A stretch of 64,000 bases of DNA, from positions 9,734,001 through 9,798,000 of the forward strand of contig OZ176053.1 of the NCBI GenBank assembly GCA_964247055.1, read 5' to 3'. The position numbers and the translations under genes were made by a program. This DNA is from Paragordius varius. Lineage: Eukaryota > Animalia > Nematomorpha. The notes under the pieces are model-generated. The model searched no databases and was not told where the DNA came from. It saw only the letters and a list, made by a program, of their open reading frames with translations. Shown piece by piece: positions 1 through 64,000 of the stretch. How positions within the stretch are numbered: position 1 is the stretch's first letter; each line of letters opens with the position of its first letter.

Positions 1-1640
1 AGTTCCGATTCCGGACCCAATTTTTTGGGAAAAAATTTCTTTTTCAATTTTTTCCGGTAAGTTATTCAATTGGCTCCACTTTTTATATTAAGGAAATATA
101 TTATTTACAATGTAAATAAAATGTCACAAAAATTCGAGCTTATATATATAACCTAAAAATTTGATAAATGCTGTCACGAAAAATATAATTAATAGAAATA
201 TAAAAAAATATTACAGTTTATTTTCTATCAAAATTAAGCCGTTAAATACGTTCCAATGTTTTATTTGACATACGAATTAAAGTGATTTTTTACAATCTGT
301 CCTCTTTCAAAACTTTTTTGTTTGAAGATGCGCTTAAATGCCAAATGCAAATTTCTGAGTTTGGCGATATCTTTCTTAAATTTAAAATTTCTTTGGGTTA
401 AAAAACTACCGCAAAGGGTAATTAAGTGTTAATCATTGGGATAGTTGTCTGAATTTCTGTTAAAATCAAATATTGTAAAAGCATATGGAATGTAGGTTGC
501 AATATTGAAAATATATTCAAGATTTAGATGAACCGTTTCAGAAATTGGAAATGCAGCCTAACAGTTTGAAAAAAAGATGTGTTTTTTATATAAATAAATT
601 ATAGGGTTTGATATATTTATATAATAGCATTTATAATTAACCATCAGCATATGCAAACCGTAATCAGAACTATTTGACACCAAAAATAATGAAATCGGCA
701 CCGAAGCCAATTTTTTTGGTAGAAAATCTTCGGAATTAAAACCAATTTTACATTAAACTGACTTAAGGTAACCCAATGTATATCCAAGTGTTGATAAATA
801 CTTTGTAAAATGTGTGTTTTCACCTAAATTTTTGACATTAGACTAATTTTCAAAAATATCATTTTCAAAAGCAGGATACTAAGCTCTTATATCGACTTTA
901 TCAAACTTATCGCAAAAACTTTGCGCTATATTGGATAAAAAATACTAAGCTTGTTTTAGTTTCCTTTTTAGATATTCAGAAATACTTGGAAAAAATTTGA
1001 CCAAAATGTGGTCAACCCTTTTAATAAATCATGTCCGATTATGTTGCCTCAATACCAATTTTAATGAAGAGCTAAAATTTCTAATTTAATTAAAGATAAA
1101 TTATTTTTTAACACACTTTGATATGTAGTAGATAATCAACCTTTTTTGAAAATTTATTACTGTTATATCTTGTGTTTTTTAATTGTTTGTTGATGTGTAT
1201 GTGAGTAAATTTAAAATATGACATACATTTATGCATTGAGTTAAATGGTTTAAGGCATAATGCAAAAAAATGATTTTCTTTTTAAAAAAATGATAAAGTA
1301 AAATAGATTTATGGGTGGCAAAATCCTTACGAGTCCTTATATGTATGCTGTATTAAACTAAACTCTCAGGTCATTTATGATATATATGTTATTAACATTT
1401 TTATCACGTATTTCAATTTTTAACAATTTATTTTGTCATTCATCACTAAAATATAATATCAAAGAGATGCTTTATTTTTTGCTATAAAAATGAAATAAAA
1501 TTTATAGATATATGTCACATTATATGATTAATTTTAAATGAGCCCCTTTTTGAAAAGAGTGTTTTGTTTCCTAACATAAAATAATTGCAAATATCAATTT
1601 TAACATGATATGTATGACAAATCATAATTTTAAAACAAGA

Positions 1641-1979
1641 ACCATTTACAATTTAAAATCACCCTTGATCAATTCAAATTCACTCTAAAATAAATTAGTG
1701 TTTTTTTGAGATCAAAAATTGCCTATATTTTTTTTATTTTTAAATAATAAAATTTGGTTTAAAATTAATCTGAAAAAATAATGAACTATGCCATAAGAAG
1801 AATATATTTCTTATTAAGAATGAGTTATATTAGCCCGAAAATAACTTATTTTTAGGGTGAATTGTTTGAGGGTGAATATGAATTGTCGAGGGTCAATTCG
1901 AATTGTTCAAGGGTGAATATTAATTGTTCGAGGGTCAATTTGAATTGTTAAAGGGTGAATTAGAATTGTAAATGGTATA
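1641..1979. mobile_element. Foldback-type MITE with 21-bp subrepeats in its TIRs (older copy)
   Basis: Begins ACCATTTACA (1641) and ends TGTAAATGGTATA (1979). Degenerate 21-bp units (consensus AGGGTGAATTTGAATTGTTCA) lie at ~1855-1970, with reverse-strand units at 1655-1690. The internal AT-rich part aligns by eye with the copy at 56217-56595. Confidence 0.75.
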
Positions 1980-3020
1980 TAAAATTTGAAAACGGTTCCA
2001 TGTTTATTTACCAAAAAGCTTGCATTTATATTACCCAACAATCGTTTTATAGTAAGCTATATTAATGGTTAAAAAACTTATCTGTAAGAATCATTTTGTT
2101 TCCGGGTTTCACCCAATTAAAGACTCCTACCATTAATATATTTTTTATCCTGACACTTCCACAAAAAAATATGTATAAATCTATTTTTTTGTAAAAATAA
2201 ATTATTCATTTTACATAATTTATGCATCATTTATTTTGTTTAATTTGTTGCAAAAAATATTAAAAATATAAAGTAGGATAGCTAAGGCCAGGTATACATA
2301 AATTATTAAAAAATTCACTATTTTAATACATGATATATATAATATATATAAGGAGTTTTGGTTGACATTGTACTAACTTGTTTAGTTTAGAGCTGATGAG
2401 CTAACTTCCTTTCAACACACCTTTTTGAGATTCGTTAAAATTATTTTTCTGTGTTATGTTTGTAGAAACAACAAATTACTTTTTTACATGTTAGTATATT
2501 TTATCATATATCTTTTACACAATATATTTATTTATATTAAGGTTCAAGAATTTATATTTTACATACCATATACAAATTAGTTATTAAAAAATGGATATTT
2601 TGACGTGATAACAATGAATATACAGTATGAGTAAGTATATATATTGCTAAAAAGTTATTAATTATTGCCAAATAGAATATGCAGCAAAAAGAATTACTAT
2701 TGGCTAATAATAGTAAAAAGTGAGAAAAAATTATTATATGTCGTATATGCTATTTGGCAATTATTAATAACTTTCTAGCAATGTAAACTTACTTATACTG
2801 AATAATAAGAAGTTAATTTTGTTTATTTAATTTGGAACAAACTTTGCATAAGGTACTGTATTAAATGATTAAACTACCCCATTTTAATTAATACAATACT
2901 ATTTTATGTTAATTAGAGTTATTTTATATATTTATTTTTTTGATCACAAATTGATAATAATGAATATTTTTTATTCCCATAATATTAATGAGATTTCTGA
3001 AAAATGTAAGTTTATAATAA

Positions 3021-3345
3021 AGTATCCAACATGCAGCCCAATTCGAAATATTCTGTACGGCCCGCAAAAAATTTGAAAAATTTCAAATAAATACAAAATG
3101 ATTTTTAAAGCTATGCTTATTGATTTTTAGTAAAATTGATGTTTCTTAAAGAAATTTTCTTAATAATCTCCCCAATGGAAAAAACTAGCGAAAATAAATA
3201 AAATAAATGGTAATTATATTGTTGCTTTTTTACAGTCTTATGTTTGAAATTTAATAAAATATTTATAAATAATATTTCTCAAATGTAGCCTGTCGATTTC
3301 TCGAGTTCGAAATGCGGCCCATGCCATTCGTGTTGGACGCCCCTG
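3021..3345. mobile_element. Degenerate hAT-like MITE
   Basis: The right end GTGTTGGACGCCCCTG resembles hAT/Charlie MITE termini (CAGGGGYGTCCAAC), with a GCGGCCC subterminal motif. The left end is decayed (GTATCCAACATGCAGCCC). Similar solo ends occur near 18435 and 29650-29690. Confidence 0.45.
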
Positions 3346-3404
3346 TTTTAAGCTAATCGAAAATGGATAAATTTGTTTACTTATATTTATTATTTATTTT
3401 TTAG

Positions 3405-6400
3405 AATTTTAAAGAACAATCAAATTACTTGGATATCGGAACGAGCTTTTGAGGGTCTTTACAACCTCAACAAACTGTAAATAATTTTTGACTATTTTTT
3501 CCCTAATGTACAAAGAAACTAAAATTTAATTGTATATGTATTATTGGAGAAGTTAGCCAGCATCATGATATTTATGGGATTAACGCAAAAATTAATTGGA
3601 AAAAAATAAAAAAAATGATTTGGGTTTATATGTAATGGGGGGATGAATGCCTTTTCTTTTTATGTAATGGTAATTGAATTTTTCCCTCTCTAATTTATTG
3701 GATTCCCCAAAATTAACATGGATTAAATGAACGAACATGTACTTTCAGTAAAGAATCGTTAAATTCTCTCGTTTTATAATTTTTATTTTTAACATTTTTC
3801 GAATACATAACAATTTTTGCATTGGCATAGTTGGTTAATTTTGTTAAAAATTCTTTTTTCATATAATTAATTTTGGGATATTTCATAACTTAAAGATATA
3901 TATATATGTGACCCATTCAAAACTATCTCATTTGTAGCCTTTTAAAAATTTAAGATTATTTATTCATACAGCTACAATCATTGTGAATGTACAGTAGCGT
4001 ATGGTGAAAAACAAAATATTGTTGATATTAAACATTTTTTACCCATACTTTAACAATAATTTTGTTTATTTAATTTTGACTAACTTTTTTTATACCATAC
4101 GTTACTGTATATATTGAATCTTTTCTTTGCTGATCTCCAAAGCACAATTTAAAATAAGAAAAACAAATTATTTATACCTGCTCACATACATGCATTTAAT
4201 TATTTCCTTCCACCAAATAAAAGATCTTTATAACGGGGAATAGCATTAGAGTTGCGAAATTAAATTCAAATACAATATACACATTAATGTTTGCCAATTG
4301 GCAATACAGTAGCATATGGGTAAAAACAACAAATGGTTGAAATTGCCATTTTTTTACTATATGGGCAAAATTTGTTTTCTATCATACGCTAAGGTATAAC
4401 CCAAAATGGCCAAATATAATGTGAATTGATCAACATTAATGTGATTACTGTATTTCATTTATTAAAATAATCTTTTGTTAACCAGACATTAGTCATATTT
4501 TTGCTTTTGAACGCAAAAAATCTTTTGATCTATTCATTTATGGTTGGGAAGAACGAAAAAACTGACCATATTTGCCTTTTCTTCTCAAATGTGGATGTAG
4601 ATGGCATGGTTTGCGCAAAAAATTATTTTTTCTCTTAAACAATATAAACCGAAAAAATAAGAATTTAGACAGTTTGTTTAGTGCCTAAAAATAATAGGAA
4701 ACTTCTTTTGGACCAGTAGATTTCACTGTGAGATGCTAAAATAAATGACATTTAACTCTCTTATGATGCGTTTTCTTTTCCAACAGTTATTGTCTTATAA
4801 AAATCTAATCCTCGTTTTAAGTTCCGTTTAAACATTTATAGATTCGTAGGTTTAAACTAAAAGAATAAACCACAATGGCTTATGTATGTCATATATTTTA
4901 GAGATCTATCAAGAAATCAATTATATGCAATCAATTCAAAGATGTTTTTGGGATTACCGAAATTGCAAAGATTGTAAGTTTTTGATATACAAAACTATAT
5001 TGAATTTTTTGGCAATAAATTAATTTTAAATTTAATCAAAAATTGATTGTTGTAAGTCGATTGGTTTTATACATAAATGTTTTAGCTTACCTGTTTTCAT
5101 TATTTCACTTTTAACACAAGTAAAGATGAATTAAATCTATAAATGTACTTTGGTTATATAAAAATAGAATTATAGCAATTCAAAAAATTAAGCTTTTATA
5201 TTATTTAATTACCAATGCAATTTTTTCATATATTTTTAAAATACTCATCATATTGGGCATGGTCTTCACATTAATTAAAAAAAATCATTTCAAACTTTTT
5301 CCACAAATATTTTCAATTTTTTATTAAATTGGTGAAATTAGGCATTTAAATACATATAATTTAAAAAATATAATTTCTTTTACACATACAGTACCCTGTT
5401 TTTTGTAGCCATAATTCCTATTTTTTGGATAATTGGCCATACAGTAGCGTATGGTTAAAAACAACAATTCAATATTTTTTGTTCATCTAAAAGAGGTGCA
5501 TATAAAAACTAGTTTTAAAAGGCGATTGCAGTAGAAATGCATGCGTTCATCTTTATAATTTTATGTATTATTAAATTAGATCATACCATTAAAAATATTT
5601 TTTCAATTCTTAATTTATAACAGTCGTCGATGTTGCAAACTTCTTATGATTTAATACCTAATTTACGATAAAAAATATTTTATTAGTTTATTTTATGTGT
5701 TAATACTTGTCTCATAACTCAAAGATTCCATTTTTTTATCCTATAAATTTATACATTTATTTTTGGTTCATATTATAGAAATTTGGCAGAAAATTCCTTT
5801 ATTTATGTCAAAGAAAGGACAGTAGAAGTTATGGCAGCCTTGCGTTGGATGTAATTTTCAATATAATCACTTATTTTATTATCATATGTTAATAAAAAAA
5901 ATAATATAAAAAAAGTGATTAACATTAGTTTCAAAAAATAATGTAAATACCTTTATATGATAATAAAATTGAAAAATATCAATCAACCCAAATAGGATAG
6001 TTTTTAAGTTGAAATTTTAGTGACTTATATGTTTTTACAGAAATCTCCCAAATCATCGCATGGTTTGTGATTGCAAACTCCGTTGGATTTTGACATGGAC
6101 GTTTAATTCTGTGCAAATGCCCAAAAATTTAGTTTGTGGACCCTTCATTAGGACGGTCGAGGGGAAAAGTATTAAACGCTTAAAAAAGAAGGAATTGAAA
6201 TGTGGTAAAAATTTTGATTCTTAACTCAAATAAAATAGATTTAGATATTTTATTATTACATTTAATGTTGCTTTTAGATTGGCCCATGAACCCGGACACA
6301 TTAGTTATGAATCCATCGCAAAATCAAATATTATTTGTACATGATACGTTTATAGTGACATGTACATACAGTATTATCATACCACTCATTGCCGAATTAT

Positions 6401-9400
6401 CTAGTTACAATGCCTCCTTTCCTCTGTACTTGAAGGAATTTCGGGAATATTTTACATCATTGGAATCATCAAATCTTACTAATGAATTCATTGAACAAAT
6501 AGTTCAGCTAGATTGGTTTCATACAAAATATTCACTTGATAAAACAGAATTAACCAATCTTCTATTAAATGGCACCTATTCCGATCTTTCCATCAGTACA
6601 CATTACAATTATATTTGGGAAAAATTTGGTGACATGTCCCTAACAATCAATTCAACCCTAATAATCCATAACTTAAAAGATGAATCAATTTATCAGTTCA
6701 ATATCAACAATAGTAAAAATAGCGCCATAAACGCATCTATCAGTCATCAAAACAACTTATTAAATGACCATAATGGTGTTTGGGGATGTAGAGCTCGTCA
6801 AAATTTCGCATATTCTCCCAATATCCTTGACATGTTTCAAAAATATGTTAAAAGTGTTAACAGTAAATCAACCCATATAATGTCTGATATCAATAACTCC
6901 ACACCACCTCTCAGTGTAAAAATTCTACCAATATTTACAACATCCCCATCATTGACAATGGAAGATTGGAGAAATGTGTCCAAACAAATACGCATAGATA
7001 TTTTGTCACCTAAAACGCGACAATGTCCATTAAATGTGACAGGGACGGAAAAGGGTTCTTTTGTGTGGCCTGTTAGTTTGCGTGACAGTACAGTACAAAT
7101 CATGTGTCCATACTCTTTGATACCAAATAACGCTTCCAACTTTAGAAGTTATCGTAGAGATTCTGATGCAGAAAATATCATTACTCACGCAATGTGGCTT
7201 AATTTGTTAAAATTACAAAATTATGATAACAATAGAAATGCAAATAATTTGACAATGACAAGGGATAACCTTGCCAATGCAGCCTGGGCCTTTCGACAGT
7301 GTCTAATAAATGGTACTTGGGCCAATGTAATTAATGATACACAATGTTCATATGCTTCACCCATAACTCGGGAATTGGATTTTCTTTTGAAAGTAACTAG
7401 TGTTTTTATAACATTTCTCTTGATAGTGTAGTGTAGACTAATGTTGGATATTATCCCAATTTTTGAAAAGGGTCATGTTTATAGGAATATAGGTTTTTAT
7501 GATAAGAGAGTGACTGTTTGGATTTCATATGAAGGAAGTCGTGATATGTGTTTAATCAGAATGGTTAAATTTGATATATATGTGCTCCTTTAATATAATA
7601 ACTTTGATGTAATAGTAGAATAGTCAATGTTGAAGATTATGTAAAGAAATTTTCATAGTTTCTATATAAAAAAACTTAAATTTGCGTTTGATTCTTTAAG
7701 ATTTTCTTGAAAACTCCTTTATATATAATTATTAGATTGATATAGCCATACCCACGTTTCATCAAATACTATCACGCATTCTCGTATTACTGGAAAAAAC
7801 AATGGTGAAAAAATCCAACAAATTTTTCAGACAACTTATCAACACACTCGATGTAATATTTATTGTAAATTTGTTGGAAAAATATTTGAGCCATATCGTC
7901 GAAACCAAATCCTCGTTGGATATTATGGTATGCATCTTGAAATAAAATTTTGTATTAAATAATACTATTATTAATAAATATAAATATGAACCAATATTTT
8001 AATTTTGATTCCATGATGTATATGCGAAAAACTAAAATCGATTACTAATCCCAAATTTTTTGAATCCTGAGTTATCAATATATTGTATCGTAATATTGGA
8101 TATTTATATTTTGCATTTTTTTCCATATTATAGCACGGAGAAACTGTTATTAATATTATCAATGCAATTTTTAACATGCCTTCTAAACTTTTATGGGATG
8201 CACAAATGCGAAGGGATTCAACCTCAAAGTAATGCTACATATGTATCAATTGAACTCATAATCTTAGCTTGTAATCAAATAAATTATACTGTTTTATAAT
8301 TTGCCATTTTTTATATGTAGCAAAAGACTGTATGTTTTTTTATACAATTAAATATCTCTAAATAAAAATGATTATTAAATGATAAATCTTCATAATATAT
8401 TTCGCTTTACATTAGGGACAAAAGAAAAGGTTAATTGAACATTGTAGCATAATTATTCATTAATATGTGAAAAAACCAAAGTTTAGGAATAATGTAATAC
8501 ATTATGTTACTATAAATGTAAATTTATGCTTCTATGCTAATTTTTAATTTATGGAACCGTAAAAACATTTTCATTTTATAATCCCAAACTAAAATCTATA
8601 AATTAAAAAAAAATTATTTATAACAACCGTAATGAATTGAAAAATAGAATTTTAGCTATATTGGATACTACGACATCTCTTCTGCTCCATCGCAAAGGCA
8701 GCAAAGAATTCACCATTGATACGGCTAATATAATTGTGCAAACTATACAAGTTAATCCAGTAAAATTCAACGGTCTCTCGTGCGTTTTACATCATGGGCA
8801 TAAAACGACTTCCCCTATTATTAAAACAATGAACCATATCAAACCGTTTTTATGGACGTCTACACCAAATTTGACAGCAACCTTCAAAGGTATCATTTTT
8901 TTAATATATTAAACAGCAGTACACCTCCTTCTTATAATGTGACCTTCGCTTTTAACTACTTGACATTATAATTAAATAGGATCATAGTGTTCGAATACAA
9001 CGGACTAGAGTTGTGTCTTTTCCCTCAAATTACCTAGTTGGGTTTTTTAGACATGATAATTACCAAAAACAATAAAAAAATATTTGATCAATTTCATAAA
9101 ATGGAAAAAATTTTACCTAAAAGTTACAGTTTTTATTGGTAAGAAACCATTTTCTGACAGTAATAGCAGTGGCTCCCAAAAGCGAGCGTAAAAAAATCTA
9201 AGGGGGGGGGGGGGGGGCGCGAAAAATTTGGAGAGTTTAATTAAAAAATAAAACTAGACACTAATTAAAGATTTCAAGTGCCAATTATCAAAATTTTTCA
9301 CCGATATGGAAAAAATATTTCAAAAAATGCAGATATAAGGATCTCATTGATTGGGATTTTATAAAATAATATATTTTACATTTTCTTGGATTTTCTGAGA

Positions 9401-11218
9401 GGAGGGGCGCATAAATGTTTATTTTCAATTTGGTGGGGCATGAATATAGGTTGGGAACCACTAATCTATAGGATGCATAATAAATGTTTTTTTTAAATTA
9501 GGGCGTAGCATATCCTTGTTTTACGTGGAAAAATATTGATAAAATAATACCCAAGGAATAATAAATTTATATTTTATATTTTGAAGCAGATCTAGATGAA
9601 GTGTATAGTTTGATGAATACATATTCCAATTCTACGCCATATAACTCCCGTGTTACCAATTTTTTGGAAAATCCCACAGTATCAAAGCATTCAATCGATT
9701 TTTTTGCCGAAAAATCTTATTTGAGATGCCTAGCATTACAACCCAAACATGGCCTTTTCAACGACGATATGTCAAATGACAACTCAAATATTAAAATAAA
9801 TAAGGTAAATAGATATTCAAAAATTATTAAATGATCAATAAAATAAGATCATCTGTGGCTGCATTATCAATCTTTTTATTACGGTTTGAAGTTGAAATAG
9901 AATCTAATCTCGCATAGATATGGGGTTTTCAGCGTCTAAAAAACTTTACGTCTAGATAACAGTATATAGTTTAGTGTGGTTAAATAAAAGCAGCATAATT
10001 ATATTTTTTTGGTTAAAGAATATGTGGTAAATGTTTGTTTTTCCCAATTTTTGGGGAATCAATAATTAGATAAAGATCGGCACAACAATATTATAATTAT
10101 ATTTTTCCCACTGGTGACCACTTTACGAAGAGCCAAGCTGCTTTTAATTTTCAAGAATTGTACGTAACATTTATATTTTTATTTATAAAAATTTAAATAA
10201 CATACTATTTATTTTAGCAAGCATTGATGTATTTCAATATACCTGCTATTACGATTTCTTCCGAAACGTCCCCGGATATCGTTCAAAATGACCAACCTAT
10301 TTCACCACCAAAACAAATGTCAGCCTTTAGTAATTTATTTTACAACCGAGGCAATCGAATACGCAATATACCCTCCAGATCTTTGACTATAAAAAATAGG
10401 AATTTCCTGCCGCTCAATCTAATAAAAAATGGCGTGAGAGCCAAAAATCTCATGATTAAAATTATAATAATTAAACGTCCTAACATGTTAAGTTACAATG
10501 CAAAATGGAGTGGAGAAAGACAAAAGATGACTGAATACATGGAAAGTGAGTATCCAAAGATGCCCTCATACTTACCACTTCATGCAAAATTTGAAGAAGA
10601 GAATTTGCGTTACAATCATTTAAAATTAACTTTCATCAAAAAATTAAACAAGATAAAACCGGTTTTAACTTCCCCAGTAGTGTCTATTTCTTTGGGTATA
10701 TTTAAAATTTGTTTCATAACGAATATTTGCAATAATTTTATGTAAAAAAATGTTGATTTTCTGAATATACATTGAAATATTTTATAAGAATTTATGTTTA
10801 ACAATTTACGTCATTCTAGCTACCGAAAAATGCGAAAATTAATACTTTATTAAACATAGTTTAAATTTGCTGATAATATCGCTAAAAATAATTATAAAAA
10901 ATATCTTTATTAAAAAGGATTAAATTATCTGAATATGTGTCTGCCAAAATTTTAAAGTTCGTTCTTAGAAATTAAAATTACTGGGTTATTTTAAAACATA
11001 TTCTGATAAAATATTTATGCATGCATGTCCTATTCTATATTCTTTCCAGAAAATTTTGATGAAGACACCGTTTCTTTTAATTTGACGACGCGTCCATTCG
11101 TAATTACGTTTGCTTGCTTGGGACCCACCATGAATGATAAACCATTGAATTTTGGTATTATAACGCATTACATTCCAACTCAAAAATATGCTTATTATTA
11201 TAGTTTATCAAAAAAATA

Positions 11219-11253
<35 letters not shown>

Positions 11254-14200
11254 CATTATACAGACGAAAATTATTGGTCGGATCAGGCATGTAAATTAAT
11301 CGACTACACCGATAAAATGTGCACTTTAAGTTGTCAAACTACCAAAAATATAGCCTTGTTACAGGTTAAATATGAAATCTTTTAAAATTGAATCGTATAA
11401 CACCCAATTTTTATATATAAAAATATTTAATTTGAAATCTTTGGTAATATATTAAAATTGATAATTGAATTGTTTTGATTATATTATAATTTTTTCATTT
11501 ATAGGATTCGACCCTGTTACTATACCATAATAATCAGTTTAAAAAATTGCTTGAACAATCAATATCGGTGACGGGTCATGCTGATCAAATTAAGGGCACT
11601 AAAACATCAAATCAATATAATATTGATGCAAACCAAAAATATCAAAACAGTAACATATCTTTCCCTTGGTATACTTATCTGGGCGGCGCTTTGCTGTTTT
11701 TGGCATTGACCCTTTTATCAGTTATCTACATCGCTTTGAATGGGTACTTTAAGACGCTTTTTCCTCTTTTGTTTTGATATCTTTTAATCGTTGTAATAAT
11801 TTGTAATTTTATATTATTTTTATTTTAGCACTTTATTGATCCATCACACTTTAATGCACTGTTACATAAATTTTTGGATCAATTTGGTCATTGGTCTCGT
11901 CCTTTATTTGTTTGGAATCGGGTTTTTCTTATTAAATGCGCATGGACTAAATCTTTTGGGTAATACTATAAATCCGATACTAAAATATGACAAAATAGCA
12001 TTGAATGTAAAATCATTGTTTCACTCCCAATCCACATCAAATATGGCAAAAAGCAATCCATTTACACATCATCTCGTGAAAAGCGATATAGATCATCAAA
12101 ATATAAAATCTGCTAATAAGAATTTAAACGAAATCATAGCAACCCTTTTTTGGATATCATCGCCAGTAACCATGTCTTGTCAGATTGTTGGAATTCTGTC
12201 CCATTTTTGTTCCCTGTGCATACTTATATGGATGACATTAATTACGAAGTTATTAAAATATTATATATTTCTTAATTGAGTAAACCATTTATGAAGAATG
12301 ATTATCAGCATAACTTATTAATTAACGTTCAGTTGTAATTAATTTTATAATTTCTAATATATATATTAGGTATAAAAGGTGGCAGGTAAATTTAAAAATA
12401 AAATTTACTAATATAGAGCAACGAAGTTTTAGATATAATATCGATATTATTATATGCTTTATAAGCGGGTGTAATCATAAGTTTTTACCGGTTTTTAAGT
12501 AAATACATTTTTGAATAAAGACAATTAATTTTATTTAAAATATTCTATATCGGCTTCTACACAGTTTGCCCATCTTTCAGGTATTATATGAGTGCCATTC
12601 AAATGCTGATTGTTTTTGCGGAAAACCATTCATCAAGCCATTTTCCAACGTCTTTAAAAGTGCTGTTCTGCGCGCGAGTTTTTTATTGATGCAAAAGACA
12701 ATAATCAGATAGCGTGGCATGAGACAGCGGATGCGGATGAATTTTCCTTAGAAGGATTTGAGGCGTCTCTTGATGGTTTATCTGTCTCGTATAGGTCATT
12801 TCATGGCAAAATCCCGTGTCTTCTATCCGACGGTCGTTTTCGATTATTGGATGGTTAATTAATTATTTGTTGATGATAGCGTTGTGTATTAACGGGTTCA
12901 CCGGGTTTCAAATGTTTATTCACAATATCTATTCTCACCATAACACAGAGCACTGTCTTCTTGCAAGCTATTTGGCATTGGTGATGGAATGGCTTGCCCA
13001 GGTAGAACCTCCTTGGACCACAAAATAAAGCCACTTCTCATCACCCACACAATCCGACGCAAAAATGATTTCTTTTCGTGACGTTGAGGCAAGATTTTAC
13101 AAGTCACTTTGCAATTTTTCATTACGTTTATTCGAATTGTTTGAGATCATTTACCGAATTTATTGGTTTTCCCATTACTCTTAGACATCTAATGATTGTT
13201 TTTTGCGATACATGTAATGCTTCTGCTAATTGTGAATCATCATCCAACAACTCTTGCAACTTAGCGCCCACACTCTTTCACATGAAGCATAAATATTTTG
13301 AAACTATGTTTCATATGTGTTATTAGATAGAACATGTCACCATAAATTTCTGCCAGCAAACGATAATGATCAACAGCATATCGCAATGCGTGCCGCAAAC
13401 GTTCTTTTTCAGCAAAAAGACATGATTATTGAAGGAATAACCTTTGGCTAACTTGTTTGTGTTTGTCGTTTAACGTCAGATGAACTTGGGGTTATCATAA
13501 TAATCGTCTGCGTACTTTCGCTGAAGTCTTCTTTTAGTTAAACCGGTAATAACTTATGACTACACCTAAATATTTATAATTACCTGCTTAAAGTAGAATA
13601 AAACAAACAACTTTTCATAATATATTTCAAAATTAAAAACACATTTTTAATTATTTTAAATTGCTCCCAGGCCGAATATTAAATTTTATTACAGACGAGA
13701 CTTTGGAAAAATAACTTTTTTTATTTAATGTTTTATTTGTATATAAATTTCGTTATTATCGATATCTGATACTTTAAAATTACAGAACAATTTATTCGAA
13801 TATTCAAAGTGTTCGTTTGTCCCATGGCTTTAATCCGTGTGTCCGCAAATACAATTCATATTACAATAATGCTGTGTCGATGCAGGAAGAATCAATATCT
13901 ACCCATGTTTCACAACATCCACAGCAATTGATACGAAGTGAGAATAAAGAACCAAAAGCTTTAAGTAGAACAAGCAGTAAAAGTCAAAATGAACCCATAA
14001 GATGTTCCAATCAATTATTTTATAGTGATCGAAACAACAACAATAACAACAATAATTGTATAACGAATGAACCATATATACAATGCTATACCACATCTCA
14101 TAGCATAAGGAATGGTTTACATGGCCCAATAAACCAAAATAAAGCCAATTTTCAAAAATATCAACATAATAATTTTAAATATGGACCAATAGCAAATGAT

Positions 14201-17200
14201 GCGCTAAGAAATGAACAAGCGCCAATACCTAAATCAAGTACCGCGACAACTTTTACATTTGGACCAGCGGCAAGACATTCTTTCCAAGGTTCTCTCTACA
14301 CAAAGGGTAGAAGTAATTATTCTGAACAATGTAATGGTATAACAAAAACCAATCAAATATTGACCCCTCATTCTAATATTAGTCATAATGGGAAAACATC
14401 TCAACAAGACGTAAATGTTTTGGAAAAAAATGTTAGGGTGTGTAATGCATATATGTGTGGATATGGAATTCCAATTGTTTTGTGTTGCATTGCACTCATA
14501 CTAAACTCCAACAATTACGGGGTGATTGGTCAAAAATAGTAATTATATTTTTAGCCTTTTTCTATTTTCAACTTTAAATTTGTATAATATGCATATTTAC
14601 AGTAAAAATTGAAATTATACGGAAACCTAAAAATATAAAGACAAATGTTATTTTCCAAAAGACAACCATACTTTTCAAAGCTTTATTTTTAGAAAAAAAC
14701 TCATTGTTTTAAATTTCAAGGTATAAAATTTATATGTTTATTGGTTACACAATCAGTTATATATTTTACTATTGTAAATATATAATTTACATGAGAAAAT
14801 TTAGGTTTATAAAAGTATGGTTGTCTTTTAGAAAAAAAGTATTTGTCTTTATATGTTTACTTTTTGTCCGTATGATTTCAGTTTTTACTGTAATATATAG
14901 CTGTTTCCTGGTATGGGATATAAGTCTCTGGGCCTTTTACCTCCCTTCAAGTCTACTCCTCATTTTGAATGCCTTGTATTTCATAATGATTGTATGTTAC
15001 ACGACCATTGACACGAATATGTACCGTAAAAAGTTACGATTGTACCATACGACGGGAAATGCGTCACAAAAAGCAGTAATTAAACTCAATGGTAATTTAC
15101 ATCAATCCCATACTATGTGTCCATTACTAAATCACAGTCATAATATGTCAGAAGATACGTCGAATTTCATACAAAGGTACGATGACGTGGATGAAAATTA
15201 TTCCAATAACGATTATAAAAACTTTTCACCCCATGTTCGTTTATCATCACCGCCACCACACTGTGTAACATCAGTAATGTGTAAAAGACTTCATGCAAGG
15301 AATAATTTAGGAATGCCAATTGGAAATTGTAATATTGTGCATCATCCGTTAGATTATTGTAATAAACAGCAAAAACATTTATCGAACAAAATGTATTGCG
15401 GTAATCATATATATCCATATAATAACCCAGAAATCTTTTGTGCATCATGTCAAAAGTGTCTACACCATAAACAACCAAACTATGGGGAAAGACAATTAGC
15501 ACGACGCTATAAAACTTACCTTTTCACCAGGACTGCGAAATTGAATTACGCTAACAACATTGTAAATACCACAAATAATTTTAATGGTATAGGGAAAATA
15601 TTTATTCCTAAACCATTGTACAATCATATAAGGCATGGATTTAAACAGTATTGGATTGAACGAAACATGAGGACACAACGTTGGGTTGAAAAGATTGCAG
15701 CTGGTACGAGGTATAACGTTCATTATTCAAAGGGATCCACCAAAGGACATGTTCATAAAAGGTTTGGGGTTAATAACAAAATTTACGGGACCAATTATAA
15801 TAACAGCAATAAAATACACCATAAAAAATATGAATATAATCCATATTTACGACAACATCGAACATCAAATTATTTGAAGCGGCCTGTGTTTGTGGGTAGA
15901 GACCAGGTTACAGATGACGTGGCAAATTCCAGTGTTAAAGCCACCATAAGTAGTCGTGATGATGTAATTTATCAAAAATGTCATTTTGTCAACAATCATC
16001 AAGAAGCTGAAACAGTTAACCCCGAAAAAGGCCATATAAACGGCGGCGTGATTTACAGTAAATTTAATTATTCAAAAGATGAGCCATCATTCATACCAAT
16101 CTCTAGTCATGCACATTGTAAATCAAATGCCTCTAGTCATATCAATATAAATAAAATATCTGGTTTTATACTTAGGCTTGATCAACATAAATCTACCCGT
16201 AACTTAGTTAAATTTCATTTGTTTGTTCTAGTCACAGTTATTATTTTATGGTGGTTAGCAATTAGCTCTATTCCATCTTACAATTCTACAGCCACCAATA
16301 AAAAGTTTTATGATGAGTCATCGGATTCTCGAAATGTTAATCCTTACAATAACTTTTGGGAATTTGATAATGCAAATAGAGTTGATAGCAAACGTCCAAA
16401 TTTATACCAAGACCATGAGCATTTAGTATCACAATGGCTGTTAAAACAGAAGCAAGGGAACAAAGTGCAAGAAGCTATAAATTTTATAAGATATTATTTA
16501 TACAACTCCCCAAACACAAACAATTTACTTTCATCACCCACAAAATATATTACATCAAATTGGAATGGTTATAATCGCAAACCAATGATGATGAATGCCG
16601 AAACACAAGCTCTCAATGCCGTCTCCACGAGAGAAAATGCATATGCTCTTTGTTTCACAGCATTGTCTATTGTCATAAGTTTATCTCTCCTGTTTTATCA
16701 TTTGGTATCAAGGCCTGACATAATTGCTAGTTTTAAGCAGTATTTCACCCCTAACGAACAACAAATTTTAATAATTAAAGATGAAACAGATCCATGTCTA
16801 AACTATCAATATGTTAAAATTTCTGAAAACCATTTTCCACATCCTGACCAAAACTGCAGCTCGAACCACCGAAACCGAGTAATATCTAAAAATGGCACAT
16901 TAAAATCTCAAAAATCTGAAAGAAATAGTATTATGGACGAATCCCAATTGTATGCCGATGTTAAACTTATTTATGAATCAAATTCCGGCAGACGTAGTGA
17001 GAAAAATCATTATAGAATTCCTAACAAATCAGTTCATACAAAACTAATGCAATCCTTAAATTCAGTTTCTCAAGCTATAATAAAAAACGGTACAGTTTCC
17101 CATCAAAACTCCTCTTTGCATCGCAATAATGCTAATAAGGCAGTTTCTATTAATATACCCTTAATTGAAATTAAAGATAGAGACCTTAAAAATAATAATG

Positions 17201-17250
17201 CCACAGGTAATATAGATTGGATTTACCCAGAAAACCGTGTTTCAAATTAA
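3405..17250 (+). CDS. ADGRA: Adhesion GPCR of the ADGRA (GPR124/GPR125) family: LRR-LRRCT-Ig-HRM-GAIN/GPS-7TM; >=2204 aa, 5' exon(s) not found
   Basis: Phase-consistent GT-AG exons: 3405-3476, 4902-4973, 6041-6204, 6278-7392, 7736-7927, 8134-8228, 8648-8889, 9587-9804, 10218-10695, 11050-11154, 11264-11364, 11505-11743, 11829-12248, 13786-14538, 14901-17250 (6616 nt). Two 72-nt LRR exons (ILKNNQITWISERAFEGLYNLNKL; DLSRNQLYAINSKMFLGLPKLQRL). LRRCT VCDCKLRW...ELKCDWP. HRM KGSFVWP...RQCLINGTW...CSYASPITREL. GPS WSDQAC...CTLSC. TM motifs CQIVGILSHF, GYGIPIVLC, YCFLVWDISLWAFY and YHLVSRPDI match the ADGRA2/3 pattern. Confidence 0.9.
3992..4107. mobile_element. Small Tc1/mariner-type MITE (TIR CAGTAGCGTATGG, TA TSD)
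   Basis: TA|CAGTAGCGTATGG ... CCATACGTTACTG|TA. Sibling copies at 4307-4394, 5442 (one end only) and 61420-61586. Lies in an ADGRA intron. Confidence 0.75.
4307..4394. mobile_element. Small MITE, CAGTAGCGTATGG family
   Basis: TA|CAGTAGCATATGG ... TCATACGCTAAGG|TA; degenerate TIRs. Confidence 0.6.
9167..9463. mobile_element. hAT-like MITE with a G17 tract (ADGRA intron)
   Basis: Termini CAGTGGCTCCCAA ... TTGGGAACCACTA resemble hAT TIRs (CAGTGGTTCCCAA). Internal GGGGGCGCG-type motifs. The 8-bp flanks match only partly (AGTAATAG / ATCTATAG). Confidence 0.55.
12466..13568 (-). mobile_element. Decayed Mos1-like mariner transposon in ADGRA intron 12249-13785
   Basis: TIRs GGTGTAATCATAAGTTTTTACCGGTT / AACCGGTAATAACTTATGACTACACC. 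Minus-strand frameshifted peptides LKPGEPVNTQRYHQQ, SDYCLFAS, KDVGKWLDEWFSAK and PERWANCVEAD match the Mos1 catalytic domain; many stops. Confidence 0.88.
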
Positions 17251-18145
17251 ATGAAATTATTTAATGATTTTGTTCAACGCCAAAATTGTGCAATAAATAT
17301 ATTCTGTAAAATGATTAAACAATAATGGTGCGTTATTTTGAATATTGAACTACACCTATTTTTACCCACATATTTGATACTGGCTTTATTGTATGTGAAG
17401 AAATTGTACAAATTTACATTTATACATATACCTATAAATAGAATTTAATACAGGGTTTTTTTTAAATTTCATTATATTGTTCTCCATTATTACAGGTAAT
17501 TATTACGGTTTTTTTTCGAATCAAAACATATCTGATTTTATATAAATAATAAATTATAAATAGTTAGTCCCTAACAACTTATTTTATTGCTTTGAGTTAC
17601 ATTTATATGTTAACGTTGGGAAAACCCCTTTATGGTTTTATACCATAATAATAAAATAAAAAATAAGAAATTTATTTCTAGTTCGAGGTATTATTTTGAT
17701 GGGTGCCATGTTTGCGTTTTCTTCTTGCATTGATATTGCGATTCAAAGAAATCAGTGATTGTCCCCCGTGATTCATAGCCACTAAAAGGCATTATGTAAT
17801 TAATTAGCATAAACAATTCATAAACTTTAGTGGTACAATAAATTAAACCATATAAGACAGTTATCATTTTGAAAACATGGATTTTTGAATGTGTAATATG
17901 TTTTACAATATTTTTTCTATGTTACAATTATAAATAAAAACGAAAATACTTACCATTAAAATTTTATTAAATCAAATATTTGACTGTTAAAATAGCTTAT
18001 GCGTTAGAGTTCCCAATTTTCCCTGTGCCCCTTATCAATGATCGTTATGTTTTTTAGCATACAAAATTCCCCGCTTTATATTTTTCCACACTCTTCAGGA
18101 TGGGTACTGACTTACCTTTTAACTTTATTTTTATTAAACGAATTG

Positions 18146-19432
18146 TTAAATAAGGTCAAAATTAGGGTTACTAAATATATTGGTCGAAAATTGATCTCTG
18201 TAAGAACAACTTTTCGGTTGGTCCATTGATAAATAAATTATATTTCCATTTGGTTGTTCCTATGTATAGCAACACACACGTAGGTTTTTAGATTTTAAAG
18301 CAGGAGTGTTGATAATTTTTGGTTTTTATTTATGTTGAGTCCAGATAGATCTTCTAAACAATTGTAAATTTTTGAAAATCCAATTTTTTGTTTTTTTAAA
18401 CATTTTAGGAACAATTTTGTGTACCGAAAAAAGGGTGTTGGACATCCCTGTTTTGAGGGATAATGAATATTATATAAGCATTGTGAAAAAATGTTTTGAA
18501 GAGCGTAGAAATGCGAATGTCTATTCAATAAATTTACTCAAATAAATTTTTGAGGTCATGCGTATTTAATTAATAACAAAGTGTGACAAAAACCAAGGAA
18601 AGCTTTATCTTGTTTTAGAATACAAATAAAAGCAATCTTTTCATAACTACTAATCCATCACTTTCGTTAAAATAATATTATTCTATTAAGGTTTTATTAG
18701 TTTGAAAATCGATGGTGATTTCTAGATTTGAGTTATTATTAAAATCTTTTTTAGAACCTTGTGCCCAATAAACAGAAATGACCCCTTATTAATATCAAAT
18801 TAAAGTGTATGGATGCGTTGATTTTTTTAAAATTAGTAAAATGCTCATTTTTATAAAATCAGTATGTTAGGGTGCACAAAAATTTTAAATTGTTCTGCCA
18901 TACAATATTTTAAGACTAAACTTAACCTCTTTTTTGGGACAACGGCTCAGGCTCATTTCCAGAGAATACAATACATAATCTATGTTAAGTCGATTTTCAG
19001 CGGCTGTTGCATTTTAGCTTTCACTAGTTATTACATCATTATAATTTAGTAATCTTTTTTTTATCAATTTACAAATTCGCCATATATGAAGTGTAAACAA
19101 TGTCAGAGTCAAATGTAAAAATTTATTTGACATCAATTCCTATTTCACTATTCGTTTAACATTGTAGTAAGGGACAATAAAAGAGTATACCCTACTCGGG
19201 GTCTTTTTGGTTTTTCTATTTTACCTTATTTATTTTGTAACATGTGGTAATATTTTGCGAGGGGTTAAGACCTTTAACTCATCCACTGATAAATATTTTT
19301 TAGTAGCATTCTTGTATTAACAGAATTTATTAATTAAGATATTTCGAATATACCTGTGTTACTTTGCCCCCAGTTATGATGCAATATTGAAAATAATTGA
19401 ATGATTAGAAAACAAAGGTTGATAAAAATCAT
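18146..19432 (-). CDS. Possible small secreted protein (89 aa, 3 exons), no recognisable family
   Basis: Phase-consistent GT-AG exons 19432-19354, 19003-18927 and 18259-18146 give MIFINLCFLIIQLFSILHHNWGQSNTAAENRLNIDYVLYSLEMSLSRCPKKEEQPNGN...NPNFDLI*, with a hydrophobic N-terminus. No homology recognised. Confidence 0.25.
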
Positions 19433-19767
19433 AAATGCTGAATGAGGTAGGCTGGAATAAGTAATTTGTTTAAAAGCGCAAGTTGTTATGATTTGGAAAC
19501 AAAAAATGAACTCTTTCTACTTATCATTTTTCTATCGATATAGTTTTAAAATTAAGCACGTATATCTATAAATATATAGTGGCGATTTATTATTATATTT
19601 CAATTATAAAAATATATCGTATAAAAATAAATCTGATTAGATATATATTTGTGTTCTAAATTATTTTTATGCACAAATAAATAAATATTTTATCCAAAAC
19701 CGTTATGAAAGTCGATAAAATTGCATAGTTTGGTAATGTATGAAACAATACTATAATAGTATAAAAA

Positions 19768-22700
19768 TTATGCAAAAATATATTCCATAAGTGTGGTGGG
19801 AAGGTGAAATTGATGGACATGTTTGAAATAGAATATGTTTTGAGCATTTTTTCGGATAATGTATCGACACAAACTTTTGAGCGAAAGTGTTGGATCTAGA
19901 CAAAAAAATTATTAGTATAATGATTCATCAACTAATCCAACCAATAGTTTGATAAATCCCTATTTTGGGTAAAATTATTGAACCAACAAAAAATGCAAAA
20001 TATTCTTGTTTGTTCAAACTCGTTTAAATTTTTCGTTAATATATTTTATGATATAATATAATATGCATCCTTAAAACTTGACACCTAAGGAAATATACTA
20101 AATATCGTTTTACACTATATAATAAGGAAAAACCATTAACCACAATGCGTAAATTGCAAAGGACCTACCAGCGATTCTATATAGCCTACTAAAAGATTAG
20201 CTTAACTCGCGGCAAGTTGTTAAATAACAAACCAAATTTCTTCAAACCCAAATTTATACGAAAGGGCAAATAGCATTAGAACAAAATTATAAATGGGTTT
20301 ATGAAAAAAGATTGGGAACTAGTGGTTAAGGATAATGTGAAAAAGTATGTATAAAAATAGGTAGTTTGGTAACAATCATAAAAAAATATAATTGATATAT
20401 TTTAAAAGCAGTATTTAGCGAGATGCAAGATTAATTTACCACAGTGTACACAAAAAATATCATGATGAAAATATATTCCGATAGAAAAATGTATCATAAA
20501 TCCTATGCTTTTGATTTTGGGGCTTACGAGGAATCAAGAAAGTTCTTTACACTTTATGATAAGTGCTCCATACCAGAAAATGGCGAAGTTTGAAAACATT
20601 TTATGTAATAAAATTTAAATTAATGCTTAATTTCAAAATATCACTAACATATATCATAAACCACTTATAAAAACCAATATTCCCAAAAAAATTCCGAAAG
20701 TCCCAAATTTTTTTGCTTTTCTAAAACGGGCTAGTTCTTTTAAAATAAACGCGAAAACGCCGGGATAGTGCGACAAAATTTTTAGTATATGCTAAATTTT
20801 GACACTAAAAAATATTATTTAAAAATGCATACTTTTTACAAAAATTTAATTTTTTGCAAAATTTTGTTGATGCATATTCATTTTTTTAGGCATATTGAAA
20901 ACGATATATTAGGTTTTATAAAAACACTTTTTCTATAAAATTTGATGATGCTGAAATTTCTAACACCTCAAAATTTTGATTAAAATATCCGTTTATCCAT
21001 AAGTCAAATTTAAATTGTGTATATAAAAATTCACTAAATTTAGTAAAAGAACCTTCCTATTATTTTGAGGTGAAAGAAGTGATTAGCATAATCAAATATA
21101 TAGAAAAAGTCTTTTTATATCTAAAAGCGTTTTTATATCGTTTACCGGCCTAAAAATAGTAGGAAGTATTCAACAAAATTTTTCGAAAAATTAAATATTA
21201 CTAAAAGTATAAATTTTTTAAAAATATTTTTTTGGAAACAAAATTTAGCATATATTTAAAATTTTTATCGGACAATCCCGGCATTTTTGCGTTTATTTTA
21301 AAAGAACTAGCCCGTTTTAAAAGAGAAAAAAATATGGGACTTTAGCCCACATTTTTTGAAAATATTGTTTTGCTTTTTATAAGTAGTTATTGTATATTTT
21401 AGTGATGAAGCATTTAGCAGCTTTTATCAAAAAAAATATTACAAAAAATGTACTCAAATTTCGCCATTTTCTCATATGGAGCAACCACAAAAGTGTTAAT
21501 ATTACTTATATCACTCGTAAGGGCCAAATCCAAAAGCACCATGATAAACCTGATACATTTTTATATCAAAATATATTTATTTTATCAAGATATTTATTCA
21601 TGAAGCCCGATTTTTACACTGTGTGTAATGTGATAATTATTCCGCTTCAAAACATTTTTTCCTCTATTAAAACAATGCTTTATTTTTTTTATTATATGGT
21701 GTCTTAAAATCAACCAATAATTTTATAATTTAAAAAAGAGTGTATACCTTCAAAGCCATTTACATATTCCAATCCTATTTCACAATGACCCCACACCGCA
21801 CTTGCTATGGGATATAGTGTATTTTGTTGTTCGGTTATTTTTTGGTCATAAACTTCACTATTTGCTTGATCTTTGGTTTTAAAACTTTTTAATTTTGATG
21901 ATCTGAATGCATGTCCCCAATACTGCCCAGAAAAATAAAAACCTAATGTACCATTAAACATGTCAAGCACCATGTAAAAAGAATCAGGAATTTCTTTTCG
22001 CCCATGAATAGGCATGGATTTCTTTTCTGAGATCAATAATTCTTCACCCGTTTTCATAGGGAAATAGTCTAATGCGGGATTGATATATTTTGAAAAAATC
22101 ACATTATGATATTCATTTGATGAGGATGATAGAGAGGTATGCGTTAAATAAATGTAAAATTTTCTCTTTTCAATTTTTTGGGGCAATGAAACATTGGTAG
22201 AAACGTTTGTTCTTTCAGGGTGTTCATGAGAAGTTTGATTAGTTCTTTCTCGAGAGAACGCTTCGAGCCCATCTCTGCACTCTATAGTACAATTATGACT
22301 ACTATCACATCCTGTATCATGATTGAGTTCAAGCGTATTTATATCAAGGCCCCAAGAATTCGAATCACTTCCTACCAATGGTTGATATCCGCGAACCTTA
22401 TAGGGAAAATATGATGGTTTTTGCTCAGATTTGGGGACATTAGGTATTTCCTCCGGTTCACTTTCTATGGCGTGTGAAAGGACCCAGTTTAATCCATTCG
22501 TCACTCCAATGATAGGATGAGTGCCACGATGGTTTTTGGGCCATGTAATTTTCCATATATGAAGACCCCTAGTTACTCCGTGAGCCCCTCTAATGGCATC
22601 AGTCGTGAGGGCTATTGGTTTTCGTTTTGCGATACTCTCACAATTTTTCATTATTTCACTATGTGATGACTGACTGCAATCATGTATTAAATAAAAATTG

Positions 22701-24079
22701 TCAGATTTTACTGTATCACTCCATTTACCCAAACTTTGGTAGGAGTTAGAGCAATTTTTGAGCCTCAGATATTGTAAATCGATTAAATAATTGAAATACT
22801 TTGGTTCCTCAGAAAATGTTGGAGACATAGAGTTTTCATGGCGGATATCGTAGTTTTCGTGTGGATAATGGTAATCTTTGGTGTAAAATACATCTGGCGG
22901 AATTGATACATTATCATTATGCAAGGAATTATTATTGTAGGAAAGATATTGGCCCACATCATAATTATGTGTTAGTGGTAAAAACTTTTTATTCAATAAT
23001 TTGGTTTGCCCATTCTCATAACGATAAAAAGTCGCGGAAGATAAATTATTCATGTATCGACACAATAGTGCTTCGTAGTGGAATATGTTAAAGTAATGAC
23101 ATGCATTCGGTAAGTTATTGTATAAATATTGGTGATATTGATACTTTAAGGGAGAATCGATGATTTGAGAAGCGAATTTCTCGCGTTTTTGGTCTAAATT
23201 TTTGGAATTTGATGTCGAGCACGATTCCGTAAAATTTGGGGCTAATTTGCCATTATTCCCTTTTTGTTTGTGTTGCCTTTGTTGTTGTCGGTTAGAAGTA
23301 AAATATTTGGTAAATAATATTTTTTTGTCGTTTGCAAGAAGCGAAACATTAGCAGAGAAATGTGATTGATTTTTACAAAATGTCCTTGCTTTTAATTGAT
23401 TAAAATAACTTAAATTATTTAAATTACAATTACAAATGTTAATGTTATGATTAGTATAACACTGTTTATTATTATTTTCGTTTTCATTAGTTTTTGTTAT
23501 GTGTCCAATGACAATGGCATGGTCACCATTTCTATCCATTGTCGTGTTGTTTGAATTAACAAAAGTGTTTAGTAATACCTTTCTTTTATTGCTAATTAAT
23601 ATATTACCACTTCTTGTATGATTTGCATTGCTTTTAGCAAACGAGAAAATATTTTTTGCATTTGTGTTGTGTGAATGTTGTAGCGATTGCTTTAATTTTT
23701 TCCCCATGTGCTGTGAAGAAATGTGATAGTGATGATGAGGAGGGTCGTTCTGTTTTCTACCCATTTTCTTCCGTGTTTGACATATACATTTTATGAGATT
23801 GTCTGCGCCACCTTTCCTCCAATATTTTTTGTGTTTGCGACACCCACAACAACAATTTAAAGACTCAGATATTTGTGACTTATTTTTATTGCACTTTATG
23901 CAAACCTGTGTCAGTTTGTTATCCCAAGTATTTGTATCAGGTTTTACAATATTTCCATGGGTGTTTTGAACAAGATCTTCTGATGATTTCGATGTGATTT
24001 TCACCATTTTATTCGGATCATTATTGTTTGATAACAGGAAAGATTTAACGACACCCAGTGCAAAGTTTGGTAATATCAT
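19768..24079 (-). CDS. SPSB: SPRY-domain SOCS-box protein (SPSB/Gustavus family), ~819 aa with a long Asn-rich N-terminus
   Basis: Exon 24079-21748 carries SPRY motifs (TTDAIRGAHGVTRGLHIWKITWPKNHRGTHPIIGV; LVGSDSNSWGLD; YMVLDMFNGTLGF; LYPIASAVWGHCEIGLEYVNG|GTATAC). Exon 19895-19768, absent from the ORF track, encodes the SOCS box DPTLSLKSLCRYIIRK...HLPTTLMEYIFA*. The true start codon is uncertain. Confidence 0.9.
20440..21623. mobile_element. Foldback non-autonomous element with CACAGTG termini (Transib/Chapaev-like, family F) in the SPSB intron
   Basis: CACAGTG at 20440-20446 and CACTGTG at 21617-21623. Inverted arms several hundred bp long (AAAACGGGCTAGTTCTTTTAAAATAAACGC vs GCGTTTATTTTAAAAGAACTAGCCCGTTTT). 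Related copies at ~52730-55130 and ~61824-62982. Confidence 0.75.
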
Positions 24080-26113
24080 AATGAAAAATTTCTTGATGGT
24101 TATACTGATATTCTTAGAATAAAAGAGAAATTTTCCAATTTCTTAGAGAGCACAGTTCTATAAAAAATGGTTAATTCACATATAAACTCAATTAAATATG
24201 TTTACAAATGAATTAAATATAATTGATGCATTAAATAAAATATTAAGAATCAAAAAAAATCACAACCGGTTCCAACTTGATACGATTTAATGTGAAAAAT
24301 GTTAATTTAACTATGTCATTTGTTTCGCACATATTTACTTATGCAATAATTATTAAAATAAATTGACCCCCTAAGGTAGATATAAGTAAATAGTTGCGAT
24401 AAAAATTTTGATCAATATTTTTTTAATAATAATATTATAATATTACCTGTTAAAATATTTTTTTGAAGAATGGAATATTTGTTGCAATAAAATTTGATTT
24501 TAACTCACGAGATTTATGTTATTAACCATCAAATTACAGATATATGTTTGTATAATGTTTGATAAAATGTTGATAAGGTTAAATTTCCCGGGTAAAACCA
24601 AGTTATATTTTATGAACGGAAAGTAACAAACAAACGTGCGTGAACATTTTTTGACATTTTATATACTTAAATTTTTTGGCAAAAGTGGCCAAATATTTAA
24701 CAAGAGTCCACTAAAATTACGTAAATATTCAGATAAATATTTTGGAATAGCAGTCCTTTTTGCAGTTTATTATCTGTCTCTCTCCCTCTCTATAAAGAAT
24801 TATCAATTTAAACAATTTTGCTTTACAAATAGTTTATAGTAGTATTTTTACATATGCGTCTGTACTATAGTTGTTATGTTAAGTTATGTTTACATTTTAA
24901 CAGTTAACTTAAGTAAAAAGTTTTATCTAAAGAAGAAAACAAATTTAAAACAGAGCGCATGTATTTAAGGCCAAAATATTGCTTTCGTCATTACTGTCCA
25001 ATACTTAATTTTAGTGCATGCGTGACATTTTCCCTCGTGTATTAGCTTGTAGAAAATATGCGAAATTTATAAAATAAAAAAGTTTTGGTTTATTGGAAAA
25101 AATGGTAATTTTATTATCATATATCATCATGTATGACGCAAATACCTGTAATGTGCACATCAAATATTTATAATTATATCAAAATTTGTGATTTTATCAT
25201 TTAAAAATATGCTAATATCATGTGATAAGATAATTGCTAAAATATACTGTGCCAAATCAATAAAAAAATTTACCATGTTTAAAATCCGAAATATTAAAAA
25301 ATTATGAAATACAGAAATTAACCTTTAGAATACAAGAATGTGTGGATAATTTTTCAGGGTTACCGATAATTTTTGCAACAAATATGCCTGATAATGATAA
25401 ATTTTTTTGACTTATAACCAAAATCTATATATTTATAAAATCAAATATTATATTTAAGTCATTTCATATTTTTAATCTAAAGAAATTAATCTTTCCACCC
25501 ATTTTAAAAAGGAGTAATAGCGTTTTTAACTTTTTTTATTTATCATGATATATACAAATGTTTACTTTTTATTATAAATTATTATTGTAAAATATAGAAA
25601 AATGTCATCATTCAACTTTTTATAAAAATATGCATTTAACTCTTAAAATATATTAATATATTTTCAAGATCAACATTTGATATATAAAAAAAGGTGTTAC
25701 AATCGCATGAATAAATTAAATGGGTTGATGTGATGCAATTTTAACTATCATTATTAAGCCCATAATTTTTATAACAATTTTTATTATTTAAAGAGGGTGG
25801 TTAAATTATATATTTATAGAAGATATAATTAAATTATGATATTAAATAAAATATTTTAAAATTAATTTTTATTGTTTAAAATATGATTAACATTAATAGT
25901 GTAAATGTTGTTGATCATAGATTCAAAAAAATTGAACATAGCCATATCAATGTTTGTAATGTCAATAATGGGAAAAAACTGCGAGTGCAGTAGTCTAAAA
26001 TTTTATACTAAAGCTCATAATATTAAAATATCGGATATGACCGTTCCTCACATTCAAATACTATAACTGATCATAAAGGTTTTGAATATTGTTTATATGG
26101 CTAAAAAATAAAG

Positions 26114-27246
26114 TTAATGTGTCATAAACTTTACCGGTTTTTGGTAAAAAACACAAAACTTTATAAGTAAATGAATAAATTAATATATTTTCCATAGATT
26201 TCTACACATTTCGCCCATCTCCCCTTTCATATATATATATATATATGTGTGTGTACCACACCAGAAAAATTGATTATTTTTGCGTGAAAGCATTTATCTA
26301 GCCATTTTGACATGCTTTTGAAAGAGCTGCTCTGCGCGCGTGTTCAATTTATGCAAAGTGATAATAATCAGACAGCTGGCCAGGAGAGTAAAGCGGGCGC
26401 GGAAGAATTTTTCCGCGATTTCAAGAAATTTTTTGCTGATTTTGCGATCTGAGATGGAGCATTATCATGTAGCATGCCATGCCATATCTTCTGGCACATC
26501 CGGGTAGTTTAATCCACAGTTTTAATTTATAATTTGTGGGAAACAGCGTTGTCTATTCCCGGTTTCACAGCGTTTAAAAGCTTATAATATCGCTCTGATC
26601 CGAATAAAGAGCCTTCTTGCCAAAGCGATTTAGCCCGTGTGATAAACCTTGACAAGGTGAAAGCCACATTTTTACATGACCCATCACATTTCGATGGAAA
26701 AATGATTCCTTTCGTGGCGTTGCAGCAAGATTTGATAGCAATCTTCGATTTGACCTTCTTCAAACGTGGACCGTAACATTGGTCTTTTCCTTTGTTCGTT
26801 GACGTCTAATTTTTTTTGTGATACAAGTAATATTATTGCCGATTGCCGGTGAGTTTGAGTCGAGTCATCATCCAATAACTCTTTCATTAGATCGTTTTGC
26901 AATTGTGACCAGGTCCCCCACTATATTTAAGATCAAAATTCCAACTTAAATTTTTAAAATCATGTTTCACAAATATAATTGATAGAGAATGTTCACGATA
27001 GGTTTCTACAAGCAAACGATGACACGCCTTTTTCTTCTGATGGAGTAAGAAAAGCAATGCGTGCCATGTTTTTTCAGGCACAAGATTCGACATAATTACT
27101 GAATGATAAAAACAACAATTTTGGCGGACTCATGTGGTTTGTCCTTTTATTTAAAATATGCAAAATGGTGTATTAACTTAATCGTCTGCGTACTTTAATT
27201 GAGGACTTTTATTAGTTTCACTAATAAATACTTATGACTACACCTG
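26114..27246 (-). mobile_element. Second decayed Mos1-like mariner transposon
   Basis: Right TIR CTTATGACTACACCTG; degenerate left TIR near 26116. ORF fragments MSNLVPEK...KKKACHRLLVETY (HTH), ELLDDDSTQTHRQ...CYQILLQRHER and YYKLLNAVKPG follow the Mos1 transposase order with frameshifts. Confidence 0.88.
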
Positions 27247-28056
27247 GTAGTGCCTTTCAGCGATTAGACCACGTAGATTTTTGAAAAATATTAATACCAA
27301 ATAATATTGGTTCATGTGTAACTATGATTATATGGTTATTTAAATTTATTTACTGATTAACAAAAAATTCTACAGGATATTTGGGTAATTTTGGGCCACA
27401 CAAATTATTTTAGAATGAGTTAATTTGGTTATTGGTATAGGATTACCAACCATGAAATTTTAGGAGGCCTCTTTTGCGTTTGTACAATATTTTTCTCTAA
27501 AGATTAATAAATATGACCTTTATATATTTAATAGTGACTGTAAGATTTATCAATCATGGTCAATGGCCATAAATGATTAATTTAAGTTTATCATTTATTG
27601 AAAACTAACTTTTAATTAAATTTAAAAGGAGTACAAAGACAAATAGAAGTTTTGGAGCCTGAGGCTAATTAAGTTATATGATTATAATTTTCGTTTTTGA
27701 CTAAGTCACAACGGACCAGACAGGCAATGTTAAAATAGTATAACCCTCCAAAGAAACAAGCTTATGAAAAAATAGAGTTAATGTAAATTATCCATATCTA
27801 GCATATATATATATATATATATATATTGCATAGATTCACTTCTTAACGCCCATCCCATTCTAATGTCAGAATATAAATTTATAATAAATCGATCAATTTT
27901 AAATGAAAAAACCAGATCCGATTTTTTTTAAAAAATCCCATTTTGCCAAATATAAAAATTTAGGTATTCATTTATTGAATTTGTTATCTTTGAATTCAAA
28001 AGGCCTAAAATTTTAGATAAGTGTTTAATTGTTGAATTGATTGTTGATATTACACA

Positions 28057-28965
28057 ATGTTTATAATAAGCGCTGAATCAAAAATCTTTTCACGCATAAT
28101 CTACATTGTATTATTGCTAAATTTGATCGCGCAACTATTAGAATCTTTTCCGGGCACGAAACTTGGTTATTATATATGCTATTCCCAATATGTATTTCTT
28201 CTATTTTACATATGTGAGATAGTGGTAAAAATTAGTGTTAATGGGAAATCATTTTTCAAGGAATCATTTAACATAATTGATTTTGTTGTTATAACATTAA
28301 ATTTTGTACGATTTTTCTTTGTCGTCGAAAATATGCCAAAAATTTGTGATAATCCGTTAAACAATCATCTTACTTTGCATTCAAGTGCCATGGATATAAC
28401 TTTACACATTTTAGAAATTTGTCCTAGCCTTATTATAATTCGTCTGGCTAGATATTTAAAAACTTTAAGAATAGTTGCACACGTTTGCCTAAGATCATTG
28501 CGATCTCTAGGTGCTATATTGGCCCTTGTGTGCATATTTATTTACGTGTTTGCCGTAATTGGGGTTAGTTTATTTCAACATAAGAATGAACACTTTGGCG
28601 ATCTCTTTATGTCAGCTTTTACCATATTTGAAATATTAACGCTGGATGATTGGTTTGAGGAATATGCAACTTTATCAGATGATTCAACCAATTGGCCCAT
28701 TATTTTCTTTATTATAACGTGCATTATCATTGAATATTTTATCCTGTTTAATCTTTTCATTGCTGTGCTTGCGGATAATTTTCAATATGCCATGACAATA
28801 GCTTTGGAGGAAAGAGATAAAGTGGAAATGGAAAAGCTAATAAAGGAAGAAGAAACCCTAAATAAGTATATGGAAGATATTAGCGCAAATAGCCCATCCA
28901 CACAATCACCCAATGCGCTATCAAACGAACATCAAAAATTAGGTTTGTTTTATGACGATACATAG
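28057..28965 (+). CDS. CATSPER1: CatSper1-like single-domain (6-TM) Ca2+ channel alpha subunit
   Basis: 302-aa ORF with S1-S6, pore HFGDLFMSAFTIFEILTLDDW (TLDDW filter as in CatSper1), S6 IIIEYFILFNLFIAVLADNFQ (cf. CatSper1 IIIQYFIFLNLVITVLVDSFQ) and an acidic coiled-coil tail. The ends may be extended by splicing; a candidate 23-nt intron at 28943-28965 would remove the stop. Confidence 0.7.
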   Translation: MFIISAESKIFSRIIYIVLLLNLIAQLLESFPGTKLGYYICYSQYVFLLFYICEIVVKISVNGKSFFKESFNIIDFVVITLNFVRFFFVVENMPKICDNPLNNHLTLHSSAMDITLHILEICPSLIIIRLARYLKTLRIVAHVCLRSLRSLGAILALVCIFIYVFAVIGVSLFQHKNEHFGDLFMSAFTIFEILTLDDWFEEYATLSDDSTNWPIIFFIITCIIIEYFILFNLFIAVLADNFQYAMTIALEERDKVEMEKLIKEEETLNKYMEDISANSPSTQSPNALSNEHQKLGLFYDDT

Positions 28966-30448
28966 ATGTTAGAGATGCATCCGTTTCTAATATAATTTCA
29001 AAAAATAAAATGTAAGCAAAGCTTTGATAAAGCCCATGCAAAATACCGCATACACAGTCCATTGTAATCTATGGATTGCCTCAAAACGAACCCTACTCTT
29101 TAATTTAAATATAAGGTTTGAAGTAAAAATAATCAGTGGCAAAAATGTTTTTGGAGAGGGGCAACCTATTTTATACATCTATTTAAATTTGTATGACACA
29201 CTAGCGGCTTTTTGCATTAAAGTAACAGGGTTCTTAGTCTAAAAGTTAAATAATAGGAGGTTTTATAAAAGATATGAAAAACATTATTTATACCAAGGCT
29301 GTCTAATACACGGCTTGTAAAAATAGAACATAACTTAAAATATTCTATAATCTGCAAAAATATTCAATTAACACAATTTAGAAATTAATTAATTAATCCT
29401 TTTTCCTACAAAATTTTTTTGAGTTTGCTTAAATTATAGCAAGATCATTGGGTGTACGTTAAAATGTAAAAGTTATTAGGCCGTTGGATATTCATTAGGA
29501 ATTTCACAAATAACTATCGGTTCTTCGAGCGAATATAATGAATAAGTAGGGAATTAAATAATTATTATAATGTTTTTACAGTCTTATGATGAAATCTAAT
29601 AAATTTTTAATGATGCTTATTTATTTAAAAGCGAAAGACGGATTTTTTGTGTATGCGGCCCACGAAATCATTTATATTGGGCACCCCTCGTTTAAGTTAT
29701 TGAATATAATTTATACCAAAAATATTTTGGAACTTCAAATATCTATAAATTAAAACAAATTTAATCTTAAGACATTTACCTAAGAATACTATTGACCCCG
29801 ACTGTCGCACTGTTATAAACAATAATAAAAAAATACTGAATATTTCCCTAAATAAATTTTAAATCCTTATTTTTTGATATAAAATTAAAATCCGTTGCCG
29901 CTTTAACTATGGCGCCCGGTGCATCAACCTACCCTTTGCTATGCCACTCTCTGTTATTACCAAATTTTTTTTAACCTTTGACAAAATATTTTAATATAAA
30001 CATAATTTACAATTTTAGCATTGATGACAATATAATATTGTTAAGGGTGAATGATTAATAATTTTGCTATGAAATCATATTCAAGATCGTTTAAACCTCT
30101 ACATTATATTCAGAGAAAAAATGCATAAAAATATGAGTAAAATAAACGTAGAATTTCATTTAATAATATATGTTATTTCTTGTTTAGAAATTGAATAAAA
30201 CTTTTAGGTTTAAAAAGGAAAGATATGGACACAACCATTGCCAAAGAGAACAAAATTTCCAATGAGGATATATTAAAAAAATTAAATACGGAAAGCCAAT
30301 GTTTATTAAGAAAACTACAGGTTGTGGACGATATTGTAAATATTGCCACCAATAAATAATGTCTAATGCATTAAAATTGTAAATAACATGCTAGAAGATA
30401 TCCCAATTTATTTAATCACGCAATAAATGTTTAGAACCATTAATTAAA

Positions 30449-30910
30449 TTATAATTCTTCGTTTGTCGGTCTAAGACAACTATTCATAGCATGTTGAAAT
30501 GATTGACACGAATTAAGGTCGTAGCGATTTGCACATTCCATAAAACGCTTTATTTCATAGTGACAACCTTCCTGCATTCCAGAATTATTATAATCTTGAG
30601 TTGTGGATGCCAAGGGTGCAGCAACTTCAGCAGGAGCTTGGTTTCCGCCTCCTCCCATCAACATTCCACCTAAAGCATGCCCCTAAAACATTATATATGT
30701 ATTTTTACCACAGTCGATCCGATAGCGACGCCAGCCGCAGTAGATGCCATGTTAGCCATTAACCCGGGTTGCTTGGTTTGAGCCGGAGCGGGAACAGGCA
30801 TCGTTTGTTGGACAGGTCTACGCATTGGAACCGAAGACATAGGTCTAGCATTAGATCTAAAATGGATAATAAGCAATTATATACCTTCCTCCAGCACTTC
30901 GTCGAGGCAT
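30449..30910 (-). CDS. CHCHD2: CHCHD2/CHCHD10 mitochondrial intermembrane-space protein (135 aa, 3 exons)
   Basis: Exons 30910-30885, 30856-30709 and 30682-30449 give MPRRSAGGRSNARP...[29 protein letters not shown]...CHYEIKRFMECANRYDLNSCQSFQHAMNSC (twin CX9C). Introns are 28 and 26 nt. Confidence 0.92.
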
Positions 30911-31661
30911 TGCGATAGATAAGTACTTTTATACAAATTAGACAAATAAATATATTAAATTTATCAATGCGAAAACGAAAACCTTTCTATACCACTCACT
31001 GTGCAACAAAATATGGGGTCAATTTTCTGGACTCAATTTTCTAAATATTTTCTGATTCCTTATAGTATTGTGATCAGATTTGCGTAAAAAATTTTTGTAC
31101 TTACCCAGATCGTTTTCGAGATATGGGACTTTTTCCATATTTGGACATATCCAAAATTTTCTTGTTTGTAAATATTTTTCGCTATGTAAACAAATAATAT
31201 GTGGCTTACATAAGTATTTTTACGAGAAATTATCATTTTATCTTCAAAATAAAAAAAAAATTTACGCAAAATATCCAATACTTTTTGTTTTAGGGGGCAA
31301 AAACCCTCAAAAATTGGGTAACTTAACATTTTTTCACACAAATATTTTTTATCAATTTATTAAAACAAAACAAATTTTATTATATGTTCTTGGATGTTAA
31401 TAATGTTTGTTCAAATATAAATATCACTTTGTAATAGTTTTGTGGACTTTTATTTTTAAAAATAAATTTAATTTTTACAGCTTTTTGTTGCTTTTTTATG
31501 TAAAAAATGATTTAATTTTAATCAGCTGCATATAATATATTCTTTATTTCATATGATATTTTTAAATATTTCCCACACTTAAATATACTCCATATCAGTT
31601 TTTTCATCAAGAAATATTATTATATACCCAAAATGTACAAAAAATATAATTATTACCCAAG

Positions 31662-31693
<32 letters not shown>

Positions 31694-31716
31694 ATTTTAA
31701 GATAGATAAAAATATT

Positions 31717-32246
31717 GTTTGCCATATATGTGGACAATACACAAAAAAACTAATAGTATAAACATTACCACTTACATAAAAAACTATTTTTTTATATTAT
31801 GGCGAACCTAGATTTGGGCCCCGAACACCGTATTTCGGACATGTAGCATTAGTTTAGGAGCATAGTACCACAAAACCGGACCTGGACTCCCTTGGGGTAT
31901 CCCTATGTGGCGAGAGCCAAAATCTAATTCTGAATGTTTTTGTGCAGTTCCAAAACCATTTCTTATTAACATTACCAAAAAAAACAAAAAACCTATCGAA
32001 TATCCAAACTTTTCCTGTGCAATTCGTCCTGTTTATTATTCCATTGACCTTCCCGTACCGTCATCTCCAACCATTCATATCGATTTATTTGATATGATGG
32101 ATGATACTGATTTGGAATTTTATCATCAAGATATAAAGGACACTAATAAATTAAGTGGCACTGAGGTGATATCCCTAATCAAAAAATTGCATCTCAAAAC
32201 GGTATTTTTAGAAAACCCTTCGAAAAAACCTATCGAAACAATATAA
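31717..32246 (+). pseudogene. N-terminal fragment of a Chapaev3-type (WREP-motif) transposase
   Basis: Across frameshifts and a stop: VCHICGQYT..NITTYIKNYF..YYG..IWAPNTVFRTCSISLGA*YHKTGPGLPWGIPMWREPKSNSECFC...KNKKPIEYPNFSCAIRPVYYSIDLPVP. This matches the C-x2-CG / WAPH / PMxWREP / YPxxxSAIRPV motifs I recall for Chapaev3-type transposases. The catalytic C-terminal half is absent. Confidence 0.75.
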
Positions 32247-32650
32247 ATTTAATTTGCGATTATATATATATGAATAAATAAATTATTATTTTATTTTTTC
32301 ACCTAATTTACTTTATATAAAGTCTAGATTAGATTATCCGTGTCTTAACATCTGTACACCAAAATATATTCTAAATATTCACTCTAATAACTGATTATAA
32401 TTTGGATTTGCATATAGTTTAATATATTATGATGAAATTATTTATTAATGGTATTATATTTTATTTAAACGTTTTTAATAAGATAAGGCATATCCAATTT
32501 TCTCTGCACAGTCGTCCATATTGAAAGCTAATCTATTAGCTGATGTGATATACAAATTGTTGCGATTGGGTACTTTGTCATGGTAATATAACTACCTGAT
32601 CGATATTTTGCTTTTATAAGAAATGAAAGAAATCAATAAAATACTTTTAT

Positions 32651-32830
32651 ATGGCAGACGTCAAAATCGAATTGGTAAATAATTTTAAATACTTGGGCGA
32701 TGTCATACATTGCTTAGGTAGAATAAACCAATCAGTTAAATATAGATCCCAACAGGCTGGGGTAAAATATCATTAACTTAAATTTATGTTTAAAAATAAA
32801 CACATATCAGCAAAAAACAAAGGTTTGATT
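32651..32830 (+). mobile_element. Non-LTR retrotransposon (RTE-like LINE) reverse transcriptase C-terminal fragment
   Basis: KIELVNNFKYLGDVIHCLGRINQSVKYRSQQAGVKYH*LKFMFKNKHISAKNK fits the LINE RT pattern IExVxxFKYLG...I..R...A...L...K.IS.K.K; contains an in-frame stop. Confidence 0.65.
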
Positions 32831-33319
32831 AGAGTTGTTGATAAGCGACAATAGTTTAAATTAAATGAAACGTTAACGACAAAAAACAATAATTACCGAA
32901 GAGACGATAACCCAAATAAAATTTATAAGAATATATGGTTAAAATTATTAAAAATATAATTTAGTATAGGAGGGTGCTTTCCTTTGATTTCCCTGTGGCA
33001 TACGTACTGTTCTAAACAAGTGAAATTTTATGGGTGATTACACTTTAATTAAAAAAGAATTCATTTCTGAGTATCGTAAAACTTCATCAGGGTAATAAGC
33101 TTCTTTAGATTGCACTCTTGACAAAGAGGGAATCATCCATATCCCTAAGTATATATATATAATGTATTTGATGGTATCAAGGTGTGTTCTTCTCTTATCC
33201 AAAAGGCAAAAGATTTTTCCGATTCAGAATTCAATTACAAATTTATATAAGAATCATTGTCCATTTCATATTATTTTAAAATATTTAAAAATGAAGCAAA
33301 CGAATCAACATATCTGACA
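32831..33319. repeat. ~490-bp direct repeat, copy 1 (copy 2 at 36385-36889), flanking the Helitron array
   Basis: AGAGTTGTTGATAAG...CGAATCAACATATCTGACA occurs twice; the two copies are nearly identical over their 3' two-thirds. Confidence 0.9.
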
Positions 33320-33479
33320 ACAATGACAATAACACGGGGTGCACCCCTTTGTACAATTGGTGAACCAATTGTCAGAGTACCTTGAGCTATATAAGTATTT
33401 TGGAAAAACCTTTTAAAACTTTTTCTGATAAAATTTTTATGATTGCAAATGTTTATATATATATATATATATATATATA

Positions 33480-36233
33480 CTAGCGTGAATCTCGTGCTGC
33501 TACGCAGCCCGAGGAAGTCCTTCGGACTTCTGGGGGGGGGGGAGGAAGGGGGGTTCGAAGTTTGGATTTGATTGGGTCTACCGGATTTCCTGTACCAGAT
33601 CACAAAGCCAGCATTTTTCATTTTTATAAATATATAGATTACCATAAATAATGTATTAATATCCATATATCTTTTAACATGCTATACATATGATAGATAC
33701 TCCTTACTCAGCATCTATCATCAAAGAAACGCTTGACTAAAATTTTTGCCTTTTTACAGGCAATACGAAAAATATTTATTGAATTTTTACGGTCTCATAC
33801 CTAGGGCGAAAAATCGATTAAAAAAATTATTTTTGTGGACTTTGTTTTTTGAAAAAGGTGGCATTTCACGGGGGGAGCGGGTAAATAGAGGGCCTAAATC
33901 AAAAAGGTGACTCGACTATGTTCGGCGCAATCGAAAATAAGTAAACAAAAATCATATTTGAAATTGAATGGTCCAACACGTTCTCCAAAAAATTAACTTT
34001 ACCCATTTTTCACACGGGGTGGGCCCAAACTGGGGACCTAATTCCAAAAAAGGGCGAAGCTATTGTCGGGGCATTCATTAATGATTAAATTTTTTCGATG
34101 TTTGGATTTGATTGGGTTCACCGGTTTTCCGGAAACAGATCACAAAGTTATATGAAAAATCAGTTTTTAGCGGGTAGCTCCCTCCCCAGCAGCTATCATC
34201 AAATAAACGGTAGACTAAAATTTTTGCCTTTTAACAGGGAATACGTGGAATCTTTATTGAATTTTTACGGTCTCATACCTAGGGCGAAAAATCGATTTAA
34301 AAAATTATTTTTGTGGACTTTGTTTTTTGAAAAAGGTGGCATTTCACGGAGGGAGCGGGTAAATAGAGGGCCTAAATCAAAAAAGTGACTCGACTATGGT
34401 CGGCGCAATCGAAAATAAGTAAACAAAAATCATATTTGAAATTGAATGGTCCAACACGTTCTCCAAAAAATTGACTTAACCCATTTTTCACACGGGGTGG
34501 GCCCAAACTGGGGACCTAATTCCAAAAAAGGGCGAAGCTATTGTCGGGGCATTCATTAATGATTATATTTTTTCGATATTTGGATTTGATTGGGTCTACC
34601 GGTTTTCCTGTACCAGATCACAAAGCCAGCATTTTCCATTTTTATAAATATATAGATTACCATAAATAATGTATTAATATCCATATATCTTTTAACATGC
34701 TATACATATGATAGATACTCCTTACTCAGCATCTATCATCAAAGAAACGCTTAACTAAAATTTTTGCCTTTTAACTTCTCGAATTTTTACAGTCTCATAC
34801 CGTGGGCAAAAAAATACAATCAAAAAAATATTTTTGTGGACTTTGTTTTTTTTTGAAAAAAATGGCATTTCACGGGGGGAGCGGGTAAATAGAGGGCCTA
34901 AATCAAAAAAGTGACTCGACTATGGTCGGCGCAATCGAAAATAAGTAAACAAAAATCATATTTGAAATTGAATGGTCCAACACGTTCTCCAAAAAATTGA
35001 CTTAACCCATTTTTCACACGGGATGGGCCCAAACTGGGGACCTAATTCCAAAAAAGGGCGAAGCTATTGTCGGGGCATTCATTAATGATTATATTTTTTC
35101 GAAGTTTGGATTTGATTGGGTCTACCGGATTTCCTGTACCAGATCACAAAGCCAGCATTTTTCATTTTTATAAATATATAGATTACCATAAATAATGTAT
35201 TAATATCCATATATCTTTTAACATGCTATACATATGATAGATACTCCTTACTCAGCATCTATCATCAAAGAAACGCTTGACTAAAATTTTTGCCTTTTTA
35301 CAGGCAATACGAAAAATATTTATTGAATTTTTACGGTCTCATACCTAGGGCGAAAAATCGATTAAAAAAATTATTTTTGTGGACTTTGTTTTTTGAAAAA
35401 GGTGGCATTTCACGGGGGGAGCGGGTAAATAGAGGGCCTAAATCAAAAAGGTGACTCGACTATGTTCGGCGCAATCGAAAATAAGTAAACAAAAATCATA
35501 TTTGAAATTGAATGGTCCAACACGTTCTCCAAAAAATTAACTTAACCCATTTTTCACACGGGGTGGGCCCAAACTGGGGACCTAATTCCAAAAAAGGGCG
35601 AAGCTATTGTCGGGGCATTCATTAATGATTAAATTTTTTCGATGTTTGGATTTGATTGGGTTCACCGGTTTTCCGGAAACAGATCACAAAGTTATATGAA
35701 AAATCAGTTTTTAGCGGGTAGCTCCTTAAGCAGCTATCATCAAATAAACGGTAGACTAAAATTTTTGCCTTTTAACAGGGAATACGTGGAATCTTTATTG
35801 AATTTTTACGGCCTCATACCTAGGGCGAAAAATCGATTTAAAAAATTATTTTTGTGGACTTTGTTTTTTGAAAAAGGTGGCATTTCACGGGGGAGCGGGT
35901 AAATAGAGGGCCTAAATCAAAAAAGTGGTTCGGCTATATTCAGCGCAATCGAAAATAAGTAAACAAAAATCATATTTGAAATTGAATGGTCCAACACGTT
36001 ATCCGGAAAATTGTCTCAAAAACACGATTTTTGTGGACTTCTGTTTTCAAAAAAAACCCGTTTTTCATACGGGGTGGGCCCGAACTGGGGGCCTATTTCA
36101 AAAAAAGGGCGAAGCTATTGTCGGGGCATTCATTAATGATTATATTTTTTTGATATTTGGATTTGATTGGGTCTACCGGTTTTCCTGTACCAGATCACAA
36201 AGCCAGTATTTTCCATTTTTATAAATATATAGA
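33480..36233 (-). mobile_element. Non-autonomous Helitron with tandemly amplified interior
   Basis: On the minus strand it starts A|TCTATATATTTATAAAAATG (36233) and ends with hairpins GAAGTCC-GAA-GGACTTC and GCTGC-GTA-GCAGC, 12 nt, then CTAG|T (33480). This is the canonical A|TC...hairpin-CTRR|T Helitron signature. Confidence 0.75.
33555..36233. repeat. Tandem array of ~480-540-bp units with higher-order (A-B-A')x2 structure
   Basis: Unit starts (T[C/T]GA..TTTGGATTTGATTGGG) at 33555, 34095, 34573, 35099, 35639 and 36150. Unit 1 matches unit 4 and unit 2 matches unit 5 (offset 1544 bp). Confidence 0.92.
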
Positions 36234-36384
36234 TTAAAATACTATTATGATAAGTTTTTTTACTGTAGGTTAGTGTTATTAAATTATTATATTAGAAATA
36301 AAAAGGAATTAAAAAAAATACCATACATAACCTGCGCTTGGGAAAGGACATTATTGTTTGATTTTTGGAACAGAGGTTTTTAAT

Positions 36385-36889
36385 AGAGTTGTTGATAAGT
36401 GACAATAGTTTTAATTAAATGAAACGTTAACGACAAAAAACAATTATGATTTAACCGAGCAGACGATAACCCAAATAAAATTTATAAGAATATATAATTA
36501 AAAGATTATTAAAAATAATTTAGTAGAAAAGGGTACTTATCTTTGATTTCCCTGTGGCATACGTACTGTTCTAAACAAGTGAAATTTTATGGGTGATTAC
36601 ACTTTAATTAAAAAAGAATTCATTTCTGAGTATCGTAAAACTTCATCAGGGTAATAAGCTTCTTTAGATTGCACTCTTGACAAAGAGGGAATCATCCATA
36701 TCCCTAAGTATATATATATATATATATATATAATGTATTGATGGTATCAAGGTGTGTTCTTCTCTTATCCAAAAGGCAAAAGATTTTTCCGATTCAGAAT
36801 TCAATTACAAATTTATATAAGAATCATTGTTCATTTCATATTATTTTAAAATATTTAAAAATGAAACAAACGAATCAACATATCTGACA
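36385..36889. repeat. Direct repeat copy 2 of 32831-33319
   Basis: See copy 1; carries a longer (TA)n run. Confidence 0.9.
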
Positions 36890-37614
36890 CCATATATGGT
36901 CAAAATTTAAAAATTTCAGATGAAAAAATGAAATTAGTATTTACAGCTGAGTAAAATAAATCATTTTTTACATTAAAAAAACAGCAAAAAAGCTGTAAAA
37001 ATTAAATTTATTTTTAAAAATTTAAGTCCACAAAGCTATTACAAAGTGATATTTATATTTGAACAAACATTATTAACATCCAAGAACATATAATAAAGTT
37101 TGTTTTGTTTTAATAAATTGATAAAAAATATTTGTGTGAAAAAATGTTAAGTTACCCAATTTTTGAGGGTTTTTGCCCCCTAAAACAAAAAGTATTGGAT
37201 ATTTTGAGTAAATTTTTTTTTAGTTTGAAGATAAATTGGTAATTTATTGTAAAAATACTTATGTAAGCCACATATTATTTGTTTACATAGCGAAAAATAT
37301 TTACAAACAAGAAAGTTTTGGATATGTCCAAATATGGAAAAAGTCCCATATCTCGAAAACGAGCTGGGTAAGTAAAAAAAATTTTTACTCAAATCTGATC
37401 ACAATACTATAAGGAATCAGAAAATATTTAGAAAATCGAGTCCAGAAAAAGTTGTGTCACAGTGCCACTATCAAGGGTTTATGACCCAATACATAATATT
37501 ATCTTCAATTAAAAAATATTAAAAACTGTAGAGATAGAAAATAAATAAAATTATAAAAAATTATACAATTTTTATAATTTCAAATAATTCCCAATAACTA
37601 ACATAGCGTTTAAA

Positions 37615-37900
37615 ATCAGTGGGTTAAAAATATCTTAAAGAAATATATTTATTCTGATAGTAAACGTATTAGGATTTTCGTGGTGCTTTTGGTTTTGGCC
37701 CTTATGTGAGATTAAGAAAGTTTTTTTGTGATAACTGCTCTCTATCAAAAACTGGTTAAATTTGTTTGGTGAAAGTTATATGCTTCATTCCAAAAACTAT
37801 CACTAAAAATATTATAAACAACAAAAAAATTATATTTTTATAGAGAGTTTTAGATTTTTGTTCCAAAATGTCTTTTAAAACCGAGATTGAACGAAATCTG
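37615..37900. mobile_element. Terminal fragment of family F foldback element
   Basis: CAGTGGGTTAAAAAATATC...GTGGTGCTTTTGGTTTTGGCCCTTATG resembles the family F arm at 20440-20560. Confidence 0.5.
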
Positions 37901-38639
37901 TTTTTAATATATAAATGCAAAAAAAACATTTTTTTAAATATTCTACTAAAAATTAAAATTTAGGCATAATATAGTTGAAGCGTGTATTTTGAAGCATGGC
38001 CGGTATTAAAAAATTTTAAGGTATTATAAAAAGGCTTAATCCTGAACATATATATCACACCAATTTTGTAAAATTAATTGTCAAACTCTCTTGTATTAAA
38101 TAAATTTTTTTTACAGTTGTGACTTCCAAAGACCATTGTGATACCTCCAAAATACTATTATATCAAGTTTGTGCTGGAAAATTGTAGCCTGAAAGCCTTT
38201 ACGTATATTATATACATTTTTTAATCATAATATACATTTGTTTGCCTGTTACATGGGCGTAAAAAAATATATGAAAATAATGAGGGCAATAAAGTTTGAG
38301 ATGAGGATTTTTTTGCGATTTACATTTATTAAAAAAAATTTTTGTACAATGCGCCTAAAAGAGTAAATCTTAAATAGTTTTATTCAATTTTTTAAAACGC
38401 TCTGGTATATAAAACTACCCCAAAGATAATAGAGTGTTAAAAATTGTTTTTGCGCAACTCGGTATTTTAGCGTTTATTTCCAGGAAATTAAGCCGGAATC
38501 CATAAATCTGCGACTTTCGGAGCCTGCGACTAAAATTATAAAATTGATATAAATATGGTTTTACTTTTTAATAATTGGGTATTGTTTTTAATACTTCGAT
38601 TCAAATTGCTGTGGACCCCAGACCATATTTAAGTTAATA

Positions 38640-39700
38640 ATAAAGACAATCTGCGGAAAGAAATGGTTCCAGTTTAAAATTATGCTATCCTAATAAAAAT
38701 TATATAACTTAGCCAAAGTATTTAAATAAAATTCAATTTTGTAAAAAAATTCCATACAAAACAACTCCAACGGCATTTTTATTTGGCAACATTTTTGCAT
38801 AATACCGTGTTTATATAACACTTTGATTCATAGGGTATCTAAGTACATCAGACTGGATTTAAGTTGAAATTTTAAAAACTATCGAAAGAAACGGTCCCAA
38901 TTTAAATTTATGCCTATATCCTAGTAAAAATTATATTAATAAGCCGAAATATCCAAATATTTAAAAAAATTTCCATATCAAACTACTTCGACGCCATTTT
39001 TATTTTACAACATTTTTGTAAAAGTCGTGTTTATTTGATTTTAAAGCTGAAATGAAAGCTAATTTTTCATTTACATCTAAAAAGTGGTTTATTTTGTATT
39101 ATTTTTTAATTCAGCTAATGCACACATGTCATGTTAAACTTTCACCTTGAAGTTTTACTTAAAAATAAGTAATATCAAGTATTTTCGAATAAATTTTTTT
39201 ATATATTTTGGTTAGAAATGTGCAAATTTTTTGTTTCAAATTATTACATATTTTTTAAATTATTTTATTTTAAACAGGCTTGGGGTATCCAACTACTTCA
39301 ATTTTAATCGAAGGACTGAAATCAATGTGTTGTATCCAAGTGTTACAAGCGCTAAAATTAAAGCTAATTTTGATTTTTTATACCTAACATTGATATGAAC
39401 AGAAAAGGTGGTTTATTTTGCATTATTTTTATAATTAGCTAATACACATACGTCATGTTGAAATTTTTACCTTGAGGTTTATCTATAATTTAAGTTACAA
39501 CATATTTAAATAAGTCTTTTTTATATTTCGGTGCATCAATGTTATACGAGTGCGAACTCTTGCAATGGTTTTGCTCCATATGTTAAAAAATATTTGATTA
39601 TAAGCAGACCTAGGGTCTCCAAAGTTCTTAATTTATATCGGAGGACTGAAATGAATGTGATGTATCCATGTGTTAAATAAAATGTTTGGAATGCATTTAG
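38640..39700. repeat. Dispersed repeat with internal tandem duplications (related copy ~56870-57330)
   Basis: Blocks GAAAGAAA[C/T]GGT.CCA...AAATTTCCATA.CAAAC.ACT.C.ACG.CATTTT (38655, 38884, 56870) and AAAGCTAATTTT...GGTTTATTTTG.ATTATTTT (39055, 39360, 57045) recur. Confidence 0.55.
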
Positions 39701-39822
39701 CCTTCACTAAAAAAAATTATTTAGCAAAATGTGCGCTGTCTGATATGAAACAGTTGCTTTAAAAGTGGTAATAAGTTTCTTGTATCACTCGTAAAACCCT
39801 AAAGTACAATAAGAGACCTGAC

Positions 39823-39830
39823 ATATATAT

Positions 39831-39870
<40 letters not shown>
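39823..39870. repeat. (TA)n microsatellite, one of about ten in the window
   Basis: Direct reading. Others near 11221, 26230, 27806, 31662, 33454, 36709, 48173, 59338 and 59597. Confidence 0.9.
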
Positions 39871-40672
39871 ACATCGTATTCTTTTTTTGTGTGCACAATG
39901 TAATTTAGCATATATTTATAATCGCACAATCTCGCCATTTTCCGTTTATATTTAGTAAGCTTGTCTATTATATAGGGCAAAAAGACTTTAGGAGCTCATC
40001 CATAAATATTATATTGGTTATCTTTTATATTATATGGTGGTATTTTTTAAATACCACAAAAATTTATTTAGTAAAATGTGCGCAAGTTTTTCCATTATAC
40101 ATAGAATAGTTACCAAAAAGTAATAAAATTTCTAACAACTCTTAAAGTCCAAAACCATCATAAGATCCCGGTAAATTATTATCAGGACATTGTGTGCATT
40201 GTCTAAAATTTGTAAAAAAATTATAAAAACTCGGCCAAATTAAACCAAAAAGATTATAAGAACCAGATCGATCATTTATTACCAAAAACGTTTGATATTT
40301 TATTATTTTATTGCATAATTTATTTATCTAATGAAGATCCAATTTTAATTATTATTTTTTTATATTTTGTATCCAAAAAATGAATAAATTAAAACAAATG
40401 ATTATTTGACAAGAAAGCACATCATATTATAAAATGAAATATAAAAATATGATGCAATTATATATGAATTTTATGTTATATCTATAAAAATATAATCAGC
40501 ATTATAGAGGTAGACAAATTAGATTTATCAAAATGTATAATAAATTATATAAAATGATATGATATAAAAGTTGTAATCAAATATTTGCCAAATAGTATCA
40601 AATAAACTATGCAAGATCATAGATAATTTGACTATAAAAAATACAAATATATTTTAACTAAACACGTCTTCA

Positions 40673-43600
40673 TTACATTTCATATCGATCTTTGAAATCA
40701 TCATCATTAATTTTATTTTTTAATAGGGTTAAAACCAGATCTTCAAGCTTATGTTGATATCCTTTGAAAAGGTTATCCAATAACTTTAGGGTAGAACCAG
40801 GAAAACTGGTCAAAGGTATGACTTGAGATATATGAAACAATGTATCCGCTTTTAGTTCATTGAATAGCGTTGTCAAGGATATTGGAAGAATAACTTTTTC
40901 GTTTTTTGGTGAGATGGTAGAAATGGCAGTAGAGGTAGGTTGTTGAGACAAAATTAAATTTGAATGATCTATATACAAAATGTGATGGGAATATAAAGTA
41001 AAATAAATAAAGCTACTACCTAAATTTTTATATTTAGATCCTTTTATTGCATGTATTATTCTAATTGTTATTATATTTGAATACAAAAAAACAAACGTAA
41101 CGAATCCATTTTACCTGTTGATTGAGAAAAATTGCTAGAGGTAGAATTTAAACTAAGTGATTGACTAGGAGGATTGGTTATGAGTGATAAAGCATTTAAT
41201 GAGGTAGATTCTTTTAATGCTAAATTTTCGGGTGGGCTTGAATGGACATCTAAGATAAGAAAAATAAAATTCTCCATATTTTAGTACTGAAATAAAATAG
41301 CTAATCTAAAATCTCTATAAACTAAAAACAAATAGCAAATTTTATATATAGATCAAATATTAAATACCCAAGTTTAAACATGATGTAATCTCATTAGCGG
41401 ATTGGAATTTCAAACAATCAAGTGTCGGTTTTATGCTTTCAATGTCTTCGTGTTTTTGTTGAAAACTAATATTGTAAATAAAATAGAATAATATAAATAT
41501 GTAGTAGAATATGATTAAAATATTAAATATTATTAAAAAGTGAGTATTAATTGGATCTAAAAATATTCTAATTTTTGTCAAAAAGAGGATGCAGATCATT
41601 AAAAAACAATATTTATTTTGTAATAAGAATATCCAATTAACTTAAACGATTAGAATAATTATTTAATTACCATATATAGTTTTGCCTTTCAATAAATCTC
41701 ATATGATATAAAAATATTACAATAATGATGGTTTGGGTTATTTTAGAAGATAATTTTAAAAAATACTTTTTATTACAAATAAACTTATCAAAATGAATCC
41801 AAATGAAAAAAATTGTCCTAAATTTAAAAAGGCAAAAGAGATCAATTAATATTAGTATTCTAACTGTGTGACAAAAATGGGGAAAATGAATCAATCATCA
41901 TTCGATATCTAAAATCTTGATAAAAATATCGAAAAGATATAGGCGGTTAAAATACCAGGATTTTTTTGATTTTTCTGCTATTAGGCAAAATTAAAAAATC
42001 GCATTTTTATCGCATATTAGGTCAAATAAAATTTGATATAATAGATGAAAACGTTCAACAAAATTTTATTTGTGTTAACATAGCATAAGGATAATTCTAA
42101 TCGCAAAATATTATCAACAAAAATTTTGCATTTTTTCGGAGGGTCCGAGAAAGATTCAAGAATATTGGCTAAAAAATCACATTTGGTGTCAAATTTGAAT
42201 CATAAAAACTTATTAAGGTGGGTTTTATTCTTTTGAAAAAATCATATTTTCACTCTATAGAATTTACCCAATATATTGCCTTCAAAAAAATCTAATCCTT
42301 TTTTTGCATCAACGGGGAAGCTGTGATTAATTACAAAACATCCAATAAATATTATAAAAACTTTTTCCATACAATTCGATGCTGAAAAAATAACTTTTAG
42401 GGAACTTTTTTACGCGAAAATCTTAATTATATATTTTTGGCACCATTTTATCTTTAACGGCTTTAGGGCATTAAAAATCCCCAAATTAAAAAACTGAGTC
42501 GATAGATCACTTATCTACATCGAATTGTGGAAGTATTTATAAGATATATATTGGATGTTTTGTAAATTTATACGTAGCTTCCGCTTTGATGCAAATTATC
42601 GAAATATTTTCTTTTTTAAATAAGGCTTAAATTTTTTGAAGGCGATATAATGGGTAATTTCTATATATAGAGTTAATATATGATTGTTTTAATAAATATT
42701 TTTTTGGCTAATACTGTTGAGAATCTTTCTGGCCTACATAAAAATGTAAAATTTTTGTTGATAATATTTTGCGATTAAACATTATTATGCTATGTTAACA
42801 CAAAAAAAATTTTTGACACGTCATCTATTGTATCAAATTTTATTTGACTTATGCGACAAACATCCGATTTTTTGATTTTGAATAGCAGAAAAATTAAAAT
42901 TAACTTTTTTTCTAGTATTTTAACCGAATATATCATTTCGATACTCATCATCCCGAATAGCTATCGAATGATATATGATTCATTAACATTTTTTTTCCGC
43001 TGTCAGTAAACCATAGCTAAAGACAACAAAAATATTAAAGGACCAACTTTAAAGTTTAAAGAGCATTCAGAAAGCTTGAAATATTAAAATCGAATTTAAG
43101 GTAAAAATATAAATTTGTTAATAAACCTACCTTTCAGATATTTTATTCGAGTGGCTATTTGCTTTATAATCCAAAGGTACCAAGGTTTCATTCTTCTTGT
43201 TATAATTTTCCAGTAGCGCTTGTATAAGATATTGCTCCAGTTTAATGTTGTTATCCAGGTGGTTATTTGATAACGCTGATAAAGGATTCATAAAATTTGT
43301 CGCACAAAACGGAAATAGAGATTGACTAGCGAATCCTGGATAAATCATTGAAGACATAGGTATGTTGTTGTTCATTAATGACTGGAATGGATGATTAGGA
43401 AACAAAAATGGATTGAAATTAAGGGTATTATCGTTTGAAGGCATACTTTGTAAAGATTGATGTAGGAAGGGTGTTAGATAGGAGGGTAACATACATTGTT
43501 GTGGGAAGGCAAAGACGTCAGAAGGACATAAAAAATTTTGGTAAACATTTGTATTGTTGTCAACTGTGTTAGTTGAAGTTGATATGTTTATCATAGGTTT

Positions 43601-46600
43601 TGTTGTAATAGTCTGGTTGTTGGTTTGAATTGGCAAGTTTTTACAATAATTAATATCGCTTTTCTTGTGTTGTTCTCCATCAGATAAGAATTCATGATTT
43701 TTTGCATATACCAATTCAAAAGGGACATATGGCGGAGGCTGTTCTTCTACTAAATTTTTAGGTTCGAGTGCACTCTCAGTGAGAGATGATTGCAAAATAG
43801 GTGGACTAGAGTGTTTTGTAACTTTTTTACTACCGGCGGGTTTGAGCAAATACTTTGGGATGGATTTGAGCTTTTTATCACGCGTATTATCACAGTTATC
43901 ATTTTCAATCTTTTCAGTCTTAATGAGATGCTTCTTGTTATCATTGGTTGACTCGGTGACAGTATTGTTAGTGGATGATTTATGCTGATTTACCGTATAT
44001 GATGAATTCATCATGTCTAATTTCTCGTATGATTCATGTGAATATGAACAATTTTTGGCAGTATAAGATGTGTCCCTTTTAAACGCGTGAAAATCCTTTT
44101 TTGGTCCATTTGTGTGAATTGGTGTGAAATTTGCAAATTTCTAAAAATAAAATTTGGCAAACGAGAAATTAAAATTATTAGATAAACGCGCATCAATGCC
44201 AATAATTTGAACCCTAATTAATCAAAAATACCAGTTTATCTAAAACGAAAATATGATGTGGGATTAAAATAGGATAAGGGTCTAAGTATATTTTTCCTCT
44301 GGTCCATATATATATTAACTGGTAATTTATTATCACACAATAATTGTTTTTATTGTGGTTCAAAAAATTATTTTTGATGACAATTTTATTGAAAACAGAG
44401 TGTCCAATTATTTTATTACAATATGTCAAAATAGCAACAAAGATATAACTAAATAAACTGAAAATATGATTGTATACTATTTTTATCTAAAAAAATTAAT
44501 AAAAATATAATTTCATAATAATAATGGATTACATAATTGGTTAGTTAGCAGAGTATTAAAAATAAAAAATGATCAAAAACCATCCCAAAAAACTAACAGT
44601 TTTATCATAAAAAGTTATGGGCCAATCCCGGCTATAAGTTTCAATCCAATGACATATATATATCAATTTTTGTATTATTCCTTGTTTCGAAAATATTTGC
44701 GCATATACTAGACTTTAAATTGGTTTGAAACAATATACCTTAGGAAACATATTATTTTTATGTCAACCTTGGCGGTGCATATGAATGTGTTATTATATAC
44801 TGGCTTATGTTATGAAGTTAAAAAAATCTATCTAATTTAATATTTAATTTATTAATATAATTAACAAATATTTTTCTACCAGGAATTTAATTAATAAAAA
44901 TGTAAAATGTCGGCATTGAGACAATTTTATGACATTCAAATTTAATTCATTCATATGTGGGCCGAATAAAGTTGGCCCATATTTTTAAATTAAACTGGTT
45001 GGTAAAGCTCAACATGATGGTAAAAGTGCCGTTTTTTAAAGAAAAGAAAAATATCCGAAAATCATGTCTTTGAAATACATTTCCGGAAAAAGGTTGGTTC
45101 ATTCGAATTCAATAAAGATTTTTATTTTTTTAATCCACCGAATATAATAAGCCTACTTTTAAACCTAAAATGCCATTTCTTTCAAATAATCAAGTCCCTA
45201 AAAAATAATTGAGGCAGTTTTCGGCCAAGTTATAGCACTAAAACAAATGAACAATAATGATTTTAGTAATCGAAGTAACAAGGCAAAATTTTGGCGCGGC
45301 CTCTGGGCAGGGCTTAAAAAAATGGCCAACACATTAAAATAACGTGGAGCAAATTTTCGGTAAACGTATGAGACCATAGGGATTAAACAAAGGTTTTGGT
45401 TATTTCCCGTAAAAAAGGCAATAATTTAAATCAAGCGTTTTAGAAAGAGCTGGTTAGGGCTCAACCCTGTGAAAAATACGCCATTATAGAATGCGGCTAA
45501 ATAATATCAATAATGGTTTTTTAAGGATTTCCCGTATAAATGGAAAAAATTCAGACAAAAGCCTCGTTAAATTAACCCCTTATATGTTAAATACGCCACT
45601 ATACAAAAATAACATGGCTTAAAGAATTTTGAAAGCTTATGCGACCATATAAATTCGATATGAGATTAATTATTTTAAATAAAAATTTAGGAGCATTTTA
45701 AAATCAGAGGGCCGAACCCACCCTATGTTATATACGACTAAATCCTGGTAGGCTAAATCTATCCCTGTTTATTTTTTGATAAAAAACATATTATCGATTT
45801 ACTAAAGATATTGTCGATTTAGTCCCAAAGCGACGCGTGTTAGGCCACAACTAGTGATCGATAAATATAAATAAATAAGTAGAATGTGACCGGTATTTTT
45901 CTCTAAATGATCATGTTAAAACTAAATTTTATTTGCATGTTAATTATAACTTGAAATATTGGTCAATATATAAAATATAAAAAAAATTCTAGATACTCTG
46001 TTACGAGTAAAAAGTATTAGGCCAAAGCAAGAGCGCTAATTGGCTTAAAGCCGAATAATTTATTATTAACTAGATTTTACATTGTTTTAATCCCCTTTTT
46101 ACAAGATCATTCATTATTCATTAATGCTTGGAAAAAAATTATTTTCAGCCAATTCAAAATGTTAATTAGTAAAATAAGCAAGATAACATATATATAAATT
46201 TGAAAATTTATAAAAAAACACATATTATATGGACTGAGTAGTTGATACAAGTTCAAATTCATTAAACAATAATATTTTTACACCAGACTAAATAAAATTC
46301 ATTTATATAGTTAAACTCAGGTTAAGGGTACAAACAAACAAACAACAATGAACTCTTGACATCTGCAAAAAAATGAAGTACTTACCATGGCTTTAAAAAC
46401 AACACATTATTATGTAAACATTTTTAAGGTGGGTGAGTATATAAATTAATTGAGTATAGTTTCAACACCTACCAAAAAAGCTTAAAAAAATGATATTGAG
46501 ATTTAGGGCCATGTGAATGAGCTAAAAAAATTGGCTTAATCACATGGATCATGGCTTATGAGGCAAAATATGTTTAAAGGAGGTGAATGAGATTTTGAGG

Positions 46601-48170
46601 CGGAAATTTCAAAACTATTTTAAAAAACAAATTATAATGAATATGGATTACACTTCTCGGCATCTATTTGTGGGTCTTATTGAAAAGTATTTTTTATAAT
46701 TATTTATAAATAACAATCTTTTTTCGAATGGATAAATATAATAGGGGTGAAATTTTTCCATATAAAGTATAGAAAATGTGCAACATTAGTGCATACATTA
46801 GAATAAAGCTTGACCTTACTCAAGGAATAGAATTTCTTTAAAAATGTTACGGCATAATGACTTTATTTTATTTCATCACAAATCACCTTTCAAATGCGTT
46901 ATTATATATGTTTAAACACAAAATAAATGTTATTTATTTATCAAGAGTTTTATATATTATTGATAAATCATCTTGGTTGAGAAGCTTATGCTCTGATAAT
47001 CATAATTACAAGCAAAAACAAACCTAAAAATTTAGAGAATTTGAAACTCGTGTAAAAATATAGGCGAGTGTCCTGTTTCTTATTTAATGGAAGTCAACAA
47101 CCTATATATGGGCATGTGTAATTACTTGTTTTGTGTATCTAAACTTGCAGTAGGTTAGAATGTTCTTTTTAAGTTATTCTTTTATTAAAAAAGCCTAAAA
47201 TATATTAACTAGGAGAGAAAAATTAAATTTCCCATTACTAGCTGGCCTGAAAAATAAATAATTTGATACATGTTGAAATTTTTATAATCTACCATATACA
47301 TATTTTGAATTTACTTTTGTTAGGTAATACAGTTTTCATATTCCAAAATTCTTATCAATTCTCGAAAATCTTTTGTAATAACCTTAATCCTAAAAAAAAC
47401 AGTTTCAAAATTTTTTCCATCTCAATAGGATGAGACAAACTTAAAACATATGTTTATACGTTTTCACTTGCTAATTATCTTAAAAGTGGGTCGTAAAGGC
47501 ATTAAAACCGGTCGGACTTAACCCTATGTATAAATGTATGTTAAACCATCTATTAAACAAACTTTATTTTCGTAACTTTTTTAATAAATAAATTTTAAAT
47601 TAACATTTTAATTAAACAAGCGTAAAACAAAAAATTTGATTTTATAAATAGGTTAAAGTGTAAACGTTTGTAGTTACACTATAATTATATTAATATGTAT
47701 GCACATTAAATTGTTAAAGGCGGTTTACTTACTAAATTTTATTAGCAATAAATTTTATTCGGATTGGTTTAAATAAAAAATGATATCATTTTTACAACCG
47801 TTGTTAAGTTCTTTGATCTAATAGAGTGTAGGTATGCGTAAGTAATAAATATGTGCTAAAGATATCTAATGTAATCATGATCAAGTCTGTTCAGTTAGAC
47901 TTACTACACAGCAATGAGTTTCGAAAAAAAGGAAGGATATTTTTACAGTGTACTTTTCTTGTCCATAAAATACGATCAATAAAAAAATGGTTCGTGACAA
48001 TATTATCATGTGTCCGCCTATTAACAGACACATTTAGAGGCCACACAGGTCTCATAGACAAACATAACACACACTTAACATTCAAAAATATTTGAACAAC
48101 GCTATATATAATTATTATTGGAAATAAATTTATAAAAAGAGTTACCTATCCTATAAATAAATTAAAATAG

Positions 48171-48207
<37 letters not shown>

Positions 48208-49928
48208 ACCGAATTAATATCAGGGTCCTTAACAACTCCTACATTTAAATCGTGGAAAGAGATATTCTTGAAATCATTTTCTAAGAATTTAAGTTTAAAT
48301 TCCAATAGCTTTTTATCAATTTCATTGGGTGTTTGAAGTGAATCGTTTGCATCAGTATTTTTTAGCAACTCATTTTCATCAAGGTTTATTGTGTTAAATT
48401 TTGAATAGGAACGCTTAAATGTGTTGGGTTGGGACAATAGTATGTTTGAATGGCTCGCATTTGGGGACGAGAGTGATGTCGTGTTGCCCTGTTTATCAAT
48501 CCTCGATATAGTAGGATGTCGCGAAAATAAACCTTTGTCGGTTAAATTGCAACAATGGTAAACTGGAAGTATGTAACATCTCCACCGTTCAGAATCAAAA
48601 CCCCAATGACAGACCCGTTTTTCAGCTTTTCGGTGAGAATGACAAACAAATTGTTGAGGTGACAATAGTAATTTACAATGGGTACACTGAATGCACGGGG
48701 TGGCGGGTGCAACGTATAATTTGGGGAAAACGGTTCCAACACAACGACCAAAACATTCATGAAAAATGGTAAAAGAATAATCGTTGCTGCATAAATTATT
48801 AGAATTGGATGAAACATGTGTACTCTCAGCCACGATCCCAGAATCAACTAAAGGCTCCTTTTTCCTAGAGCCATGATTGGATTTTAAATAATTTAAGTTG
48901 CTACTGTCTACATTATTTACATCAGTAATGGTAGATGATGAATGTTCATCATGGAACTCATAAATCAAATGTTTTGAATCATTAGTAGGCGATATAAGTT
49001 TTTGTGGGACTATTTCATTAGAACTTAATTTAAGCCGCTTCGATTGAAAATAGGAGGAATAGTGATCGTCTATTTGTCTATTTTCATTGCTTATGTGCTG
49101 ATGCCCATCTCTTAAAAGATAATCACAAAGTCGTTCAGAATCGCTTTTAGTGATCAAACCACAATCTGTAGCAACATATGAAATAATAAAAAATTGTTTT
49201 AACGCAGCCAATTGTTTATCATTGCACCGGGAACAATATATGTGTAGTGCATCACAAGCAGCATTGATATCAATTAAAGTAAAATCTTTAAGCACTGTGT
49301 TAAGAATTTGCGGTAAACACAAACGCTTTTCTCCGCCCACTTCAAAGCATGCGATAACGAACCCTTCTACCGTTGTGAAACTTATTAAAGTTGAGTTTGG
49401 TGAAATAAAAAATTGATTCACAGCGTCAAGTTTTCTATCATATTGAATAGATTTGGGAAACGTTTTTGTATCAACATCTTCGTTAGGAATAGCACCTTCC
49501 AAAAAATGTGTAATAGTTTTTACGATGTAATCATCATGAGTGATTAATTCGGGATTTTTATCACAAAGCTGTGTATCAATTGTAGTCAAGTGTGAAAAAG
49601 AATCAGGGTTGTTTTTGAGTGTTTGATTTTGTCTTAATTCGCATTGATCCCAATTTAATGCGGGTTTGGTGGATCCAATTTTTCCATTTTCCGGATAAAC
49701 GCCAATATTGACCAATTGTTTATAGGCATGATATAAACCATGAGCAGTATTTTGTCTAACGGTAGTTATTTTATCCAGCTCAACCGATTTCTTATAAGGT
49801 TCAATACATGTTCCTATACTTTGGGTAAATGAAGGGGGAATATAAGAATGAGATGTTATAATAGCGTTGCATTTTGATTCTTGCTGTTCATAACGTGTTT
49901 GTTGCCTCGCCTTTGAATGACTGTGCAT
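40673..49928 (-). CDS. SKI: Ski/SnoN family transcriptional co-repressor, ~1085 aa, 5 exons
   Basis: Exons 49928-48210, 44140-43131, 41465-41368, 41249-41115 and 40968-40673 (3258 nt, phase-consistent). Dachshund-homology domain CFEVGGEKRLCLPQILNTVLKDF...CGLITKSDSERLC. SAND/Smad4-binding domain HECFGRC...CIQCTHC...FVCHSH...CHWGFDSERWRCYI. Confidence 0.9.
41862..43005. mobile_element. ~1.1-kb degenerate foldback element in Ski intron 2
   Basis: Arms of ~500 bp are inverted copies (GTGTTAACATAGCATAA / TTATGCTATGTTAACAC; CAAAACATCCAATA / TATTGGATGTTTTG). The left end AACTGTGTGACAAAAATGGGG resembles CACTGTGCAACAAAATATGGGG of the 30997 element. Confidence 0.7.
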
Positions 49929-52729
49929 TAATTCATGTGAAAAATTTACATATAACGGAAAAGTTGATTAAATCTTTATTTCCGTTATTTACCCCATTAA
50001 TTGATTGTATCCAATGTAGTAAAAAATTACATAATTAAAAAGAAGATAAACGGCGGCATGAACGCACATTTTTATGCTTTGTCATTTCTTTCCCTCATTT
50101 CATTTATAACGTTATGTACATAATAATATTATTTTCACACAAACGCTTACAATAATTAAAAAATACACTACTAATTGTATTCGTATTTGGATAAGCACAA
50201 TTTTTGAATAAAGGTATATTTCATGTAAGAATAAATTTATAAGCGAAAATTAAGTGAATAACGAAATAGACATAAGGCAAAAGCATATGACGTAATAGTT
50301 TATATTTTGAAAAAAAATATAAGTATTATAACTGTCTGTTGATATGAATGAATAATTTAAGGCAAAAAAGCATTTTTTTCATCAGTATGTAAATTTTATG
50401 AGAGAAAGAAAAAGTATATATATTATTTATATTTATACCTAAAAACCAATTCACAACATTTGTTTGCACAGTTATTTTTTTATTTTATATAATATAACAA
50501 CATTGTTTATAAAGCTTGAGTGTTGCAGACACATAAATATGGAGTATGTAAAACTAGGTCCGTTACTACAATATTAATTTCCATCATTCATCATTATATA
50601 CTTTTTTTCGCAAATAAAATAATTTAATTCGATTTATGATGTACAAAAACGTTAAGTATGTAGCCTTCATTGTCTACAATGAGTTCGTGAGCTCGCTCTG
50701 TCTCTCTATACACTGTGTACATAAGAAAAATAGTAATATGTTCATAATAATTTATTCGTCATCTTTTATCATGTAGATGAACCATGAAATATGCATCGTT
50801 AAAATTCCAAAAAATCTTTTCGGCCTTATCTACGTCATAATTAATAATATAAAAGTTATATTACACATATATCTTTTATTCTCTAGTGATTAAATAATTA
50901 ACACTATTAACTTCAAGAAAGATTCACTAAATGGCTAATCTGTGCAATTCATAAATCATTCTATTTTTGCATAATTTATTTAAAATATTCCATTATAAAA
51001 GTTCAAATATCAGTAGGCAGTAAACAGCCATAATAATACTAATTTCATGGGTAATTTAAAATTAGGAAAAAAAACTAATCTGTAAAATATTGCCTAAATT
51101 ACTGCATAAATAAATTTAGAATCATGGAAAACTACAACCGCGACCCTTAAAATGCCTTTTAAGGCTCTTTTATTAATATATACGGTGTACTAGCGCTTCA
51201 GACAAGAAAAACTTTTTTTTCGGACCTATATCATCAACTTAATAAGACCCTTTTTCAGTTAAAATCGTTTAAAGCACCTTCTACCAATCTACTGGTTTTT
51301 GGGCAATATGAAGCTCTCAAATTGAGCTAACGAAAAAAAAATTTAAAGATTTTTTATTATTTCAATAATATTATTAAATATTATTTGATATAAACTTAAT
51401 ATTAATTAAAAATTTATAATTCATATTTTTGGGTCATGCGGCGGATAATGATCGATGTATTTGGATTCAAGGGGGTTTATTATAAATATTATATTTTAAC
51501 TGAAACGCGGATGGTAAACATTCTGGTCAACAATATGGGTATATTAGTTCCGTGCTTTTTAGAACTCACCAGCAGTTAATAAAAATCAAATTATGATATT
51601 ATAAATCGATTTATTAAATTATATAATTTGGTTTTAATTATTTATTTTTTCGCGATAATATAACAATCTTGATGCTTTAAATTTAAATCGCTCCCTCCTA
51701 TTCAGTAATGATGATTAATCAGAGATTTCAGCGTTTTGTGAATTCCGAACCGGAACACTGGCCTATTTCAATGACACCAAATAAAGTTTTCAACGGTTTT
51801 ACCGTTTTAAAAATGGAACCGTTGTATAATAGTTTTAAAAATTCTATGATTTCCTAGCATTTTGAATTGTAAATAGATGCACCAGGTCTAAATTTTTATG
51901 AATATTATTTAGAAATTACAAAAGCGGGTGATCTAAATAAAAATATGCTCCTATCTTAACAGTTCGTGACCTTTTGAGGTGTTTTATGTCCCAACCCGAA
52001 ATTCGAATATCTTAATTAGTAGTTATAAGGCAGAATTCAGAAAATATTTTCTTTAGCTTTTAAAGCGCATCCTTCATTAAAAAATTTTCTAAAAAATTAA
52101 AATTGTTAAAAAACCTTCATCTGATACATTTACGCCGCCATTTTATATCTTAAATTTTTACATTATACAATAGGCAAGCTAATATATATTTATGTAACTT
52201 CAGTAAAGTTCTAGGTACATTTTAGCAGCAAAACCTTTTATGGATTTTAAACTTTAACGGTAGTATATTTACAATAGTTAGCTCGATATAAAACTACCCC
52301 AATTGTCATCGCGGACAAAAAAGTGAAAATGTTAATAAAATATCTTTAAAAGGGCAAAATATATAAATAAAGTTTGAGGAAAGTCTATATCTTAGGTGCC
52401 ATTTTTATTTGGCAGTTAATTCGCAAAATATCTTAGATAAAAGCCCTATAGTTAAAGTTAATTGTTAAATAATCACATTTACCATTTATATCGACATAAA
52501 AATGGTTTTCGCATTCTTTTTCATGACATATTGTATAAATGTTCGCCTCCTGGTTTATCCATAAAATAGGTATTATAAAGTCATATATATGAGGCTATAG
52601 AATTGTAAATTTTGAAACGATTTCAATATGTACCATATTTTATATTTAATTTCCGACATGTCTGGGTCCTTCCATTTGTTTTAGGAGATATTAAGAAATG
52701 ATTTCCTTCAGTTAAAATGCCCCTAATAA

Positions 52730-55130
52730 CCAGTGTCGACAAAAAACCTGATGAAATATATATATTCTGATAGGAAAATATATCAGGATTATCACAGTGC
52801 TTTTGGTACTACCCCTACGAATAATATAATAAAGATATATACACTTTTGTGTTCATTGCTCCATATCAGAAAATGGCAAAATCTGCGCCTATTTTTTTAA
52901 ATTAAATTTTTTGATGAAAGCAAAAGGCTTCATTCCAAAAAATATTTTTAAAACCATGAACTACATATAAAAAGCCAAACAATATTTTAAAAATATTTAT
53001 TTTTTAGATGTAAGCTCCGAAAATCCCTTTTCTTCGTGCTTCTAAAATAAGCTTTCTTATAGATTGCGCGATATAATTTTATCTATATGCTAATTTACAG
53101 TAATTGTTATTTTTTAATATCAAGAATTTTTTATTAAACTGTGTGGCATTTTTTTATCCCTTGAAAAGTTGTTTTACAAGCATATAAAAAATAACATTTA
53201 CATTTATATTTAAATGTACATACATGTCCCTTTTCGGTACACATATATGAGAGATACATTAACATTGCAATATGTTCCTCTTCTCGCTACATATCTTATT
53301 ATAGAAATGGTAACATTGCATATGTGTTGTGCCTACTTCAATAAAAAATTAGGTTTGATATATCATTTTTTTTATAAAATTAGGTATTAATCAGTATGTT
53401 ATGTGTTCTGCATACTTTGATTATTAATTTATAAATTTTTTGTAAATATTAAGTTTTTATCAATAATATAGATGTATGTTTGCCATCTACATTAGATTCA
53501 AACTATGGGAACACATTGATAACTCAGACTCCAGAGATCAAAAAAAGTCAGGAAAGATGCCATTTCAATGTAGAAGAATTGATTTAACTCAAATTCTTGA
53601 AAATATTCAGCACATTCATTTTCTTAAGTATTATGAGCACACCAAAAAAATTGTCAAAAATATTTGCTTATATAAATTACCACTTGTAAAATAATTATAA
53701 ATGATATTATTTTACCATTTTTCGTCGACATTTCTTAGTTTAACTAATTTTAGGTGATATTAAATATTTTTATGTTTTATATATATTTTTTTAAAAAATT
53801 AAGTTTTTATCAATTAATTAAAAAATATTTCAGAAAATCATAACTTATATCATGTAAGACTATAAAAAAATATTTTTGAAATTTAAATATAAATCGTTTA
53901 TGTGCGTAATAAAACTTGTATTATACAAATTTAAATATTGATTTGATTTTGCTGACTTTTTTTGAAAACACTATATCACCTAAAGTATGCAGAACACATA
54001 ACATACTGATTAATACCTAATTTTATAAAAAAATGATATATCAAACCTAATTTTTTATCGAAGTAGGCACAACACATATGCAATGTTACCATTTCTATAA
54101 TAAGATATGTAGCGAGAAGGGGAACATATTGCAATGTTAATGTATCTTTCATATATGTGTACCGAAAAGGGACATGTATGTACATTTAAATATATATGTA
54201 AATGTTATTTTTTATATGCCTGTAAAACAACTTTTCAAGGGATAAAAAAATGCCACACAGATTAAAAAAAAATTCTTGATATTTTAAAATAACAATTACT
54301 GTATATCCAATAAAAATAATTTTTAAAAAATGCGAAATTCATGTTTAGCAAAATTTTGTTGAAGCGTGCTTCATACTATTTTGAGGCATGATTTAAACGT
54401 TAAAAACAATTTTAGATATTGAACACGTTTTCTATATAATTCGTTGGTGCTAAACGTTTCTATCTATTATAGATTTGATTAAAATATTGGTTCGTATCCA
54501 ATTTTAAATATAAATGTTTAACAAAAATTCACAAAAGTTAGAAAACAAACGGCTCTTTATATTGAGGTGATAGAAATGTTTAACATTATCGTCTTATATA
54601 GAAAAAGTGTATTTACAATATCTAAAAGTGTTTCTGTACCGTTTCACCATGCATCAAAATAGTATAAGGTATGCTTCAACAAACTTTTAATAAAAATTAA
54701 TTTTTAAAAAAGTATGCATTTTTTAAAAAATATTTTCAATCGATTTCAAAATTAGCATACATAGAATTGTTTTATTGCGCAATATTAGGATTTTTGCCTT
54801 TATTTTAGTAGAACTAGCCCATTTTTAAAGAGGGAAAGTTGGGAGTTTTGGAGGCTTCATCTAAAAATTCATTTTTTTAAAATATTGTTTTGCTTTTTAT
54901 ATGGTGATATTTTTTGGAATGAAGCAGTTAGCTTTCACCAAAAATAATATATTTTAAAAAATATGGGCAAATATGATATTCTGATATGGATCATTTATTG
55001 CAAAAGTGATAACTTTCTTATATCACTAGTAATGGCCGAAGTCAAAAGCACCATGATAATCCTGATACATTTCCCATCAGAATATATATTCATTAGGTTC
55101 TTTTATAAAGTCCCAATTTTTGACGCAATG
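52730..55130. mobile_element. Family F foldback element interrupted by a 1.2-kb insertion
   Basis: Degenerate ends CCAGTGTCGACAAAAAA and (reverse complement) CATTGCGTCAAAAATTGGGAC. Arms share CCATATCAGAAAATGGC, AACTAGCCC and AAAAGCACCATGATAA with 20440-21623. Confidence 0.6.
53098..54301. mobile_element. Young Tc1/pogo-type non-autonomous element with ~320-bp near-perfect TIRs and TA TSD
   Basis: TA|CAGTAATTGTT...AACAATTACTG|TA. Arms 53098-53418 and 53982-54301 are almost identical reverse complements. No transposase in the ~560-bp spacer. Confidence 0.88.
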
Positions 55131-56216
55131 TAAACTTAGATATTAAAATTTAACTGATATTATCAGCTTTAAGAAACTCTTTGATATTGCTCTAAGTGTA
55201 GCCCAAAATGTCATTAGGCTTTTATCAATAAATTAATATTGCAATGCACATTTTATAATAAGTTTTGGGCGGCAATTCTTACCACAAGCCTCATCTTATA
55301 TGAAATAACTTGAAATATTTATCAAACTAAACCTAAAAAAGTGTCAATGAACTGTTAGTCGCATTACAGAATGTTCACAAAAAAATATCCTATATAAAGT
55401 GAATTTTTGTAAAACAGCAATTTGTAATTAAAATAAATTTGGATGAACAAACATTTTCATCAAAATTCCAAGGGGCGGAAATGTTCAGCATCATCGAATT
55501 TTATACAAAAAGTGTATTTACAACTTAAAGCGTTTTTATGCCTCAATGTGCATTTTTCTAAAAATATTTTTTAAATGCCATAAATAGCATATGCTAAAAT
55601 ATTTGATCGCAAAATCTAGGCATCATTTATTTTAAAACTTCATGACCTTTTCAATTATTGTCCTAGTCATATGGGGCCCCGGAGCTCAATTTTGTGAAAA
55701 CAATTATGTTTTGAAATTTATTTTGGTTAAAATTATTATCAAACATTGCATTAATGAGAAAAAAAGCTTATATTTTTTTAGTTTTGTGACTACTAGAGTA
55801 TTAAATTGAGACAGCTCCTAAACAGGATTTAAACAAACAGCTGATATTTAAAATAAAAGACGTAAGGTTTTTGCTGGGAAAATGTAGCCTGAAAACTTTT
55901 TAAAGTTAAATTTTTACATTTTCCCACCATATAAATCTATTTGCCTGAATAAGAGATTTTAAATAAATATAGAAGAAAATTGTGGCAAAAAAGCGATGAG
56001 AATTTTAAAAAAAATTTGTAAATCTAGTTCTTTTAATAATCCATGAACTTTTGGCTTTATATTCCAGAGTGATTTGAAATTTGAATATTTAAAGAAGTAT
56101 TTAAGGTATTAAGCCGAATTTAATATGCTTTCTTAAGCCTTTAAGAGCATTATGAGGAGAGAGGGAACAAAATCTGAGTTCGGAACCCAAGTCTTGCTTT
56201 TAAATATACTATATAA

Positions 56217-56595
56217 TATACCATTTACAGTTCAAATTCACCCTTAAACAATTCAAATTCACCCTTAAACAATTCAAATTCACCCTTGAACAATTCAAAT
56301 TCACCCTCGAACAATTCAAATTCACCCTAAAATAAATAACGTGTTTTTTAAGATTAAAAATTACCTATATTTTTATATATTTTTAAAAAATAAAATTTTG
56401 TTTTAAATTAAAATAATACTGAAAAAAATAATTAATTATGCCATAAAGATATATTTTATATTAATAATGAATTATATTTGTTCGAAAACACATAATTTAT
56501 TTTTAGGGTGAATTTGAATTGTTCGAGGGTGAATTTGAATTGTTCAAGGGTGAATTTGAATTGTTCAAGGGTGAATTTGAACTGTAAATGGTATA
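56217..56595. mobile_element. Foldback-type MITE with 21-bp tandem subrepeats in both TIRs (intact copy)
   Basis: TATACCATTTACAGTTCAAATTCACCC x~5 ... x~4 GGGTGAATTTGAACTGTAAATGGTATA. Units are contiguous 21-mers with no spacers. Confidence 0.88.
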
Positions 56596-58193
56596 ATAAT
56601 ATTTTTAGGTTCAAATTTTTTATTGATGCTAAATAATTTCTTGAATAGTTTTATATCACAGAAGGATTAAAAATATCTTATAAAGTATTAAAAATATTTT
56701 TTAGGCGCATTTGATTTTTAAAATAAGTGTAAATTCCTAAAAATACCCCAATCACAATTATCGCCCCCATTTTTTATGTTATAAAATCGCTTATAAAGGA
56801 AATTAACACTTCTATTCAGATTGTGGTATCTAAATCTACAATCGGACTGAATATTTATAAAAAACTACGGATGGAAACGGTCCCAATTTATAAATAAGCT
56901 TCATCCTAATAAATATCATATAAATAATCCAAAATATCTAAATAAAATTTTGTTTAGAAAAAAAATTCCATGTCAAACTACTTCGACGCTTTTATTTTAC
57001 AAAATTTTGCAAAATATCCTCTCATTTAATTTTAAAGGTTAAATTAAAGCTGATTTTATATTTAATAGAAAAACAGGTATATTTTGTATTATTTTTCTAA
57101 TTTGTCATTGCAAACATGTCAGTATGACTAAATTTTAACCATTGGGTTTTATAAAATAAGTAATATTTAGTATTTTTGAATTTATTTTTATATATTTCGG
57201 TTTATTAATATAAGTGCAAATATGCCATTTGATTCTTTCCATATATTTTGAATTAAATTTTAAATAGGCCTGGGGTTTCCTGGCAATAAGGAGTGAAATA
57301 ATAAGTTGTAACCAAGTGTTCTATAGTGGTTAGAAAATGTAAATAATTAATAAAAAGTATGATTATATTTTATCAGCAGATACTGGATATTTATTGATTT
57401 TAAAATCAGCCGTTTATTTCAATTGTGTTTCGGGGTTGTTCAAAGAGGCTCTAGAAATTAAAAAAATGGAAAAATTTGAATTTGTAATAATTGGAGAAAA
57501 CATTTTCCATAATTCAATTTGAATCAAAATATTTTTATTGAAGTAGATTATATATAAGTTTGAACTTTAAGCTACAACTATTCCAAAATGGAAGCATCTG
57601 GAAAAACTTAAAGGTACAAAAGTTATGAACATATATAGGCATTTCGAAGAATCCTGATCATTTCTACCAGAATATATGTAAATCAAGATATTTTTATAGT
57701 CGCGATTTTATGCATATTTTAATGTTAAAGAAATATTTCAAATTCGTCTGGACCCTTTTAAAACTTACGGCCGCCATTATTTTAGAAATTTTTTTATATA
57801 AAATTGGTGGCTAATAAATAAAACTACTTTGTAAAGCTTTTGAAAAGAATATTACAATAAAAATTTTGAAATCAGCTTCTTTAGTCTAAATAAACTTGTC
57901 TGTAAATTAATAAGCTTGTTACAAAGATTAAATAAGAAAAGTTTTTGTGACAATTGTCATATTTATATCATTTATCACGGGTTTTAAGCTCTAGACAAAA
58001 AAATTCAAATATTATTCCTTGATTTAAAAAGGTTATGCGAAAGTTATGCTTTTAAATGATTGTTATAGACCAAAATTATAGTATTTAGGGAATAATAAGA
58101 CATATTAGGTGTGCAATCTCTTATATAACTTACTAATAATCATATTTAATTTGCTTCCTACCTTTACCCATGTGATATTTAAATATTTACCAC

Positions 58194-58963
58194 ATGAATT
58201 TAAATAATCTTCCAAACGGGTGGGAAGCCAGAGCCTTAAAAGATGGCCGGATATTCTTTATTAAGTTAGATCATTTAATATTTTAGCGAGGATTTAAAGT
58301 TGACTACATGGCTTCATCCAGCTACAGGATCTCCAATTAAAACAGGAAATTTCAAATCCAAAAGTAAAATCGCCATAATGTTAAGATTTGCCTCAAGGAT
58401 GGGAATATAATTATACAAAAACAGGCCACAAATATTATATAAAGTATATATTTTATAATAGTAAAGCCATAATATATGCAAAAATTTGAAATTGCCTCCA
58501 AAACATTCAAATCATATATCTGAAAATAAAACTCAGTCACCGAAAACGGATGGAAATTATTATATAAACATGGCCAGTATATACATGGGAAATATGGCAA
58601 AGCACAGAAGAATTTTATCTGATTGCGCCAATGTATCGGCTGCGCAGAAATCAGTCGATTTCAATATCGAAAGGTACAATTTTACATATAGATTCCATTT
58701 TAGTCTTTAAAATCACTCTTTCTACACAATCAACAATTATTATTTTAATTTTTTTATATTATTGTTTTAGTTATAAAATTTCTCCCATGTACTCCTTTGA
58801 AGAGACGTATTCGTCGATTAGAGATCCGGCGCATGCGGATTATGTTTCGACAGATGATTCAAAAACTACATCATTCACTTTCAAAGAAAATGGGGAGGCA
58901 AGTCGAGAGAATTCTTCAAGCAGTGGATGTTCCTCTCTCTTGCCCCATCAACAGGATCAAAAG
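58194..58963 (+). CDS. PLEKHA7: PLEKHA5/6/7-like protein, N-terminal tandem WW domains (5' part; PH-domain exons not found in window)
   Basis: Exons 58194-58264, 58287-58363, 58386-58443, 58467-58673 and 58771-58963 give MNLNNLPNGWEARALKDGRIFFINEDLKLTTWLHPATGSPIKTGNFKSKNLPQGWEYNYTKTGHKYYINHN. This matches PLEKHA5/7 FFINEEAKSTTWLHPVTG...DLPTGWEEAYT...YYINHN. Introns are 22, 22, 23 and 97 nt. The paralog cannot be assigned. Confidence 0.82.
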
Positions 58964-61419
58964 GTCAGAATTTTTCAAATATATATTTTTTATGGTTTGT
59001 AATATTTATTATATACTGACAGCTTTTATTTGAAGATTAATTTTACCAATTTATCCGTATAGTAAATTTAGCATAATGATTGTGCGGACGGAAAACTAAA
59101 TATTTTTTATCCCTACTTTTTTTCTTTGATAATGCGCTTATTCTAAAAGTGGACACAGTAAAGTCTTGCTATCTATTATTATAACCTATTCCAAATGTCT
59201 TTAGTACTCCGTTTATATTTATCCTACATTTATTGTTATTATCGTTCTTTAACAATTTATAAAATCTTTACCATCATATACTCTGTATATTGATTTAATC
59301 CTTTTTTTACATTCCATATTTACTCTCACACATATACATATATATATATATATATATAATGCAATTATTAAATTTAGACCACATAGATCCCTAGAATTTT
59401 ATTTTATACGTCTATGTTATCTTAAGTTAACTGAACACAGTGTTGAGCGTTGGTACATGTTTTGTTTCTATTGTTTCACAAAAATATAAATACTAATTTT
59501 TGTCCAGAGGAGACATGAGCGGACATATCAAATATAGTATGGTGAAATGCGTTTAAAATATTTATTATTGATATTATTTTATTTTTACACAACTTATATA
59601 TATATATATATATATATTGGAATTAATTTATATTTTTTTGACCAAAAAGATATTATATTAAGTTTGTTAACATATAAAAAATCCAAATTTTTATCACATT
59701 AGTCATACTTTTTTCGTTATAATTAATAAATAAAGATTTAAGATTCTTGTTTTGCGCACAAATGATGAATTTAAAAAATTATCTTTTGCATGGGTGATTG
59801 GTTAGCTTACACGGTAGCTGATAATAGATTATTAAAACTGAATGTGTTAGGCCTCCCTTTTTATTTCATTATTTTTAATGATTAAATTAAAACTAACACC
59901 CTAATTAGTGTTTTTTGAATTTATTTGTTTTTATCATTATTAGTTTTATAGCCAAATATTTTGGCAGTGTCGTTTGATAAATTAACTCCGATAGGCCTTA
60001 ATGTTAAATTTTACCATTAAATTAATTTTTAGAAATAATAAGCATCCGTTTTCAACGCACATATCACAAATTTTAAAAGTAATGGTAAAACCACATTTCT
60101 ATATGTATTACATTTGCAGAATTAATTAATAATTTTAATTTGCGGAACTTATAATAATGCAATATGATCCCTAATTTAATTTTACATATAAATTGTGGTT
60201 ATGTGCAAAGGAAACGAAAAAAAGATAAGATAAGGGATATTTTCCTTTAATTTACACTAAAATTATTTATGCATTTTTTGTAGATAACAGATTTTTGTTG
60301 ATTAGTACTAAAGCTGATAATAATTGCCCTTTACATATTTATATATTTTTGTAAAAAAGAAACGATCTTTATCATTACGTTTTAAATTTGAAATTTCTTT
60401 GGTTATATTTACTATTAAATATAAAAAGCATCCAATATTAATTTTTCAAAAATAAAAATATTTTATATAGAATATGGATTTATTTCAAAATCATATAGCC
60501 TTGTCAATTATCTCGAAATTTTTTTGTCCTTAGTATTTAATAAAAAATACTCTAATATTTTAAAATTATGATAGTTAAGTACCCACCAGATCGGAATGAA
60601 ATCATATATTTATATGGAATATATGTATAAAAAATATCTCTCCGAATGGGTAAATTTAGAATATAGCTCTATATAAATCTGTACATTATTAAAAACATGA
60701 TATATCTGAAAAATGATTGTCGTATAAACCTAAATTTATTAAATTGAAATATGATAAACAATTATATAAATTGGGAGTTATATTTTATTTTGATGTTAAT
60801 AATTATATTTGAATAATCTTTAAAATGGCCAGTGAATAAAGATACTAAGTTTGATAAAAGTACATTCATAAGATTTGATTCGGAATCGTTAAGCATGTTA
60901 AGTGTCAAACACATCTTAACCTCTGATTTACAAAAATATTTACTCTACTTACGACTTAAATTATTGAATATAATATCGCAATCAAAACATACGTAAACTA
61001 CTTTACTAAATAAACAATTACCGTTCTTAATATATATAATCGTTAACCAGGTGTTTTAAACAGTGTCGAATATTAAAAGCATCAGGTGTTACTAATTTTT
61101 TTTGTATTGTAAAAGAGTTATTAGTTATAAAAACACCAATGTACATACATAATAAAAGGTACTTTTGCCGCTAAGCTATTTCCTTTTTATATAGCTTTAA
61201 TTATCGTAAACCAAAAAAATAAGTTTTTCATCCTATGAAGGTATGAAGTTATAATAAAAAAATCACAAAACAAATCATGTATAAATAAATTTGATTTTAA
61301 ACAATTTGATTTGTAATGTGAGATGAGACACCATAATTAACAAATAAATATGGAATTGTATGCAGAATATATTGATATTGTGCTCACAGGAAACGTTTGC
61401 ACCTGTTTGAACAATATTA

Positions 61420-61586
61420 CAGTAGCGTATGGCATAAAACAATGTTAGTCCATAAAAAAATAAAATAAATGTTTTTTAAACAAGGAAGGGGATATGGATA
61501 TGTGCATACACAACTAGGGTTGTATTTTTAAAAACATTTTTTTTATTCTTTTATGAACTAAAAATGTTTTATGCCATGTGCTACTG
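61420..61586. mobile_element. Small MITE, CAGTAGCGTATGG family
   Basis: TA|CAGTAGCGTATGGCATAAAAC ... GTTTTATGCCATGTGCTACTG|TA. Confidence 0.75.
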
Positions 61587-61823
61587 TATTACTATTAAAT
61601 TAAGTTACATACTATACATTTGTAAATTAGTCTCACTGTAGAAAATGTTGATGTTAAAATATATGAGAACAATACGCATAAATGGCCTTATCGCCTCTAC
61701 ATTCTCTTTATTAATGCGACAACCATGGTCGTGCTACTTAAAATCAGCCATGAATTTCATCCATCATTAGTCGTAAAAAATAAGTGGTCTCCCCTACATG
61801 TTAGTTGAAAATTGTTTAAATAA

Positions 61824-62982
61824 AACTGCATCTAAAACCGGGAGATTCGAAAAAATATCCCAATGGAATATTATATATATAAATATTGATAGAAAAATAT
61901 ATCAGGATATCATGGTGATTTTGGTTATGGCCCTTACGAGTGATTCAAGAAAGTTATTAACACACTTATGGTACTTGCTTCATATTGGAAAATGGCAAAA
62001 TTTGCACACATTTTGTTAAACAAAACTTTTTCGATGAAAGTCAATGTTACATTCCAAAAAATATTGCTAAAATATACCATAAACTACATAGTAAAATAAA
62101 AACAATAAAACTATAAAATTTAATTTTTAATGTGGGCGCCGAAAGTCCTATATTTTTTCGCTTCTAAAATGGCCTTACTCTCAAAATAATCGCAAAATTT
62201 CCAAGATTTCCTCATAAAATTGAATATGTGCTAAATTATGGTATCAAAAAAATTATTTAAAAAATAGTTTTATAAAAATTTAATTTAACAAAATTTTGTT
62301 GGAGCGTACTTCATACTATTTTGTGGCATTGGAAACGGTAGAAAGGCGCTTTAAGAGATATATTTTCTTTATACTTCTATGATGCCAAAATTTACTTTTA
62401 AATTTTGGTAAATTTTTGTGAAAAACGCAATTTAAATTTACATAAATTTGAAGACGAATGAATACATTAATCGGGATTTTGAGATGATAGAAAATTTCAG
62501 CATTATCGAACTTCATGGTTAATTTGATAATATCTTAAAACGTCCCACCGTTTCCACCAGTCTCATATAGTGTGAAGTACGCTTCAACAAAATGTAGCTA
62601 AAAATTAAATTTTTGAAAAAATTATGCATTTTTTTAAATATATTTTTAGTAGATATCTAAAATTAGCATTTATATAAAATTTTTATCGCGTAATATCGGA
62701 TTTTTGCATTTATTTTATGAAAACTAGCTCAGTTTAAAAGCGCGAAAGAACTTGGAACGATCGGGACCCAAATCTAAATATATTTTTTTAAAATATAATT
62801 TCGATTTTTATATGAAGATTATAATATATTTCGGAACTATTTAGCTTTCACCAAAAAATTTTAATAAATGTGCGCAAATTTTGCCATTTTCTGATATGGA
62901 GCAATTACCACAAAAGTGTAAATCAAAATATATAATATATGTATATATATATAATCAGGATATTTATTTTGAGGACTCTGTG
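61824..62982. mobile_element. Family F foldback element, third copy (reverse orientation)
   Basis: The right end CTCTGTG (62976-62982) reads CACAGAG inward. Inverted arms (GAAAATGGCAAAATTTGCACACA / TGTGCGCAAATTTTGCCATTTTC; GGAGCGTACTTCATACTAT / ATAGTGTGAAGTACGCTTC). Confidence 0.65.
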
Positions 62983-64000
62983 TAAATGATATTTTAATAT
63001 CTCCATTCTTTAGAAAATGTAATTTTACAAATATTCGTCACTAAAAATAATTTAATATCAATATTTTAACTGGGTATATATTATGACATCTATTTATTAA
63101 AATGTAAAATATTTAATCCAGAAAACGTGTAGTGTCAAATGCAACAATAAATATTTTATCCTCATTTATATATTAACCGAGCATATGTGGGTTTTTTGAA
63201 TATCCATCTCATATTTTTAAAAAGCATTTATAATTTATATATGTAGTAAAATGTAATATGATGGCTTTGAAGCAATTATCTAATTTGCGACTATTAGAAT
63301 AAATGATATTTATTTGATTGGAAAATACGCAGATATTCGCGCTATTTTTTGACTAAGCGAATTAGTTGATCTTTTCCATGTAAAATAGGATTTTAATTCC
63401 AAAAAATCGTGCTTTTGAAACAATTTTATATGTGAACCCTTTTAAATTAGAATAAAGCGCATTGCAATTAGAAATTTATAAATATGAACTTATATCCCAT
63501 CTGAAAATCAGTTTTTTAGCTTTTATCGCTCCAACAGTAGCATGATCCCAATTTTCGATTCTGAAAAAACCGTATTTTACTCTTGCCAAAAATACCATAA
63601 GTTCAAAAACTACCCTTTTTAAATTATATAAACTGAGCTGATGTGGTTTTGTAGTTTGGTTCAACCTGAGTTGACCAATAAGTCATTTGTTTAGGCGCAT
63701 TTTGCAAATGTTTAACCGATGGTCTGTGTGTTTGATCCCTTGGCGCGCCGTTTAAGCCTACAAAGCATAACTCTCATTTTTCTAATTTTAATTTCCATAT
63801 GTTTTGCTTTTCTACTGTTTTATCTCCGCGATTCGGTGCAAATCAATAAGTCTATGGACGCGGTTTAAGAATATAATATTCGGCGCTTTTAGCCATAAAC
63901 TGCACCGTAAAGAATACAAAATTAAGTATACTATGCTAGAATATTTTTTAGGCCCAATAACTTGTCCGTTAGATTCTTATATTTGAAAATGGACCTGGCT

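What the first reader, a model, noticed from the sequence alone, without database searches (positions are those of the whole stretch)
30992..37469. Transposon with RSS-like ends: CAC heptamer, 5-bp TSD and an 11-bp (23/12) end asymmetry, paired with a Chapaev3-type transposase
Seen: the left end reads CACTGTG-[23 nt]-CTGGACTCA, the right end reads CACTGTG-[12 nt]-CTGGACTCG, and the flanks carry an exact 5-bp TSD (CCACT). The 11-nt offset (one helical turn) is robust. The absolute 23/12 count depends on where the conserved block is taken to start; it is 19/8 if the shared TTTT is included. Known: V(D)J RSS are CACAGTG plus a 12- or 23-nt spacer plus a nonamer, and RAG, ProtoRAG and Transib make 5-bp TSDs with CAC termini. 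The coding remnant here looks Chapaev3-type (WREP), a group I recall having shorter TSDs. Inference: this may be a lineage bridging Chapaev3 and Transib/RAG that uses 12/23-like asymmetric end recognition. The conserved block is not the ACAAAAACC nonamer.
Basis: partly seen in the sequence, partly recalled or inferred. Interest (0 to 1): 0.85.

Follow-up and report, generated by a model that had tools for sequence, protein, structure and literature searches.

The report
Chapaev3 transposon relic, 12/23-like ends
This is a decayed, non-autonomous Chapaev3-type DNA transposon whose two ends carry the same recognition block 12 and 23 bases from a CAC heptamer; eight other Chapaev3 elements show the same one-helical-turn offset, so an RSS-like end asymmetry looks like a family trait in these relatives of RAG1/Transib, while this copy's 5-base target duplication is unusual for the group.

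Summary
The element spans 30997-37464 and ends in CACTGTG...CACAGTG. It is flanked by an exact 5-bp duplication, CCACT (30992-30996 and 37465-37469). The block CTGGACTC starts at nt 31 of the left end and nt 20 of the right end, giving spacers of 23 and 12.

The "ends" are the tips of ~575-bp inverted arms that are 95.8% identical. The 11-bp difference is a single gap.

The coding remnant (31717-32243) is truly Chapaev3-type. It matches a 91-sequence Chapaev3 profile (E 2e-10) and carries the WREP motif printed for Garfield_BM.

The offset is probably not a private indel. I recovered eight other Chapaev3 elements, seven of them with intact transposases that are 55-67% identical to each other. 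In these the shared subterminal block starts near nt 20 in the 5' end and near nt 30 in the 3' end, a 9-10 bp offset. The offset is significant in six and weak in two. A Chapaev-like control element shows no offset.

The 5-bp TSD departs from the TWA 3-bp TSD reported for ~33 Chapaev3 families and seen here in four elements. It rests on one copy.

"Bridging lineage" is overstated, because kinship of Chapaev3 with Transib and RAG1 is already published. A predicted Chapaev3 structure hits the RAG1 core best. Whether any 12/23 rule operates is untested.

The parts
30992..30996 (.). Left copy of the 5-bp target-site duplication, CCACT
   Evidence: identical to 37465-37469 and directly abutting the CAC terminus.
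30997..31003 (+). Left terminal heptamer CACTGTG. It is the first 7 nt of the 12-mer CACTGTGCAACA, which fits the Chapaev3 terminal pattern CAC-N4-N[A/T]ACA.
   Evidence: the 12-mer is identical to both ends of Chapaev3 family C (L025-L030) and 12/13 identical to Merrow_PM.
31004..31026 (+). Long spacer (23 nt to CTGGACTC, 19 nt to TTTTCTGG). It contains the 11 nt absent from the right end.
   Evidence: single 11-bp gap; the layout matches the long 3' end of family C (CACTGTGCAACA, then an A-rich stretch, then TTTTCTGGAC).
31027..31034 (+). Left copy of the shared subterminal block CTGGACTC, starting at nt 31 of the end
   Evidence: best diagonal -11, shuffle p = 0.0003.
31023..31053 (+). Cluster of three direct TTTTCT hexamers (nt 27, 41 and 52 of the left end). 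Candidate transposase-binding repeats.
   Evidence: three in 31 bp against about 1 per kb per strand in the window.
30997..31571 (+). Left inverted arm (~575 bp)
   Evidence: 95.8% identical to the right arm over nt 46-500.
31717..32243 (+). Degenerate N-terminal remnant of a Chapaev3 transposase: the Chapa-type zinc-finger region (VCHICG..., WAPN..., GIPMWREPKSNSECF-C, YPNFSCAIRPV, LPVP), followed by a weaker hand-matched stretch resembling the family's 'LNDLVRDL' region. It is read in three frames and interrupted by stops.
   Evidence: 113 hits, best E 7.5e-9. Chapaev3 HMM E 2.1e-10, profile positions 74-143, with a co-linear weak piece at 51-64. Garfield_BM prints IWREPKDHITDCYFC. The LNDLVRDL-like resemblance is by eye and lies outside the profile match.
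32627..32773 (+). Short stop-free stretch that resembles the tail of a non-LTR reverse transcriptase. Probably foreign to the element.
   Evidence: read by eye. Pfam found nothing. Weak evidence.
32826..36892 (+). Interior block bounded by ~500-bp direct repeats (32826-33321 and 36376-36892, TG...CA ends, no TSD). It encloses about five tandem units of 478-540 bp (33550-36250). It could be an LTR-like insert or a duplication, and is not transposase-related.
36890..37464 (-). Right inverted arm (~575 bp)
37438..37445 (-). Right copy of the block CTGGACTC, starting at nt 20 of the end. This is the position the block has in the short (5') ends of the other Chapaev3 elements.
37446..37457 (-). Short spacer (12 nt to CTGGACTC)
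37458..37464 (-). Right terminal heptamer (CACAGTG on the + strand)
37465..37469 (.). Right copy of the 5-bp target-site duplication, CCACT

Best explanation
The feature is a non-autonomous, internally rearranged relic of a Chapaev3-type cut-and-paste DNA transposon. Chapaev3 belongs to the CMC/'CMCT' group, the relatives of Transib and RAG1 that carry a Chapa zinc finger.

Shown:
- CAC...GTG termini and a 5-bp TSD.
- ~575-bp inverted arms.
- A decayed N-terminal transposase remnant and no catalytic core, so it could only have moved using a transposase supplied in trans.
- An interior filled by unrelated repeats.
- The two ends differ in the distance between the terminal heptamer and a shared block: 12 nt at the right end and 23 nt at the left.
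- The same geometry recurs in other Chapaev3 elements: 12-mer CAC-N4-N[A/T]ACA, then the block starting near nt 20 in the 5' end and near nt 30 in the 3' end. The block sequence itself differs from family to family.

Inferred:
- The block and the TTTTCT repeats are transposase-binding sites.
- A Chapaev3 transpososome pairs one short-spacer end with one long-spacer end, one helical turn apart. This is analogous to 12/23 RSS pairing by RAG and to the 12/23-like TIR pairs of some Transibs.
- Cleavage at the CAC is by a RAG1/Transib-like DDE core.
- This element kept unlike tips even though its arms are otherwise near-identical. That fits a need for one end of each kind.
- The 5-bp duplication implies a 5-bp staggered strand transfer at this insertion. 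The enzyme was either a Chapaev3 lineage with a wider stagger than the usual 3 bp, or a Transib-type enzyme acting on similar ends. Which one is unknown.
For: Ends and TSD.

Chapaev3 identity of the remnant:
- an exhaustive search gave 113 hits, all of the WREP...DCYFC family.
- full-length ~555-aa relatives.
- a 91-sequence profile gives E 2e-10 and finds no other piece in the window.
- the Garfield_BM Chapaev3 transposase prints the same motifs, plus C(2)C/LH/H(4)H.

Chapaev3 identity of the ends:
- the left end matches the 3' end of family C (CACTGTGCAACA, A-rich stretch, TTTTCTGGAC). CTGATTC and CTTATAG motifs are also shared.
- Merrow_PM reads CACTGTGTAACAA.

Family-wide offset:
- The best diagonal between ends is +10 in L008 (p = 0.0007), L006 (0.0027), L017 (0.0003) and L031 (0.0007).
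- L010 is also +10 (32/48 matches, p = 0.0015).
- L002, which holds the closest protein relative of the remnant, is +9 (p = 0.0007).
- L025 and L033 show only short matches at +9/11 and +10.
- The window element is -11 (p = 0.0003).
- The intact transposases are 55-67% identical pairwise.

Other support:
- Control: a Chapaev-like long-TIR element (L001 11550-14471, TSD TGGT) has its ends in register.
- The tips of the window's arms are more divergent than the rest (p = 0.008).
- Fold: an AlphaFold2 model of an intact Chapaev3 transposase (pLDDT 84.6) matches the RAG1 core best (E 2e-6, TM 0.41-0.46). P element transposase follows (E 1.3e-5), then HzTransib (E 5.6e-5, TM 0.48 normalised to the target's length) and Hermes (E 0.013).
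Against: - Only one copy of this element could be examined. Neither the 5-bp TSD nor the 23/12 spacing could be tabulated for its own family.
- The TSD contradicts the A-TWA-T rule reported for ~33 Chapaev3 families (PMC4079192). I saw that rule as direct repeats in L002, L008, L010 and L033.
- The orientation is reversed. In all eight comparators the short spacer lies at the ORF's 5' end, but here the N-terminal remnant lies next to the long-spacer end.
- Two of the eight comparators (L025, L033) give no significant diagonal. L010 is significant by one statistic only.
- The comparators are related elements, so the shared geometry could be inherited rather than selected.
- No experiment shows that spacer length matters for any Chapaev3.
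- The interior clearly holds foreign DNA, so the remnant could in principle be foreign too.
Confidence: 0.7

Rival explanations
1. Private indel. The element once had two identical long arms, and the 11-bp difference is a random insertion or deletion acquired after insertion. It would have no bearing on end recognition.
For: Only one copy was seen. The difference is a single gap in arms that are otherwise 95.8% identical. The 12/23 count depends on where the block is taken to start.
Against: Eight other Chapaev3 elements have a 9-10 bp offset at the same place, with the block near nt 20 versus nt 30. The window's short end has its block at exactly nt 20. The long end resembles the long 3' end of family C. 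Substitutions are also concentrated in nt 8-45 (p = 0.008).
Confidence: 0.1
2. Composite or cross-mobilised element. The ends were used by a Transib-type (5-bp TSD) transposase. Either this is really a Transib-family non-autonomous element carrying a Chapaev3 fragment as a passenger, or a Transib enzyme acted on Chapaev3 ends that look alike (CAC heptamer with 12/23-like spacing).
For: A 5-bp and relatively GC-rich TSD (CCACT, in a ~27% GC window) is the Transib/RAG hallmark (PMC1131882, preprint 10.64898/2026.08.26.747230). TWA is the Chapaev3 hallmark (PMC4079192). The interior does hold foreign sequence. Some Transib families have 12/23-like TIR pairs (PMC1131882).
Against: No Transib-like coding sequence is present in the element. 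The terminal 12-mer, the TTTTCTGGAC block and further motifs match Chapaev3 family C. No Chapaev3 terminus lies next to the remnant, as a nested insertion would require. The remnant sits where a transposase N-terminus is expected, about 720 bp inside an end and pointing inward.
Confidence: 0.15
3. Not a transposon insertion. It would be a local inverted duplication whose boundaries happen to carry CAC/GTG and a 5-bp direct repeat.
For: The very long inverted arms and the repeat-rich interior are untypical of the ~2.0-2.8-kb Chapaev3 elements recovered here.
Against: The arms end exactly at CACTGTG/CACAGTG and are flanked by an exact 5-mer (chance about 1e-3). The termini match Chapaev3 ends from unrelated sources. 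A Chapaev3 transposase remnant lies inside.
Confidence: 0.03

Closest known systems
Chapaev3 DNA transposons (Merrow, Garfield, Conan and Repbase Chapaev3 families; CMC/'CMCT' group)
   Same: The transposase remnant has the Chapa-type zinc-finger region with the WREP...DCYFC motif. The short/long spacer geometry is shared with eight elements examined here.
   Different: The TSD is 5-bp CCACT, not a 3-bp TWA between A and T. The inverted arms are ~575 bp, whereas the other elements share only the 12-mer plus short blocks. The long spacer lies beside the N-terminal remnant, the reverse of the comparators. There is no catalytic core. The element is 6.5 kb with a foreign repeat-rich interior.
Transib transposons with 12/23-like TIR pairs (Transib5, Transib2_AG, TransibN1-3_AG; Kapitonov and Jurka 2005, PMC1131882)
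   Same: 5-bp TSD, a CAC heptamer, and two ends whose second conserved block is offset by about one helical turn.
   Different: The coding remnant is Chapaev3-type, not Transib-type. The second block here is CTGGACTC preceded by a T-run, not an A-rich nonamer. Transib transposases lack the Chapa/NZD domain (preprint 10.64898/2026.01.24.700457).
V(D)J recombination signal sequences and RAG1/RAG2
   Same: Heptamer CACTGTG versus RSS CACAGTG, with the CAC conserved. Spacers are 12 and 23. RAG transposition makes a 5-bp TSD. The predicted Chapaev3 core resembles the RAG1 core best among solved structures. [quoted passage not shown]
   Different: There is no ACAAAAACC-like nonamer and no RAG2 partner. 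No nonamer-binding domain was shown. A 12/23 rule has been demonstrated only for RAG. Sequence similarity of Chapaev3 to RAG1 is undetectable by phmmer.
ProtoRAG and invertebrate RAG-like transposons
   Same: CAC termini, 5-bp TSDs, and asymmetric TIRs in amphioxus ProtoRAG (27/31, per PMC8355894).
   Different: Those encode RAG1L plus RAG2L. Most RAGL TIRs are reported as symmetric and thought insensitive to spacer asymmetry (PMC7204232). Here the difference is 11 nt rather than 4.

Membership tests
Chapaev3 (CMC/CMCT) | N-terminal Chapa-type zinc-finger region of the transposase (C-x2-C ... WAPH-x2-C-x2-C ... WREP-x-DH-x2-DCYFC ... YP-x4-A-x-RPV) | tested here: met
   The remnant 31717-32243 is degenerate, with stops, frameshifts and lost Cys residues. 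It matches a Chapaev3 profile at E 2.1e-10 and gave 113 family hits. The motif is printed for Garfield_BM.
Chapaev3 (CMC/CMCT) | DDE core with C(2)C, LH and H(4)H motifs | tested here: not met
   No core remnant exists anywhere in the element or the window. This is expected for a deletion derivative, so membership rests on the ends and the N-terminal remnant.
Chapaev3 (CMC/CMCT) | 5'-CAC ... GTG-3' termini.
   CACTGTGCAACA (left) and CACTGTGACACA (right). The left 12-mer is identical to family C.
Chapaev3 (CMC/CMCT) | 3-bp TWA target-site duplication inserted between A and T (PMC4079192) | tested here: not met
   The flanks are CCACT/CCACT (5 bp), with no TWA reading possible. Comparators L002, L008, L010 and L033 do show direct TAA or TTA.
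Chapaev3 (CMC/CMCT) | Shared subterminal block offset by about one helical turn between the ends. This trait is proposed here and is not a published criterion. | tested here: met
   The window element has an 11-nt offset. The eight comparators have 9-10 nt (six significant). The control element has none.
Transib | Transib-type (RAG1-core-like, ~700 aa) transposase or its remnant | tested here: not met
   The only coding remnant is Chapaev3-type.
Transib | 5-bp target-site duplication | tested here: met
   CCACT on both sides, in one copy only.
Transib | 38-bp RSS-like terminus: CACAATG-like heptamer, spacer, A-rich nonamer (PMC1131882) | tested here: inconclusive
   A heptamer is present (CACTGTG). 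The second block is T-run + CTGGACTC, not an A-rich nonamer. No Transib TIR sequences were available to align.
RAG / RSS system | Obligatory pairing of one 12-spacer and one 23-spacer signal (12/23 rule) | not testable with these tools
   Only the geometry is seen. Testing needs excision or transposition assays with 12/23, 12/12 and 23/23 end pairs.

The most novel reading that the evidence does not exclude
A short/long spacer asymmetry of one helical turn (about 12 versus 22-23 nt between the CAC heptamer and a second recognition block) may be a conserved, functional property of Chapaev3 transposons as a whole. These are the lineage that also shares the Chapa/NZD zinc finger with RAG1. If so, a 12/23-type pairing geometry would predate the divergence of Chapaev3, Transib and RAG rather than being an oddity of a few Transibs. 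The element in this window would belong to a Chapaev3 sub-lineage that also integrates with the RAG/Transib-like 5-bp stagger.
Probability: 0.3. Interest if true: 0.8.

Novelty: new variant of a known kind. Interest (0 to 1): 0.62.

Why it matters
Where the 12/23 rule of V(D)J recombination came from is an open question. Published accounts accessible here say that 12/23-like ends are known only in a few Transib families (PMC8355894). They also say invertebrate RAG-like transposons are mostly symmetric and probably insensitive to spacer asymmetry (PMC7204232).

Chapaev3 elements are abundant, often intact, and horizontally transferred. Their transposases share a zinc-finger domain with the RAG1 N-terminus and, by predicted fold, resemble the RAG1 core. 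If they generally need one short-spacer and one long-spacer end, the rule becomes testable in a simple single-protein transposon system. Its origin could then be placed deeper in the CMC/Transib/RAG clade.

The element in the window is itself a dead relic. Its value is that it pointed to the pattern. It also pairs Chapaev3 ends with a 5-bp duplication, which, if typical of its family, would be a new TSD class for Chapaev3.

Tried and rejected
Searches for more copies of this element all failed:
- 37-mer with 3 mismatches in the window.
- blastn of the element against the window; only (TA)n hits.
- Scan of the window for CAC...GTG TIR pairs.
- Exact TIR 26-28-mers in metagenome contigs, twice, and in prokaryotic genome contigs.
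- Protein search with an ORF lying in the TIR.
- Exact look-up of ten window ORFs.
The source genome is evidently not in the protein collection. Its SKI-like ORF finds only 62-68% identical relatives over about 15% of its length. The host species therefore stays unidentified; it is a ~27% GC metazoan.

Other dead ends:
- Pfam finds nothing for the remnant, for full-length relatives, or for other interior stop-free stretches.
- phmmer of a Chapaev3 core and a Chapa domain against PDB sequences finds nothing. Only the fold comparison links them to RAG1.
- Rfam finds nothing in the window.
- I tried to define the ends of the interrupted Chapaev3 pseudogene in L001 and abandoned it as ambiguous.
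- L002 and L003 turned out to be the same locus at 99.9% identity.
- No 5' end was found for L007 and no ends for L005.

Readings considered and rejected:
- A 3-bp or 4-bp TSD reading of the flanks. No register gives one.
- A nested Chapaev3 insertion. No CAC terminus with TWA lies upstream of the remnant.
- A C-terminal transposase remnant near the right arm. None was found.

Full report
OBSERVATION

- The left flank ends ...ctataCCACT and the element begins CACTGTGCAACAAAATATGGGGTCAATTTTCTGGACTCA.
- The element ends ...CACAGTG and is followed by CCACTatcaa.
- Read inward, the right end is CACTGTGACACAACTTTTTCTGGACTCG.
The element proper is 30997-37464 (6468 bp), and the TSD copies are 30992-30996 and 37465-37469.
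- The duplication is exactly 5 bp. No other register gives a 3- or 4-bp duplication.
- The counts heptamer + 23 + CTGGACTC (left) and heptamer + 12 + CTGGACTC (right) are right.

- From nt 46 to 500 the arms show 433 matches, 19 mismatches and 3 gap columns (95.8%).
- From nt 8 to 45 they show 22 matches, 5 mismatches and one 11-bp gap.
- The tips are significantly more different than the rest (Fisher p = 0.008).
- So CTGGACTC is not an isolated conserved island. It is simply where a long alignment resumes. That is why, from this element alone, only the 11-nt difference is robust.

Each end also holds three same-strand TTTTCT hexamers within 31 bp. The background is about one per kb per strand.

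WHAT THE ELEMENT CONTAINS

The only coding remnant is at 31717-32243 on the + strand. It is read in three frames with stops.
- An exhaustive search of 1.84 billion representatives gave 113 hits (best E 7.5e-9). All carry the motif ...MPF.VPMIWREP.DH..DCYFC...YP..PSA.RPV.H...LPVP.
- Full-length ~555-aa relatives are numerous.
- A profile built from 91 of them matches 31866-32243 at E 2.1e-10 (profile positions 74-143). A co-linear weak piece lies at 31812-31862 (positions 51-64). Nothing else in the 64-kb window matches, and there is no C-terminal remnant.
- The supplement of Zhang et al. 2014 prints the Chapaev3 transposase Garfield_BM. It has the same ...IWREPKDHITDCYFC... region and the C(2)C, LH and H(4)H motifs.

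The rest of the interior is unrelated.
- A possible reverse-transcriptase tail lies at 32627-32773.
- A 4-kb block (32826-36892) is bounded by ~500-bp direct repeats and filled with 478-540-bp tandem units.

The element is therefore non-autonomous and old enough to have been invaded or rearranged.

ARE THE ENDS CHAPAEV3 ENDS?

Yes, as far as can be judged.
- Merrow_PM, a Chapaev3 family, is printed with ends CACTGTGTAACAA-TTTT and, read inward, CACTATGTAACACATTTTT.
- I fetched loci encoding intact relatives and defined their ends. Three families were defined by comparing multiple insertions: P0316 (L009-L016), P0298 (L017-L024) and P0309 (L025-L030).
- Five further elements were defined by terminal motif plus flanks: L002, L006, L008, L031 and L033.
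- All begin with a 12-mer CAC-N4-N[A/T]ACA.
- Family P0309 has CACTGTGCAACA at both ends. Its 3' end reads CACTGTGCAACA, an A-rich stretch, then TTTTCTGGAC. That is the layout and largely the sequence of the window's left end. CTGATTC and CTTATAG motifs are shared as well.

This argues that the ends and the remnant belong together. So does the position of the remnant, about 720 bp inside an end, pointing inward, with no separate Chapaev3 terminus beside it.

THE OFFSET IS NOT PECULIAR TO THIS COPY

This is the main new result.

In the comparators the two ends share the 12-mer in register. A second block then starts near nt 20 in the 5' end and near nt 30 in the 3' end. That gives 12 and 22 nt after the heptamer.
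- P0316 family: TGCCTTCT.
- P0298 family: TGCTTC.
- L008: TGTCCCAT.
- L006: TCTATCC, then AAAAATAGT.
- L031: TGTTTCC.
- L033: TTTCCC.
- L002: AAAAATACG, then TGTTTTAT, at +9.

I computed the best ungapped diagonal between nt 13-60 of the two ends, with shuffles.
- It is +10 in L008 (p = 0.0007), L006 (0.0027), L017 (0.0003) and L031 (0.0007).
- It is +9 in L002 (0.0007).
- L010 is also +10. It is weak by this statistic (p = 0.09), but shows 32/48 matches at p = 0.0015 on the whole diagonal.
- L025 and L033 give no significant diagonal. They show only short matches at the same offset.
- Gapped alignment independently puts a net 9-10-nt insertion in the 3' end in six of the eight.
- The seven intact transposases are only 55-67% identical to one another.
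- The block sequence differs between families while its two positions stay fixed.
- A Chapaev-like long-TIR element with a 4-bp TSD (L001 11550-14471) has its ends in register (43/47 at +1). The offset is therefore not a general property of CAC...GTG elements.

The window element fits this pattern. Its block starts at nt 20 in the right end and nt 31 in the left end (offset 11, p = 0.0003).

It is striking that the two arms are otherwise 96% identical over half a kilobase, yet the tips remain unlike. I read that as a hint, not proof, that one end of each kind is needed for mobility.

WHAT DOES NOT FIT

1. The TSD. Zhang et al. report TWA between A and T for about 33 Chapaev3 families. I see direct TAA or TTA in L002, L008, L010 and L033. 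The window has CCACT. It is 5 bp and relatively GC-rich in a ~27% GC window, which is the Transib/RAG signature (PMC1131882). It rests on one insertion. A recent preprint shows TSD length varying (5, 3, 2 bp) among closely related Transibs (10.64898/2026.08.26.747230). Kojima (PMC12730594) gives 2-5 bp for the whole 'CMCT' clade. A Chapaev3 sub-lineage with a 5-bp stagger is therefore plausible, and so is mobilisation by a Transib-type enzyme. I cannot decide between them.

2. The orientation. In all eight comparators the short spacer is at the ORF's 5' end. In the window the N-terminal remnant lies beside the long-spacer end. Given the duplicated arms, a rearrangement is likely, but this is unexplained.

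RELATION TO TRANSIB AND RAG

- Kapitonov and Koonin 2015 list Chapaev3 as a clade of the Transib superfamily. They note that the Chapa zinc finger is shared with the RAG1 N-terminus.
- Kojima 2025 groups EnSpm, Mirage, Chapaev and Transib with RAG1 by the C(2)C/H(3-4)H motifs.
- 12/23-like TIR pairs are described for Transib5 and four Anopheles families.

My own tests:
- phmmer of a Chapaev3 core or Chapa domain finds nothing in the PDB.
- An AlphaFold2 model of the intact transposase P0246 (57-sequence alignment, pLDDT 84.6) matches the RAG1 core best (E 2e-6, TM 0.41-0.46). P element transposase follows (E 1.3e-5), then HzTransib (E 5.6e-5, TM 0.48 normalised to the target's length). Hermes is far behind (E 0.013).

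So it is reasonable that a Chapaev3 enzyme works like RAG1/Transib. 'A lineage bridging them' is not what this element shows.

I found no paper in the searchable library that mentions Chapaev together with heptamer and spacer. One review states that 12/23 asymmetry outside V(D)J is known only in some Transibs. The original Chapaev3 description (Repbase Reports 2008) is not in the library, so I cannot exclude that the offset was noted there.

VERDICT

- The element itself is an ordinary dead relic of a known kind with an unusual TSD.
- The end asymmetry it displays appears to be a conserved feature of Chapaev3 transposons. That feature is relevant to the origin of the 12/23 rule and is directly testable.
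- The main limits are a single copy of this family, an unidentified source genome, eight comparators, and no functional data.

Noticed in passing
window 32826-36892: Direct repeats of ~500 bp (32826-33321 and 36376-36892, 94-98% identical, TG...CA ends, no flanking duplication) enclose about five tandem units of 478-540 bp. This could be an LTR-like non-autonomous insert or a segmental duplication inside the transposon.
   Followed up: partly
window 31717-32243 relative to the ends: The N-terminal transposase remnant lies beside the long-spacer end. In all eight comparator Chapaev3 elements the ORF starts beside the short-spacer end. This is unexplained and may relate to the origin of the 575-bp arms.
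   Followed up: partly
L025, L026, L028, L029, L030 (family of P0309), flanks of both ends: In five of five contigs the three bases next to each end are TWA, but in inverted rather than direct relation (TAA...TTA or TTA...TAA). The flanks mirror each other for 5-7 nt (for example TTGATTA|element|TAATCAA). L031 shows the same. This could reflect a palindromic target preference, chimeric assembly, or something unusual about integration in this family.
   Followed up: no
L001 11550-14471 (GCA_024704765.1): A CACGGG...CCCGTG element with ~760-bp inverted arms and a 4-bp TSD (TGGT). It encodes a 499-aa protein and is inserted into the C-terminal part of a Chapaev3 pseudogene. Its ends are in register, and it served as the negative control.
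   Followed up: partly
window 48165-49928 (-) and 28057-28962 (+): Two host ORFs. One is a SKI/SNO/DAC plus c-SKI SMAD4-binding protein (Pfam E 1e-33 and 7e-29). The other is an ion-transport/polycystin-type channel segment (E 3e-33). The best database relatives of the SKI ORF are only 62-68% identical over ~15% of its length. The source is therefore a ~27% GC metazoan absent from the protein collection.
   Followed up: partly
window 45570-45665 (-): A very weak match (E 0.63) of the Chapaev3 profile to ...IWSHK...CYFC. This is probably chance.
   Followed up: no
proteins P0045, P0023, P0234-P0254 and others: The pseudoscorpion Cordylochernes scorpioides assembly has many annotated 'genes' that are chimeras of Chapaev3 transposase with Tc1/mariner, reverse transcriptase, helicase and other domains. 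These are probably gene-model artefacts over nested transposons.
   Followed up: no
(L009-L030): Identical 552-563-aa Chapaev3 transposases recur on contigs from many unrelated sequencing runs and metagenomes. This is consistent with the recurrent horizontal transfer reported for this group (PMC4079192).
   Followed up: no

Follow-up and report, generated by a model that had tools for sequence, protein, structure and literature searches.

The window (the whole 64,000-nt stretch of DNA analyzed here) has a G+C content of 23–36% throughout and carries animal genes, including a Ski/Sno homologue and an ion-channel gene. On its plus strand, positions 58194–58963 most likely contain the 5′ end of a protein-coding gene that would begin at the ATG at 58194 and encode a protein with tandem WW domains at its N-terminus; the 110.6-Mb assembly contains one copy of this locus. 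The coding sequence of this WW gene appears to be interrupted by three very short segments with GT...AG ends (hereafter micro-introns), with a probable intron of ordinary size further downstream.

Exon 1 (58194–58264) comprises the ATG and the N-terminal two thirds of WW domain 1 (WW1), and its last two bases, AA, belong to a split Asn codon. Micro-intron 1 (58265–58286; 22 nt, GT...AG, phase 2, 82% A+T) introduces an in-frame stop when retained. Exon 2 (58287–58363) supplies the final third of WW1, including the second Trp and the Pro, followed by a 15-residue linker, and is separated by micro-intron 2 (58364–58385; 22 nt, GT...AG, phase 1, 68% A+T) from exon 3 (58386–58443), which encodes the N-terminal two thirds of WW domain 2 (WW2) and again ends with the AA of a split Asn codon. 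Micro-intron 3 (58444–58466; 23 nt, GT...AG, phase 2, 87% A+T) precedes exon 4 (58467–58673), which holds the degenerate end of WW2, lacking the second Trp, and then approximately 55 residues that match no family. Exons 1–4 are stop-free in the frames predicted by splicing (23, 25, 18, and 69 codons), and the codons split at the three micro-intron junctions (AA|C, A|AT, and AA|C) encode Asn in every case. Beyond exon 4, we tentatively place an ordinary intron 4 (58674–58770; 97 nt, GT...AG, with a T-rich 3′ end), which has no homology behind it and connects the frame of exon 4 with an open frame at 58771–58963; the latter is a probable exon 5, Ser-rich and likewise without a family match, and is followed by a GT at 58964. 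Neither exon 4 nor exon 5 matched any Pfam family. A search for the remainder of the gene found no convincing plus-strand exon within 15 kb downstream. Approximately 8.7–11.4 kb past exon 5 there is an antisense LINE (contig 4, 9800629–9803349, minus strand) with an intact-looking ORF of 906 codons that encodes an endonuclease and a reverse transcriptase.

The arrangement of the encoded protein may resemble that of PLEKHA5 and PLEKHA7, which have an N-terminal WW-WW motif followed by a PH domain. The putative likeness lies in the position of the two WW domains at the very N-terminus, the 15-residue linker, and a second WW domain without the second Trp. Unlike PLEKHA5/7, no PH domain was detected near the WW gene: the nearest match on the contig is 314 kb away, and there are no PH-like open frames on the plus strand in the 15 kb downstream, a search that a split or divergent PH domain could escape.

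Elsewhere in the window, the Ski/Sno homologue (48162–49928, minus strand) is a single open frame of 588 codons. Both of its conserved domains are closest to those of a protein from the horsehair worm Gordionus (67 and 66% identity), with a pseudoscorpion next best (62 and 45%); outside these two domains the homologue and the Gordionus protein could not be aligned, which indicates that the relationship is not close. The Gordionus Ski gene extends over 48 kb and contains introns of about 15 kb, and a search there for an orthologue of the WW gene found no neighboring gene at that locus. The G+C content of the Gordionus assembly (26.93%) is much like that of the window. A further open frame of 838 codons (14734–17250, plus strand) matched no Pfam family and nothing among the 5.8 billion proteins searched, and represents either a gene that is orphan or lineage-specific or a mobile element that escapes recognition.

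The gene model was tested exon by exon, with domain searches run on the separate pieces. Exon 1 matches positions 1–19 of the 31 positions of the Pfam WW family (PF00397; E 0.017), as well as WW domains of known structure, among them those of ITCH and NEDD4L (lowest E 3.5e-10). Such solved domains are matched by exon 3 too (E 6e-6), and the alignments of both exons all stop within one residue of the last codon before the GT. Exon 2, a short query of 25 codons, gave no match in the Atlas or to any solved structure. We also built an own-genome WW model from nine WW matches elsewhere in the same genome, positions 1–18 of which correspond to residues 6–23 of exon 1 and also to residues 1–18 of exon 3. 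Residues 4–11 of exon 2 fall at positions 23–30 of the same model; thus, exon 2 begins at position 20, and position 19, at which the model has Asp or Asn, is filled by the split Asn codon. With intron 1 removed, the two Trp residues of WW1 have a spacing of 22 and are followed by His-Pro, in agreement with the spacing of about 20–23 and subsequent Pro of WW domains.

WW2 has the first Trp only, with a strong match over its N-terminal two thirds and a degenerate end; the start of exon 4 is not aligned by the own-genome model, and this exon retains just the His-Asn with which the end of WW2 starts. Removal of intron 3 nonetheless restores Asn-His-Asn, which is usual after the second strand of a WW domain, and introns 1 and 3 occupy the identical place and phase within the WW1 and WW2 repeats, after the second beta strand. 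Intron 2 lies in the linker, where its acceptor is confined between a stop at 58382–58384 and the first WW2 codon at 58388. Homology on both flanks pins intron 1 only, and support is weaker at junctions 2 and 3. Other WW domains in the genome have ordinary introns at different positions, such that they offer no positional comparison.

The three segments had been proposed as introns in an earlier note on this DNA, and the coordinates, lengths, and GT...AG ends given there are confirmed in the sequence. Its statement that retention breaks the frame also holds: the unspliced frame from the ATG at 58194 reaches a stop after 30 codons, with many further stops beyond. The same note held that removal of the segments restores a gap-free WW-WW peptide, which it called PLEKHA5/7-type. 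Removal does join four open exons and makes WW1 continuous through model positions 18, 19, and 20; the end of WW2 is degenerate and unaligned to the model.

At each junction, exactly one GT-AG deletion of 10–60 nt preserves the aligned residues. Taking as the base all frame-joining deletions of 10–60 nt that preserve these residues, the numbers of GT-AG pairs expected by chance at the three junctions are 0.18, 0.17, and 0.11, with a joint value of approximately 3.5e-3.

The same class of intron recurs elsewhere in the genome. When the Ras family model was searched in six frames and introns were deduced from the spacing of neighboring exon-sized matches, 49 introns of approximate length were obtained: 14 are of 19–31 nt, none of 32–45 nt, 9 of 46–86 nt, and 26 of 130–5431 nt. 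Three additional tiny introns (21, 24, and 24 nt) were read through in frame by the family search. The tiny-intron sizes met most often in this sample are 22, 23, and 25 nt, and 12 of the 17 tiny introns are in genes that hold two or three of them. The empty range of 32–45 nt points to a pair of distinct short classes instead of a single broad one, in a sample that is small and with lengths that are approximate. The tiny-intron class was found on at least five chromosome-scale contigs.

Nine of the Ras-family genes with tiny introns were read for their boundaries, and 12 introns were exactly bounded. In a Rho1-like gene (contig 5, 8097200–8098500, minus strand), Tribolium Rho1 aligns over its residues 1–53 at 98% identity and over its residues 52–192 in another frame, the two alignment blocks being separated by exactly 23 nt with GT...AG ends. 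The same gene contains a second insert of 24 nt, also GT...AG and without an in-frame stop, which falls at an 8-residue gap in both aligned reference Rho1 proteins (beetle and snail); if unspliced, it would add 8 residues inside a stretch that is otherwise 83–85% conserved. A query with a Rho1 exon matched no same-species protein or transcript. In a Rab11-like gene, removal of two 25-nt segments regains motifs near switch II and at the effector end, and in Rab1-, Rab8-, and Ral-like genes motifs are regained after removal of GT-AG segments of 26, 29, 28, 21, and 24 nt; alignment to reference proteins was made for Rho1 only, and the GTPase motifs of Rab11, Rab1, Rab8, and Ral are ones that we take to be invariant. 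The micro-introns of the Ral-like gene (contig 2, 9616400–9617500, plus strand), of 21 and 24 nt, are multiples of three and are read in one frame, one with a stop and the other without, and there is a third intron near the 3′ end. The 24-nt introns of the Rho1- and Ral-like genes are both stop-free and multiples of three, so that their retention would keep the frame. Conservation of these Rho1, Rab, and Ral genes is too high for pseudogenes; thus, the genome does carry a class of GT-AG introns of 21–31 nt.

The validated introns have 71–90% A+T, begin with GT followed by A or T, and mostly end in TAG or AAG, and the three WW-gene candidates match this set in length, A+T content, and GT(A/T)...(T/A)AG ends. 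The first seven bases are common to intron 1 of the WW gene and the Rho1 intron. Position +3 is A or T in all 15 introns (12 validated and 3 candidates), and the canonical G at position +5 is present in three, in what is a small sample. Each candidate has a TAAT-like word 7–8 nt before the AG, a word that at 68–87% A+T and with about 15 examples is indistinguishable from chance.

We also scanned 264 kb (the window and 20 neighboring 10-kb stretches) independently of homology, looking between open frames for segments with GT and AG ends. The first scan gave an excess at 23 nt that proved not to represent micro-introns; its source is a tandem satellite (repeat unit of about 0.5 kb) in which a 23-nt GT...AG word is flanked by short open frames and so mimics a micro-intron (window 33400–35500, minus strand, and contig 4, 9818001–9828000). 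With duplicates removed, a stricter scan of the 264 kb gave no excess over controls with reversed sequence or swapped dinucleotides, and is uninformative either way. Candidate micro-introns in CCT chaperonin genes were likewise rejected: the introns of those genes are ordinary (about 60–700 nt), and the stops in the matches are alignment overhang.

Taking the exon-wise domain matches together with the intron class in the Ras family, we regard the three segments of the WW gene as genuine introns of 22, 22, and 23 nt, with a probability of about 0.88. A search of 5.8 billion proteins, including those predicted from assemblies of public sequencing runs, yielded neither a transcript nor a protein of the same species, and the excision of the segments from RNA is inferred.

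There is a slim chance that the locus is a decaying pseudogene, in which the frame changes would be damage and the GT...AG ends coincidental. Several features of the locus would suit decay, namely exons 4 and 5 without a detectable family, the second Trp missing from WW2, and no PH or other domain found downstream, and GT-AG pairs are not rare here (0.11–0.18 expected per junction). However, decay would be expected to leave small indels rather than three GT...AG inserts of 22–23 nt exactly at the boundaries of the domain model, exons 1–4 are free of internal stops and frameshifts, and like inserts are present in Rho1, Rab, and Ral genes that are 80–98% identical to the proteins of other animals.

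It is similarly improbable that the gene is real and spliced but differs at one junction or more, either through a longer intron that skips WW sequence or through regulated retention that gives truncated products. The retention of any of the WW-gene micro-introns leads to an early stop, which would permit such regulation; alternative frame-joining GT-AG pairs exist as well (67 nt at junction 1, 34 and 61 nt at junction 2, and 134 nt at junction 3), and it is at junctions 2 and 3 that homology is weaker. Each of these alternatives, however, loses residues aligned to the WW models, and the proposed lengths are within the 19–31-nt class of the genome, whereas 34 nt lies inside the empty gap of 32–45 nt. 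That the segments are not removed from RNA, but are assembly artifacts or short DNA segments eliminated from the soma as in ciliates, is the least credible explanation: inserts of 22–23 nt of complex sequence are atypical of assembly error, GT and AG ends are a spliceosomal signature whereas the eliminated sequences of ciliates have TA ends, and the class is spread over at least five chromosome-scale contigs.

If the three segments are introns, they would be major-type (GT-AG) spliceosomal introns in the pre-mRNA, with at least one intron of ordinary size (about 97 nt) after them, and introns 1 and 3 would each split an Asn codon after the second beta strand of a WW repeat. An intron of 22 nt could accommodate no more than a minimal 5′ site, in which GT is followed by A or T, the AG, and an A-rich stretch about 7–12 nt before the AG that is a candidate branch-point site. 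With so little room within the intron, recognition would most likely follow intron definition, working across the intron rather than the exon, a mode that has been proposed for other systems with tiny introns; the exons of 58–77 nt would fit this.

The earlier note had attributed these introns to a spliceosome able to handle ultra-short introns in this animal, a view supported by the exon-wise continuity of the domains and by the introns of 21–31 nt in conserved genes. It had also named ciliates, nucleomorphs, microsporidia, and dicyemids as the main lineages with introns of 20–30 nt, a list that omits the myxobolid myxozoans (PMC13644364) and the microintrons of flatworms (PMC6530080).

In ciliates, introns are about 25 nt in Paramecium and 15–16 nt in Stentor, and nucleomorphs have tiny introns too. 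The introns described here are like those of ciliates and nucleomorphs in their length range, in their GT-AG ends, and in a recognition that would necessarily be across the intron; those systems differ, in part as a matter of general knowledge, in being unicellular and in that essentially all of their introns are tiny.

Among animals, a survey of 51 genomes found introns of <30 bp only in myxobolid myxozoans and Dicyema, and tentatively tied introns of <30 nt to parasitism and a small body (Hadjez et al., 2026; PMC13644364). The introns of myxobolids and Dicyema japonicum are GT-AG, with medians of 22–27 bp, a 5′ site reduced to ‘GTa’, a pyrimidine tract that is slight or missing, and A residues that precede the AG by a few bases, and short introns are flanked by shorter neighboring introns (PMC13644364). 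The present case is like these in having GT-AG introns of <30 nt with a reduced 5′ site (GT then A, and little else). In myxobolids and dicyemids, however, it is the median intron that is tiny, in compact genomes that belong to reduced parasites, whereas here tiny introns make up approximately a third of the Ras-family sample and are found in the same genes as introns of 0.1–5 kb in a transposon-rich genome. The lineage also differs, the closest relative identified being a horsehair worm.

Flatworms, both parasitic and free-living (for example Opisthorchis felineus), have a separate class of microintrons with a mode of 37 bp, which accounts for about a third of introns; the intron peaks of flatworms are at 37 and 90 bp (Ershov et al., 2019; PMC6530080). 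Flatworm microintrons are clustered and 5′-biased and occur beside kilobase introns; loss of the pyrimidine tract is frequent among them, and gene finders readily overlook them (PMC6530080). The WW gene is similar in that three adjacent tiny introns lie at its 5′ end, with ordinary intron structure after them; unlike the flatworm peaks, the class described here spans 19–31 nt, above which the range is empty up to 46 nt. As read from the genome sequence, this case would join the intron size of dicyemids and myxobolids with the two-class, clustered, and 5′-proximal layout of flatworms. We found no report in the literature of such introns in this lineage.

At somewhat better than even odds, we consider that this is a third animal lineage, an ecdysozoan near horsehair worms, with a discrete class of 19–31-nt introns in a non-compacted genome, where these introns are clustered, occur in the same genes as kilobase introns that bear transposons, and include stop-free ones of 24 nt. 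If true, extreme intron shortening would not simply be a by-product of genome reduction, and a single spliceosome would serve two very different intron geometries. The handling of 22-nt introns by a metazoan would become testable, with ordinary introns as internal controls in the same animal. Gene finders with a minimum intron of 30–40 nt would produce broken or truncated genes, and we conjecture that such broken gene models may contribute to the seeming absence of genes from annotations of these worms.
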